DNA from: Candidatus Poribacteria bacterium
Lineage (GTDB): Bacteria > Poribacteria > WGA-4E > UBA9662
NCBI GenBank assembly: GCA_036339735.1
Contig: JAYZAL010000070.1
Span: 1-49,436 of the forward strand
DNA length: 49,436 nucleotides
Direction: 5' to 3'
In this document: positions 1 through 49,436 of the stretch, piece by piece
Layout: each line of letters begins with the position of its first letter
How positions within the stretch are numbered: the first letter of the stretch is position 1
Program-made: the position numbers and the translations under genes
Notes under the pieces: generated by a model
What the model was told of the DNA's origin: nothing
The model's input: the letters and a program-made list of their open reading frames with translations, nothing else
Databases searched by the model: none

Positions 1-510
1 CAAACGGTCGTATCTGAGTACAAAGACGGCAAGGTTGCTGTCAAGGGGACATTTATTGAATATCAGGTTAAGTTTAGCCAAGATAGTGCAGTTAAAACCG
101 GTGGAGTTTACGTTCATACTGATAAAGGTAATATTTTAGGACCGGATGGTTTACAAGCTATGCGGTTAGTTGAAGATACAGATGATAGCACATGGGCACA
201 CGCTCGTATCTCACTGGACCCTATTGCTGGTGAAAAAATTGTCGCTATCACAACTGGTACTAGAATTGACTCGGCACCTAAAGGATTGTTTAGTATGTTA
301 GTTGATAATATTCAGTTAACAGACGGAGATAAGATCGTTGAACCTATTTGGTTATCCAAAGATAAATTGGATGACCAAAGTGAGCTAAAAGTCTATGGAG
401 ACCAAGTGGGTGTTGAAAAAGTCAAAATGGATGTAGCTGAAGAAAAGGTTTCGGTAGAACCTAAGGATAAAATACTTACTAGTTGGGGACAGATCAAATC
501 TGAAAAATAG
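1..510 (+). CDS. 5'-truncated secreted/surface protein ending in a Poribacteria-type C-terminal motif (VEPKDKILTSWGQIK)
   Basis: Frame 1 is open from base 1 (QTVVSEYKDGKV...) through the ORF-track ATG at 160 to TAG at 508-510, so the gene begins before the window. The C-terminus matches a VEPxxKxxTxWGxIK motif I recall from Poribacteria proteins. Confidence 0.75.
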   Translation, partial: QTVVSEYKDGKVAVKGTFIEYQVKFSQDSAVKTGGVYVHTDKGNILGPDGLQAMRLVEDTDDSTWAHARISLDPIAGEKIVAITTGTRIDSAPKGLFSMLVDNIQLTDGDKIVEPIWLSKDKLDDQSELKVYGDQVGVEKVKMDVAEEKVSVEPKDKILTSWGQIKSEK

Positions 511-539
511 ATAGATTCCTAGGAGTAATTTTTCAGGAC

Positions 540-603
540 TTCATAAAAAATCAGCCCCCAACCTTGGACCTTAAGCCAAAGTTGGGGGCTGATTTTTTAT
601 GAA
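540..603. terminator. Bidirectional Rho-independent terminator
   Basis: Perfect 23-bp inverted repeat ttcataaaaaatcagcccccaac (540-562) / gttgggggctgattttttatgaa (581-603), with an A-tract on the left and a T-tract on the right, 30 nt after the stop at 510. Confidence 0.9.
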
Positions 604-1159
604 ATTCTTTCATCAGTTTTTCTCACAGTTTCTGGCCAATAAGATTCCAGATAGTTTATATATTTTTCGATCTAGGTAGTAAAAGAAATAAATTTCCTGG
701 TTCCAAAAGGGGCCATATATACGGTTAAGTACCTTTGTTTTAACACTAAGCTCAATTAGTATCATGTGTTAGAGAATCAATATTGAAATGATTTTTACTT
801 TTCAAGTCCATAGGCTTTCGCGCTCATTCACGTTAGTTACCCTCTTACCAGTGGTGGAAATCGGGTGAGCCATTACTACGACCTAACAATATTGGGAATT
901 TTGAATCAAAAGAAAGTTATTATCAAATCAATCAATTTGAGTGATAGTATGGACCGTTTCTCTATCTCTAATTGTCTTGACTTTTATCATCCTGTTATTA
1001 ATTACTCGTCGCTAAATATCATTTCCGGCTAGTTCCAATTTCTTTCTTATCAATATTGTTTCTAATAATACTGACCTTTGTTGGGAAATGCTGTTATGAG
1101 AAGAGTTTTCTGTAGGCTGAGAGAAAACAAGACTATGATGAATCGGTATAACTAAGAAA

Positions 1160-1188
1160 TTGACAGTTATGCCTTTCCCTGCTATGCT
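1160..1188 (+). promoter_or_regulatory. Sigma70-type promoter for the Gfo/Idh/MocA pair
   Basis: TTGACA (1160-1165), 17 nt, TATGCT (1183-1188), with an extended -10 TG; gaggga RBS before the ATG at 1242. Confidence 0.7.
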
Positions 1189-1241
1189 CGCGACTAAGTA
1201 TTTTGTGATATGATGTTTCTTACGGATAGAGGGATTTACTC

Positions 1242-2276
1242 ATGTATCGTGTTGGTCTAATCGGATTAGGTAGTATAGCCGCCCGATATTCAACCCCGTC
1301 AGATCCTTTTCCTTATTGCCATACTGGGGGGATCCGACAATGCAAATTAACAAACTTAGTAGCTGTTGCTGATATGGACGAAGAGCGTCAGACTGAATTT
1401 AGACAAACTTGGGGGCCAGCTTTTTCAGATTCTAATATTCGATATTATAATAATGATATTGAAATGTTAAAAAATGAGAAATTGGATATCGTTGCCGTTT
1501 GTGTACGGGGCCCGTTTCATCTTTCAGTTATGAAAAACGTTCTTGATTCAGATATCAAGATAATTTTTCTGGAAAAACCAGCAGGTTGTTCGTTACAGGA
1601 AATTGATGAAATGACCACGATAGCTGAGGAAAAAGGTATTCCAATTGTAGTTGATTACTCCCGGCACTGGGCACCTCACCTAATTCGATTACAAAATTTA
1701 GTACAAAATGGACTGATTGGTGAAATCAAAACAGTTATTGGTTATTGCAGTGGTACGATCTTGTCATTTGCTATTCATAGTACTGATATGATTTGTCAAT
1801 TTGCGGGATACGATCCCATCTCAGTTTGGGCGGAAGTTCAAGATGGAACTGGAAGTAGCCACCCAGAATATGAGCCTGAGCCTGCAATTGTTAGTTCTAT
1901 AATTAAGTTTCAGAGTGGTATCCGTGGAATTCATATTGGTGAGCACGGAAGACGAGATGCATTTTCGGTTGATGTCTTGGGCTCTGAGGGGATATTAACT
2001 ACAGGCTATTCGCGAGGTACAACTCGTCTGACTGATAAAAGTGGAAATGTTGTTGATCATAATAAACTCAACCTACCAGATAATGCGAGTGTTTTTAAGG
2101 TTGCCTATCAGCAAATTGCGGATTACTTAGATGGAGGACCATTACCTGACTGTAGCAGAAACAGCTATATGGCAGTTAATGAGATCGGTTTTGCTACTAT
2201 CGAGAGTGGTAAAACTGGACAAATAGTTAATCTTCCAAACCTACGACGTGATCGATTGGTATACGCCAACGGATAA
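1242..2276 (+). CDS. Gfo/Idh/MocA family oxidoreductase
   Basis: N-terminal Rossmann VGLIGLGSIA, LEKP motif, DYSRHW. Confidence 0.9.
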   Translation: MYRVGLIGLGSIAARYSTPSDPFPYCHTGGIRQCKLTNLVAVADMDEERQTEFRQTWGPAFSDSNIRYYNNDIEMLKNEKLDIVAVCVRGPFHLSVMKNVLDSDIKIIFLEKPAGCSLQEIDEMTTIAEEKGIPIVVDYSRHWAPHLIRLQNLVQNGLIGEIKTVIGYCSGTILSFAIHSTDMICQFAGYDPISVWAEVQDGTGSSHPEYEPEPAIVSSIIKFQSGIRGIHIGEHGRRDAFSVDVLGSEGILTTGYSRGTTRLTDKSGNVVDHNKLNLPDNASVFKVAYQQIADYLDGGPLPDCSRNSYMAVNEIGFATIESGKTGQIVNLPNLRRDRLVYANG

Positions 2277-2286
2277 AATTATAAAA

Positions 2287-3342
2287 ATGGCTGAAATATA
2301 CAAGGTTTGTTTAGTCGGTTGTGGCCGAATGGGAGCTACTATTGATGATGAAGTAGCCGGACATCACAATGAGTTTTTGTGGGTACCTTTTTCACATGCG
2401 GCAGCCGTTTTGTCTTGTCGTAGAACACACTTGGTCGCAGTATCCGATGTAATAGAAGAAAGAGCAAAAATCGTTTGTAATCGGTATCAGGCTGAACGAT
2501 ATTACACTGACTATCGAGAGATGATACAACAAGAGAATCCAGATATACTTTGTATTGCTACACGCCCGTCATCTAGAGCTGAGATTACCATTTTCGCAGC
2601 GGAAAACGGGGTGAAGGGTATTTACGCCGAGAAACCTCTTTGCTGTTCCATGGAAGAAGCGGATATGATGGTAGAAGTTGTTCAAGCATACAATATCAAG
2701 TTTAATTATGGAACACAACGTCGATTTATGCCTTTTTTCCGCCAAATCAGATTATTGGTCGATGAAGGCCAAATTGGTAAAGTTCAATGCGTAATCTTCC
2801 AATATGGCGCGAGTTCTGCTTTATGGGGATTAACTCATACAGCTGATATGATGTTATTCATGGCTGGAGATCCGAAGGTCGACTTCGTACAAGGTTCAAT
2901 TCTTTGTCAAGAATCTGACTGGATTGGGAACCGGCTCAATATTGATCCTCCTGTTACTAATTCTTATATTCGATTCAGTAATGGCGTTCACGGTTACAAC
3001 ACAGTTGGAATTGGTTCAGAGTTTGAGGTTAGTGGTACTAATGGGAAACTTAGAATTCTCAATGATGGTTTGGGTGCTCAGTTGCGTCGAGTCAGCGAAA
3101 TTGATGGAACTTTGAAAGAAGTAGATTTCCCAAAAATTGATCGAAAAAGTGGGACCCAAATGGGAATTCTCGATATTGCTGAAGCCTTGGATCAAAACAC
3201 AGAAACAAAAGGGCCGATTCACCTAGCTCGACGAAGCCAAGAAATTATGATGGCAACCATAGAATCCCACCGGTCGGGTGGTGCAAGGGTGAGTCTTCCC
3301 TTGGAAAATCGGTCTCTGTATGTCGGTCGACCTGATTGGTAA
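2287..3342 (+). CDS. Gfo/Idh/MocA family oxidoreductase
   Basis: VCLVGCGRMG, AEKPL, NYGTQRRF. Start moved to ATG 2287 (MAEIYKV), which removes the overlap with the upstream gene. Confidence 0.9.
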   Translation: MAEIYKVCLVGCGRMGATIDDEVAGHHNEFLWVPFSHAAAVLSCRRTHLVAVSDVIEERAKIVCNRYQAERYYTDYREMIQQENPDILCIATRPSSRAEITIFAAENGVKGIYAEKPLCCSMEEADMMVEVVQAYNIKFNYGTQRRFMPFFRQIRLLVDEGQIGKVQCVIFQYGASSALWGLTHTADMMLFMAGDPKVDFVQGSILCQESDWIGNRLNIDPPVTNSYIRFSNGVHGYNTVGIGSEFEVSGTNGKLRILNDGLGAQLRRVSEIDGTLKEVDFPKIDRKSGTQMGILDIAEALDQNTETKGPIHLARRSQEIMMATIESHRSGGARVSLPLENRSLYVGRPDW

Positions 3343-3455
3343 GTTTTTTTATACTTGGCAATCATAGTAGAAAAGAGATTTAGAAGTTGTACTACAGATA
3401 TTGTTATTGCAACCTAAGCAATTATTTTTAACATAAGCTTGAAAAACCTTATAGA

Positions 3456-4520
3456 TTAAACTTTTTGAGGATTAGGAGGCAATCTTTTGCCTGTTTTTTC
3501 GTAAATTGTTCGGAGTTGACCACAAGCCGCTGCGATGTCTCGACCTTTGCTGTATCGAATTGGAGCTACGCGATGATGTTGGGTTAATATATCGCGAAAC
3601 TGTTCGATTTGGCTCACTTCCGGCCGGCACAAATCTGAACCTGAAATCGGATTGAATGGAATCAGATTGATCTTACAACGGAGGCCTTTCAGGAGACGGC
3701 ATAAACCTTCGGCTTCTGTTAAACTATCATTGATTCCTTTTATTAAAACATATTCGATAGTAGCTGGTGTTTGAGTAATTTCTACCCAAGAACGGAGTGC
3801 AGACAGAAGTTGGTCAATTGGATAACTGTGGTTAATAGGCATTAGTTTAGCCCGAATTGTGTCATTGGTTCCATTTAAGGAAAGCGCTAATTTACAACCT
3901 AGCCCTTCATGTGCTAATTGGTGAATACGGGGTGCAAGGCCAACAGTTGAAATAGTAATGCGTTTGGGGGACATGCCAATTCCATCAGGATCTGTAAGTA
4001 TCCGTACAGCTGACACAACCTGCTGATAGTTAGCTAAAGGTTCACCCATACCCATAAAAACAACATTGGTGATTTGAGTAGTTAAAAACTGTTTTTTAAT
4101 GGCCAGAAACTGGTCTACGATTCCCTCTACAGGTAAATTGCGAAAGAATCCCATCTGGCCGGTTGCACAAAAAGCGCAATTCATAGCACAGCCGACCTGA
4201 GATGACAAACAGATGGTATTTCGATTACCATCCGGCATGAGAACAGCCTCGACTGATTCGCTATTTGCAACTTCAAGCAAAAATTTGGTTGATTGATCGT
4301 TCTTTGATTCTGATTGTGTTTTCAGATTAGCCTGACTAATCCACACTTCTGATTTAAGTTTTTGTCGAAGTTGAGTAGGTAAGTTCGTCATCAGATCTAC
4401 ATCCGTAACGTTTTTCTGGTACATCCAAGCCCAAATTTGGCTGGCTCGATATGTAGGTTGTTTCCAGCTTATTACATACTGAATGAGTTCTGATTTGGAT
4501 AGTGTTTTTAAGTTAATCAT
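3456..4520 (-). CDS. rlmN: 23S rRNA/tRNA adenine C2-methyltransferase RlmN (radical SAM)
   Basis: SSQVGCAMNCAFC (CxxxCxxC), VFMGMGEP, NLIPFN, DIAAACGQL. Confidence 0.95.
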   Translation of the reverse strand: MINLKTLSKSELIQYVISWKQPTYRASQIWAWMYQKNVTDVDLMTNLPTQLRQKLKSEVWISQANLKTQSESKNDQSTKFLLEVANSESVEAVLMPDGNRNTICLSSQVGCAMNCAFCATGQMGFFRNLPVEGIVDQFLAIKKQFLTTQITNVVFMGMGEPLANYQQVVSAVRILTDPDGIGMSPKRITISTVGLAPRIHQLAHEGLGCKLALSLNGTNDTIRAKLMPINHSYPIDQLLSALRSWVEITQTPATIEYVLIKGINDSLTEAEGLCRLLKGLRCKINLIPFNPISGSDLCRPEVSQIEQFRDILTQHHRVAPIRYSKGRDIAAACGQLRTIYEKTGKRLPPNPQKV

Positions 4521-5515
4521 CTTTCGTTCGGAACCAAAAATCGCGCCAACTCGGGATGATTCCTGATAGATTCGAAGGCGGGTTCAACCTCGGCGAGTGA
4601 ATAAAAACTAGAATCGTTGTAGAACGCTAGCTCGAGGTATTGTACAGAACGTTCCAAGTCATTCTGGTCGGCTAATAATACGGAAAAATTATACTGAGCA
4701 CTTGCGCAATCAGGATTCAAGTCCAAAGCACTTTGAAATGAATTACTGGCCTGATCACAATCTTTCAATAGATAATATGTTTTGCCAAGTTCCACATAGG
4801 TCTCGGGAACATTCGGTGTTAAATTGAGAACTTTGTCGTATGTTTCTACTGCCTGTTCGTAACGACCCAAATGATTATACGCAGTTGCTAACTGTAGGTA
4901 TCCCTGTGGATCTTCGGGTAGTGTATTGACAACGATTTTATATTGGTCAATTGCGCTTTCCCCTTCTCCTTGCGACAGATAAGATGCAGCTAGGTAAGAT
5001 CGGACATCCATTCGAAGTGGATCTAGTTCGATAGCTTGAAGATAGCTGTCATTGGCCTGATCTTTCCGACCGGCTCTTTGGTGAAGTTGGCCTAAATGGA
5101 TGTAAGTTGCGACGCTGTTTGCATCTGCATCCAGTGAAGCTTCAAATTTTTCAATTGCTTTTTCTTCATTGCCAATTCGTTCGTATAACTGAGCAAGCTC
5201 GTTAAAAAAACGCAGATCAGAAGTTTCAAATTCGGTTAACATTTCATAAGCTTCAATCGCTTCTTCATAGCGACCACATCGAGCTTGTAAGATGGCAATG
5301 TTTTCCATTGCTGTTGTATTCTGAGCATCGAGTTCTATGACACGCTGATAGCAGCCGATTGCCATATCGTAATTTTGCCGAGAACGATAACCTTGCCCAC
5401 GTCTCAAAAGATCTCGGACATTACGCTTTTTAGAAAAAATCAATTGAAAGGCCAAACCGAAAATAATAGCCAGTAGAGTAAAGGAAAAAATTAGGTTTAC
5501 TAAACCTTGGCTCAT
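4517..5515 (-). CDS. Membrane-anchored tetratricopeptide repeat protein
   Basis: N-terminal hydrophobic helix followed by about 8 TPR-like units (e.g. YEQAVETYDKVLNLTP); 4-nt ATGA overlaps with both neighbours. Confidence 0.9.
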   Translation of the reverse strand: MSQGLVNLIFSFTLLAIIFGLAFQLIFSKKRNVRDLLRRGQGYRSRQNYDMAIGCYQRVIELDAQNTTAMENIAILQARCGRYEEAIEAYEMLTEFETSDLRFFNELAQLYERIGNEEKAIEKFEASLDADANSVATYIHLGQLHQRAGRKDQANDSYLQAIELDPLRMDVRSYLAASYLSQGEGESAIDQYKIVVNTLPEDPQGYLQLATAYNHLGRYEQAVETYDKVLNLTPNVPETYVELGKTYYLLKDCDQASNSFQSALDLNPDCASAQYNFSVLLADQNDLERSVQYLELAFYNDSSFYSLAEVEPAFESIRNHPELARFLVPNER

Positions 5516-5844
5516 TCGTCGGATTGGTTTTGTTGGTGCCTAACTCGGTCGCGTTTGCTTTTTTTCTCTATTGATTGATGAAAAGCTGTTTCTAAATCAA
5601 TACCCGTTTGGTTAGCTAAACATATCAATACAAATAGAACGTCGGCTAACTCCTCCGCTAAATCTACATCCCGATCAGACTCTTTAAAGCTTTGGTCACC
5701 ATATCGACGAGAGATAATTCGAGCGACTTCACCTACTTCTTCTGTTAGAATCGCCATATTGGTCAGCTCTGAAAAGTAACCGAACCCAATATCTTGAATC
5801 CAATCATCCACTATTTTTTGATATTCGTTCAAGTTATATTTCAC
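5512..5844 (-). CDS. MazG-like nucleotide pyrophosphohydrolase (YpjD family)
   Basis: LTEEVGEVAR and EELADVLFVLICLANQTG motifs; GTG start. Confidence 0.9.
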   Translation of the reverse strand: MKYNLNEYQKIVDDWIQDIGFGYFSELTNMAILTEEVGEVARIISRRYGDQSFKESDRDVDLAEELADVLFVLICLANQTGIDLETAFHQSIEKKSKRDRVRHQQNQSDE

Positions 5845-5947
5845 CTTTGGAAATTTCGCATTGTAAATCCGAGTAATGCTGAATGCTATTATTTAGTTGT
5901 TAAGCTCTAACTGATGGCAGTTTATCTATTATACTATTATAAGAAAC

Positions 5948-7396
5948 CTAAAATAATATTTTTTTCATATCTTGTGAAGGAACACCATCAAAAATTAAGC
6001 GTCCTTCTTTTAAGCATAGTACACGGTCAGCATACTGTGTAGCCAAACCGATGCTATGTGTTGAAAACAAAAAAGATGGGGCTTCATCTGGACGATGGCT
6101 ATCAATGAATTGATTAACTTGAGTTAGCGTTTTTTGCAGATTGTTGAAATCTTGACCTGTGGTCGGCTCATCCAAGATTAAGAGTTGAGGTTGGCTAGAC
6201 AAGCTTGCCGCAATCGCCACACGCTGACGTTGTCCTTGAGATAATGCAAAGGGATTCTCTTCAGATAAATGCCCCAAATCGAAATTAGTTAAGATTTGAT
6301 CAATGGTATTGTTCGATCGAGCAGATTTTTGCTTAGTATGCTCATAGCCAAAAGCAATTTCCTGTCGAACTGTTTGTGCTTGCAGAATCAAATCAGAATT
6401 TTGAAAAACAATACCAATTTGGCCAATCGCATCTTTAAGCCTCCTTATAGAATAGCCATTTAAGGAAATATAACTCTTTTTGTCCGTCAGTGGTAACATT
6501 CCACATAAACAGTGCAGTAAGGTTGTTTTTCCTGATCCATTCCGACCCATTAAGGCTACTTTTTCACCTTTTCCAATTTCAAAGGAGATTTGAGATAAAA
6601 CTTCTTTATCCGGATTTCGATAGCCAAAATTCAGATTGAAGACAGACACAGCGGATTGCCTATTTTTAATTATTATTTTATCTTTTTTTGGCTTTGTTGA
6701 TGATAATGTATGAGTAAGTGGTAGGCTCTCGTTTTCCACAACGGTCCGATTTGTTACTTGCCAAAATCGGTTGGCAAGTTGTTCTACTTCCTCTATCTTG
6801 TGTGTTACCAACACAATAGTTAAGCTGGATAAATTGAACTTGAGTTCCTTTAAGGAAGTTAAAACTTGTTGGCTAGCCAAAGGGTCGAGATAACTGGTCG
6901 GTTCGTCTAACAACAAAACCTGGGGTTGTAGAGCAAGTAGGCTTGCTAGTGCTACCCTCTGTTTCTCTCCACCAGAAAGTGTACTGGTATCGCGGTACCG
7001 AATCTGTGTTTCCGAGGTGAAACCAACCAAAGATAGAGCATGATCAATTCTTTGGTTAATTTGGAGCGCTGGGACACCAAAGTTTTCGAGACCGAAAGCA
7101 ACTTCATCTTCTACTGTAGTACAGAACACCTGATCGTCAGGGTTTTGTAATAACGAAGCGACCTTAGGCCCTACTGATGTCTTATTTCCAATTTCTATCT
7201 GGCCATTAGTGGTTCCACTGTCTATATTAAGTCCACCCATGGAACGAAGAAAAGTTGATTTCCCACTACCTGTGGGACCTGTTAGTAAAATAAAATCGCC
7301 ATCATAAGCTGATAATCGAACGTTTTCTAGTGTCGATTGATGACGACCGTGGTAAGTGAAAGAATAATTAGAAATTGCGATCGTTTGCAGATTCAC
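5948..7396 (-). CDS. ECF-type transporter ATPase with two fused ABC domains (CbiO/EcfA-A' type)
   Basis: Two Walker A motifs (GPTGSGKS, GRNGSGKT), QNPDDQ, LSGGEKQR / LSQGQRQR, two DEPT motifs. Confidence 0.88.
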   Translation of the reverse strand: MNLQTIAISNYSFTYHGRHQSTLENVRLSAYDGDFILLTGPTGSGKSTFLRSMGGLNIDSGTTNGQIEIGNKTSVGPKVASLLQNPDDQVFCTTVEDEVAFGLENFGVPALQINQRIDHALSLVGFTSETQIRYRDTSTLSGGEKQRVALASLLALQPQVLLLDEPTSYLDPLASQQVLTSLKELKFNLSSLTIVLVTHKIEEVEQLANRFWQVTNRTVVENESLPLTHTLSSTKPKKDKIIIKNRQSAVSVFNLNFGYRNPDKEVLSQISFEIGKGEKVALMGRNGSGKTTLLHCLCGMLPLTDKKSYISLNGYSIRRLKDAIGQIGIVFQNSDLILQAQTVRQEIAFGYEHTKQKSARSNNTIDQILTNFDLGHLSEENPFALSQGQRQRVAIAASLSSQPQLLILDEPTTGQDFNNLQKTLTQVNQFIDSHRPDEAPSFLFSTHSIGLATQYADRVLCLKEGRLIFDGVPSQDMKKILF

Positions 7397-7434
7397 TTAT
7401 TACTGCAAATATGTAAGTCTGGTTGGGATAGTTA

Positions 7435-8826
7435 TCAAAAAAAGGTTGGGTATGGCTTATTTTCAATTAACCGCCATAACAGTAACCCCAATTCTCGAGC
7501 ATGGTAATCTCCCCACATTGAAGACTCGCCAGATGGAACTGATTGTCCTGCTGAGATGTGATCCCAACCATTAGGTCGGTGATAAACTGAATGCAGAATT
7601 AATCCTTGGTGATTGTTCGATTCAGATAGGTACGGTGCCGAAAATAATGTGTCAGCAATGGTTAGGCCAGCTTGAAAATATTTAGTTGCTAGATGATTGC
7701 TCTGGTCTTTTGATTTGAGATAGCAACCGAGGCGTACCAGCCCTTGAGCAGTAATAGCAGCAGCAGAGCTGTCGACAGGTTCCCAAGGATTATAGGGGTC
7801 AGATCTTTGGTCTAGATAATTATCGATCATTTGAGATAACCCTGGAGCACCGGTATCCCAGTATGGCACACCGTCAGCGGCACTGTTATCGAGATAGAAA
7901 TCAGCAGTAGCTAGCGCAGACCTAGTCATCCATTCTACAATGGTATCAATTGAATCAAATTGGTCTATATCTGATTCATGTAGATCTGTATCCTGCAATG
8001 TGGCAAAAAATTCTAATTGTTCAGCATAACCCGTTATAATCCAGGCTAAACCACGAGTCCAAGTGCTGAATGGTGAGTATCCCTGCTGGGTACTCGGACA
8101 TCGATAATTACCATCGTTTGTATTGAAAATTGACTCATGTACCACTCGGCCTCGCAAATCGTAAGTATCTCGACCTTCACCATAGTATACGTTGTAAAGA
8201 GCTGTAGTCTTTGCGTGTTGGATTAGCCGACTCATGAGCGAAATCTCTTGATCTCCTTCACCCATCAGGACGTGCCCCAACTGATGCCCGACAGCCAAAA
8301 TGCGTAGTGAGCGAATGGTATCAGAAAATAAGGAATGTGGTCCATTGAAAGAATAAATGAAACCAAGACCGTTTTTGATGTTTGTCCATCGGCTAGCTTG
8401 TACCGCTGCAGAAGTTTTGAGTGCTAATTCACAGAAATGTCTTTGCCACCCTTCATCATCTATTCGATTTTCTAAGATTAATCGACGTAAATTACCATAA
8501 GTAGAAATATTATTGAATCCATGATCATGAACACCGATATGAGAAACATGAGTAGCCATTTTATCAATTGTCTGTTGTTGACCAATTTCCAGAAACTTTT
8601 CTTCTCCAGTCACATCATATTGTATGATCGCCGAACCAAATTGAAACCCTTGTGTCCACTCGGTCCAACCTCTTGTAGTATAGGTTCCATTCGATGTAAA
8701 GACCGGTGTACCATCAGAAGGATCCCAATTTTTTTCAATGTCTAAGATCTTTTGTCCCGATAATTCAAACAATCGTTCAATTTTTGGTTTTAGATAAGAA
8801 ACTGATAAGTTATGGTTTATCTTCAT
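7435..8826 (-). CDS. Glycoside hydrolase family 88-like (unsaturated glucuronyl hydrolase-type) protein
   Basis: WTEWTQGF, HDHGF, QQGYSPFSTWTRGLAW, PYWD, DSSAAAI, WGDYH. Start set at ATG 8826 because of the gggagg RBS. Confidence 0.8.
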   Translation of the reverse strand: MKINHNLSVSYLKPKIERLFELSGQKILDIEKNWDPSDGTPVFTSNGTYTTRGWTEWTQGFQFGSAIIQYDVTGEEKFLEIGQQQTIDKMATHVSHIGVHDHGFNNISTYGNLRRLILENRIDDEGWQRHFCELALKTSAAVQASRWTNIKNGLGFIYSFNGPHSLFSDTIRSLRILAVGHQLGHVLMGEGDQEISLMSRLIQHAKTTALYNVYYGEGRDTYDLRGRVVHESIFNTNDGNYRCPSTQQGYSPFSTWTRGLAWIITGYAEQLEFFATLQDTDLHESDIDQFDSIDTIVEWMTRSALATADFYLDNSAADGVPYWDTGAPGLSQMIDNYLDQRSDPYNPWEPVDSSAAAITAQGLVRLGCYLKSKDQSNHLATKYFQAGLTIADTLFSAPYLSESNNHQGLILHSVYHRPNGWDHISAGQSVPSGESSMWGDYHARELGLLLWRLIENKPYPTFF

Positions 8827-9451
8827 AAGTCCCGCCTCCCGACTCTGAGGGAGTAAGTATAGCATTATACGCTTCGACTAGAGAAGGTATATAACTATGC
8901 TACTACATCAGGCGTTTAATTAAAAGATAACGAATTCAAAATTTTTAGTAGTAGTTTCAGTTAATCTGACCTCAAACGATTTACTTTCACCTAATAACCA
9001 TTCTAGGGTAATCCTTCTTATACTATTAGTATTACAATCATGTTTTACTACCTATATCTTTTGAATATTTAGCTTCATTACGTAGAAAAATTTGGTATTC
9101 CTAATAAGTGATGGATTACAATCCAATTATGTGGAAAGAATTGAGCTGATTATCTTCTACTTCCTAAGTTTAGTTCTGGACTTTTAAATGGCACGTCTGA
9201 TGCCAAATTGACTGATTCATTCAATGAAATTAGTTATTACTAGTGCGTTCGTTCGTATTAGTTTCCTGAATCAATTGATTAACTTATGAAGTTAGAGAAA
9301 TACAATTTCTAGTTTGTTAAATCTAATGATGAGCATCCATTCAAGATTGATCGTGCAATGCATGAGTAACTGTTGGTTACATGGTCCATTTATGTGATCG
9401 GAAGTTTAACAAAATAGTATAATATTGTATTAGCTAGTTGGGGGATTTGAG

Positions 9452-10360
9452 ATGGAAAACTGTGTTTTCAAGTTGATAAGAAACCTGTTGCTCATCTACT
9501 TGTTGGTTTTAGCCAGTTGTTGGCAAGAACCAGAAATCAAGAGTCTAATCCAAGATTTGGGGCGTAAGACTCCAGTATTTATGGGATCTACACCTCGCAG
9601 CCGCGCAATACATGATTTGCAAGAAATAGGAGAAGGCGCCATACCTGAATTGATAAAAGCGCTGGAAGATAAAAACCCAGAAGTTTGCACTGGTGCAACG
9701 ATAGCATTAAGCAAAATAGGATACAACGTTGTTCCCTTTCTGATTCAAGCATTACAAAACCCATCGGTCAAATCTCTAGCGTTGGACACTTTTGTATTGA
9801 TCGGAAAAGGAGCCTTACCCGATCTAATAGAAACATTAGAAGATAATAGATCAGACCTTCGTTCTGCTGCAGCTGAGGTCTTAGGAAGAATTGGGTCCGA
9901 GGATCCTGAAACAATAATGGTCTTGTGGAAATTAGAAAATTCTACACGGAAATTTTTGACATCTAATCGACAGGCTTTTGGTCAGACTAACCCAACTGAG
10001 TCTGCCAGAGCATTAGAGAACATTATCCCGGCTCTAACAGAAGCTCTTCAAGACTCAGTTCCAAAAGTTCGTGCCAATGCGGCTGATTCTTTAGTACGGA
10101 TTGGTACACCTGAAGCCATTGAGTCAGTGCTACCTGTTCTCAAACAGGCATTATGGAGTGAAGACCCAGTCACACGAGCCAATGTTGCCAATACTTTGAT
10201 AGCAATTGGTACACCTGAAGCCGTAGAACCAGTGCTGATGCTTCTCAGACAATCATTAAAAAATAATAATCCATCCGTTCGTTCCAATGCAGCCAAATTA
10301 TTGGAAAAGATAGGAACTCCCAAAGCGCTGAAAATACTTCAGGAAGATACCGGTGGTTAG
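9452..10360 (+). CDS. HEAT/PBS-lyase repeat lipoprotein
   Basis: Signal peptide with LASC lipobox; repeated LIxALxDxxxxVRxxAAxxLxxIG units. Confidence 0.85.
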   Translation: MENCVFKLIRNLLLIYLLVLASCWQEPEIKSLIQDLGRKTPVFMGSTPRSRAIHDLQEIGEGAIPELIKALEDKNPEVCTGATIALSKIGYNVVPFLIQALQNPSVKSLALDTFVLIGKGALPDLIETLEDNRSDLRSAAAEVLGRIGSEDPETIMVLWKLENSTRKFLTSNRQAFGQTNPTESARALENIIPALTEALQDSVPKVRANAADSLVRIGTPEAIESVLPVLKQALWSEDPVTRANVANTLIAIGTPEAVEPVLMLLRQSLKNNNPSVRSNAAKLLEKIGTPKALKILQEDTGG

Positions 10361-10706
10361 CTTTAACTAATCGGTGAAATTTTGCTAACTAAAAAATCCT
10401 TTTATTTGGTCAACTACCCTTGATTGATCCTTTTGTAATCCAAAGTACACTCAAATAAATCAGTGTTACTTTTTGCCGATGATTTTAGTCCACGAAATCC
10501 AAATAGCCTACATATAATCCTACCCGTTGTTCAGATGAATTCATCACTAGCAGTGTTTCTTGTTTTTGAATAATACAACCGATCAACCACTCTAAAATCA
10601 GTTTGATAATGTTTTAGCTAATGTAACCGAGTAAATGTATCAAATAGATGCTCGTATGACATTTGTAAACTATGATTATAAGACCAATCTAAAGCAAAAC
10701 TGGAAA

Positions 10707-11214
10707 TGATAAGATCTGGAACGCAAAGACTTTTTGGTAGCGGCAACAGCAGGCCTATTGACTATTTTCAGCTGTCATACGCTGACAAAAAAGCTGATAC
10801 CCCCCGAAAGATGGGTAAAGGAAAACAAAGTGGGAAAGAACGATCCGCGGTCGTGGTAACCACATGATGTTCAATATTGCAAACATGGTAAGCAATACAG
10901 TTGGTACTTTTCGGATCGGTCTCAGCTTTATGGTTGATGCAAGCGATCAGACCTTAATTCAGGCCCGTCCAATCTACCAGGAGACAATGGAAAAGTCCAA
11001 GAAGATGGTAGCCGAAGCTATAAAAACTGAAGATTGGCAAAGTATCCGGTCTCAGATGGAGGAGGTTATGAGCAAGCATAAGTCATCAATCAAGCACCTA
11101 TTGAGCCAAGAGCAAATGTCAAAATTAGAAAAGTATGAAAAGGAGCGGCAACGTCAACGAAGACAAAATCGTAATTGGGAAGGAGACCGATGGGCCAAAA
11201 ATCGCCGCGATTAA
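10707..11214 (+). pseudogene. Probable frameshifted periplasmic helical (Spy/LTxxQ-like) protein; the intact part is ORF 10864-11214
   Basis: The 3' ORF ends LLSQEQMSKLEKYEKERQRQRR (LTxEQ-like). A signal-like segment (RKDFLVAATAGLLTIF) lies upstream in a different frame. Confidence 0.4.
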
Positions 11215-11499
11215 ATTATAATGACCTTGGGAGAATTAGGCTAAATACCTTAATTGGCCCAATGCTCTAGCCGACACTGTCAGAATGGCGGCTTTTTAAC
11301 TTAACTAAAAATTCTCTGACAAGCTTCTCAAAGCTCTAAATTGGGTTTCAATCAGGCAAATAAAAAATACTGAAAAAATGTTAGGATTTAAATAGGCACC
11401 TGTTATACATTTGAGCTTAATTTGAGGTCGAAACCCTTAATCCTAGACATTAGATGATAATTTCAGACCAGAATATTCTCAAGATCTTGATGCAACCGC

Positions 11500-11848
11500 G
11501 TGGGCGCGTTCAAACTGTAGTTTGGGTAGTGGTTCGCAACACTCAAGAATCGCTTACGTCCGAAAGTAAAAAAGAAATATGTTTATCTTTTCACCGACGA
11601 GTTTCCGAATGCTGAACCTCGACTTCATTCCCAGAATAACGGTTCAATCGTTACTAAGCTAGCTGAAGCTGAGGAAATAGAGAATCAGATTAAGTAGGCC
11701 TTAGATCAGCTATCAGTTCAGCTGAAACAGTTTTTTACGCTACTACCAACACTTACCACTTCAATAAATTGCTGAACTAATGGAAATAAAAACTGGAATA
11801 GTCAAGACTCACCTACTTAATTCGATTCGCAATTATGGTAACAATTGA
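11500..11848 (+). pseudogene. ECF sigma-70 factor remnant
   Basis: Conceptual translation across frameshifts: AFKL*F..VVVRNT..KNRLR (region 2 end), then EEIENQIK*ALDQLSVQLKQ / LRYYQHLPLQ*IAELMEIKTGIVKTHLLNSIR (region 4 HTH). Stops at 11695 and 11765. Confidence 0.75.
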
Positions 11849-11896
11849 GCGATTATATAGAAGTTTAACAAGTAATCCTGAGACAGGAGACCGTGA

Positions 11897-13510
11897 ATGA
11901 GAAAGTTCGTATTGATACTGGCAATTTATTATTCTTCTCTAACAAATTATGCTGAAAGTGAATATTGGAATCAGTTTCGTGGACCAAATGGAGACGGTAA
12001 ATCGAAAGCTCAAAACTTACCCCTCGAGTTTACAGAAAGCCAGAATGTGCGATGGAAAATACCGATTCACGGTCAAGGTTGGTCTTCACCTGTGGTCTGG
12101 GGAAAACAAATTTGGTTGACTACTGCTAGGAAAGATGGGACTGAGTTATTTGCAGTCTGCGTTGATTTGGATAGTGGTAAAATGATCCACGATATAAAAG
12201 TCTTCGATGTAGTAGAACCACAATCAGAACATCCGGGTTTGAACAGTCATGCCTCACCCACCCCAATCATTGAAAAAGGCAGAATCTATGTTCACTTTGG
12301 TACTTATGGTACTGCTTGCTTAGATACTCAGACGGGAAGGAAATTGTGGGAGCGTCGTGATTTGAACTGTGATCATCGGGTTCGGCCAGCCTCCTCACCG
12401 ATTATTGATGATGGATTAATATTCTTAGTTTATGATGGAGTTGATGTCCAGTTTATCACAGCTTTGGACAAGGAAAGTGGTCAAACCCGTTGGTTAGAAA
12501 ATCGAAAAGTGAAAAACGACTTAGCTACAGTTCTGACGACCGGTGGTCTCAAAGATGTTGAAGAAACCTTAAAAGAGAAACCGAACGATAACAGAAAATC
12601 CTATGCAACTCCTACTATTATTGAACATAATGGCCAAAAGCTGTTGATTAGCCCCGCAGCTGAAGCCACTTTTGCCTATGATCCTCAAACCGGGAAAGAG
12701 TTATGGAGAGTACGTCATCAAGGATGGGGTTGGAATGTAGCTTGTCGACCCATTTATAGTAGCGGTTTGGTGTTTTTCACCACTGGAGTAGCAAAAATAT
12801 TAGTGGCTGTTGATCCTTCTGGAAGTGGAGATGTTACCAACACTCATGTAGTTTGGAGTCATCGAAGAGGAAGTCCTGAAATACCATCGCCTATAATTAA
12901 GGATAATCTGATTTTCTTCACCAATGAAGGAGGTGTTGTGTCTTGTCTAGAAGCTAAGACAGGAAATGAAGTCTGGAAAGGGCGTATTCATGGTAACCAC
13001 TGGGCATCTCCTGTGTATGCGGATCAGAAAATTTATTTCTTCAATAAGGACGGGAAAGTTTCGGTTATTTCTGCGGGGAAAGAGTTTAAGTTATTAGCAG
13101 AAAATGAATTGAATGCCGGTTTTATCGCTTCACCAGCTGTAGTTAACGAATCAATGATCCTTCGGTCAGAAACACACTTGTATCATCTTGCCAACGGTTT
13201 CTCGCGAGTTATCCTCGAAGATGAAAACTTGCGAAGAACTAAGGGCAAACAAGCTAAAAGAATCCATAAAAAGCTAGAAAAAAAGAAGAATGATAGATCG
13301 GGAAAAGAAAATAAGAAAAAAGAAAAAAGTGCCAAGGATCTGGGCACTATTCAACTAGAAGTTGAAGGCTGGACCAACTATTTTCGTACTTCTTCCGCGC
13401 AACAAATCCGTCAGGCTATTGAGAGTGAAAAATTTCAAAATTTGGCCCCGAAAATTCAGAAGGAAATTTTAAATCAGGCCCAGAAGTTCTTATCTCAAAA
13501 AGATGAATAA
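11897..13510 (+). CDS. PQQ-like beta-propeller repeat protein (BamB-like fold) with a basic C-terminal extension
   Basis: Signal peptide, WNQFRGPNGDG, GWSSPVV, ASPTP, SYATP, WASPV repeats; aggaga RBS. Confidence 0.9.
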   Translation: MRKFVLILAIYYSSLTNYAESEYWNQFRGPNGDGKSKAQNLPLEFTESQNVRWKIPIHGQGWSSPVVWGKQIWLTTARKDGTELFAVCVDLDSGKMIHDIKVFDVVEPQSEHPGLNSHASPTPIIEKGRIYVHFGTYGTACLDTQTGRKLWERRDLNCDHRVRPASSPIIDDGLIFLVYDGVDVQFITALDKESGQTRWLENRKVKNDLATVLTTGGLKDVEETLKEKPNDNRKSYATPTIIEHNGQKLLISPAAEATFAYDPQTGKELWRVRHQGWGWNVACRPIYSSGLVFFTTGVAKILVAVDPSGSGDVTNTHVVWSHRRGSPEIPSPIIKDNLIFFTNEGGVVSCLEAKTGNEVWKGRIHGNHWASPVYADQKIYFFNKDGKVSVISAGKEFKLLAENELNAGFIASPAVVNESMILRSETHLYHLANGFSRVILEDENLRRTKGKQAKRIHKKLEKKKNDRSGKENKKKEKSAKDLGTIQLEVEGWTNYFRTSSAQQIRQAIESEKFQNLAPKIQKEILNQAQKFLSQKDE

Positions 13511-13610
13511 CTCCCAACTTTATATTTACTCAAACTTGAAATTGGGAATTATTCATCTTTTTAGTTCGAATACTATAGGACTAATGTATTAGTGAGGTTA
13601 TTGAAACTAG

Positions 13611-14603
13611 ATGCAAAGATATTTTTCTAAGTTCTTATCCAAGTTTTTCTTTTTGTCATTGATAATAATGGTACAACCAAATTTCTGTTCTGCAGAAAAT
13701 GAAACTCTTGTCGAAGTTAATGGACTCTTGAAGGTCAAAGGTAATCGCATTGTCAACCAGCATGGCAATCCTATTTCATTAGCTGGAAACAGCTTATTTT
13801 GGTCCAATGATGGCTGGGGTGGAGAACGTTATTACTCGTCTCAAGTTGTTTCTTGGCTCAAAACAGATTGGAACACCTCAATCATTCGAGCGGCCATGGG
13901 TGTAGAAGAGCCTGGTGGATACTTAAGTAATCGGGGTACCAATCAACAACGTGTTAAAACTATTATTGAATCGGCAATTGATTTAGGCATTTACGTGATA
14001 ATTGATTGGCACTCGCATCATGCCGAAGATTACACCGATGAAGCAATCGAGTTTTTCCAAGAAATGGCGATAACTTATGGTCATAGCAAAAATGTGATCT
14101 ACGAAATATACAACGAGCCGTTGGATGTCTCCTGGCCAGAAACTGTTAAGCCTTATGCCTTGAAGGTTGTTTCGGCCATCCGCTCGATTGATCCTGATAA
14201 TTTGATCATTGTCGGTAGCCCAGAATGGTCGCAGCGGGTGGATCTAGTAGCCGAAGATCCAATTACTAGCTTTGAAAATATTGCTTATTCACTTCATTTT
14301 TATACCGTTCACCATCAAAAATGGCTTCGAGATCGTGCATCAATAGCTTTGAAAAGAGGGATTGCTTTGTTTGTAACTGAATGGGGTTCAATTGGGTATC
14401 AGACAGTGGATACAGAAACAGATCTATGGATGTCATGGTGTGCGAAGAATATGATTAGCCACTGCAATTGGGCCGTAAACGATAAGAAAGAGGAATGGTC
14501 GATTTTAGTGCCCGGAGCAAGTACAAGTGGTCATTGGACGAACGATGAGCTGACAAGGTCTGGTCAATTAGCCAAAAATATCATTAAGAATTGGAAGAAA
14601 TAG
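13611..14603 (+). CDS. Glycoside hydrolase family 5 endoglucanase (GH5_2-like)
   Basis: IIRAAMGVE, IIDWHSH, YEIYNEP (acid/base), LHFY, FVTEWG (nucleophile); signal peptide. Confidence 0.92.
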   Translation: MQRYFSKFLSKFFFLSLIIMVQPNFCSAENETLVEVNGLLKVKGNRIVNQHGNPISLAGNSLFWSNDGWGGERYYSSQVVSWLKTDWNTSIIRAAMGVEEPGGYLSNRGTNQQRVKTIIESAIDLGIYVIIDWHSHHAEDYTDEAIEFFQEMAITYGHSKNVIYEIYNEPLDVSWPETVKPYALKVVSAIRSIDPDNLIIVGSPEWSQRVDLVAEDPITSFENIAYSLHFYTVHHQKWLRDRASIALKRGIALFVTEWGSIGYQTVDTETDLWMSWCAKNMISHCNWAVNDKKEEWSILVPGASTSGHWTNDELTRSGQLAKNIIKNWKK

Positions 14604-14688
14604 GTTGGCCTTCAATATTTAAAATGCTAAGCAAATGGAAAAGGTAATTTGCTTAGCATTTTTAATCAAATTCATTGAAGTCGAGATT

Positions 14689-15573
14689 ATGATTACAAGA
14701 ATGAGTCAGGTATTTGTATCTTTATTAGTATTTTCAATTGATACTCAATGCGGGAACTTGCCAGCTATCCTCCATGAAAATGAACTAAAAGTAAGCCAGG
14801 GTAAAAAATTGGGAAAAAGATCAATCTGAAATGATTTTGATTCCAAGTGGCTCGTTTGACATGGTTGATTACTTTAATGATGGTGGAAAGGATCGAGTAA
14901 CTGTCGGTTAGTTTTATCAGTTTGTCGAGTAAAGTGGATATGACTATCCAATTGATTACTGGAATTTAGTGTTTGAGATATTACCGGGAGACAGTTACCC
15001 AACGGCGTATGTAAACTGGAATGACGCTACGACTTATGCTGAATGGGCCGGGAAGCGATTGCCAACCGAAGTTGAATGGAGGTACCCTGCTCGAGGTGGA
15101 TTGATAGGCCGTTATCCATGGAGAAATGAAATATACCGACGGTGCAAGAGTATAACTTTGATGATAAGAATGCAAACTCAATTTTGAGGGTACTTCACTA
15201 AGAATTTGATTGAACTGATGTAGAATTGGATGATGGATATGGTACTGCTACCCCAGTAGGAAGTTTTTAACCGAATGTTTTTGGATTACAGGATATGGCT
15301 GGTAACGTACGGAAATGATATACGGACTATAATCGAGAAAATTATTATAATATTTTACCAGTCAAGAATCCAAAAGGGCCAGATAACGGTTCAAGAAAAG
15401 TATTCCGCAGTAAGTCTCAGTATGATACTGCAACCACGCTACATGTAGCAACTCGCCTTATCGAAAATTCTCCAACGGATAGGAAAGGTGAGTTAAGCTT
15501 TACCAGTGGTCTTGGGTTTAGATTTGTATCAAATGAAGAACAACTTACTTACTCAAACCCGAACCAAAGATAA
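14689..15573 (+). pseudogene. FGE-sulfatase (formylglycine-generating-enzyme/SUMF1 domain) pseudogene
   Basis: MILIPSGSFDM...VTVG*FYQFVE*...VNWNDATTYAEWAGKRLPTEVEWRYPARGG...YPW / PVGSF*PNVFGLQDMAGNVRK*...NPKGP...GFRFV. Stops at 14909, 14930, 15268 and 15316, plus frameshifts. Confidence 0.88.
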
Positions 15574-15597
15574 ATCGTGTATCTAACCCGTTTTTAG

Positions 15598-16310
15598 AAA
15601 AACCAAGTTCACAACTCATTTTCCGTACACTATTGAACGGAAGTAGCTCAGTTGATAATTGGTTGCGAAGCCTATGAACACACTATCTAAGTGCTACCAC
15701 AATCATGCCAACACAGGAAATACGACCTTATTCTCATTTCTACCACCCATATTATAATTTCTCACCGAAATAAATCTTTGATAGCACCTGATAAGACTCA
15801 TTTCATACGACGGTTTTGAAAAATATTTGAAAAGATAAGTCTCAAAACGTACATTCTTGGTATCTTCAATTTCTCCTTGAAGTGTATCTCATAATATGAA
15901 GCGCCTAGCTCACCAGTAGCTAGGCGCTCATCACCCCCTTTGACCATTTCTTAACCATAAACTAATCAAGCGACATTCTTTTTTTGCAACTAGATCCAGA
16001 TTGAAAAGGTATAAAATCAGCGTTGCATATTTTACTCCTTGTCTATGCAACCGGCATAACCTATTCTTATATCATGCATGCCGGGCTGGGTAGCTGTAGC
16101 ACTCATCACCTACCCAGCTTTCACATTTTATAAAAGAGTGCCTAGCCCACAACTAGGCACTTTCAATGCTTATTCTGACAAAATTAAATTATATCTCTAG
16201 TTTATTTAATTGGCTCAATTAGCCCCTCTAGCAGATCCATTAGTTCCCTGAAGCAATACTATGGTATACATACCCACTTGATAATTAGCCGGTTACAAGT
16301 AAGGGTAAAC
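15598..16310. ncRNA. Candidate large structured non-coding RNA (strand unresolved)
   Basis: No ORF >=60 aa. Eight hairpins (15601-15664, 15864-15882, 15901-15927, 16022-16051, 16051-16084, 16085-16118, 16137-16161, 16271-16307), four of them nested inside five long-range stems. Confidence 0.55.
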
Positions 16311-16595
16311 AAAGTTTAGTTTGCTGTATATATGGACTGATGGATATACTTCGCAATTACGGATCTTAGAACAAAAAAATCCATCTCACAGGGATCTGAT
16401 CATATCTATCGACGCCCGCGATATTCTACTACCTCGAGGCTGAATCTTATCTGACCAAGGAAGTCTCTTGTTTTGATGTTCAGTCGTAGAATGGGGCATT
16501 ATGTGCAATCTGGGGATAATAGTGAATTTTAACTTACTGGTAAAGTCAGTATGGCCGGCTCCTTTGAGTATTGACCACGAAAATCTTGGAGCGTA

Positions 16596-16994
16596 TTGTG
16601 GAACACCTCCTCATACAACTATCTATGTCCATCATCGTTGTGTTTGAAGCGCGAGCTTTATCATCTGAAAATACTCCGGGTATCCCTATCGCTTCGAGGG
16701 TCGATTATATTACTGGGGGATGCGATTTCTAGTGAGGAATACGCAGTAGGGAAATTCCAGTTTTTCTTTGAACAAGCGACCGGTTTTTTACTGCCAATTT
16801 TCAGCGAGACTCGAAAAGAAAATGACTGCTGTATCTTTGTAGGTATAGGCGACGCTATGAAAAGATCGCAGCTAAGATTCGACACAACTGATTTCGGTAC
16901 TGAAAACCTTCGTGTGGTTGTTGGTGAATCAGTGATTATGATTGCAGATGGTCGCACGTCTGTTGGAGAAATACTTCGCGCCGGAATGAACTGA
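16596..16994 (+). pseudogene. Possible degraded gene fragment; C-terminus weakly resembles the GspE/PilB ATPase C-terminus
   Basis: Ends IADGRTSVGEILRA, similar to the VxxGxTSxEEVLR tail. Upstream frames are interrupted. Weak evidence. Confidence 0.2.
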
Positions 16995-17180
16995 GATTGA
17001 TCTTGATAATATAATAAATTGGTGGAAAGCTTGCGTTTCTTACTAATGACGACACCATATAATTCGATTTTTATCACAGTTCCAGATGTTAAAAAGTTTG
17101 AAAAACAACAGGTTAAATTTAATTGGTATGATAATCATAATTATCAAATCAAAATTCTAATTTTTTAGGAGACCCAAGCC

Positions 17181-17980
17181 CTGAATTATATATTTATTCT
17201 TTTTTTACTTCCCTGATAATTGGTTGTGCTATTAATGGAGAAGAAGTTAATACAATTATCAAGGAACAGATTGAAACTCAACCATTATCCGAATTTAACA
17301 CTAGTATATTGAGATGGCAAACCAATAAGTTGAGTCACTACCAATTTGATTTTAGGTGGATTTGCTTTTGTCCGCCTGATTATATTTCGCCTGTTACTAT
17401 CACGGTGGAAGATAGTGTAATCAGCCATGTCATGTATAGTGAAACACAAATTCAGGTTCAGGAAGATAAACTGAGTCGCTATAAAACAATTGATGATTTG
17501 TTCAGTTTCGTCCAAGATGCCTACAGCCAAAATGCTCATCAGATTTCCATAGACTACGATCCCCACCTTGGGTACCCAATTAGGGGGTCGGTGGATTACG
17601 TAAAAATGATAGCAGACGAAGAAAAAGGCTTCGAGATTAAGAATTTCATGGAGTTGAAATCTAACGAAGATGGGGCTTCGCTAATAAAAAGATTACCGAT
17701 AAATGAGATGTCATTACAAATTAAAGAGAATTTCCCACCTTTGATTAATATTAGAGTAGAGGGGTACTTGCCCGATAGCCGTACATCGTTTCATCGGGTT
17801 AGGCAGCAGCGAGAAGGTAATTTGGTAGTTGTTGAACTAACCACAAGACGTCCTAGAAATGAGTTTTGTGCTGAAGTGATTACAGAAATATCAAAAAGCA
17901 TTCAGCTGAAAGGTAATTTTGCCATAGGCCAAGATTATACATTGATTATTAATGATAAAGAAACGAATTTTAGTCTTTAG
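17181..17980 (+). CDS. DUF6174-like lipoprotein with a second beta-rich domain; 5' end frameshifted in a T7 tract
   Basis: RWQTNKLSHYQFDFRWICFCP...TIDDLF...YDPHLGYP...IADEE. The main frame is open upstream of 17309 through SLIIGCA (lipobox), but the RBS (aggaga 17167) plus CTG 17181 is out of frame. Confidence 0.65.
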
Positions 17981-18370
17981 TTGAAGTTCATCTCGTTTAT
18001 CAGTCTCGAATGTTTTGATAGAAACGGGACTGAGTAGTTATTACTAGGTTCAACGACGAAGATAGTAGTATCGGAAGTGTTTAAGCTTAAAAATACTAAT
18101 GTTCAGGTGTAGTCTATTGTAGTTGATGATAGCTGGAGCCAATTGTAATCGTAGAATATTGACGATTATGGGAAGTTTATATTATCTGAATATGCAGTCA
18201 TTGAGTTTGATACCAAAATAAAAAGAATCAGATTGGAAACAATATTTCATCTTCAATTTTGAATTCTGAGAGTAAATATGAAGAGCCAGAAAAGCTACCA
18301 AATTTCCATCCATAATATATAACAAAACCGATTTACCCAATCGGCTCTACACCTCTCATAAGAGTGATAA

Positions 18371-18937
18371 ATGTACTTTTGGACTTTACATACCCTTCTT
18401 AACAATGTCTGGGATGAAGAAACGATTCTGATAAGGATAAACCGTTTCGAGAAACAGTGTGCCCCGGTGGTTTCGGCTGATCCTTGGTGTGCGACGGCCA
18501 GGAATTGGGAAGATGATCCGGCAGATTTTGCTACGGTTCTCAATCGGCTGCGTCATTTTGTAGAGTCTCGGCGGTCTAAGATCCAAGATATCGTAAACGA
18601 TTATGCAAATGAAGAAAATCTTTTAGCCACGAATCAAAAACAGGATAAATTCAGTAAATCTACTGCGAATTACAAAAAAATCGTATTGATGAAATAGGAG
18701 GAAAAAGCAGTATTCAGCAAGAAATTGAAGGTTGGATCAACTGTTTTCGTATCGCTTCTGAGCAAAAAATAGATAAAGCTATTCAATTCCGAAAGTTACA
18801 GATTCTATCCTCAGAAATTAAAGAAGGAAAGTTGAATCGAGCAGAGGAATTAAAATTAAATTTGGTAACTGAAAGAGATAAAAAAATATTCAGCGAAATA
18901 ACTAGTATCATTCACATCTGTTTCTTTTCTTTTTAGT
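18371..18937 (+). pseudogene. Frameshifted gene remnant; first part resembles a CotH-kinase C-terminal helical region
   Basis: YFWTLHTLLNNVWDEETILIRINRFEKQCAPVVSADP...FATVLNRLRHFVESRR resembles CotH C-termini. Coding-like sequence continues in another frame (QKNRIDEIGG...FFSF*). Confidence 0.35.
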
Positions 18938-19109
18938 GAAAAGTTAATGACTATAAATTCCCATACCACTAAATAGATAGCGCAGTGCAGTTGATTAATA
19001 ATTACTTTTTAGACGGTTAGTTAATCACTAAATAAGGGGAATAAAAATAGATTAGATTTTTGGTAAAGAATTAGATTAACAACGAAACTCTGACTTCCCT
19101 CAATTAGTT

Positions 19110-20825
19110 TCATCGTTTATACTCACTACGGTCAGTATTACCACCATATTTCATTGCGTAGACTAACAAGTTCGTCATAAATCGATGAACATCTGGTGAG
19201 CGACGGTCTTGCAAACGAGCACGACTATCGACTTCTGACGTCTCCATACAACAGAGATAATCCTTCCGGTTAAAAACGACAGCTAGTCGGTTCCCAATAA
19301 AAATACCTTTTTGAAATTTGAACTGTGTTGGCTTCGGCTTGTAACCACTGTTCCAAAAAACATCCCCACCCGTGGGTGGCTCAGCCAGCTGGTAGTAAAC
19401 TTTGTATAGCTTATGGTCGTGTGGGATATTGGCTAATTGAAATTCAGGAAGTACCGACTGCAATTCTCTTCGAAAACGGGATGCAAAATTTCCATTGAAG
19501 CCACAGTCGTCGAAGAATAAAAGTCCACCACGGTTGATAAGGTATTTTCGCATAGCAATTCTTTCTTTGCGTGAAAACCCTTCGGCTAAGGGACCATCTT
19601 TTGCCAGACTCCGATTCAGAACGATATCTCTGTCGTGTCCAGTCATGAAAATGAATGGAGCATCTAAAATCCGTTCGTCTGTCATACTCAAAGAACCACC
19701 TTCGAAATCGACATCAGCTGTGATTTTCGTGTTATCTTGTAGCCATTTAATAAAACTGGGAACTGCAGTTGGATCCTGCCACCAATCTGATAACGAATGT
19801 TTGAGTCGAACTAATTTGATATGAGCAGAAAATTCGTTACCACTACCAACAATCTTAGCACCCAGCTTATCTTTCGGAATAATCACTAATTCTCTCATGC
19901 TAAAGTTAGAAACTTGACCTGAGTCTTTAGCTCCAGTTGAATTCAACATTGAAGCAATGCCTAGGGATTCAGCACGACCTTGGCTTTGCGCCCTCAATCT
20001 GTTAGATAGCAAACCGGCCCCATCCAATGGAGTATTACTAGTCGTATCAGTTGGAGATTGAACCCGGCTTGGACTTATTGTCATCGGAATCCGAGTTTGG
20101 GTTGTTATATCCGTAGGTTTTTGGTCCACTAGTTTTGGGTTCAGATCAACATTCTGTTGTATATCGACAGGGCGTCGTTGAACAGTTTCAGCTACACTAG
20201 TTGGTGACGTTACTAGGATTTTAGGTTGATTGGTCATCCGTAGAGAAGGATCTGGTGTTATCCGTCGCTGAATGCGATCGACTACCGGTTTTTTGATCAT
20301 TCGACGTGTAGCTGTCTCAGGAATAGAGACAAAATCCACGGAAATTTTATCTTCTTCAATGATATGATTTCGCAAATTAAAGGCGATATAAATTGCCAAT
20401 AGCAAATGGATTAAAAGTGAGATTATTACTGACGGTGATGCTCGAAATACTCTGTGTAATAAGGATACACCAATGGAATCAGAATCAATTATCGTTTCAA
20501 TTTCTATCGTTTGCTTTCCACAGTTTACAGTTATGATGCCAGCTTGGGCTCGAGTGATAGTAATCTCTTCCCCTAAACTTTCCCTTAGGAACATACCAAG
20601 TTGTTCTAGCGAACAGGTTACTTTCCCAGGCTGAATCACCTGTGTAGAAATTTGATCAGATGAAAATAGTAGGTCTCTACTTCTAGCTGACAGTTGAGCC
20701 GTTTGTCCACTAGTCGTTTCGATAGTTATATGTGTTAAACTATTCAAAGCTTTTCGTCTAACAGCCAAGGTCTGTACTGATTTTACTGCTTCTAGAAGAT
20801 TTTGGTGTTTAATTTTGATTTTCAT
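19110..20825 (-). CDS. Membrane protein: DnaN domain-I-like N-terminus + TonB-type TM helix + Pro/Thr-rich linker + DUF4159 domain
   Basis: aa 1-117 follow the beta-clamp N-terminal pattern. TM at aa 131-149 has SLLIH (SxxxH). C-terminus has DWWQDPTA, PFIFMTGH, RKYLINRGGLLFFDDCG, IPHDHKLY. Confidence 0.8.
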   Translation of the reverse strand: MKIKIKHQNLLEAVKSVQTLAVRRKALNSLTHITIETTSGQTAQLSARSRDLLFSSDQISTQVIQPGKVTCSLEQLGMFLRESLGEEITITRAQAGIITVNCGKQTIEIETIIDSDSIGVSLLHRVFRASPSVIISLLIHLLLAIYIAFNLRNHIIEEDKISVDFVSIPETATRRMIKKPVVDRIQRRITPDPSLRMTNQPKILVTSPTSVAETVQRRPVDIQQNVDLNPKLVDQKPTDITTQTRIPMTISPSRVQSPTDTTSNTPLDGAGLLSNRLRAQSQGRAESLGIASMLNSTGAKDSGQVSNFSMRELVIIPKDKLGAKIVGSGNEFSAHIKLVRLKHSLSDWWQDPTAVPSFIKWLQDNTKITADVDFEGGSLSMTDERILDAPFIFMTGHDRDIVLNRSLAKDGPLAEGFSRKERIAMRKYLINRGGLLFFDDCGFNGNFASRFRRELQSVLPEFQLANIPHDHKLYKVYYQLAEPPTGGDVFWNSGYKPKPTQFKFQKGIFIGNRLAVVFNRKDYLCCMETSEVDSRARLQDRRSPDVHRFMTNLLVYAMKYGGNTDRSEYKR

Positions 20826-21405
20826 TTGTTTTGGTTGTCAATTAAGAAATAGTACTAAAAGAAATATTGATATTCGTTTGTTACAAGCTTGGTACAGCAT
20901 TTTCTTTTGACGTTATCGAGTCTAATGAGTTGACGTTAAAAAATTATGTTTGGTGGGTTATGAATTAGTATTTTTGGAAAGATATCTCAACCAAAGCTGA
21001 AGACCATGGCGGAATTACTTACGATAGAACTTTATCTAGCCTGTCAACGCCAACGGTGATTAAGAATGGATCAAAGCGTTCTAACCGATTCGTGAGAGGT
21101 AAAAAAGACGAGCTAGGGTTATTAAACTTAATAGAAACGTCACAAGAGATCGGGAAGTAAAATCAATCAGGTGGCGACTAATGGTAATTTGGGCATATCC
21201 AGCACTATCGTACTCCTTATCTTTAATATAAACTAAGTTAAAATTAATTGAGTGTTGATAGGTGCCTTTAGCTAAGATTTTCATCAGATTCGCCAAGCAA
21301 ACGTGTATCTGGAAATATAAACCCAAGTATTATGATTTTCACGAACAATCCTCAAATTTCGATGGGCCCGGTTGAACTGTTAAGAATAATAGGAGGATTG
21401 TATAT

Positions 21406-23979
21406 CTAATTTGTTTCATCATTTTTGCTAATTTTTTCTGTGCTGTCCACTCTTGGCTCACGGTCTAAAAGATGGCGTACGAAAAAATCTCGCTGACGTC
21501 GGGTACCATAAGCACTTCCTGCAGCTCCATGCCCTACACCTGGAATAATCAATAAATCAAAATCCTTATCGGCTTGGATAAGAGCATTGACCACTTGCAT
21601 TGTACTCGCAGGATCAACGTTTCGGTCTAATTCCCCCACGATTAGTAATAGTTTTCCAGTTAATTTTTTAGCGTGAGTAACATTACTATTATCAGCATAT
21701 TGGGAACCAATTGGCCAACCCATCCAAGCTTCGTTCCACCAAATTTTGTCCATTCGGTTATCGTGACAGCCACAATCAGCCACACCGACATGATAAAAAT
21801 CACCGTAATGCAACATGCCACTAAGCGTGTTCTGCCCACCGGCAGACCCTCCGTAAATCCCAACGCGTGTTAGATCAATTTCTGGGTATTCTGATGCAGC
21901 CGATTTAATCCAGGCAATTCGGTCTGGAAAACCAGAATCTTTCAAATTTTGCCAACAGTAATTGTGAAAATGTTTAGATCGCCAATTGGTTCCCATACCA
22001 TCAATTTGTACCACGATAAATCCAAGTTCTGCCATTTCCTGTTGGTGGTAATGAACTTGAAACTTTTTCGCGACAAAAGCATCGTGTGGCCCAGCGTAAA
22101 TATGTTCAACAACGGGATACCTTTTCTGTTTATCGAAGTTAGTTGGTCGCCACAAGAGACCATAAATGTTAGTTTTTCCATCTCTGCCTAAGCTGGAAAA
22201 ACGCTGAGGAACAGACCATCCCAAATTTCTCAATCTTGTCCAATCAGATTTTTCCAAATCTAAAACCAAATTACCATTTTCTGAACATCTCAATTGATGA
22301 ATAAAGGGTTGGTCAACGCGTGACCAGCTATCCACAAAGAAGCGTCGGTCTAGGGACCATTGTACTTGGTGCGTACCATCATCCTTAGTTAACCAGACTA
22401 GATTTTCTCCACTTAAATCGATACGGCCATAATGGACATAGTAAGGGTCTGAAGTCGTGGGTAGATCTTTGTCTTGAGTGAATGCGTCTCCACTAGCTTG
22501 GAACCAGATTTGGCGTGTATTTTTATCTACATGTTCTACTTGTCTCACTGCCCACTTACCTTTGGTAATTTGGTGTTTGAGCCGGCGATTAGTAACATCG
22601 TAGAGATATAAGTGATTCCATCCACTACGTTCGCTCATCCAAATCAATTCATTATCATTTAACCAATTCAGATACATTTTTTGAGAATAATCAATAAAGC
22701 TTGGACTGTGTTCATTGAAAACAGTATCTGTCTGGCCAGTATCTGAATCTACTGCAATTAACCGTAAAACTTGATGGCCCCGCTGATTATACAAAAAGTA
22801 ACAAGTCGTACTATCTTGATGCCAACGGACATGACTCAATGACCAGGGGTTAGGAAACAGTCTTGATTCAATTTGTAACTGTTTCCCTGTTTCTATATTA
22901 AAAACACACGGGTGAGGTTTGGCGATTTTGTCTCCAGGTTTAAGGTATTGAAAGGAATGAAGCTTGGGCTGAATTTGGTCGCTGGGAGATGATTCAATTA
23001 AATGTACTAAGTGTTCTTGCGCTTGTTGTACCTTGAAAGAGATCAATTTTTGACTGTTTGGTGACCAGTGGATTTGAGTTTGATCATATGGCTCTACTTT
23101 ATTACCGTCCTGACTCAGTTGTTGTATTTGTCCGTGGTCTTTCCACAACCAGAGATTATGTTCCTTAATAAAGGCTAATTTCGTACCATCTGGTGAAAAA
23201 ACCCCATCAGATGGAATATCTCTTTTTGTGATCTTTTCGCTCTGTCTTTTCTCATGTAGTCTTTCTTCCTGAATTGCCACTAAGGGTTCTTGCAAGCTAG
23301 CTTCGTAGACCCCAAACTTTTGACCTATTTCATCCATTATTAGCCAAATGTGCCCAGTATAAGTATGTTGCTGATGAATTTCTCCAATTTCTAAGGTCGA
23401 ATAAAGTTTTTGATCGCCTTGTCCATTTAACCAAAACAGCTGGATTGGTCGATTAGTTTCATTACGAAAAGTAACGGAAATTTCAACTCCTGTTTGATAA
23501 CTTGGCCGGATTGTTGATCCTAGTTTCATTTGAGAGATGTCCACTATACTGGCTATTCGTAAATTGTCAGTTTTGGTGTCAAATTCCCAAGGCTTACCTT
23601 GGAAATTAAAACGCCAAATATCTGGCTGATCAGTAAAAACTAAATTGGTAATGGATAAACGATCGGGGTCAACAGATTGGCCAGTAGCATTCGTTAGTTT
23701 GGTTGCAAGTTTATTATGATTGAAGGCTAATCCTTTGCTTCGTGTTTGGATAGATACCTTTACGAACTGATATCGATCACTTGCCAGTTGTTTCAAATAC
23801 CAAAAATGTTGATTGTCGATTGACCAGTTGGGTGTGATTTCTAGCTGAAAAATTTGATTTCTGAACTGTTCTTTTAGGTTGTTAGCTCTCTTGTAATCAC
23901 TTGAAGAGCCTTGCCCCCAAAGCTGTGTTGTCATTGACAATAAGGCAAACAAGGTTATACTAAGCACAGAATTCTCCAC
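21406..23979 (-). CDS. S9 family dipeptidyl-peptidase IV-like serine peptidase with VHL-beta-like insert
   Basis: Signal peptide; DPPIV propeller (WMSERSGWNHLYLYD); YAGP, GIYGGSAGG nucleophile, ELDRNVD, GVGHG. Confidence 0.92.
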   Translation of the reverse strand: MENSVLSITLFALLSMTTQLWGQGSSSDYKRANNLKEQFRNQIFQLEITPNWSIDNQHFWYLKQLASDRYQFVKVSIQTRSKGLAFNHNKLATKLTNATGQSVDPDRLSITNLVFTDQPDIWRFNFQGKPWEFDTKTDNLRIASIVDISQMKLGSTIRPSYQTGVEISVTFRNETNRPIQLFWLNGQGDQKLYSTLEIGEIHQQHTYTGHIWLIMDEIGQKFGVYEASLQEPLVAIQEERLHEKRQSEKITKRDIPSDGVFSPDGTKLAFIKEHNLWLWKDHGQIQQLSQDGNKVEPYDQTQIHWSPNSQKLISFKVQQAQEHLVHLIESSPSDQIQPKLHSFQYLKPGDKIAKPHPCVFNIETGKQLQIESRLFPNPWSLSHVRWHQDSTTCYFLYNQRGHQVLRLIAVDSDTGQTDTVFNEHSPSFIDYSQKMYLNWLNDNELIWMSERSGWNHLYLYDVTNRRLKHQITKGKWAVRQVEHVDKNTRQIWFQASGDAFTQDKDLPTTSDPYYVHYGRIDLSGENLVWLTKDDGTHQVQWSLDRRFFVDSWSRVDQPFIHQLRCSENGNLVLDLEKSDWTRLRNLGWSVPQRFSSLGRDGKTNIYGLLWRPTNFDKQKRYPVVEHIYAGPHDAFVAKKFQVHYHQQEMAELGFIVVQIDGMGTNWRSKHFHNYCWQNLKDSGFPDRIAWIKSAASEYPEIDLTRVGIYGGSAGGQNTLSGMLHYGDFYHVGVADCGCHDNRMDKIWWNEAWMGWPIGSQYADNSNVTHAKKLTGKLLLIVGELDRNVDPASTMQVVNALIQADKDFDLLIIPGVGHGAAGSAYGTRRQRDFFVRHLLDREPRVDSTEKISKNDETN

Positions 23980-24034
23980 AAATTATCTGGTGAATACATT
24001 GACGGATCGGACAGAAAACTAAATTTATTCTAAC

Positions 24035-25180
24035 ATGAATACTGATATTACCAGCTACTTTTGCGCAGATTGTGACCAAATTTTTCCTATTACAACAACT
24101 CGATACTGTTGTAACTGCGGCCAACCACTCTTGCTTACCACAAATCAAACGCCACTAATACCGGAACAAATAGCCCAGCGTACACCAACCTTATGGCGTT
24201 ACTGGGAGGCGTTACCTATCGCCGATCCAACTTGTATCATTTCACTAGGTGAAGGTATGACACCTCTTGTCAGAGATCAACTAGATTCCTGTCATCATTG
24301 GTTCAAACTAGATTATGTTTTTCCAACAGGGTCCTACAAAGACCGAGGTGCTTCAGTTCTACTCTCAAAAGCTTACGAACTTGGAATCGACCGAGTTATT
24401 GAGGATTCTTCTGGCAATGCAGGTGCAGCTATTGCTGCATACAGTGCAAGAGCCAATATCGATTGTATTATTTATTGTCCTGAGAAAACATCGGCCGGAA
24501 AATTAGCTCAAATCTTGTCTTATGGAGCAACACTTGAATTGATTCCTGGTAATAGAGCCCAAACCACCCAAGCAGTGTTATCGGCCACTGATAGTATTTT
24601 TTACGCTTCGCATAATTGGAACCCTTTCTTCTTGTCGGGTGTACAAACGATGGCTTTTGAAATTGTTGAACAATTGGATTGGTCAGCACCCGATGCTGTG
24701 GTTTGTCCCGTTGGATTTGGAGGAATTTACCTTAGCCTTTATTTAGGTTTTCAGAAATTATACCTACAAGGTTTAATCAAAAAGTTACCTCGTTTATTAG
24801 GTGTCCAGTCGGAATCTTGTTGCCCCATTTTTCGATCGTTAGCTAACAATCAGAGTGAAATTACGCCTATGCCGGTTGAGGCTGAAACTTTGGCTGAAGG
24901 AATCATTGCTGAACAGCCTATTAGAAGTCGTATGATTAAAGATGTTGTCTCGAAAACTGAAGGTGCTTTCACTACTGTTACTGAGGACGAAATCAGAGCA
25001 GGTTTGGATACTTTAGCCAAAAAGGGAATTTTTGTTGAACCTACGTCGGCAGTCGTCGTCAGTGGATTGGAACATTTTTCTAATCGCGGAATCGTGCAAC
25101 CCAATGATTTGGTCATATCTATTCTAACGGGTTCTGGCTTAAAATCTACCGAAACGCTAAAAAAACTTGTTGGATATTAG
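24035..25180 (+). CDS. thrC: Threonine synthase-like PLP-dependent enzyme
   Basis: N-terminal CxxC...CxCG, SLGEGMTPL, PTGSYKDRG (PLP Lys), DSSGNAG, VEPTSA, LTGSGLK. Confidence 0.8.
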   Translation: MNTDITSYFCADCDQIFPITTTRYCCNCGQPLLLTTNQTPLIPEQIAQRTPTLWRYWEALPIADPTCIISLGEGMTPLVRDQLDSCHHWFKLDYVFPTGSYKDRGASVLLSKAYELGIDRVIEDSSGNAGAAIAAYSARANIDCIIYCPEKTSAGKLAQILSYGATLELIPGNRAQTTQAVLSATDSIFYASHNWNPFFLSGVQTMAFEIVEQLDWSAPDAVVCPVGFGGIYLSLYLGFQKLYLQGLIKKLPRLLGVQSESCCPIFRSLANNQSEITPMPVEAETLAEGIIAEQPIRSRMIKDVVSKTEGAFTTVTEDEIRAGLDTLAKKGIFVEPTSAVVVSGLEHFSNRGIVQPNDLVISILTGSGLKSTETLKKLVGY

Positions 25181-25379
25181 ATTGGTGTTCCAGAATAAGA
25201 AATTGTAAAACTTTTCAATAGTTCCTTTCTTAAAACGTCGTATAGGTCTAGATCTTTAAATTGGTTAACAACCACGGAAGTCAGTGATCCGGGACCTGAA
25301 TTCAACGAAATTGATTTCACAGTATATTACAATTTTGTTGTCAATTTTGTTTTGTATCGATTATCTTGACTTATCAACA

Positions 25380-25388
25380 TGTTATAAT
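25380..25388 (+). promoter_or_regulatory. Extended -10 promoter (TGnTATAAT), probably giving a leaderless mRNA
   Basis: TG-T-TATAAT at 25380-25388; ATG 7 nt downstream at 25396; no SD. Confidence 0.55.
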
Positions 25389-25395
25389 ACGGTAT

Positions 25396-26358
25396 ATGAT
25401 TAGCGTTAAAGATTTGACCAAAACCTATGGTACTTTTAAAGCCCTAAAAGGGATTAGTTTTGAAATTGATAAAGGGGAAGTCGTTGGTTTTCTAGGACCA
25501 AACGGTGCAGGTAAAACGACTACAATGCGAGTCCTAAGCTCCTATATGCCTGCTGATTCTGGTACAGTAGAGGTTGCCGGATACGATGTCTTTCACTCTT
25601 CTTTGGAAGTAAAAAAAAGGGTAGGTTACTTACCAGAAATTGTCCCCTTATATCCAGAAATGACCGTAAGTGGTTATCTTAATTATGTCGCCCAAATAAA
25701 GGATATTCCCTATCATCAAAGACCAGAACGTCTGGATTTTGTCCTAGAAGCGTGTGGACTCAAAGATCGAAGGAGACAAATCACCGGACAGTTATCCAAA
25801 GGCTACCGCCAACGAGTTGGTTTAGCCCAATCTCTGATTCATGATCCTGAGGTGATTATTTTAGATGAACCAACCTCTGGGCTTGACCCTCGCCAGATTA
25901 TTGAAATCAGGGAACTGATTCGTCAACTTGGCCAAAACCGAACAGTTATCCTCAGTACACACATTCTGGCGGAAGCTAGTATGACTTGTCAACGAATGCT
26001 GGTCATTCATGAGGGAAAGATTGCAGGAGAAATCGAGCTTGTGGACCGAAAGCCGTTACTACGTTTGCGTGATGGTGAGGACTTCGCTACAAACGAGCGG
26101 CATATTCGCTTAGTTGTACAAGGGAAGCTAGAAATTATACAAAATACTTTGGATGAGTTAAGTCTATCTTACACACTTTCCAATCAAGAACGCAGTACCT
26201 ATACTTTCCAAGTGGCTCCAAGAATTAATGCAGATAAAAACGGCGATTTGAGGCCACAAGTGGCCAAAGCACTAGTTCATCAAGGCTGCCAATTACTAGA
26301 AGTTGCAGTAGTAGAATCTACACTAGAAGAAATTTTTCTCCAGCTAACCACCAGTTAA
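25396..26358 (+). CDS. ABC transporter ATP-binding protein (ABC-2/GldA-like)
   Basis: GPNGAGKTT, LSKGYRQRVG, ILDEPTSGLDP, LEEIFLQLT. Start set at ATG 25396 (MISVKDLTK). Confidence 0.9.
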   Translation: MISVKDLTKTYGTFKALKGISFEIDKGEVVGFLGPNGAGKTTTMRVLSSYMPADSGTVEVAGYDVFHSSLEVKKRVGYLPEIVPLYPEMTVSGYLNYVAQIKDIPYHQRPERLDFVLEACGLKDRRRQITGQLSKGYRQRVGLAQSLIHDPEVIILDEPTSGLDPRQIIEIRELIRQLGQNRTVILSTHILAEASMTCQRMLVIHEGKIAGEIELVDRKPLLRLRDGEDFATNERHIRLVVQGKLEIIQNTLDELSLSYTLSNQERSTYTFQVAPRINADKNGDLRPQVAKALVHQGCQLLEVAVVESTLEEIFLQLTTS

Positions 26359-26373
26359 CAATCCATATGAAAA

Positions 26374-27300
26374 TTAGCTTAGTAACCGATGGAAGATTGA
26401 CTTCATGCTGTGTAGCCGATTTTCTGATTGGCAAAATACGATTGATCGGGGATCATCAAGTAACTGTCCAGTAATCTCATAGCCCCTATGAGCAGCTAGG
26501 CAATGCATAACTAGTACCTGTCGATCTCCAAGTAGCTGATGGTTGAGTTGATATGGTTGAAAAGCCTCGATGCGTCTTTTTTTCTCTTCAACGAAATTAG
26601 GATCTTTAAAGAACTCCATGTCGACCCAAGTGTCAGTATAAACAATATCACAACCTTCCACTGCCTGCTTTATATCACCCGTAGTAGAGTAGGTACCAGC
26701 CGACTGAGCTTGCTGATATAGCTCCACATCTTCTATCAACGGGTTGCTTTCGGGCGCTACAACCGCTACATGCATACCAACCAACATTCCCGCACGAATC
26801 AGGGAATTAGACACGTTGTTTGGCATTCCAACATAGGTAAGTTTAACACCTTCCAGTTTTCCTAATTTTTCTTTAATAGTCATCAGGTCCCCAAGTGCTT
26901 GGGTTGGATGATACCTGTTGCAACAGCCGTTAATAATCGGTGCAGTTGCATTTTTTTCAGCTACAACGATATCTTCGTAAGATAGCAAACGTGCTAGAAT
27001 TAGATCAGTGTAAGAGGATAAGCTACGAATCTCATCTCGCAGATCAGCTAGAGCAAAGTTGGTTGTTCGCCAGTCAAGGTATACACTGTGTCCCCCCATT
27101 TGAGCAATGGCTATCTCACCTGCACAACGAGTACGAGTAGATGTCTTTTGAAACAATAAGGCAACTGTTTTTCCATCTAAAGACTGGGTAAATCGACGTG
27201 GTGCAGCCTTGATCTCGATAGCCAGATCGATCATTTCTAATACCTCGTTAGTAGACCAACCCTTTAATGAAACTAGGCTTTTTCCGGAGAAAGTGGACAT
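26374..27300 (-). CDS. argF: Ornithine carbamoyltransferase (variant motifs)
   Basis: FQKTSTRT carbamoyl-phosphate motif, HPTQ, YTDTW, MHCL, QSENRLH. Confidence 0.8.
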   Translation of the reverse strand: MSTFSGKSLVSLKGWSTNEVLEMIDLAIEIKAAPRRFTQSLDGKTVALLFQKTSTRTRCAGEIAIAQMGGHSVYLDWRTTNFALADLRDEIRSLSSYTDLILARLLSYEDIVVAEKNATAPIINGCCNRYHPTQALGDLMTIKEKLGKLEGVKLTYVGMPNNVSNSLIRAGMLVGMHVAVVAPESNPLIEDVELYQQAQSAGTYSTTGDIKQAVEGCDIVYTDTWVDMEFFKDPNFVEEKKRRIEAFQPYQLNHQLLGDRQVLVMHCLAAHRGYEITGQLLDDPRSIVFCQSENRLHSMKSIFHRLLS

Positions 27301-27355
27301 GAAACTGGGGGCTCCATTAGTTTAAATTTACCGTCCGCTCGGCGAGAAAACGCTA

Positions 27356-27384
27356 ATTATACAGGCCTTTTGTATAACTGTCAA
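27356..27384 (-). promoter_or_regulatory. Consensus sigma70 promoter for argF, overlapped by an inverted repeat
   Basis: Minus strand TTGACA, 17 nt, TATAAT. Palindrome ttataca-N7-tgtataa at 27357-27377. Confidence 0.8.
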
Positions 27385-27496
27385 CAGAAATGGCTTACTT
27401 GATCATTTGAATGCGAAATGGAATTACGTATAACCGGAGTCAGGTTGATTGAGGCTAATTGATATGGTAACATTGAAAATTGATCTTCAACTGATT

Positions 27497-28555
27497 ATGA
27501 CTTACAAAAAAATCCGATTAACAAAAACTGTCAGTTGTGCAGGCTGAGCATCAAAGTTAGATCCGGGCGATCTGCAAACTGTCTTATCTCAAGTAAAACC
27601 GGTAGTGGACGACAATCTTCTCGTTGGTAGAGAGACCAATGATGATGCGGGAGTTTATCGTCTTAGTAAAGACTTAGCCATTATTAATACTACTGACTAC
27701 TTTACGCCGATTGTTGATGACCCTTATTCTTTTGGTGCTATTGCTGCCACTAATGCTCTCAGTGATGTTTATAGTATGGGTGGTATACCAAAAACTGCGC
27801 TTAATATTGTTTGTTGGAATAAAGACCAGCTGGAATTGTCAGTTTTAGCCGAAATACTGAATGGGGGTGCCGATAAAGTTAAGCAAGCAAATGCCGTTGT
27901 AGTAGGTGGTCACACTGTCACAGGACCTGAACTCTTGTATGGCTTAGCCCTAACTGGAACCGTTCATCCCGAACACGTGATTCAAAATTGTACCGCTCAA
28001 CCAGGAGATCTACTGATTTTGACTAAAAAGATCGGTATTGGTATTTTGACTACTGGACTCAAGTTCGATTCTGTTGACGAGCATATTCTACCAATCGCCA
28101 TTGAGTCAATGACAAGACTCAATAAGAGTGCCTCTGAAATCATGTTGCAACACCGAGTTACTTCTTGCACTGATATTACCGGTTATGGACTGCTCGGCCA
28201 TGCAGAAGAGATGGCGACTGGCAGTGGCGTGGTAATCGATATTTTTTCTCAAGAGGTTCCATATTTTGACCTCGTGCCTGAATTGGTACGCCAAGGGATT
28301 TCAACTAGAGCGGGTTCGGCTAATCAAGAATTCCTACAAGAGAAAGTCTCCTTTTCGACCAATGTAGATAAGACTCTGAAACAAATTTTATTAGAAGCAG
28401 AAACATCAGGTGGATTACTGTTCTCACTCCCAGAAGATGAAGTTAGTGTCGCACTTGACAAGCTCAAGCACGCAGATTGTCCTGAGGCCACAGTCGTTGG
28501 GCAGGTTAAGGAATTCTCCAGTAATGACACTAACAATGTTATTAACGTTTTATAG
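27497..28555 (+). CDS. selD: Selenide, water dikinase SelD containing selenocysteine (in-frame UGA at 27545-27547)
   Basis: ATG 27497 reads MTYKKIRLTKTVSCAG-U-ASKLDPGDL, in frame with DDAGVY, TTDYFTPIVDDP, NALSDVYSMGG, GGHT, TDITGYGLLGH, ETSGGLL. Confidence 0.95.
27555..27580 (+). promoter_or_regulatory. Bacterial SECIS-like hairpin
   Basis: agtt-agatc-[cgggc]-gatct-gca-aact. The apical loop starts 16 nt after the UGA and has G at loop position 2. Confidence 0.75.
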
Positions 28556-28594
28556 GTCTTAGTTTTTTGATACTAATGACAACCCGAAGAAGTA

Positions 28595-29383
28595 TTGTCG
28601 GTGAGCCAAACAAATCAGAACCAAAAAGTAGCTATTGTAACAGGAGGAGCCTCAGGTATTGGACGGGCTACAGCTTTGCGGTTTGCGCAGATGGAGCGGA
28701 GCAACAGTGCTAGATGCTTAGTAGTAGTGGCTGACCAGAATTCCGTTGATGGACAACATACAGTTGATCTGATTCGTGAACAGAATGGCAATGGCTATTT
28801 TTTTTGTGTTGATGTTTCGGAGGCTGAAGAGATGAAAGCTTTAGTTAAATCAACCATGGAAACTTTTGGCCGTTTAGACTATGCACATAACAATGCAGGT
28901 ATTAGTGGGGAAAAGAGGTCGATCATTGATTGCAGTGAAGAAAATTGGGATCGAGTTATCAGCGTTAACTTGAAAGGTGTTTGGCTAGGTATGAAATACC
29001 AGATTCCAGCCATGATTAAATCAGGGGGAGGTGCCATCGTGAATACTTCTTCCATTCTAGGGTTTCAAGGGGCACCTGGTATACCTGCGTATGGCGCTAG
29101 TAAACATGCTGTGATCGGTTTAACCAAGACCGCTGCGCTGGAATTTGCCCAGCATAATATACGTGTTAATACTATCTGTCCTGGAGCTATCCGGACTCCT
29201 ATGATCTCTCCTCTAACTGGTGATAGCGATGAGGGTGAAAGGCAGTTTACACGCGGACATCCGTTCCAGCGTATGGGAACACCATCAGAAATCGCTGAAG
29301 CCGTCGTTTGGTTATGCTCTGACTCAGCTTCTTTTGTAACCGGTCAAGTATTAACAGCAGATGGTGGTTACACTCTTCAATAA
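28595..29383 (+). CDS. Short-chain dehydrogenase/reductase (classical SDR)
   Basis: TGGASGIG, NNAG, YGASKHAV (YxxxK), PG, DGG. Confidence 0.93.
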   Translation: MSVSQTNQNQKVAIVTGGASGIGRATALRFAQMERSNSARCLVVVADQNSVDGQHTVDLIREQNGNGYFFCVDVSEAEEMKALVKSTMETFGRLDYAHNNAGISGEKRSIIDCSEENWDRVISVNLKGVWLGMKYQIPAMIKSGGGAIVNTSSILGFQGAPGIPAYGASKHAVIGLTKTAALEFAQHNIRVNTICPGAIRTPMISPLTGDSDEGERQFTRGHPFQRMGTPSEIAEAVVWLCSDSASFVTGQVLTADGGYTLQ

Positions 29384-30181
29384 TTGGGTAATGATTTGAA
29401 ACTTGCATTTATTGGGGATGTAGTTGGTAAACCAGGTCGAAGAGCTGTCCGAGAGTTAGTTCCCGAATTGCTAAACCAATTTGGCCAACTAGATGCAATA
29501 GTAATCAACGGTGAAAACTCGGCTGGATTTCGAGGTATTACCCATCGGATTTTCCAAGAGCTAATACAAGTTGGTGCCGACGTCGTTACCACGGGCAATC
29601 ATGTGTGGGCTCAGCAGGATATATTCCGGTTTATTGATGACGATGGCCGTATAACTCGTCCAGCGAATTATCCGGGTAAAGTGCCTGGTCGTGGATTTTC
29701 CGTAGTTACAATGAAAAACGGTGGTCGTTTAGCTGTGATTAACTTAGCTGGTCAGCTGTTCATGGCGGCTTTTAATAACCCTTTTCAAGCACTAGACCTA
29801 ATTTTGCCAAATTTGGAAGCAGAAACTGATTTTATTTTAGTAGATTTCCATGCAGAAGCGACTTCAGAAAAAATCGCGATGGGTTGGCATGCGGATGGTC
29901 GGGTCAGTGCAGTTGTCGGTACACACACACACGTCCAAACAGCTGATGAACGGATATTACCTGAAGGTACAGCCTATATTACCGACGTTGGCATGACAGG
30001 CCCTCATGATTCAGTTCTTGGTATTCAAAGTGATCTTGTTCTAAAAAATTTCACTACTATGTTACCAGCAAGGTTCCAAGTTGCAAGTAGTAATATCAAG
30101 ATGTGTGGAGTAATAATACAAATTGATGAGCAAACCGGAAAGTCAACGTCGATCAACAGGTTTCAATTATCTTTGCTTTGA
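29384..30181 (+). CDS. ymdB: YmdB-family metallophosphoesterase (2',3'-cyclic nucleotide phosphodiesterase)
   Basis: FIGDVVGKPG, NGEN, TGNH, RPANYP, DFHAEATSEK, GTHTHVQTAD, TDVGMTGP. Confidence 0.92.
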   Translation: MGNDLKLAFIGDVVGKPGRRAVRELVPELLNQFGQLDAIVINGENSAGFRGITHRIFQELIQVGADVVTTGNHVWAQQDIFRFIDDDGRITRPANYPGKVPGRGFSVVTMKNGGRLAVINLAGQLFMAAFNNPFQALDLILPNLEAETDFILVDFHAEATSEKIAMGWHADGRVSAVVGTHTHVQTADERILPEGTAYITDVGMTGPHDSVLGIQSDLVLKNFTTMLPARFQVASSNIKMCGVIIQIDEQTGKSTSINRFQLSLL

Positions 30182-30226
30182 ACTGGTGGTAATACTAGTT
30201 ATGCAGGTTGGAGTTTCACCCATTAA

Positions 30227-32098
30227 ATGAAATATTTACAACAAATTGATAGCTCCAGTGATCTAAAAAATCTGGATATACCAGAGTTACAACTATTGGC
30301 TGATGACATACGTCAATATCTGATTTCTGTGTTATCCCAAACTCCAGGACATTTTGCACCTAACTTCGCTACAGTCGAGTTAGCCATAGCTTTGCATAAT
30401 GTTTTTGACACCCCAGCCGATAAAATTATTTGGGACATTGGGCACCAAGCTTATCCACATAAACTACTAACTGGGCGTCGCGACCAATTTCCATCTATTC
30501 GCCAGCAAGGCGGAATTAGTGGCTTTTTACATAGGGATGAAAGTGAATATGATGTTTTTGGAGCCGGACATTCTAGTACTTCATTAGCCGCTGCCCTAGG
30601 TATCGCTTCAGCTAGAGATTTACAGAAAGAAGATTTCAAGGTAGTTTCGGTTATTGGTGACGGGGGGTTAACAGGTGGTATGGCTTTTGAAGCTATGAAC
30701 ACCGCAGGTGATTATGGAAAAGACTTAATCGCAGTGTTGAATGACAACCAGATGTCAATTTCGGCAACTGTTGGGGCTTTTGCCAAATATTTCAGTCGTC
30801 TTACAGCTAGTCCAACTTATAATGTCCTCCGCACCAAATTCAAGGAATTCTTGTCTCACGTACCCACCGATGCACGTCAAGTTGTTAAGCGCCTAGAGGT
30901 TGCAACCAAACCTGGTATGTTGTTCGAGGAATTTGGATTTCGCTATTTTGGTCCAATAGACGGTCATGATATTGAGCTATTATTAGAAATATTCACTCGT
31001 GTGAAGAATTTACCGGAACCTATTCTGGTTCATGTCCTAACTAAAAAAGGAAAAGGTTATCAGGTTGCAGAGAACGATCCTATTGGTTTTTATGCTGTCT
31101 CTGGGAAGTTTGATCCAAAGACAGGTCAAGCCTTAGCCGTAGGATCAAAACCCACCAAGAATTACACAGATGTTTTTAGTGAGACCTTAGTCAATTTTGC
31201 TCGAAATGATCAGCGTTTGGTTGCAATTACGGCAGCTATGCCAACGGGTACTGGGTTAGACAAATTCCAAACCTTGTTCCCTGATCGTTTTTTTGATGTA
31301 GGACTAGCTGAACAGTGTGCAGTTACTTTTGCAGCTGGTTTAGCAACAGAAAAATTGAAACCAGTAGTCGCAATTTATTCGACGTTTTTACAACGATCAT
31401 ATGACCAAATTCTACACGATGTTTGTATTCAAAATTTGCCTGTCATTTTCGCTTTGGATCGAGCGGGATTGGTTGGAGCTGATGGTCCAACACACCATGG
31501 AGTATTTGATTTCTCCTATCTACGACACATGCCTAACATAGTTATGATGGCTCCCAAAGACGAAAATGAACTACAAGAAATGATTGCAACTGCAGTTGAT
31601 TATCAGGAAGGGCCAATCGCATTGCGCTACCCACGTGGTACAGGAGTTGGTGTACCATTAGCAAATAAACCTAAAGCTCTATCTGTTGGTAAGGCTGAGA
31701 TTCTTAAAACAGGTCAAGATCTATTAATTCTAGCAGTCGGTAACCGAGTCTATCCTTCTTTGGAAGCAGCGAATGTCTTGGAAGATATGGGGGTTAAGAC
31801 TACGGTAGTTAATGCTCGATTTGTTAAACCGCTTGATGTGAGCTTGATTGTGTCTTTGGCTAAAAAAATTGGCAAAGTAATTACAGTCGAAGATAATGCT
31901 TTAGCGGGTGGTTTTGGGAGTGCAGTTGTCGAATTATTGTCTGACCACCATGTTCTAGCATATATTAAACGGCTTGGTATTCCTGATAAATTTATAGAAC
32001 ACGGTGACGTTAAGGCTCTGTATAGTCAGTGTGGGTGTGACGAGCAAGGTATAGTTACAGCTGGCCAAGCTCTTTGTAAGTCAAACCTCGAGTTATAG
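30227..32098 (+). CDS. dxs: 1-deoxy-D-xylulose-5-phosphate synthase
   Basis: WDIGHQAYPHKLLTGR, GHSSTS, GDGGLTGGMAFEA...NDN, YSTFLQR, DRAGLVGADGPTHHG. Confidence 0.97.
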   Translation: MKYLQQIDSSSDLKNLDIPELQLLADDIRQYLISVLSQTPGHFAPNFATVELAIALHNVFDTPADKIIWDIGHQAYPHKLLTGRRDQFPSIRQQGGISGFLHRDESEYDVFGAGHSSTSLAAALGIASARDLQKEDFKVVSVIGDGGLTGGMAFEAMNTAGDYGKDLIAVLNDNQMSISATVGAFAKYFSRLTASPTYNVLRTKFKEFLSHVPTDARQVVKRLEVATKPGMLFEEFGFRYFGPIDGHDIELLLEIFTRVKNLPEPILVHVLTKKGKGYQVAENDPIGFYAVSGKFDPKTGQALAVGSKPTKNYTDVFSETLVNFARNDQRLVAITAAMPTGTGLDKFQTLFPDRFFDVGLAEQCAVTFAAGLATEKLKPVVAIYSTFLQRSYDQILHDVCIQNLPVIFALDRAGLVGADGPTHHGVFDFSYLRHMPNIVMMAPKDENELQEMIATAVDYQEGPIALRYPRGTGVGVPLANKPKALSVGKAEILKTGQDLLILAVGNRVYPSLEAANVLEDMGVKTTVVNARFVKPLDVSLIVSLAKKIGKVITVEDNALAGGFGSAVVELLSDHHVLAYIKRLGIPDKFIEHGDVKALYSQCGCDEQGIVTAGQALCKSNLEL

Positions 32099-32121
32099 AA
32101 TCTAGTTAGAAGGGAAGTAAA

Positions 32122-32886
32122 ATGAAACATTCTCAGATTGCAGCTCAACTTTATACTTTACGAGATTTTACTAAAACACCCGCCGATATTGCTTCCACTA
32201 TGAAGAAAGTTAAGCAAATCGGTTACGATGCAGTTCAATGCTCCGCCTTAGGACCGATTGAACCAGTAGAACTTAAAAAAATTGTTGATGGGGAAGGACT
32301 TACCATCTGCGCAACTCATACTAGTTACCAGATTATGCGCGAAAATCCACAGCTGGTAATCGACAATCATCAGTTGTGGGAGTGTAAACATGCAGCCATT
32401 GGTGGATTACCCAATGAGTATCGTACTGGAGAAGACACTTACACACACTTCGCACAAGAGGCTTCTCAAGTAGCTAAGCGGTTAGCTGATGGTGGGCTAA
32501 TCTTCTCGTATCACAACCACAGTTTCGAATTGGAGCGGTTTGGTAGCCGCACGGCGCTCCAAATCCTCTATGATGAAAGCGACCCACAACTATTCAACAG
32601 CGAAATTGACACTTATTGGATCCAGCATGGTGGAGGGGACTCTGCAGACTGGATCCGACGTCTCAAAGGTCGAGCTAAAATAGTTCATTTTAAGGATATG
32701 GCTGTTATTAACGGCAAGCCCGTGATGGCTGAAGTCGGAGAAGGCAACCTAAACTGGCAATCAATTATCGAATCTTGTATTTACGCTGGTACGGAATGGT
32801 ATATTGTTGAACAAGATGTTTGTCAGAGGGACCCATTCGATAGCCTCAAAATTAGCCTAGAAAACTTGAAGAGTATGATAAGATAA
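32122..32886 (+). CDS. Sugar phosphate isomerase/epimerase (xylose-isomerase-like TIM barrel)
   Basis: QLYTLR, YHNHSFE, EIDTYW, HFKD, GEGNLNW, IVEQD. Confidence 0.88.
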   Translation: MKHSQIAAQLYTLRDFTKTPADIASTMKKVKQIGYDAVQCSALGPIEPVELKKIVDGEGLTICATHTSYQIMRENPQLVIDNHQLWECKHAAIGGLPNEYRTGEDTYTHFAQEASQVAKRLADGGLIFSYHNHSFELERFGSRTALQILYDESDPQLFNSEIDTYWIQHGGGDSADWIRRLKGRAKIVHFKDMAVINGKPVMAEVGEGNLNWQSIIESCIYAGTEWYIVEQDVCQRDPFDSLKISLENLKSMIR

Positions 32887-32893
32887 TACTTAA

Positions 32894-35758
32894 TTAGAAA
32901 GCTTGACCCAGCTCTAAGTATGTTCTAGCCTTTGGTGTCGCCGACGAATCTGCGAATGGGTATGCATAGTCAAATCGAATTGGCCCAATTGGAGTGTCAA
33001 TTCGTAAACCTATGCCGATCGAAGACCTTAGTTCTATATTTCCTTTTTGTAACGATGAACTGACTTCTGATATCTCATCCCAAACGTTGCCTGCATCAAA
33101 GAAAAGTGTTCCACTTACTAACCCGTAGATCGGAAATCTCAATTCTGAATTCAAAACTAGGAAAAAGTCTCCCCGTTGCGTTTTTTCGGGACCTAAAGAT
33201 CTCTCAGCATAGCCTCGAACAGTTGTAGACCCCCCGGCATAAAACCGCTCAAATGAGATGATTGGATTCTGACGATTAGAACGTAATCCCTCTGCATACC
33301 CAGAACGAACGGAACTAGCAAGGACTAATCCTCCGTAAATTTTCTGAAAATATCGATGGTCTGTTGTTAATTTAATAAAACTGGCTTTCCCACCAATAAA
33401 ACCACCTGCGTACTCAATGGCTATCTCATTTAGCCAACCGTTTTGGGGATCGAGAAATCGGTCTCGATTATCTCTTCGAAACGAAACTCCTAAGCTGCTA
33501 ACGGTCGTAGTACTAAGAACTTTATTTTTTATCAATTTCTCTCTGCTATATTGTAGTTCTTGGTATTTATATTGTAGAGCTAAATTACTATTAGGGTTGA
33601 TTCTCTTTGCTAAATTTGTTGTAAATCCTCTTGCTCGCACATCTTCTCGCTCCTCCAAATTATCTTCGAATAGACGGAATGTACCAATCGTTTGACCGAT
33701 CAGCCAGGGTTCAACGATCGTGGCTTCATACAAATTCCCACGAGAACTAATACGAATTTTCATCCCAGCTCGTAAATTACGACCATAAAGATTATAGTCA
33801 ACTAGCTCAACAGTGGTTCGTAAACGGTCCAGTGGATTATAACCACCACTCAGACTAATTCCTTTGGTCTTTTTTTCACTGACTGTTAGTATCACGTCCA
33901 AAACTGCCTTTTTTTGTCTTAGATCTGGCAAGTCTATTACTACATTGTTGAATAGTCCTAACATGAATAAGCGCTGCTTAATTTTATCTAAATTTTTTCG
34001 GCTAAGTGTTTCACCCTGTCTTAAACCTAAATTTTCAAATTCTCTGATTAATACATGTTTTTTCGTTTGATGGTTACCTACAATTGATAAGTTCCCCATC
34101 TCGACAATTTGTCCTTCTTCCAACTGATAATGTAAAGTGCCATTTTCATATTTAGGTTCGCTTGTGGCATAAATATAACCAATTTCATCATATTTGGCTT
34201 GAATTAACATCTGGTCTTGCATAACTAAATCAATATTGTATGCCATATCAGGCTTAACTTTTAACCATTGCCGAATTTCCCAGTCTTTAAATACCGTATT
34301 ACCATCGAAATCAATCGACCTCACTACTTGTTTTCCCATTTCTCGGCAAATGAAAGTTAAACGAAGTTTTTTTTCATCATCTAGTACTTTATCATTCTCG
34401 ACGGTAACCTGGTTAAATCCATTTTGTCGATAAAATCGTTCAATGGCTCGACGATCTTGTTCAAAGATCGTCGGATTGAAAAGTCCTCCTGGAGTCCGTC
34501 CTGGTAAAATCGCGTCAACAAAACGCTTAATTTGTGATCTCGTTCGTGGGCGAGTTTTAATTTGATCGAGTAACTCAGTATGTCTGAATACCCGATTACC
34601 AACAAAAGTGATAGACTCAATTGGTTTCGGTGGTTCAGTTTCGATTTTAAATTCGATTTTTGTAATACCTTGATGGCTATTGACTATGGGCGGAACCTTC
34701 TCAACTTGGAAGGCAACTATGGGATCCAAGTAGCCACGTTGCTGATAAAATTGACGGATCCATCTAGCGTTACCTCTCAGAGTAAATGGAGAATAGTTGT
34801 CTTGTTGGTCAAACTTAATGGTCTTTGTCAACTCTTTCCAGAGCTTTTCTACTGTTTTATCGTTTGATACCCCTGAAAAGATAACTTTTGGCCCCTCTTG
34901 AATCTGAATAACCAGCTCGATCTGATTGTTTTTCTTTTCATAATTTTCAATGGCTTTGATTTGAACTGTTAAATAACCCGCCCGACGGTAGTAACGTTTA
35001 AGCGTTTCTATATCCTGATATAAGATTGACCGATTATAAGTACTACTAATCTTAGTATTGATTTGCTTGAATAATTTTCTTCGTGTGAAATGATAGTTAC
35101 CTAAAAATACAATTTGCTCAATTTTAGTAACTTCACCTGCATTGATATGAAACTTAATATCGATGTTTAATTGCCCTTCTTCATTAATTTTGCTATAAAT
35201 TCGAGGTTCAAAAAAACCGTGTTCTTGGTGCAATGCCTTAAGGCGTTTTTCATCTTCCGTAATTAAATGACTTGTGTAACTCACCCCAGGTTTAGCTTTC
35301 AAAATAGATTGGCATAATTCCTTACTTAATTGCTTGTCTTTCCGTCCACTTGGACCAAAGATTAGTTCTACTCGACCACATCGTTTTCGACTTGTCATCT
35401 GAAATGCCAAAATGGCCCCTTCAGTTCCTTGATTGCGAAGCACTACAACTGTAATCTCTTCGTACTCTCCTTGTCGGTAGATAGACTCAATACTGCGACG
35501 GACCTGATGCCTTTGTAAAGGTAAATTGATCTCGATTTCGGTACGATTTTTCAGTCTCTCGAGGGTGGTCTCATCGTCAATGACTTCACCATTTAAATAA
35601 TACTCAATACTTTTAATAACAGGTATGTGATTGGAATTGACAGAAAAGGTTGTCAATTCAGCTAATACTGACAAGTTGAACGAGTATAGGAGAAAATAAA
35701 GAATTAGGAAATGACAGATTCGCTCGATTTGGTTAGCTATCTGCGATAGTAACATCAA
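32894..35758 (-). CDS. Omp85-family outer membrane assembly protein (BamA/TamA type) with about 7 POTRA domains
   Basis: Repeated IxFxGN...YxxxGY POTRA units; FYAGGSTTVRGY loop-6 motif; GLRIDTPIGPIRFDYA; C-terminal GQAF. Confidence 0.9.
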   Translation of the reverse strand: MMLLSQIANQIERICHFLILYFLLYSFNLSVLAELTTFSVNSNHIPVIKSIEYYLNGEVIDDETTLERLKNRTEIEINLPLQRHQVRRSIESIYRQGEYEEITVVVLRNQGTEGAILAFQMTSRKRCGRVELIFGPSGRKDKQLSKELCQSILKAKPGVSYTSHLITEDEKRLKALHQEHGFFEPRIYSKINEEGQLNIDIKFHINAGEVTKIEQIVFLGNYHFTRRKLFKQINTKISSTYNRSILYQDIETLKRYYRRAGYLTVQIKAIENYEKKNNQIELVIQIQEGPKVIFSGVSNDKTVEKLWKELTKTIKFDQQDNYSPFTLRGNARWIRQFYQQRGYLDPIVAFQVEKVPPIVNSHQGITKIEFKIETEPPKPIESITFVGNRVFRHTELLDQIKTRPRTRSQIKRFVDAILPGRTPGGLFNPTIFEQDRRAIERFYRQNGFNQVTVENDKVLDDEKKLRLTFICREMGKQVVRSIDFDGNTVFKDWEIRQWLKVKPDMAYNIDLVMQDQMLIQAKYDEIGYIYATSEPKYENGTLHYQLEEGQIVEMGNLSIVGNHQTKKHVLIREFENLGLRQGETLSRKNLDKIKQRLFMLGLFNNVVIDLPDLRQKKAVLDVILTVSEKKTKGISLSGGYNPLDRLRTTVELVDYNLYGRNLRAGMKIRISSRGNLYEATIVEPWLIGQTIGTFRLFEDNLEEREDVRARGFTTNLAKRINPNSNLALQYKYQELQYSREKLIKNKVLSTTTVSSLGVSFRRDNRDRFLDPQNGWLNEIAIEYAGGFIGGKASFIKLTTDHRYFQKIYGGLVLASSVRSGYAEGLRSNRQNPIISFERFYAGGSTTVRGYAERSLGPEKTQRGDFFLVLNSELRFPIYGLVSGTLFFDAGNVWDEISEVSSSLQKGNIELRSSIGIGLRIDTPIGPIRFDYAYPFADSSATPKARTYLELGQAF

Positions 35759-35765
35759 TTTTTCA

Positions 35766-38700
35766 TTAAAACCGTTTTTCGATTTTTAGGTCGACACCAA
35801 ATTTCCCTTCGTCCCGCTCACCTTTGATGGCAAAATTCTTTCCTAACTCGTACTCAATCTCAATACGAGGTTCGGAATGCAGTTGAAATGTCGAAGAATA
35901 AGTCAAGGCTAATCGATTTGAAATTTCCTTGGTAAGAAGGAAACGAGATGATTCAAATTCGTTTGGATTGAGATCAAAGCGTGTTTGCCTAAAACCCATT
36001 AGTTGAGCAAGCCGTCCACTAAAGTAGCGCTGGCTCTGCTGTAGGACAAAGCTCGATACCATCGGTGAAAGTTGATCTTGTGTTCTGATTAGTGTGTCAG
36101 TGCTGCCGAAAGTTGCTGTTTGTAAGGTTGAAGGATCAATCATACCTAGTGTCAGAATGGAAAGAATTTGTTTCTGCTCGAGCCGATATTCTTCGCCGAC
36201 TTCTTTCTCCAATACTTCTGCTGATAAAACTGGGTTGTGTTTTTCATTCAGGTACCCATTCAGGTTCGCTCGGATCACTAGGTCTCGATTACGAATTTGA
36301 CCGTCAACTGTAATCAAATCGACGTTCCGAATCGGTTGAGTCGTTTCGCTTAGAATCGTGTATTTGGGATTAAAAACAAATTGGCTACTATTATTTTCGA
36401 TGTAAGATCCGGGTAAAATTTTGAACGGTTGATCAACAGCAAACAAGGAAAATTCACCTTGTAATAGGTCAACACGACCATTAAGAATTGGTTGCCAAAC
36501 AGGACCTGTTAATTGACCATTAATAGCAGTCTCAATTTCAATATCACCGAATTCTGATATAATTTTGACATTTTCGGGAGCGGAAAGCTCGAGATTTAAC
36601 TTTAAATGTTGCCAGAAAGGAAACTCTGAGATGAATTGACGTAATGCTAAATCACTAGAAGTATCAGACCAAATCGAGACTAAATCCTCCCAGCGTTGAG
36701 CATATTGGCCTTCGCTAAAACTTAAATTACCTTTTAAATTTCCGGTCAATGGCTTCCAAGTAAATGGCGATTGGCTACTGGAGGTAGTTTGTCCTTCCAG
36801 TATTAAATCGGCCTGATTTAAGCGAATAAAATACAAGTTCGGTTCTTCAAATACACACCCTTCGGCAAGTTGAAATTCTAAGTGTAAGTCGGTGATAATT
36901 TGGTCTGCTACTGATGACCACTGAGATTTGACCCAGCCTCCTAATTTGTAAGTGCCATCATTGATTTGTCCTTGACACTGACGAATAGCAATTCCTTTAT
37001 CAGTAAACGCTAAATCAATATCTGTTTGCTTGATATTAACGCGTTGATCCGGCAGGTTGACTTGTACTTGTTCAAATTTTGCCATTCCTTTCAATTCAGG
37101 GTCTGATACATATCCTCCAAGTGTGAGATTCAAATAACCTATACCGTTTGCATAACCGAATTGTGGAAACAATAATGGCAAGATCCCTAGGTCCTTAGTT
37201 TGTAAGTCAAACCTACCATTGATTGGTCGCTGGCCAGTCAGTTCACTTTCCCCTATTTCCAAATCAAAAAGCAGTTGATTTTTGTCTATCTTAATTCGAA
37301 TTGGTTGGTCAGGTTTACCAACAAATAGACGTTTTTTATCAAAAATTACTTCGCCACCGAAGATATCCACTTCAGATTGGTTAATTCGAATTGGTGTTTT
37401 CGTTTGACTATAGTTAACTTTAAAATATGGATTTTTCAGTGTGCCTCCTAGGTAGAAATCAGTGTTCAATCGACCACTAATCGACAAACCTGAGGGTATT
37501 TTGGAGTCTAAACCAAGTAACTGAACTAATGTTTGCAAATTAATATTAGAAATGAGAACATTAAGGTCAAATTGATCCGATATATGCCAATTTCCCGAGC
37601 CTGTAATTGTTAGTTCATCTGAATCTATTTCATTTTCCATTTTCAGAAGGCGACTTTCACTGACTAAAGTAAACGGATCTATTGTCAACTGTTGTTGTTT
37701 TAAATCGAATCTTAAGGGGCGAACATTAACAAGATTTTTAGTCCAACGACCGTGGGTTGTGTCATCGTCGTGTATTAGCTTATCATTTTCTCTTTCGGTA
37801 CCTAGATTTTCCATTTGACGAATTTGTAACTCAAGTTTTTTAATTGTCAAATCAACAATTGGGTCCTTCACCTTAGCATCTATTTTTTGTTCCATTAAAG
37901 GTATAATACAACTAAAATTACCCGTTAATTGGCCCGCGACCAGCTCAAGAAATCGTTCATTTACTACGTTATTTGATTGGTTAACGTAATTGTACCAAGC
38001 TGAAGATAGAGTGATGATATCTGAAACTTCAGCTTCTTTAAATTGAAAGTCTTCCACTATCAAATTCTTGAATTTCAATCTATCGAGTTCAATTTTTGTT
38101 CTTGTGTTATAATGGCTATCAAGGAGACTAAATCTAAAGTTCGACGATAACAAACCGACTGGTCCTGCGCTAACTAATGTTTCAATTTTGGAAAAAGGCA
38201 AACCGAGAAAATTCATATTTCCATCTGTCAATTCAAAGTTCCCGCGCAGATGGGGATTTGCAGGTGTACCTCCTAAATGAAAATCAACTTTCATTTGTCC
38301 AGATACCTCGTTAGGCCAAATTGAGTTAACCCAATCAAGATTTTTTAACTCGGTTATCTCTTTCGCAAATTGAGAAATTTCTCCCACGTCTATAAATTCT
38401 CCACTAAGTCTAAAATTCATCGGTTGATTTGGAACTGCCCACTTTTCTTTACCGTAACTGGGTAAAAAAGAGATATTAGCAGGAAAATAACCTGAAAGTT
38501 TTAGGGATTCATCATTAGATTTACCATCCTCAAACTTCACCTCAGCTTTGAATAAATCATCTTGATAAGCCAATTGACCACTTAACTTAGCGGGGAAAAA
38601 ATCTATTTCCCAAACTGAATCAATATTGGGTTTCTCTAACGACTGTGTCACGACCATTTGGCCACTCAACAGATGTTCTTTCCTTTTCTGCCGTTTATCA

Positions 38701-41700
38701 AAATTCAGTTCCAAATTCGACATCAAGGGAGATATTAAACTATATGCAGCAGACAAGGGAATTTGGTAAAACTCAACCACAAGTGGTTTAGGCTCGATAA
38801 GATTACTGGTTGATTGTTTTAGGGCCAATTGGCCATGGGCTTTTAGAACCGTTTCATTGTCGTTAACAGCTTGGGTTGAAAAAGAAAAATTATCAATCTC
38901 TAAGAGATTATTACGGTAAAAAAGGTGGATTGGCTGTCGTACGTAAAAGGGTGTATATCCTACGTTTAATGATAGCGTAGAACAGGAGATAACTGCAGAA
39001 TTCAGAACTAGACCTTCACCTTCAAATTGGCTAGTAAAATGTATAAGTCCATTGGCTGATTTATCGGAAGCCTTTGCTAAATATTGCTTAAGGTAAGGCT
39101 GAAGTTCTACTTCAACCCCATTCATATTTAATTTCCATTTCTCTAATTGGACCGTTCTTTTCGAGTAATTAGCAATCAAACGTGTTTCACCATTAGCTTC
39201 ATACAATTCACTAACTTTCGAACCGCTGGATTTCCATTCGGCATTAGTTAAACGAATATCAATATTACTAACCGCATCCAAATTATTAGTGGGAGATTTC
39301 AGTGAAGGTAACTTACTGCTAGCCTTTAGGTGAGCTGTTAGATTATTGATTGGTATTGGTAATACACTAGACTCAAGGTTTACTTGGTGAAGACCAACTG
39401 AGCCTATAAAATTGGGATAATCTAAACTTCCACTGACTTCTGCCGAAATGTCTACTAGACCAGTTAAATGATGATCTACTGGCCAGAATGATGACAAGTT
39501 TAGATTAGCCAAATCAAAATCATTACACTGCAAAGAAATTTTGTTTTGACTTTTAGGGAACTCAATTGCTTCAGAAGAAAACACAATTTCTGGTAAGGAT
39601 TGATTAAGCGAAAATTGTCCCCACAAATTGACCAAGTTCTCATTAATGAAAAGGTTGGTTTGGCTTAATGTCACTCTTTCATCGTCAACTTTCAAAAACC
39701 CAACACTACCGTCTAATCGAAGGTTAAGCGTCTTGTTCTTCTCAACGTCTTTCTGTATTGAGAGGGAAAGTTTGGGGGTTACCCATTCAACAGTTAAATT
39801 ATCCAAAGAATTATTGGCCAATAGACGGTACCTTATTTGACCTGCTGCTACCGATGGAAGATCAAAGAATTTTGTAAAGTAGGATGCCGACATCTGGCCA
39901 TTGGCAAATTCATGGATTGATATATCCGTACTTACCGGATCTGCTGCTTTAGGTCGTATCTGTTTATTTTTGACTAAAAAAGTCGTTTCAGTCTCTTTGC
40001 TTCCTTGCAAAAAGAGTCGTTCGATGTTCCACCCTTTGTCATCTTGACTTTGTATTGGACCATACTGAATTCGTACCGCTCCTTGATTTGTCAGTTGTTT
40101 TAACGATTTTGCGTCCTCAAGGTTTGTGTTATTTAGTAGATCAGAAGAAAAATTAGGAATTAACGACAAACTACTGAGTTCCATATCCAACTCGACTGTA
40201 GATAAATTTTCGAGTTGACCATTTAACATCATTTCGCCTTCAGCTGTTCCTTGAAAATACCGGCCAATATATGGGTTAATAATTTTCAGAATGGGGCTAA
40301 TGGCCATCTGTTTACCACGCAGTAATAGTTGGTAAGGTGTACCAACTGCCGCTTGTATTGTTCCCAGTAGACGACAGCTTTTATCAAACCCAATCCCTTC
40401 TAAATCAAGCCGATTATCTGAATAAACTCCAGTAATTGTTGCATCCGGTAGCCCGATTTTATTAGAATCCAGATGATAGTGTACGCTTTTTAAGTCAGCT
40501 TGAAGATCAAGGTGCGGATAATTAGCATTTCCTTCGCCCACCGCGGTGACTACCAACTGGGAATCGAGTGGGAATTCAGGAATATTCTTTGCATAAGCCA
40601 CTTGTTGAAGACTGATCGGATCAGTTTTAAAACTGAGTCTATAATTTAGCTGGGGGTCAATTTCAAATTTCATTACCCCTCTTTGCTTCCGAGCAAATAG
40701 TTCAAAATTTTCTATTTTAACTAAATAGTCATCAATTACCATTGGAAGAGTTAGCGGATCGAATTCTAGCCCCCAAGCTTTTGCATCCGAAATTTTGAAA
40801 TTACCACGCCCATCCAAAGACGTCAGATTACCGTTCAGGTAAAGATGCCCTTTAGCCAAACCTTCTACTGGATAATCCGCACCAACTAATCGAATATAGT
40901 CTTCAATATAAAAGGGATCGGTCTTAAGAATAAGATCTACAGGTACATTCCCAGATGTTTTAGCGGTTCCAATAATTGTCAAAACACTTTGGTTCTTGAC
41001 GAGTGTAAGTGGTTGGATAGTGACGATACCAGATTCGTAATTAAAGTCAGTTGTTAAAATACCTATTGGTACTTTAAATAATTGAGCCTTTGGTACCTGT
41101 AATCTTCCGTTGATTTTTTGACCAATAACCTGTCCGTTTAATTTTCCAGTTCCACTTAGGTCAGGTATATCAAGAATTTGAGATAACTTTCCCATCTGAA
41201 TTTTCTGAATTGAGAGATCAAGGATCCTTTCCTCGGTCAGTCCCGCTGCACCAGCAATTATAATATTGGCTTCATCCAAATTTGCTCTAGCTTGTAGTTG
41301 GTCTTTGCGGATGGTCCAGTTGAGTTCCGACGTGCTGATTGGAATCTTGTTTAGCTGACCATTGGTGTATATGAGTTGACCATCAATTTTACATTCATCC
41401 AAGTCAAGACTATTACCGCTAAATTCCACCTTGGTATTTACCTGTCCCGTCGCAAGAACTATACGAGTTAGATCGTAAATCGGAGGGAAAAACTCCTCAG
41501 CTTTTGCATTCAGTAATTCTATTTCTCCTTTATAGCTTATATCTGACTCGGGATATGCTTTTTTTATTTCTGCGTGTCCATTTAGCACCCCTCCAGCCAT
41601 TTTGCCTGAAATCTCACGTAACAGTAATTGTTTTTCCGAAAAACGGGCGTAAGTAGTAAACTCTTCTACTGTTAATTCATTAAGCTTGGCGAACGGCAAG

Positions 41701-42647
41701 TGAATCCCCAATTGTCCGGTAATACCCTTTACTGAACCACGTGTCTCCAGGCGAACTTCGGCTACACCCTCTATTTCATTGGAATGTTTCGGGAAAAAAT
41801 GGATCAGGTCCTGAAAATCTAGATCAACATCGATTTTTGCTTGGAAGGTAGTAGACGTTTTATCTAGACTAGACTTTGGAACATTAGCTTGTCCAGAAAT
41901 AGCTATTCTAGAATTACCCAAGACTAATTGTAGCTTTCGAAGTTGACCTGCAGATTGGCTAAGATCGAATTGGGTTTCAATCTTGTCGATTTTTGCTGCC
42001 ACCCCATTAATAACAACTTGACCGTCTTGAACAACTAAATTTCCTTGGTGGTCCCAGCGATCCAGTGGACCTTTCACAGATAACTGGATACCAGTTACAC
42101 CGAATTGAAGATTCCGTTGTGGGTCTATGATTTTAACACTACCATGTTCTACCTTAACATCAGCAACTTTAGAACGGCTGGCCAAGGCCGCGGTAACAAA
42201 ACGTTGTGCCTGCGATCCATCTGAAGGTTCTATGACTCGAATTTGAGGTAAAATCATACGACCATCCGGTGCTATGGTCAGGTGTATTTTAGGATCCACA
42301 ACCTTAAGTTCTTTAATCAGAAAACGACCAAGCAAAAAACCCCAGAGATGATACTTCAGTTGAATCTCGTGCGTGGCAAGTACATCACCTTTTTCTTGTA
42401 CATTGTTTTTGATTACAATATTTTGAACGCTCAAATCAGTTAGCATGTTACCGGTGACACGACCAATCTCAATTGGATGGTCGAGTCGTTTTTGCAATTG
42501 ACTTTCTAGAGCAAAACGGACTTTTTCTCTCAAAAAACCAGACTTCAAGAACCAAATTCCCGTGATTATACCCAAAAATGGTAGAAGCCCAAGCAAGAAT
42601 AGAATAATTTTACTTTTTTTGAATCTATGATTCGATTTGCTTTCCAT
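35766..42647 (-). CDS. tamB: Translocation/assembly module TamB (AsmA-like, DUF490), 2293 aa
   Basis: N-terminal membrane anchor, long beta-taco repeats (G.L..P.L.G), amphipathic C-terminal strands ending GVDLKIEKRF; directly upstream of the Omp85 gene. Confidence 0.85.
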   Translation of the reverse strand: MESKSNHRFKKSKIILFLLGLLPFLGIITGIWFLKSGFLREKVRFALESQLQKRLDHPIEIGRVTGNMLTDLSVQNIVIKNNVQEKGDVLATHEIQLKYHLWGFLLGRFLIKELKVVDPKIHLTIAPDGRMILPQIRVIEPSDGSQAQRFVTAALASRSKVADVKVEHGSVKIIDPQRNLQFGVTGIQLSVKGPLDRWDHQGNLVVQDGQVVINGVAAKIDKIETQFDLSQSAGQLRKLQLVLGNSRIAISGQANVPKSSLDKTSTTFQAKIDVDLDFQDLIHFFPKHSNEIEGVAEVRLETRGSVKGITGQLGIHLPFAKLNELTVEEFTTYARFSEKQLLLREISGKMAGGVLNGHAEIKKAYPESDISYKGEIELLNAKAEEFFPPIYDLTRIVLATGQVNTKVEFSGNSLDLDECKIDGQLIYTNGQLNKIPISTSELNWTIRKDQLQARANLDEANIIIAGAAGLTEERILDLSIQKIQMGKLSQILDIPDLSGTGKLNGQVIGQKINGRLQVPKAQLFKVPIGILTTDFNYESGIVTIQPLTLVKNQSVLTIIGTAKTSGNVPVDLILKTDPFYIEDYIRLVGADYPVEGLAKGHLYLNGNLTSLDGRGNFKISDAKAWGLEFDPLTLPMVIDDYLVKIENFELFARKQRGVMKFEIDPQLNYRLSFKTDPISLQQVAYAKNIPEFPLDSQLVVTAVGEGNANYPHLDLQADLKSVHYHLDSNKIGLPDATITGVYSDNRLDLEGIGFDKSCRLLGTIQAAVGTPYQLLLRGKQMAISPILKIINPYIGRYFQGTAEGEMMLNGQLENLSTVELDMELSSLSLIPNFSSDLLNNTNLEDAKSLKQLTNQGAVRIQYGPIQSQDDKGWNIERLFLQGSKETETTFLVKNKQIRPKAADPVSTDISIHEFANGQMSASYFTKFFDLPSVAAGQIRYRLLANNSLDNLTVEWVTPKLSLSIQKDVEKNKTLNLRLDGSVGFLKVDDERVTLSQTNLFINENLVNLWGQFSLNQSLPEIVFSSEAIEFPKSQNKISLQCNDFDLANLNLSSFWPVDHHLTGLVDISAEVSGSLDYPNFIGSVGLHQVNLESSVLPIPINNLTAHLKASSKLPSLKSPTNNLDAVSNIDIRLTNAEWKSSGSKVSELYEANGETRLIANYSKRTVQLEKWKLNMNGVEVELQPYLKQYLAKASDKSANGLIHFTSQFEGEGLVLNSAVISCSTLSLNVGYTPFYVRQPIHLFYRNNLLEIDNFSFSTQAVNDNETVLKAHGQLALKQSTSNLIEPKPLVVEFYQIPLSAAYSLISPLMSNLELNFDKRQKRKEHLLSGQMVVTQSLEKPNIDSVWEIDFFPAKLSGQLAYQDDLFKAEVKFEDGKSNDESLKLSGYFPANISFLPSYGKEKWAVPNQPMNFRLSGEFIDVGEISQFAKEITELKNLDWVNSIWPNEVSGQMKVDFHLGGTPANPHLRGNFELTDGNMNFLGLPFSKIETLVSAGPVGLLSSNFRFSLLDSHYNTRTKIELDRLKFKNLIVEDFQFKEAEVSDIITLSSAWYNYVNQSNNVVNERFLELVAGQLTGNFSCIIPLMEQKIDAKVKDPIVDLTIKKLELQIRQMENLGTERENDKLIHDDDTTHGRWTKNLVNVRPLRFDLKQQQLTIDPFTLVSESRLLKMENEIDSDELTITGSGNWHISDQFDLNVLISNINLQTLVQLLGLDSKIPSGLSISGRLNTDFYLGGTLKNPYFKVNYSQTKTPIRINQSEVDIFGGEVIFDKKRLFVGKPDQPIRIKIDKNQLLFDLEIGESELTGQRPINGRFDLQTKDLGILPLLFPQFGYANGIGYLNLTLGGYVSDPELKGMAKFEQVQVNLPDQRVNIKQTDIDLAFTDKGIAIRQCQGQINDGTYKLGGWVKSQWSSVADQIITDLHLEFQLAEGCVFEEPNLYFIRLNQADLILEGQTTSSSQSPFTWKPLTGNLKGNLSFSEGQYAQRWEDLVSIWSDTSSDLALRQFISEFPFWQHLKLNLELSAPENVKIISEFGDIEIETAINGQLTGPVWQPILNGRVDLLQGEFSLFAVDQPFKILPGSYIENNSSQFVFNPKYTILSETTQPIRNVDLITVDGQIRNRDLVIRANLNGYLNEKHNPVLSAEVLEKEVGEEYRLEQKQILSILTLGMIDPSTLQTATFGSTDTLIRTQDQLSPMVSSFVLQQSQRYFSGRLAQLMGFRQTRFDLNPNEFESSRFLLTKEISNRLALTYSSTFQLHSEPRIEIEYELGKNFAIKGERDEGKFGVDLKIEKRF

Positions 42648-42681
42648 GTTGATCTAGAAGGAAAATTAGTTTCTCTTATTA

Positions 42682-43743
42682 CTACAAATCATCTAACTGA
42701 ACTGACTGGGCTTGCGCTGCCGAAGCGTATATACCGTCAGTAATTTTTTGTATTATCAGGGCGTTCTCGAGATTCGTTTTTGGCTGTTTTTTCTCCTTAA
42801 TTGCTCTAGCGAAATCTTCAACTGGCGTTGTATTTGGACGCTCCGAGTTTTCATAGATAATTTCCGTTTCTAAGCCGGTTTTTGTTACATAAGTGTGTTC
42901 TAGTCGGTAAGGATTGTGTTTCAGCATATTCATTTTCAGAGAGCCACGGCTACCTATAATTTCCCATGATGAACTTATACCTGTTTGTGTTGACATGTAC
43001 TCACCTCGCTCAACACTTATAGTTACCCCATTTTGACAGCGAATCAGAGCTGTATATTGTATTTCTGCATCTGACTCTTCTACTACATAGTCGCTAAATT
43101 CTTTGGGGATAGGCCAAGTTTGAGCGAATACAGTTGTTGGTTTTAGTTTCCAATCTGTCAGACCAAGCAAAAAATCAAGATCATAACTGCTCCAGTTGAC
43201 AAGAATTCCACCACCATTAAGCGATTTTTTAAGCCGCCAATCAGGTGGTAAATCAGCTTCAGGTTGGCCACCAATTGGTCGTAATTCACGAAAAAAAACG
43301 GATCGTAACTCGCCTAGTTTACCAGTAGAGATAAACTTAGTAGCAAAGTCAGCACCGTCAAATAGACGATAACGACATGAGCAACAACCGCTTACCAGAT
43401 CCCCTTTTAGCGCAATTAGCTCTTCAACTTCTTGAGAATTCATTGCTATAGGCTTTTCAATGAGTACATGCTTGCCAGACATGAAGGCTTTTTTGGCAAT
43501 CTCGGTGCGAAATGCTGTTGGAAAAGCTAACACAACAGCTTCAATTTCTGGGTCAGAAATTAGTTCTACGCCCGTATGGTAGACTTTTGGTGGCTGAAAC
43601 CGCTCAATTGCCCGCACACGATACGATTCTACTAAATCTGATACGGCGACAAGCTCCGTTTCAGGTGAGTCAATGATATTTGTGATATGTTGAGTTCCAA
43701 TTACGCCACATCCGATTACGCCAAGTTTTACCATTTTGTTCAC
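42682..43743 (-). CDS. Gfo/Idh/MocA family oxidoreductase
   Basis: LGVIGCGVIG, HVLIEKP, NGGGILVNW. Confidence 0.9.
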   Translation of the reverse strand: MNKMVKLGVIGCGVIGTQHITNIIDSPETELVAVSDLVESYRVRAIERFQPPKVYHTGVELISDPEIEAVVLAFPTAFRTEIAKKAFMSGKHVLIEKPIAMNSQEVEELIALKGDLVSGCCSCRYRLFDGADFATKFISTGKLGELRSVFFRELRPIGGQPEADLPPDWRLKKSLNGGGILVNWSSYDLDFLLGLTDWKLKPTTVFAQTWPIPKEFSDYVVEESDAEIQYTALIRCQNGVTISVERGEYMSTQTGISSSWEIIGSRGSLKMNMLKHNPYRLEHTYVTKTGLETEIIYENSERPNTTPVEDFARAIKEKKQPKTNLENALIIQKITDGIYASAAQAQSVQLDDL

Positions 43744-43765
43744 CTTTACCTTCTGGTTCTTGTTT

Positions 43766-44713
43766 TTATTCTCTGATTCCTTCTAGGATCTGAATGGCTA
43801 AATCCATTGTTTTTACTCCTTCTTGCAAATTGGCGGCAGGAAGTTCAATAGGCGAATCAGATTGAATCTGATCAACAAAATATCGATTCTGTAGCCAAGT
43901 GCTGTCTTTTTCTGGCACAGGTAAATCTATAGCTTCTTCGTTTTGACAAATTTTTCCTTCTGATACTCCTTGTAAATAGGCCGAAATTCCGTCTCCATGG
44001 ATTTCGTAGCGTTCTAATCTAGCACCAGCCGTGTAATTAGAAATCAAGTGTACGAAGCAATTGTTATCAAAGATAATAGTTGCACCATGAACATCTCGAT
44101 AATCCGAGGTGGCTCGCTTCACCACACTATGGACTTCTACAACCTCCCCACCAGCCAGAAATCTTACTGTATCAATAGCGTGGATTGGTGATTCCAATAA
44201 CATGACATCATAAATAGAATCTGAAAACTTTCCTGTGCTGATAAGCTGTTTGACATTTTTGTGAAATTCTCCAATTACTTGAACAATAGGCCCATTGTTG
44301 GCGACACGATTTCTAGCTTCTCTAATGAAGCCGTTAAATCTGCGATTCCAACCGACCATTGTCTTTGCTTTTGTTCTATTGGCTATTTCAAGTAATTGTT
44401 GCGCTTGTTCTAGATTTAATCCTGGCGGTTTCTCCATCAGTGTATGGATCCCACGCTCCAAACACGGTTGAGCTAGTAGATGGTTAAGATGTGCTGGTGG
44501 GGCTACCCAAACTGCATCAAGAGATTCTTGATCCAGCATGGTTTCTAAATTCTCATACCCAGTAATATTATTATATTCATCAACTATTTTCTGAAGAGAC
44601 GTCTTGATAGGGTCACAAACTGCAACCAATTCGACATCTGGAAATTCTGTTAAGATCCGAATATGTCCACGTCCGCGACTACCACAACCAATAACTGCAA
44701 CTTTTAAGCTCAT
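43766..44713 (-). CDS. Gfo/Idh/MocA family oxidoreductase
   Basis: VAVIGCGSRG, MEKPPG, VGWNRRF, IHAID. Start set at ATG 44713 (MSLKVAV). Confidence 0.9.
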   Translation of the reverse strand: MSLKVAVIGCGSRGRGHIRILTEFPDVELVAVCDPIKTSLQKIVDEYNNITGYENLETMLDQESLDAVWVAPPAHLNHLLAQPCLERGIHTLMEKPPGLNLEQAQQLLEIANRTKAKTMVGWNRRFNGFIREARNRVANNGPIVQVIGEFHKNVKQLISTGKFSDSIYDVMLLESPIHAIDTVRFLAGGEVVEVHSVVKRATSDYRDVHGATIIFDNNCFVHLISNYTAGARLERYEIHGDGISAYLQGVSEGKICQNEEAIDLPVPEKDSTWLQNRYFVDQIQSDSPIELPAANLQEGVKTMDLAIQILEGIRE

Positions 44714-44857
44714 AATTAACACCCATCTATCATTAAGCAAAGTGAAACCTATCTGGCACAATTATATCATAGACCAAAGGTAAGTTTAGAAATAGAGTAG
44801 AAATGGAAGTGAGAAGAAGTCCTGTTATTGGTAGGGTGTATTCCGCATGCGGCATGT

Positions 44858-44891
44858 TACCAACCAGCCCAACAGCAAAAGCTGGTTGGTA
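44858..44891 (-). other. Stem-loop downstream of the secretin gene (3' stabilising or terminator-like)
   Basis: 11-bp inverted repeat taccaaccagc / gctggttggta about 20 nt after the secretin stop; extends by G-U pairs on the minus strand; no U-tract. Confidence 0.5.
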
Positions 44892-44912
44892 TTATTTCCT
44901 TGAAAACTTTGT

Positions 44913-47900
44913 CTATTTTTCAGACTCTTTGGAATCTTCTTTTTCTGGTTCTGGAGTAGGAGCATTGGTAGTCGATGTTCCATTTTCCCTCCATTGATTA
45001 GTTGCTTTTTGCAACCGTTTCAAGTCTTTTGGGTCACGAACATCGATAATATGTGGGGTGATGATAATCACAATTTCCGAATTTTCAACCACTTTTTGTG
45101 TTTTTCGGAATAATCGACCGATAAATGGAATATCCCCTAAAACTGGGACTTTACTTTCTATTTCCTGTTGGGTTTCACGCATCATACCACCGACAACCAC
45201 TTTTTCTCCATCCTCAACATCTACATATGCACTAATAGTGTTGGTTTCAGTTATTGGAGCATTGAATTCAGTAAACTCAATGAAGTTACTAGCAGTAATA
45301 TCGTCAATTTCTAGACCAATGGTTCTTTTACCGTTTTCATTTTCTGATGTTCGTGCAATATGAGGAATTATATTAATATTGATACCAACAGGTGGATCAA
45401 TAAAACCATAATTGTAAAGAGGCTGAATCCCTGCATTAAATCCTCCAGCTTCTCCTGCCCCACCTAGGTTAGTGGCATTGACGCTTTGAAGATAAGGAAT
45501 CGATTTACCACTACTCCAGCTAATCTCTTGATTATCTCGTGTTAGCAATGAAGGTCTTGAAAGCGTTTTAACACGGTTTTCTCGCATCAAAGTGTGAAGA
45601 AGTGCTAAGTATTCGTTAGTAGCCAAAGCATAGTTAAAACCAGAGATTTCGCCAGCTAATCCCAATTGTGTATTTAAGCTACCGATCAGCGGGTTACTAT
45701 CGGTTAATTCTTGGCCAAAGATACCTTTTTCAGACGCAGTTAATTCCAGTCCCAATTTCGTATCTTCATCCAAAGTGATCTCCAAAATCTCAATCTGAAT
45801 TAACACTTGGCCACGAATAAAGTCTAGCTGTTTAATCATGGCTTCAACATCTGGCAGATAACGTTCTAGTGTCTGAACAACTAGAGAGTTAGTTTGTACA
45901 TCAGCTTCTACTTCAACTTTTCCATTAAGCGATGTAACATCGATTTGCATCTGGCTCATACCCATTCGTTGAGCTTCGATACGTTGCCAACCTCTTTCAA
46001 CAGCCCCCCAACTGCCACCCCCGCTCCCTTCATCCCATACACGTTCTAATAAGTTTTCCATTTCATTTGCATCTGTGTACTCGAGTTTGTACAAGCGAGT
46101 GACCTCTCTTTGCCCTTTTGGGGTGGGGAGGTCTATTTGCTTAATAAATTCTTCAATCAATTCGAAGTTACGAGCAGTCGAGGTAGATATCACAATCGAG
46201 TTAAGTGTTGGGTAAGCTTCAGCGACTACATTTCCAGCCAATGAACCTTGGCTTCGGCTTTGTTGAGGTAAAAACCAAAATCTACCACCGCCACCACCAG
46301 AACTGCCCGAATACACACCATCAATCATTGCCTTCAGGTTTTCAGCTGCAGCATATTGAAGCTTGTAAATTCGAGTTCCCCACTCCTGATCTGGCATGCT
46401 TACATCTAGATCTTTAATTAGTTTGTCTATCGTGGTAAAGTTTTGTTCAGAAGTTGATACCAACAGCGCATTGAGGCGTAACTCAGGTACTATATGAACA
46501 TTACCTTGTACTCCAAATCCTCCTGACCCTTCGTCCTGCCCTCGACCTCTATCACGACCTCGATCCCACCAAGGTCGCCAATCGTCATCTCGACCTGTGT
46601 CGCCACCCTCAAACAAGGCAGTTAGATCGTCAGCTAGCTGTTCCGCATCAGCGAATTTTAAGTAATAAATTTCTAACTCATCCTGTGGATCGGATTCATC
46701 CAATTCATTAATGATTTTTTCTAAAAACGAAAAGTTTCGAGGATCTGATGACACAACAACGGCGTTTAGTCGTTCATCGAAAGCTATACTAAGCTCACCA
46801 ACTAGCCCTTGCCGATTCCCTTCGCCTTCCCTTCCTCTGTCTCGACGGCCACGACGCCACCAATCTCGATCTCTTCGATTAGATCCACCACTGTTTGCTC
46901 CTTCCAAAACCTCGGTTAATGTTTCAGTTACGTCCTCCGCAATAGCGTAGTTGAGACGAAAGATGCGGACCTCAGTTTGAAGATTAGGCGTTTTATCTAG
47001 TTGTGCAATGAGTCTTTTGACTGATTCGATATTTTTGGATGTTCCCTTTAAAACCAAAGAATTAGAATTTTCGTCGGCAATAACCTCGACTGGTCCACCG
47101 ATCATGTTAGTTGTCGCGGCTCCACCTGCTCGAGTAACATCATCTTTGTCCAGTTTATCCCAGACTCTTCTTGCCATTTCTCGGTCGCGCCTGAACATGT
47201 TGCTGAAAACATCAGCCAGACTATCGGCTTCAGCATTGATAAGTGGTACAATTTCGATTACCACAGGCTCAATTTCTGACTCATCAACGCTTTGTAGAAT
47301 GGAGACAATACGTCGTACATTAGAAGAAACATCAGTAATAACCAGAGAATTACTGAAGTCATCAGCAAATACGTTAGCTGATTTGTTAATCAATGGTTTG
47401 ACCATTTTTTCGAGTTGAGTTGCCTGAGCAGTGGTCAGTTCTATTACGTAGGTTTGGATTTCATCGGTATCTGAAACCAAGGCCGGATTAGGCGAAATGC
47501 GTTTCACTGGAACCTTCATCTGTACAGCTTTTTCGAAGGTCGTTATCAATAAGGTCTTATCTGTTCTGATCATTGTCAGATTGTATTGGGCTAAGACTGT
47601 TTTGATTTTTTCCAATGTTTCTTCTAGAGTTACTGACTTCAGGTTGGTAAGAGCGAATTTCTTTTCTCGAATATCTTCTTCTGAAGCAATGATTGTATAA
47701 TCTGTTTCCTCACCAATGAATCGGATCAATCCTTGCAAATCGCCACTAGCTAAGTCAAAGTCAAATTTGGTTGCAAGACCTGACTCATCTCTTTCAGTAA
47801 CTTCCATTTCTTGACCGATAATCATTGTCGACGGAAACATCATTACTAGAACTAAAAAAGTCCAAACAACCGCTGAGAAGAAACAGTTCAAACTAAATCT

Positions 47901-47951
47901 TTTGCAAGACTTCGGTTTCTCGAGTGGATTTGAGTAGGGGTTAGATTTCAT
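44913..47951 (-). CDS. gspD: Type II secretion-type secretin (GspD family) with six N-domain repeats
   Basis: N0 domain, six [YxLxYAxA...DxxxNxLVV...IxxLD] repeats, QVLIQIEILE, LSRPSLLTRDNQ, VVVGGM, KVPVLGDIPFIGRLFR, IIITPHII. Confidence 0.9.
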   Translation of the reverse strand: MKSNPYSNPLEKPKSCKRFSLNCFFSAVVWTFLVLVMMFPSTMIIGQEMEVTERDESGLATKFDFDLASGDLQGLIRFIGEETDYTIIASEEDIREKKFALTNLKSVTLEETLEKIKTVLAQYNLTMIRTDKTLLITTFEKAVQMKVPVKRISPNPALVSDTDEIQTYVIELTTAQATQLEKMVKPLINKSANVFADDFSNSLVITDVSSNVRRIVSILQSVDESEIEPVVIEIVPLINAEADSLADVFSNMFRRDREMARRVWDKLDKDDVTRAGGAATTNMIGGPVEVIADENSNSLVLKGTSKNIESVKRLIAQLDKTPNLQTEVRIFRLNYAIAEDVTETLTEVLEGANSGGSNRRDRDWWRRGRRDRGREGEGNRQGLVGELSIAFDERLNAVVVSSDPRNFSFLEKIINELDESDPQDELEIYYLKFADAEQLADDLTALFEGGDTGRDDDWRPWWDRGRDRGRGQDEGSGGFGVQGNVHIVPELRLNALLVSTSEQNFTTIDKLIKDLDVSMPDQEWGTRIYKLQYAAAENLKAMIDGVYSGSSGGGGGRFWFLPQQSRSQGSLAGNVVAEAYPTLNSIVISTSTARNFELIEEFIKQIDLPTPKGQREVTRLYKLEYTDANEMENLLERVWDEGSGGGSWGAVERGWQRIEAQRMGMSQMQIDVTSLNGKVEVEADVQTNSLVVQTLERYLPDVEAMIKQLDFIRGQVLIQIEILEITLDEDTKLGLELTASEKGIFGQELTDSNPLIGSLNTQLGLAGEISGFNYALATNEYLALLHTLMRENRVKTLSRPSLLTRDNQEISWSSGKSIPYLQSVNATNLGGAGEAGGFNAGIQPLYNYGFIDPPVGININIIPHIARTSENENGKRTIGLEIDDITASNFIEFTEFNAPITETNTISAYVDVEDGEKVVVGGMMRETQQEIESKVPVLGDIPFIGRLFRKTQKVVENSEIVIIITPHIIDVRDPKDLKRLQKATNQWRENGTSTTNAPTPEPEKEDSKESEK

Positions 47952-48044
47952 TGATTTTCCTTGCTATATAACTGTGTGTATTGAAAAATTATCCGATAGT
48001 ATTAAGTGTTTCTGTTATCAACCGACTCCAAGTCCACAGGTTTA

Positions 48045-49358
48045 TCACAGAATGTTAGCAACAAGGGTTAGGTCAAAACCCAGTTGATTTTTCTTCTTAT
48101 CTGCTACTACTATTTTGAAATCCTTAACTTGTAGCCATCGTAAACTGTTTTCGACAGCATAAATGAAGCGGCTAACTTGTTCAATTTGTCCTTGAAACTT
48201 CATAGTAACAATGTAATGGTTAGGTTGATGGGTGTCTGATACTCGATCTAAACTTTGTCGAATAGACCGATGTCTTTGGTGGGTATGATTCACATAATTC
48301 GTAAAATCCCTAATCGCTAGTTGGTCTGAGTCATCGTTCGAACCGTAGTCTTCCAGCAAAATCTCACATTCATCTAATAAAATGCTATTCTTTTTCAGAG
48401 GTGAATATCCCTTCACGTCTGCTTGGTTCAAGTTAAGCTGATCGGCAATTAGTCCTTCCTTTCGCTTACTGATTCCCCATAAATCATCTTGAATCTCAGC
48501 TTTTATGAAATCAATTAAATCAACACGAGCATCTAAAGGAATTGAGGATGGAAGATGATGAAAGCCATTATGTACCTTTTTTACGTTGTCTTCACCTCGA
48601 TTAGAATCCATCTCAATTTCAGCTTCAGTTTCTTCTGAATCCTCGTTCTCATTATTTTCATCGACATCCCAAAAATTCATCATCGAACTGACTGCATTTT
48701 CGGCTTCTTCTGCCAATTGATCTTGCTCTGCTTCTAGATTAGCTAATTCATCGTTTAAAGCATCGAGATACAACTGATTCACGAAAATAGATTTAGCTTC
48801 ATTAGCAATCTTAGCTAACTTTTTGCCCGGTTGTTTTTTTATATTTAATTGATAATTGGATTTGACATCCGCATCACTAGCCACACGCGAAATCTGCCGA
48901 GCGATAATTGCTTCTGGCTGTTCACCTACAAATATCGGACCTTGGATCTCTTTGAGCTGATCGATACTCTCAATGGTGCCACCTTTTTGTTCACGAAAAT
49001 CTATCAAAAAATTGGCCTTTTCCCTAAAAGAAGGATGAAGGGTAGCTAAGTCAGAAGATCGCCGTGCCTCATTTAGCTTTTTAAGCAGGTCTAAATCTTT
49101 AATCTCACCTGCTAGGGTATCAGAAATAATCCGACCTTGTAGTCCCGTCTGTTCTCTATTAGTTGGTCCAACTTGGATTGCATCCTTGGCGAGAGACACT
49201 AACAATTTAGTTTCTACGAGCTGGTTTTTCTTGACTTTTAGTTCTCGCCCCAGCAAGTCTAAATTTAGATGGTCTTTGGCTAGCCAAACAGCCGAGAAAA
49301 TTACCAAAACACCTAAAACTAATCCTAATTTCTTTTCCCGACTACTTAATTCTTTCAT
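48045..49358 (-). CDS. GspM/PilO-like inner-membrane platform protein with ComEA-like HhH insert and acidic coiled region
   Basis: LSSREKK plus a TM helix (GspM-type N-terminus). C-terminal VTMKFQGQIEQVSRFIYAVEN...LQVKDFKI...LGFDLTL is PilO/GspM-like. Directly upstream of the secretin. Confidence 0.7.
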   Translation of the reverse strand: MKELSSREKKLGLVLGVLVIFSAVWLAKDHLNLDLLGRELKVKKNQLVETKLLVSLAKDAIQVGPTNREQTGLQGRIISDTLAGEIKDLDLLKKLNEARRSSDLATLHPSFREKANFLIDFREQKGGTIESIDQLKEIQGPIFVGEQPEAIIARQISRVASDADVKSNYQLNIKKQPGKKLAKIANEAKSIFVNQLYLDALNDELANLEAEQDQLAEEAENAVSSMMNFWDVDENNENEDSEETEAEIEMDSNRGEDNVKKVHNGFHHLPSSIPLDARVDLIDFIKAEIQDDLWGISKRKEGLIADQLNLNQADVKGYSPLKKNSILLDECEILLEDYGSNDDSDQLAIRDFTNYVNHTHQRHRSIRQSLDRVSDTHQPNHYIVTMKFQGQIEQVSRFIYAVENSLRWLQVKDFKIVVADKKKNQLGFDLTLVANIL

Positions 49359-49436
49359 TATATTCTTGTCGATCTATGTTTGTTTTTAAGGCATCGCTTT
49401 CCGGATCATCTTTGTCATAAAGTCTTTTTTTCTTAG

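Follow-up and report, generated by a model that had tools for sequence, protein, structure and literature searches.

Stretches of bacterial DNA that lack long open reading frames yet fold into many hairpins raise the question of whether one large structured RNA or several small transcription units lie within them. Such a stretch occupies positions 15598-16310 of the window analyzed here, a 49,436-nt contig of Candidatus Poribacteria bacterium (JAYZAL010000070.1, assembly GCA_036339735.1). The phylum Poribacteria is uncultivated, and its gene regulation is therefore known by inference alone. An earlier note, made from the sequence, had read the stretch as a single ~700-nt multi-domain RNA in which nested long-range helices enclose a four-way junction. 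The analysis below favors a different reading, to which we assign a probability of about 0.68: two independent small-RNA genes arranged in tandem on the plus strand, sibling sRNAs that would block Shine-Dalgarno (SD) sequences, amid decaying non-coding DNA.

Local hairpins and the enclosing helices

Every pair of complementary segments described in the earlier note is present in the sequence at the coordinates given there, and the outer arms nest correctly (Table 1). The proposed absence of a long ORF was likewise confirmed, the longest ORF in 15598-16310 reaching at most 49 aa. Assignment to no recognized class also held: a covariance-model search of the whole window against Rfam 15 returned 0 matches at gathering score, and in 15300-16700, with E values up to 10 allowed, there were five matches (E 2.7-8.7) scoring 15-21 bits against cut-offs of 36-60. 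The suggested setting among decaying genes is borne out by an FGE-sulfatase fragment at 14969-15184, and the relatives likewise lack a long ORF there.

Folding energies relative to shuffled sequences localize the structural signal. The 713-nt stretch as a whole folds at z -4.41 on the plus strand (20 shuffles) and z -1.62 on the minus strand. Within it, 200 shuffles each gave z -5.73 (plus) and -3.65 (minus) for 16022-16170 and z -5.45 (plus) and -4.49 (minus) for 15850-15935. The flanks at 15598-15747 (z -0.77 on plus), 15700-15849 (+0.09 on plus), and 16171-16320 (-0.39 on plus, +1.56 on minus), also compared with 200 shuffles, have z scores near 0 and are thus indistinguishable from shuffles. 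The folding signal is therefore limited to two short stretches, which speaks for the local hairpins and against an enclosing architecture.

Conservation draws the same boundary. The stretch was aligned with five orthologs, four of them on metagenome contigs and the fifth in a same-genus genome; as these loci are mutually close, the alignment is effectively a two-species comparison. The six local hairpins have 99.3% of 282 cells paired, whereas the five enclosing helices have 74.4% of 164 cells paired and not one compensatory change. In 5/5 relatives a deleted segment includes the 3′ arm of aactaga/tctagtt, and actaat/attagt and accata/tatggt each have 3-4 of their 6 pairs broken in 5/6 sequences. 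When the AT-rich flanks were dinucleotide-shuffled 1000 times, 11.9% of the shuffles had a nested chain at least as long as the one claimed, with its five perfect helices of 6 bp or more. Because the outer helices fail in orthologs and a chain of this length lies within the range of chance, there is no support for the four-way junction or for the multi-domain reading. Moreover, the segment tataaaat, taken as one arm of the junction-closing stem, is a -10-like element located 5-6 nt before hairpin 1 in every paralog, and the other copies of the core in this genome lack these flanks. A single ~700-nt RNA, for which the existence and nesting of all claimed arms and the z score of the whole stretch can be cited, is thus scarcely credible. 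The local hairpins are real and beyond chance; the four-way junction and the enclosing architecture are not. What survives of the proposed functional large ncRNA is a conserved, structured, non-coding, RNA-like entity of no described class, not a single large RNA.

Table 1. Coordinates and arms of the features of the two putative sRNA genes and of the outer helices proposed earlier
Feature	Position	Strand	Remarks
Sigma-70-like promoter of sRNA-1 (TTGAAA, 17 nt, TACATT)	15827-15855	+	Promoter scan
sRNA-1 hairpin, 6 bp, loop UUUCUCC	15864-15882	+	Invariant in 6/6 sequences
Terminator-type hairpin of sRNA-1 (GCGCCUAGC/GCUAGGCGC)	15901-15927	+	Orthologs
Conserved upstream box (TTGACCATTTCTTAACCATAAACTAATCAA)	15940-15969	+	Spacing to the -10-like element 48-49 nt in the copies examined
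-10-like promoter element of sRNA-2 (ATTGAAAAGG + TATAAAAT)	16000-16017	+	Hairpin 1 follows after 5-6 nt in all copies read
sRNA-2 gene body	16022-16165	+	~103 nt if the end lies after hairpin 2, ~144 nt if after the third hairpin
Hairpin 1 of sRNA-2, 8-bp stem GUUGCAUA/UAUGCAAC, 14-nt loop	16022-16051	+	ACUCCUU at 16034-16040; arms 16022-16029/16044-16051 present as claimed (H1)
Middle hairpin CGGCAU/AUGCCG	16052-16083	+	Invariant in 6/6 orthologs, specific to the window's ortholog group; CCGGCAT/ATGCCGG arms 16051-16057/16078-16084 present as claimed
Hairpin 2 (GCUGGGUAG/CUACCCAGC), then UUUCACAUUUUAU	16085-16118	+	Terminator of the short form; arms 16085-16093/16110-16118 present as claimed (H2)
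Third hairpin (AGUGCCUAG/CUAGGCACU), shared terminator module	16137-16161		Better U tail here on the minus strand; arms 16137-16145/16153-16161 present as claimed
Outer arms proposed earlier (start coordinates)	16010/16125, 16000/16161, 15988/16196, 15961/16239, 15954/16260		Complementary, nested

A multicopy family around 16022-16165

A BLAST search of the stretch against its own genome (G000) showed that ~15937-16121 recurs on contigs C44, C21 (twice), and C19, and a motif scan added a third copy on C21, where two of the copies stand in tandem. BLAST and a covariance model together place 6 copies in G000 and, among same-genus genomes, 7 in G002 and 1 in G001. The covariance model found no copy in 4 other genomes of the same taxonomic family or, under stricter filters, in 150 other genomes sampled across the phylum. 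The model match at 16019-16126 (87.5 bits) is the sole plus-strand match in the window. Paralogous copies are 71-78% identical and keep orthologous positions in two species (C70/G002-C63, C44/G002-C70, C21a,b/G002-C87, C19/G002-C39, and C21c/G002-C86). A pattern scan of species representatives retrieved 91 stretches, of which 3 are true members, all on Candidatus Poribacteria MAG contigs; the other 88, each single and in an unrelated taxon, are taken for chance matches. Scanning metagenomes with a loop pattern yielded 22 loci, 13 of them true and 9 opposite-strand gene starts. All copies thus far stem from three closely related species, the 13 metagenome loci being near-identical to them. Neither this family nor the upstream unit matches any Rfam family in the search of 15300-16700. 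The sRNA-2 family is real, conserved, and previously undescribed, and, like the related second family to which the upstream unit belongs, it is genus-restricted among the genomes searched.

Covariation supports the stems and fixes the strand. A 13-copy alignment contains 17 consensus pairs, 5 of which show compensatory changes. Inclusion of metagenome copies raised the number of model hits to 26; after one antisense row was dropped, 25 rows with 22 distinct sequences remained, in which 365/373 cells are paired (97.9%), 6/17 pairs are compensatory, and 41 cells are G-U. On the opposite strand these 41 G-U cells become A-C mismatches, and pairing falls to 86.9%. The functional strand is therefore plus, which settles a point left unresolved previously. 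The pairing count on all 26 rows (antisense row included, alignment model-fitted) exceeded 500/500 shuffles by every measure. Among the 22 distinct copies, hairpin 1 displays compensatory U-A to C-G and G-C to A-U changes plus 8 G-U cells, and in hairpin 2 compensatory changes affect 4/9 pairs, with many G-U cells besides. The third hairpin has one C-G to U-G change in orthologs, valid on the plus strand. The middle hairpin has a shorter loop in the G001 copy and is absent from other paralogs.

Sequence conservation follows the outline of the unit as well. Identity to orthologs is 89-95% over 15950-16149, compared with ~95% in the intact upstream GH5 gene, and drops to 39-56% over 16150-16249, directly 3′ of the unit. 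Directly upstream of the unit it is 69%, and in the decayed gene and spacer 60-88%, so that the surrounding non-coding DNA as a whole spans 39-88%. Eleven small ORFs (20-48 aa) in 16130-16560 were considered, none of them compelling.

Anatomy of the sRNA-2 unit

The copies have a common layout that begins with the box (TTGACnATTTCTTAACCATAAA...), continues with ATTGAAAAGG-TATAAAAT, and after 5-6 nt reaches the hairpin GUUGCAUA-loop-UAUGCAAC. Hairpin 2 (CUGGGUAG...CUACCCAG) follows, and several copies add a CU-rich single strand and a further hairpin (AAAAGUGCCUAG...CUAGGCACUUUUU). The stretch from 16022 to 16124 or 16165 would accordingly be one of six sibling sRNA paralogs, each with the box at constant spacing, a -10 element resembling TATAAAAT, a hairpin whose loop displays part of the anti-Shine-Dalgarno sequence, and then hairpin 2 and/or a GUGCCUAG terminator.

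The spacing of 48-49 nt between box and -10-like element was counted by eye on the copies examined. A genome-wide fuzzy search for the box gave 12 matches, 5 upstream of family copies and 1 after the terminator of the C44 unit; the box is a putative regulator binding site. A promoter scan found no canonical -35 element before the TATAAAAT element of sRNA-2. A sigma-54 promoter was considered and rejected on the GG/GC spacing counted in the sequence.

Termination differs in clarity among copies. A U run after a stem-loop is clear in paralogs C44, C21a, C21b, C21c, and C19; in type B and C19-type copies (loop types are defined below), a T run lies directly 3′ of hairpin 2, and in paralogs A and T runs stand on either side of the third hairpin. 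The window copy carries UUUCACAUUUUAU after hairpin 2 and a poor U tail, UUUCAAU, after hairpin 3. In this copy a terminator scan called no terminator on the plus strand, and the third hairpin was called on the minus strand only.

The upstream unit 15827-15927

A second small unit, of a family related to sRNA-2, lies at 15827-15927. It is read here as sRNA-1, a gene that would combine a promoter of the sigma-70 type, a hairpin whose loop contains CUCC, and the terminator module also present in the sRNA-2 family. Both promoter hexamers are invariant in 5 orthologs and align with TTGAA(A/C)-17-TA(A/C)AAT of paralogous units on C49 of G000 and C23 of G002. The hairpin and its paralogs have CUCCUUGA(A/G)G in common. 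In the terminator-type hairpin, 1 pair is changed on both sides in a compensatory way and 3 pairs show one-sided G-U changes that are valid on the plus strand. This hairpin has no U tail in the window and its orthologs; other units also finish with the GUGCCUAG..CUAGGCAC module, and in them a T run comes after it. Comparable units, alike in promoter spacing and possessing both a CUCCUUGA(A/G)G hairpin and the GUGCCUAG terminator, were found on C49 and C21 (near 22.6 kb) of G000 and on C23 of G002, and perhaps another is present on C47 of G000.

Evidence from RNA libraries

In 14 DNA runs labelled as marine or seawater metagenomes, at least 0.78 of the words sampled from 15800-16400 are present, and the window may derive from one of these runs. 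Small shares of the same words occur in six RNA runs, and contigs of four RNA runs were placed on 15000-17000. Two of these contigs, from two studies and at a depth of 2-5, cover the sRNA-2 unit in a relative's allele: one of 175 nt spans 15950-16124, and one of 168 nt with diverged ends spans 15939-16070. Contigs with the window's own allele cover 16169-16354, 16361-16516, and 16197-16362 at a depth of up to 10. All of these contigs carry neither strand nor reliable ends, and DNA carry-over is possible; the stretches without RNA-library contigs (15000-15938 and 16541-17000) are not evidence of silence. With that reservation, the contigs are consistent with a transcribed sRNA-2 unit whose 3′ end falls just past hairpin 2. 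Both sRNA-2 contigs start 70-80 nt upstream of hairpin 1, inside the presumed promoter and box. Since they cover the presumed promoter, the start site may lie further upstream, or transcription may read through from sRNA-1. Such read-through, past a terminator that has no U tail, would explain the contigs over the sRNA-2 promoter.

Hairpin loops and the 16S rRNA tail

The 16S gene is absent from the window's assembly, and the 3′ tail was therefore read from a same-genus genome, where it ends in ...CUGGAUCACCUCCUUU. Type A loops (window, C44, and C21a) contain ACUCCUU, which is unpaired in both the MFE and centroid folds, and their CUCCUU is an exact copy of the CUCCUU in that tail. The C19-type loop reads CUCCUUU. 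Among type B loops, C21c carries UGGAUCACCU, identical to the 16S tail at 10/10 positions in both species, and C21b carries CGGAUUACCU. Further CU-rich runs occur in the C44 and C21a copies, where loop 2 has CUCCUCU or UCCCCUC and CUCCCUUAAGG precedes the terminator.

The SD sequences that such loops could pair with are in use in this genome. AGGAG stands upstream of 9.6% of 2530 long ORFs versus 0.7% at a control position, and AAGGAG precedes the starts of 3.8% of the same ORFs versus 0.2%. AGGUG/GGUGA sites are barely enriched at starts (2.0-2.2% versus 1.1-1.5%), and type B loops consequently fit SD-blocking less well.

The exposed CU-rich loops may thus base-pair with target mRNAs at ribosome-binding sites of the AAGGAG type, and this pairing would block translation initiation without Hfq, whose gene was not found in the 92%-complete genome. 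Several copies could serve to integrate different inputs or to raise dosage. We infer that SD-blocking is the most likely mechanism of the sRNA-2 family. The family itself is new, and the mechanistic kind, SD-blocking sRNAs, is already known. An RNA sponge for CsrA/RsmA was tried as a candidate and rejected: there is one GGA, in type B loops only, and no CsrA match in the 92%-complete genome. A search upstream of ORFs for 13-14-nt complements of the four loop types (up to 3 mismatches) gave no convincing match beyond the sRNA genes themselves. This search was crude, taking account of neither accessibility nor gene calls and requiring a start codon and an ORF downstream.

Other readings of the repeated units

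The agreement with the 16S tail also allows a reading in which the loops act as a decoy or sponge, imitating the tail either to titrate a tail-recognizing protein or nuclease or to soak up SD-rich mRNAs globally. The two loop types correspond to two tail registers, with the 10/10 identity of type B kept in two species, and the target search named no specific target. Against this, each RNA has a single such loop, CU-rich loops are ordinary among SD-blocking sRNAs (PMC4132741), and no partner protein was identified, the CsrA gene not being found in the 92%-complete genome. We regard a decoy as unlikely. The related proposal that the family as a whole consists of 16S-tail mimics in two registers (CUCCUU(U), and UGGAUCACCU at 10/10), acting as a graded global 30S competitor or decoy, is given the same small chance. 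If it were true, an uncultivated marine phylum would possess a dedicated RNA system that tunes SD-dependent translation globally rather than at single targets.

Action at the level of DNA is distinctly improbable. The units could in principle be REP- or MITE-like palindromic elements, or palindromic operators bound by a regulator, as they are multicopy and palindromic, lie in ORF-poor stretches of 1.8-3.5 kb, and follow a conserved box that resembles a protein site, while the RNA ends are those of assembled contigs. A DNA element would not account for the strand asymmetry of the 41 G-U cells, for compensatory changes that preserve the stems, or for T runs 3′ of the hairpins on one strand. The copies, moreover, are 71-78% identical and not near-identical, the positions of the paralogs are orthologous between two species, and no terminal inverted repeats or target duplications were seen in the flanks read.

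It is highly improbable that the minus strand is the functional one. Reversed, hairpin 1 reads AAGGAG-N7-ATG, a flawless ribosome-binding site with its ATG and the possible start of a tiny ORF or leader peptide, and it is in keeping with this that 9/22 metagenome loop-pattern matches are opposite-strand gene starts and that 16022-16170 also folds on the minus strand (z -3.65). The resulting ORFs, however, have 3, 8, 13, and 15 codons, with lengths and downstream sequence varying among copies, and type B copies place the ATG immediately after the SD-like run. The mismatches that replace G-U cells on this strand and the position of the T runs, 3′ of the stems on plus, also argue against it.

That the units act in cis, as a leader or attenuator for the gene downstream, is suggested by the order of hairpin then terminator but is hardly tenable, since the downstream neighbors differ at each copy (3-keto-disaccharide hydrolase-like, HTH_17, or none), the units occur in tandem with more non-coding DNA after them, and the nearest downstream ORFs in the window are short and belong to no family. 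The paralog neighborhoods, in which no common partner gene was found, encode unrelated proteins (enolase-superfamily, 3-keto-disaccharide hydrolase-like, DUF6785, Laminin_G_3, CMD, HEAT repeats, hydrolase, PhyH, and HTH_17). The HTH_17 ORF lies downstream of the C21 tandem and is a first candidate for the regulator that would bind the box.

Relation to known RNAs

Large structured ncRNAs such as OLE, GOLLD, HEARO, ROOL, and raiA are defined by conserved long-range helices with covariation. The present locus is like them in first impression only, with many hairpins in an ORF-free stretch; here the long-range helices fail conservation, and there is no match in Rfam. What looks like one large structured RNA can thus be an array of small units, and the discriminator is whether long-range helices survive in orthologs. 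Two tandem sRNA genes remain our preferred reading, under which the locus supplies a concrete sRNA family of 6 paralogs, with a covariance model, alignments, and loops that copy the anti-Shine-Dalgarno sequence. The conserved upstream box should mark its regulon. Among titles and abstract openings retrieved for Poribacteria small RNAs and for Pelagiporibacteria there was no report of a Poribacteria sRNA, and the literature on anti-SD mimic sRNAs offered nothing equivalent at title level.

Several small RNAs from other phyla offer a comparison. In Yfr1, a short sRNA of marine cyanobacteria, a conserved element that contains ACUCCU has a stem-loop on either side, its motif being single-stranded between the hairpins. 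An ACUCCU-type motif is thus present in both, but it lies inside a hairpin loop here and between hairpins in Yfr1, and there is no Rfam match.

LhrC of Listeria monocytogenes is a LisRK-dependent sRNA. RsaE/RoxS and RNAIII belong with it to a class of C-rich sRNAs that block SD sequences (PMC4132741). Like the sRNA-2 family, RsaE/RoxS and RNAIII of Firmicutes have an exposed C/U-rich loop complementary to ribosome-binding sites; unlike it, they are single-copy and have other folds, and no homology was detected with Rfam. LhrC1-5 are described in the same paper as five homologs, some in tandem and each ~100 nt long, with redundant CU-rich sites in loop A, a stretch that is single-stranded, and the loop of the terminator, which block the SD of lapB and do not need Hfq (PMC4132741).

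The parallels to LhrC are that both families are multicopy and partly tandem, with a CU-rich hairpin loop (here 6 copies, with CUCCUU in loop 1), and that Hfq is dispensable for LhrC while a search of the 92%-complete genome here turned up no hfq gene. The two families differ in phylum and are without sequence or model similarity (no Rfam match), and the motif here, CUCCUU rather than UCCC, reproduces the 16S tail exactly, with UGGAUCACCU in its place in one subtype. LhrC is the closest described counterpart of the sRNA-2 family, and the resemblance would be one of working principle only: a set of sibling RNAs, each presenting a CU-rich loop to the ribosome-binding sites of its targets.

Candidate Small RNA Units beyond the sRNA-2 Family

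All copies of the sRNA-2 family in the genome from which the window derives (G000) reside within unusually long ORF-poor stretches of 1.8-3.5 kb (Table). On contig C44, the terminator is followed by a sequence resembling the box, the conserved 30-nt sequence upstream of family copies. These stretches may be islands harboring further small RNA units, of which the box-like sequence after the C44 terminator would be one example. C21 carries a tandem sRNA pair, and an HTH_17-like ORF located approximately 190 nt further downstream is a candidate for a box-binding regulator.

A second paralogous family of small units, termed "type C", was found in G000 and in the same-genus genome G002. Each unit displays the promoter TTGAA(A/C)-17-TA(A/C)AAT as well as a hairpin with a CUCC loop that ends in UUGA(A/G)G and is followed by UAACUCCUA and then the GUGCCUAG terminator.

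Table. Features of the window and of the related small-unit loci
Feature	Location	Strand	Remark
Type C unit	G000 C49:~6790-6870
Type C unit	G000 C21:~22640-22710
Type C unit	G000 C47:~108930-109000		Doubtful member
Type C unit	G002 C23 (L013:300-435)
ORF-poor stretch	G000 C44:28751-31562		With family copies
ORF-poor stretch	G000 C21:28194-31733		With family copies
ORF-poor stretch	G000 C21:21707-23495		With family copies
ORF-poor stretch	G000 C19:1-2009		With family copies
94-aa ORF	G000 C21:30246-30530 (L149:12246-12530)	-	Weak HTH_17 match, E 3.8e-5, sub-cut-off
Promoter-like site	Window 16544-16516	-	Promoter scan
Promoter-like site	Window 16526-16498	-	Promoter scan
DUF6174 gene	Window 17309-17980		Within 16553-18552
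571-aa ORF	Window 19110-20825	-	DUF4159 and a second match
2293-aa ORF	Window 35766-42647	-	954-aa and 1012-aa ORFs close by
FGE-sulfatase (SUMF1-like) gene	Window 14635-15570		Decayed

Region 3′ of sRNA-2

Three stretches within 16169-16516 (16169-16354, 16361-16516, and 16197-16362) are covered by contigs from two RNA libraries; these contigs are at least 99% identical to the window and reach a depth of up to 10.4. A terminator scan returned a single terminator-like call near this region, the hairpin 16161-16137 read on the - strand, and two promoter-like sites face the same way (Table). The region may encode a ~350-nt - strand transcript convergent with the sRNA; its ORFs, of 20-48 aa, are unremarkable. 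Reading the alignment by eye, we found the hairpin ACCCACUUG...CAAGUAAGGGU (16271-16307) retained in orthologs, where changes yield G-U pairs on the + strand. Identity to the orthologs is 82% across 16250-16299, with poorly conserved flanks on either side; folding of a 150-nt segment around the hairpin gave a z-score of about 0 versus shuffles.

Neighboring Genes

Further downstream, a segment of about 2 kb (16553-18552) is missing from all five related loci, in which 16551 is joined directly to about 18557. Apart from the DUF6174 gene, its ORFs have no assigned family. The second match in the 571-aa ORF, to the beta-clamp N-terminal domain of DNA polymerase III, is weak and sub-threshold.

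Upstream, the FGE-sulfatase gene survives as a remnant whose fragment 14969-15184 matches PF03781 (E 9e-17) and which is ~75% identical between species. Because the orthologous stretch in a related contig likewise contains only ORFs of 62-98 aa, the remnant is an old pseudogene common to both species.

Follow-up and report, generated by a model that had tools for sequence, protein, structure and literature searches.

A family of structured RNA elements with candidate anti-Shine-Dalgarno loops in one genus of Candidatus Poribacteria

RsaE and RoxS are encoded by single-copy conserved genes and carry a UCCC/CCCC motif, the C-rich words in their loops pairing with Shine-Dalgarno (SD) sites in low-GC bacteria. 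These and other C-rich-loop sRNAs of Firmicutes are mentioned in PMC4132741, the relevant part of which deals with LhrC1-5 of Listeria monocytogenes, a set of five copies in which three redundant CU-rich motifs, placed in loop A, in a single strand and in the terminator loop (UCCC), bind the G-rich site before the start codon and block translation. As described in a section of PMC10746234, alpha-r14/NfeR1 presents three hairpins, each with the anti-SD motif CCUCCUCCC, as redundant seeds occluding the ribosome-binding site (RBS). For Poribacteria, none of the papers listed in a literature search on small RNAs dealt with a regulatory RNA by title or abstract. The locus considered here lies in a stretch of 49,436 nt (the window) from contig JAYZAL010000070.1 of a Candidatus Poribacteria bacterium, whose genome (G000; 4.32 Mb, 107 contigs, about 39% GC) is 92% complete and was compared with two others of the same genus (G001 and G002), with a completeness of 91-92% each.

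To begin with, a cluster of hairpins was located in an ORF-poor stretch of the window, about 2 kb without long ORFs, downstream of a GH5 cellulase gene (13611-14603). A preliminary description had claimed that the loops of these hairpins repeatedly display anti-SD or SD motifs and had proposed a multivalent translation regulator; the hairpins and their loop sequences were found as placed, but the words ctcacc, ctcatcacc and cccac, listed with them, are not anti-SD words. On the + strand, the element begins with Box 1 (TTGACCATTTCTTAACCATAAA, 15940-15961), which is the most conserved sequence of the family in the alignments, followed by Box 2 (TTGAAAAGGTATAAAAT, 16001-16017) with a -10-like TATAAA/TAAAAT 4-5 nt before the first hairpin, SL1 (16022-16051). 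The 8-bp stem of SL1 (GUUGCAUA/UAUGCAAC) closes a 14-nt loop (16030-16043), UUUUACUCCUUGUC (also given as TTTTACTCCTTGTC), which is complementary to AAGGAGU(AAAA) and is the proposed pairing seed. Next come SL1b (16052-16083; 6-7 bp stem CGGCAU/AUGCCG, 20-nt C/U-rich loop), an additional hairpin absent from the preliminary list, SL2 (16084-16119; stem GCUGGGUAG/CUACCCAGC, loop GUAGCACUCAUCA) and a last hairpin of 11 bp (16135-16163, with its tail to 16170), reading GAGUGCCUAGC/GCUAGGCACUU and then UUCAAU, which together with the tail is a putative terminator. The fold of 16018-16170 was more stable than expected (z -5.7), none of 200 dinucleotide shuffles being equally stable.

Box 1 is presumed to be a promoter or regulator site and Box 2 a core promoter. 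A promoter scan gave no sigma-70-like call at the element, neither box makes a convincing promoter of that class, and on inspection by eye their spacing did not fit sigma-54 or sigma-70. Box 1 was rejected as a site of a wider regulon, as matches to its 16-mer core outside the family (1 with one mismatch and 12 with two) were about as frequent as in a reversed-pattern control (1 and 11, respectively).

When the region 14601-19100 was compared by BLAST with its own genome, positions 15920-16117 had relatives on three other contigs. A total of six copies were found in this genome with nhmmer, the same six being recovered by a covariance model (R1; from Box 2 to SL2, 105 positions and 17 pairs), and the window element (15940-16167, + strand) is one of these six paralogues. 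The copies share a common plan. Box 1, with the family form TTGAC(C/T)ATTTCTTAACCATAAA, is separated from Box 2 by some 36 nt of variable spacer; then come SL1, a linker of varying length, SL2, with the form CUGGGUAG...CUACCCAG, and, in most copies, the last hairpin AGUGCCUAG...CUAGGCACUUUUU. With the covariance model, 8 further hits were obtained in G002 and 1 in G001 (E<1e-4), beside three marginal matches (E 0.04-0.08), giving 15 sense copies of at least 47 bits each, which come from three close genomes and hence count related sequences from few independent lineages. In the Box 2 region of the 15 copies, the mean majority fraction was 0.84 and 8 of 21 columns were invariant.

The distribution of the family was narrow. 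No copies were found with the covariance model in three other genomes of the same taxonomic family nor in 100 other genomes of the class, the search filters being stricter above 40 genomes, and BLAST of 60 relatives gave matches within the genus only, plus a chance match of 23 nt. Furthermore, pattern matching across 185,579 species genomes yielded 25 loci, of which 3 belonged to the family, all in one Candidatus Poribacteria bacterium record, the remaining 22 being chance pattern matches, while a metagenome scan yielded 7 loci, all near-identical to known copies, with a pattern that is blind to the C44-type subfamily. Among the genomes searched, the host lineage is one genus of uncultured marine bacteria. 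In Rfam 15, no match at the gathering score was obtained for the window and three other loci, and no family reached E<1 for positions 15700-16300 (best E 1.1, not LhrC). With no matching Rfam family, this would be a new sRNA family of a known design and not a new principle.

Three types of SL1 loop were distinguished among the 15 copies. Type I, UUUUACUCCUUGUC with the word ACUCCUU, appeared in 8 copies, type II, GUGUCUCCUUUAUG, in 3 (UCUCCUU in two of them and CUUCUU in the other) and type III, (C/U)GGAU(U/C)ACC, in the 4 copies whose SL1 loop has no CU-rich word, so that (A/U)CUCCUU was present in 10 of the 15 loops. Outside the loop, the copies carrying ACUCCUU were only 51-77% identical between paralogue lineages (copy G0_C70, for example, had an identity of 0.71 to C44, 0.74 to C19 and 0.77 to C21b), were no closer to one another than to copies of types II and III, and were split between two different SL2 architectures. 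As the identity was computed outside the loop, the group was not defined by the feature being counted, and the SL1 loop has been retained while the remainder drifted. Loop variation among homologues was therefore mixed as regards the preliminary claim: the loop exists in three types, but ACUCCUU was kept despite the divergence elsewhere. Moreover, all 15 CUCC words in the 14 folded copies (the remaining copy holds an N and was left out of folding) were unpaired and located in loops. In the C44/C21a subfamily, CU-rich words appeared in three loops, those of the C21a copy with CUCC reading ACUCCUU, ACUCCUCUU and ACUCCCUU. The SL1b insertion was confined to the orthologue group of the window copy, and the SL1b loop of the G001 orthologue reads CCUCUCC.

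The SL2 loop was identical in the sister-species orthologue and variable among paralogues, and the loop of the upstream hairpin A2, the stretch 15927-15941 and the terminator loop were all changed in that orthologue. As for the frequency of the motif, CTCC was found in 2 of the 6 loops in the window against 0.11 expected from the genome frequency (Poisson P of about 0.005, in a post hoc test), but ACTCCTT was not enriched across the whole window (4 observed vs. 7.1 expected). It is the conservation among homologues, and not the motif frequency in the window, that makes the observation real. Finally, an action on SD cores is impossible for the type III loops, and these loops together with the CUUCUU copy imply that anti-SD pairing cannot be the role of all members.

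The paired structure was supported by an alignment of 13 copies, in which 97.7% of the 221 pair cells were paired and 5 of the 17 pairs had been altered on both sides in a compensatory manner. None of 500 shuffles reached the observed pairing, and controls with slid partners reached just 26-41%. Two of the compensatory pairs and 6 wobble cells were located in SL1, and three and 13, respectively, in SL2. Altogether, 19 G.U or U.G wobble cells were counted, which on the minus strand would become A.C or C.A mismatches. In the type II and III copies, a U-run directly follows SL2 (CCCAGUUUUU, CCCAGUAUUUUUUU), so that SL2 would be the terminator in these copies, while UUUUUUU follows the last hairpin in the C44-type copies. 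The U-run of the window copy is weak (UUUCAAU), and a terminator scan called its last hairpin on the minus strand only. The RNA is accordingly assigned to the + strand, since the G.U wobbles and the U-runs favour this strand.

The preliminary description had also allowed for a small-peptide leader on the minus strand. The opposite assignment, with an AAGGAG and an ATG in the SL1 hairpin starting a small peptide or leader whose RBS is masked by the stem, is extremely improbable. The minus strand of SL1 does read AAGGAGTAAAATATG, with a good spacing between SD and start, a better T-run adjoins the window copy's last hairpin on that strand, and one stem mismatch in G001 (C.A) would be G.U there. 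On the other side, besides the 19 wobble cells turning into mismatches, the ATG opens an ORF of 3 codons here (MQR and a stop), 10 in the orthologue and 13 in C44, with differing sequences, and the type III copies have no AAGGAG. Two other minus-strand ORFs fared no better: the one of 23 codons with a TTG start (15793-15864) is equally long in the orthologue, but with 9 of 23 residues changed, and its SD lies just 3 nt from the start, and the ORF at 15798-15947 had no Pfam match.

Every copy of the window genome has a 1:1 orthologue in the sister species, where the tandem pair is conserved as well. For the window copy, the identity to its orthologue was about 80% overall in 15940-15999, Box 1 itself being identical, rose to 88-95% in 16000-16159 and fell to 35-45% in 16160-16239; as the drop comes right after the last hairpin, the unit is considered to end there. 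Three of the five orthologue pairs (the window copy, C21a and C19) were more conserved than their flanks, while in the C44 and C21c pairs the surrounding stretches were 82-100% identical throughout.

The units could alternatively be structured non-coding repeats with no role in trans, either mobile-element remnants or terminator/insulator cassettes that build up in gene-poor stretches. The family is multicopy, all six copies of the window genome lie within stretches of 2-5 kb without ORFs of at least 70-80 aa, and the flanks of two orthologue pairs are conserved as well as the units. Moreover, the window copy adjoins a decayed FGE-sulfatase gene, of which an ORF fragment remains at 14969-15187 (PF03781, E 9.4e-17, covering only profile positions 89-139 of 255). 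Nor did transcript data give evidence of expression, although they speak for neither transcription nor silence: when four metatranscriptome runs were searched over 13500-18500, only Logan contigs with a depth of 2-5.4 were obtained, one run giving none, and these were scattered over the GH5 gene, the pseudogene, 15939-16070 and 16169-16516. The contig over 15939-16070, of 92% identity (a related strain), includes Box 1 and could be DNA carry-over. Against inert repeats, the orthologues sit at the same place in the sister species, tandem pair included, the paralogues are old (59-77% identity between lineages), which argues against a recent spread, and compensatory changes maintain two stems. 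Furthermore, conservation extends to the upstream boxes and the loop, beyond the needs of a bare terminator, and the alignments gave no sign of terminal inverted repeats. Overall, repeats of this kind are an unlikely explanation.

A cis-acting leader of the downstream gene, similar to a riboswitch or an attenuator, would likewise produce a structured RNA with a terminator-like end, and contigs from an RNA library cover 16169-16516 downstream. However, no conserved gene follows the element: the downstream ORF of 132 aa (16596-16994) had no Pfam match, and beyond approximately 16550 the similarity between the window locus and the orthologous locus disappears. In addition, tandem copies directly succeed each other and no Rfam match was found, which makes a leader highly improbable.

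Regarding the target side, the window genome uses AAGGAG-type SD sites. Among 2,648 long ORFs, GGAG was found 9-15 nt before the first ATG in 16.5% of cases, compared to 4.3% inside ORFs, and AAGGAG upstream of starts in 3.7%, compared to a background of 0.3%; as starts were naively taken to be the first ATG, the true SD usage is likely higher. The commonest SD heptamers were AAGGAGA (41) and AAGGAGU (38), while AAGGAGG appeared 9 times. AAGGAGU is the exact complement of the type I loop and AAGGAGA that of type II. Together with the family, its structure and strand and the conservation of the loop, all of them directly observed, this usage is consistent with a family of sibling sRNAs that mask ribosome-binding sites, which is the best-supported reading and one to which we assign an even chance; under it, transcription and where it starts, the mRNAs targeted and their repression through pairing are inferred. 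The + strand RBS-masking RNA put forward in the preliminary description is the branch that agrees with these results, namely a structured, multicopy + strand unit, (A/U)CUCCUU in 10 of 15 loops and AAGGAG-type SD sites.

Under this sibling sRNA reading, the gene in the window would span 16018-16167 (+ strand) with its own upstream boxes from 15940. Each gene would give an RNA of 70-150 nt starting at or just before SL1, a few nt after TATAAAAT, and its 3′ end would lie at a hairpin with a U-run behind it. At the tip of SL1, the loop would expose (A/U)CUCCUU, as would two further loops in one subfamily, and this motif would pair with AAGGAG(U/A) ribosome-binding sites and block translation initiation in trans. 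Siblings with different loops would cover different sets of mRNAs, each sibling being under the shared upstream boxes. As in trans-acting sRNAs with an accessible seed, the loop was kept, CUCC was unpaired and its complement is a common SD form. As regards a promoter of its own, a discrete transcript and a Rho-independent terminator, most copies had terminator hairpins with U-runs and the upstream boxes were conserved, but no sigma-70-like promoter was called and the metatranscriptome contigs gave no transcript ends.

Candidate targets were predicted with RNAduplex by confronting the SL1 loop with positions -30 to +12 around candidate starts; a prefilter for purine words reduced the 25,132 starts to 4,688. 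The ten best predictions with plausible spacing included Hsp20, two GFO/IDH/MocA oxidoreductases, SufB, adenylosuccinate lyase and ABC ATPases, among others. These ten had no common Pfam theme, and any loop with CUCC would score well against SD sites. As for partner proteins, Hfq was not found in the window genome, and Hfq is not required for the proposed sRNA action. Moreover, CsrA (PF02599) had no matches in the three genus genomes, each 91-92% complete, while it was detected in three positive-control genomes. The CsrB-type sponge suggested in the preliminary description, which had proposed a check of the genome for csrA and hfq, is thus not supported, although at this completeness a CsrA gene may have been missed.

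More generally, the RNAs could mainly bind a protein, as sponge or substrate, so that the loops would be protein-recognition sites and not seeds. Repeated similar loops are also a hallmark of protein sponges, as noted in the portion of PMC4132741 concerned, and GGA is present in the SL1 loops of type III and, in two copies, in SL2 too. This is quite unlikely in view of the absence of CsrA matches in the three genomes and because only 4 of the 15 copies have GGA loops, the common loop being CU-rich.

The preliminary description had further pointed to an echo of helix 45 plus the anti-SD tail of 16S rRNA at 15901-15941, where a hairpin is followed by ATCACCCCCTTT (15930-15941), which runs into the first bases of Box 1. 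This look-alike is indeed identical to the canonical tail ATCACCTCCTTT in 11 of 12 positions, but one such match was observed in the 49-kb window with 0.46 expected. It is a chance match, since 41 of 100 shuffles had at least one equally good and the sister-species orthologue reads TTCACAATACTTTTT at the site. A conserved AUCACCUCCUUU-like tail after the hairpin, as in a mimic of 16S helix 45 with its anti-SD tail, was not found here. The 16S gene of a genus member ends canonically in GGATCACCTCCTTTTT (tail GGAUCACCUCCUUUUU); the window genome has no assembled 16S.

A different form of mimicry would involve the family as a set, with type III copies reproducing UGGAUCACCU of the 16S 3′ tail and types I and II reproducing CUCCUU(U), so that the RNAs would act as decoys, whose targets could be bulk SD sites, a toxin, or an enzyme of processing or modification. 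The SL1 loop of copy G000:C21:23180 and its orthologue holds TGGATCACCT, identical to the tail in 10 of 10 positions, and the loops of types I and II share CTCCTT or CTCCTTT with it. Nevertheless, the match was noticed post hoc and the genome contains the 10-mer 11 times compared to 6.9 expected, the tail and the other type III lineage (CGGAUUACC) have just 4 consecutive nt in common, the CCUCC core is short of one C in type I, and the look-alike at 15930-15941 is at chance level. Mimicry by the set is very unlikely on these grounds. It is decidedly unlikely, too, that the siblings are graded mimics of the tail which, switched on individually via their shared boxes, would retune the SD classes reaching the ribosome or decoy a factor that reads the 16S 3′ end, type I being directed to AAGGAGU, type II to AAGGAGA and type III copying the stretch immediately before the CCUCC core.

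Upstream of the element, two hairpins belong to a separate conserved unit (approximately 15827-15930), whose membership in the family is not demonstrable. Hairpin A1 (15864-15882, + strand; stem CTTCAA/TTGAAG) was predicted by folding and, with its UUUCUCC loop, is 100% identical in the sister-species orthologue. Hairpin A2 (15900-15928, + strand; 11 bp, with CACC in its loop) is terminator-like without a clear U-run, and its stem has been preserved in the orthologue, where one C-G pair is replaced by a compensatory U-A. The fold of 15830-15940 had a z of -4.9, with none of 200 dinucleotide shuffles equally stable, and a sigma-70-like site, TTGAAA-17-TACATT, at 15827-15855 is retained in the orthologue. 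The A2 stem resembles the last hairpin of the family (GCGCCTAGC vs. GTGCCTAG). The unit is missing upstream of the G001 copy and is single-copy in its own genome by BLAST, and a reading as a diverged family member found no support, as the covariance model gave 15836-15931 just 7 bits (E 1.9). It may represent a second small RNA, unrelated to the family, that measures about 70 nt and has a similar type of loop.

Compared with the described systems, the candidate sRNA family is like LhrC in having several homologous copies of about 100 nt with stem-loops, a terminator and CU-rich loops, as far as LhrC is characterised in the relevant part of PMC4132741. According to the same part, all LhrC copies depend on one regulator, which parallels the role that the shared upstream boxes may have here. 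Unlike LhrC, no sequence or structure homology was found in the Rfam searches, the phylum is different, the motif is (A/U)CUCCUU and not UCCC, and a quarter of the copies have a loop that is not CU-rich. Moreover, a single CUCC and no UCCC set were found in the window copy, three CU-rich loops being found in C44/C21a only. Anti-SD motifs in unpaired hairpin regions and repeated copies are also features of the cuckoo RNAs (alpha-r14/NfeR1/CcsR), in the section of PMC10746234 that treats them. By that account, the stems of cuckoo RNAs differ while the motif is kept, whereas here the stems are conserved and the loops differ between siblings. Furthermore, CCUCCUCCC is absent, the loops reading UUUUACUCCUUGUC and GUAGCACUCAUCA, there is no Rfam match and, unlike CcsR, no DUF1127 gene was found, PF06568 having no match in the window genome (92% complete) and the upstream neighbours being the GH5 gene and the FGE-sulfatase remnant. 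Membership in LhrC or alpha-r14 therefore fails, because the motif, the homology and the DUF1127 association all differ, and the likeness to both would be one of mechanism only, not of descent.

C-rich loop words complementary to the SD are shared with RsaE/RoxS, and the genome has about 39% GC, but the present family is multicopy and no homology to them was detected in Rfam. Several hairpins with a repeated short loop motif are likewise found in the CsrB/RsmZ sponges; in contrast to these, 11 of the 15 SL1 loops carry a motif other than GGA, and CsrA was not found in the three genomes. As a covariation-supported family with a candidate seed and a covariance model, the set described here provides a concrete query for marine metatranscriptomes. 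If the RBS-masking reading is true, it would be an independent case of sibling sRNAs with anti-SD loops outside Firmicutes and Proteobacteria.

All the copies of the putative small-RNA family were found to lie within stretches of 2-5 kb lacking ORFs of at least 70-80 aa, namely at 752-3563 of locus L001, 1208-2996 and 5775-11234 of L002, 1-2009 of L003 and 14604-17308 of the window. In particular, the stretches around the copies C44 and C21c maintained 82-100% identity to the sister species across more than 1 kb, a conservation suggesting that additional non-coding genes may be present inside them. Moreover, a separate conserved unit was identified upstream of the family gene in the window (15827-15930, + strand), which comprised a sigma-70-like site (TTGAAA-17-TACATT) followed by two hairpins, one with the loop UUUCUCC and a second, GC-rich one. 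This unit was present in the sister species, missing from another genome of the genus (G001) and single-copy in the window's own genome (G000). Directly 3′ of the family element, a single metatranscriptome run provided two contigs covering the non-coding region 16169-16516 with 99% identity and a depth of 2.7-3.5, a coverage that may reflect either transcription or DNA carry-over.

Further upstream, the remnant of an FGE-sulfatase (SUMF1-like) gene was located at 14635-15570 (+ strand), where the fragment 14969-15187 matched PF03781 (E 9.4e−17) over profile positions 89-139 of 255 only. As the ORFs in this region spanned only 57-72 aa and the sequence aligned to it from locus L061 of the sister species likewise lacked ORFs longer than 87 aa, the gene seems to be broken in both species, although the DNA is still 70-90% identical between them.

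Sequences resembling parts of the family were also detected elsewhere. The hairpin at 14623-14733 (− strand), directly 3′ of the GH5 gene and probably its terminator, matched the family model weakly (21.8 bits, E 0.0027), with the likeness confined to the part of stem-loop 2. Furthermore, the Box 1-like TTCTTGACTGTAAATCGATTAAG appeared 3′ of the terminator at L001 ~2780-2830 (after the C44 copy) and at L010 1732-1780, in both cases with no RNA part that could be recognised; it appears to be what is left of a second tandem copy, comparable to the C21a/C21b pair. At G000:C77:31985 (+ strand), TTGACCATTTCTTCACCATCAAA matched Box 1, including TTGACC, with two mismatches in the 16-mer core and no family RNA downstream.

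Finally, regarding the type III loops of stem-loop 1, CGGATTACC was found in one of the two sister lineages, while TGGATCACCT was found in the other, in the copy G000:C21:23180 (− strand, L002 ~2681) as well as in the L065 orthologue of this copy. The 10-mer TGGATCACCT occurred 11 times in the window's own genome (6.9 expected) and agreed at 10/10 positions with the 3′ tail of the 16S sequence in L054.
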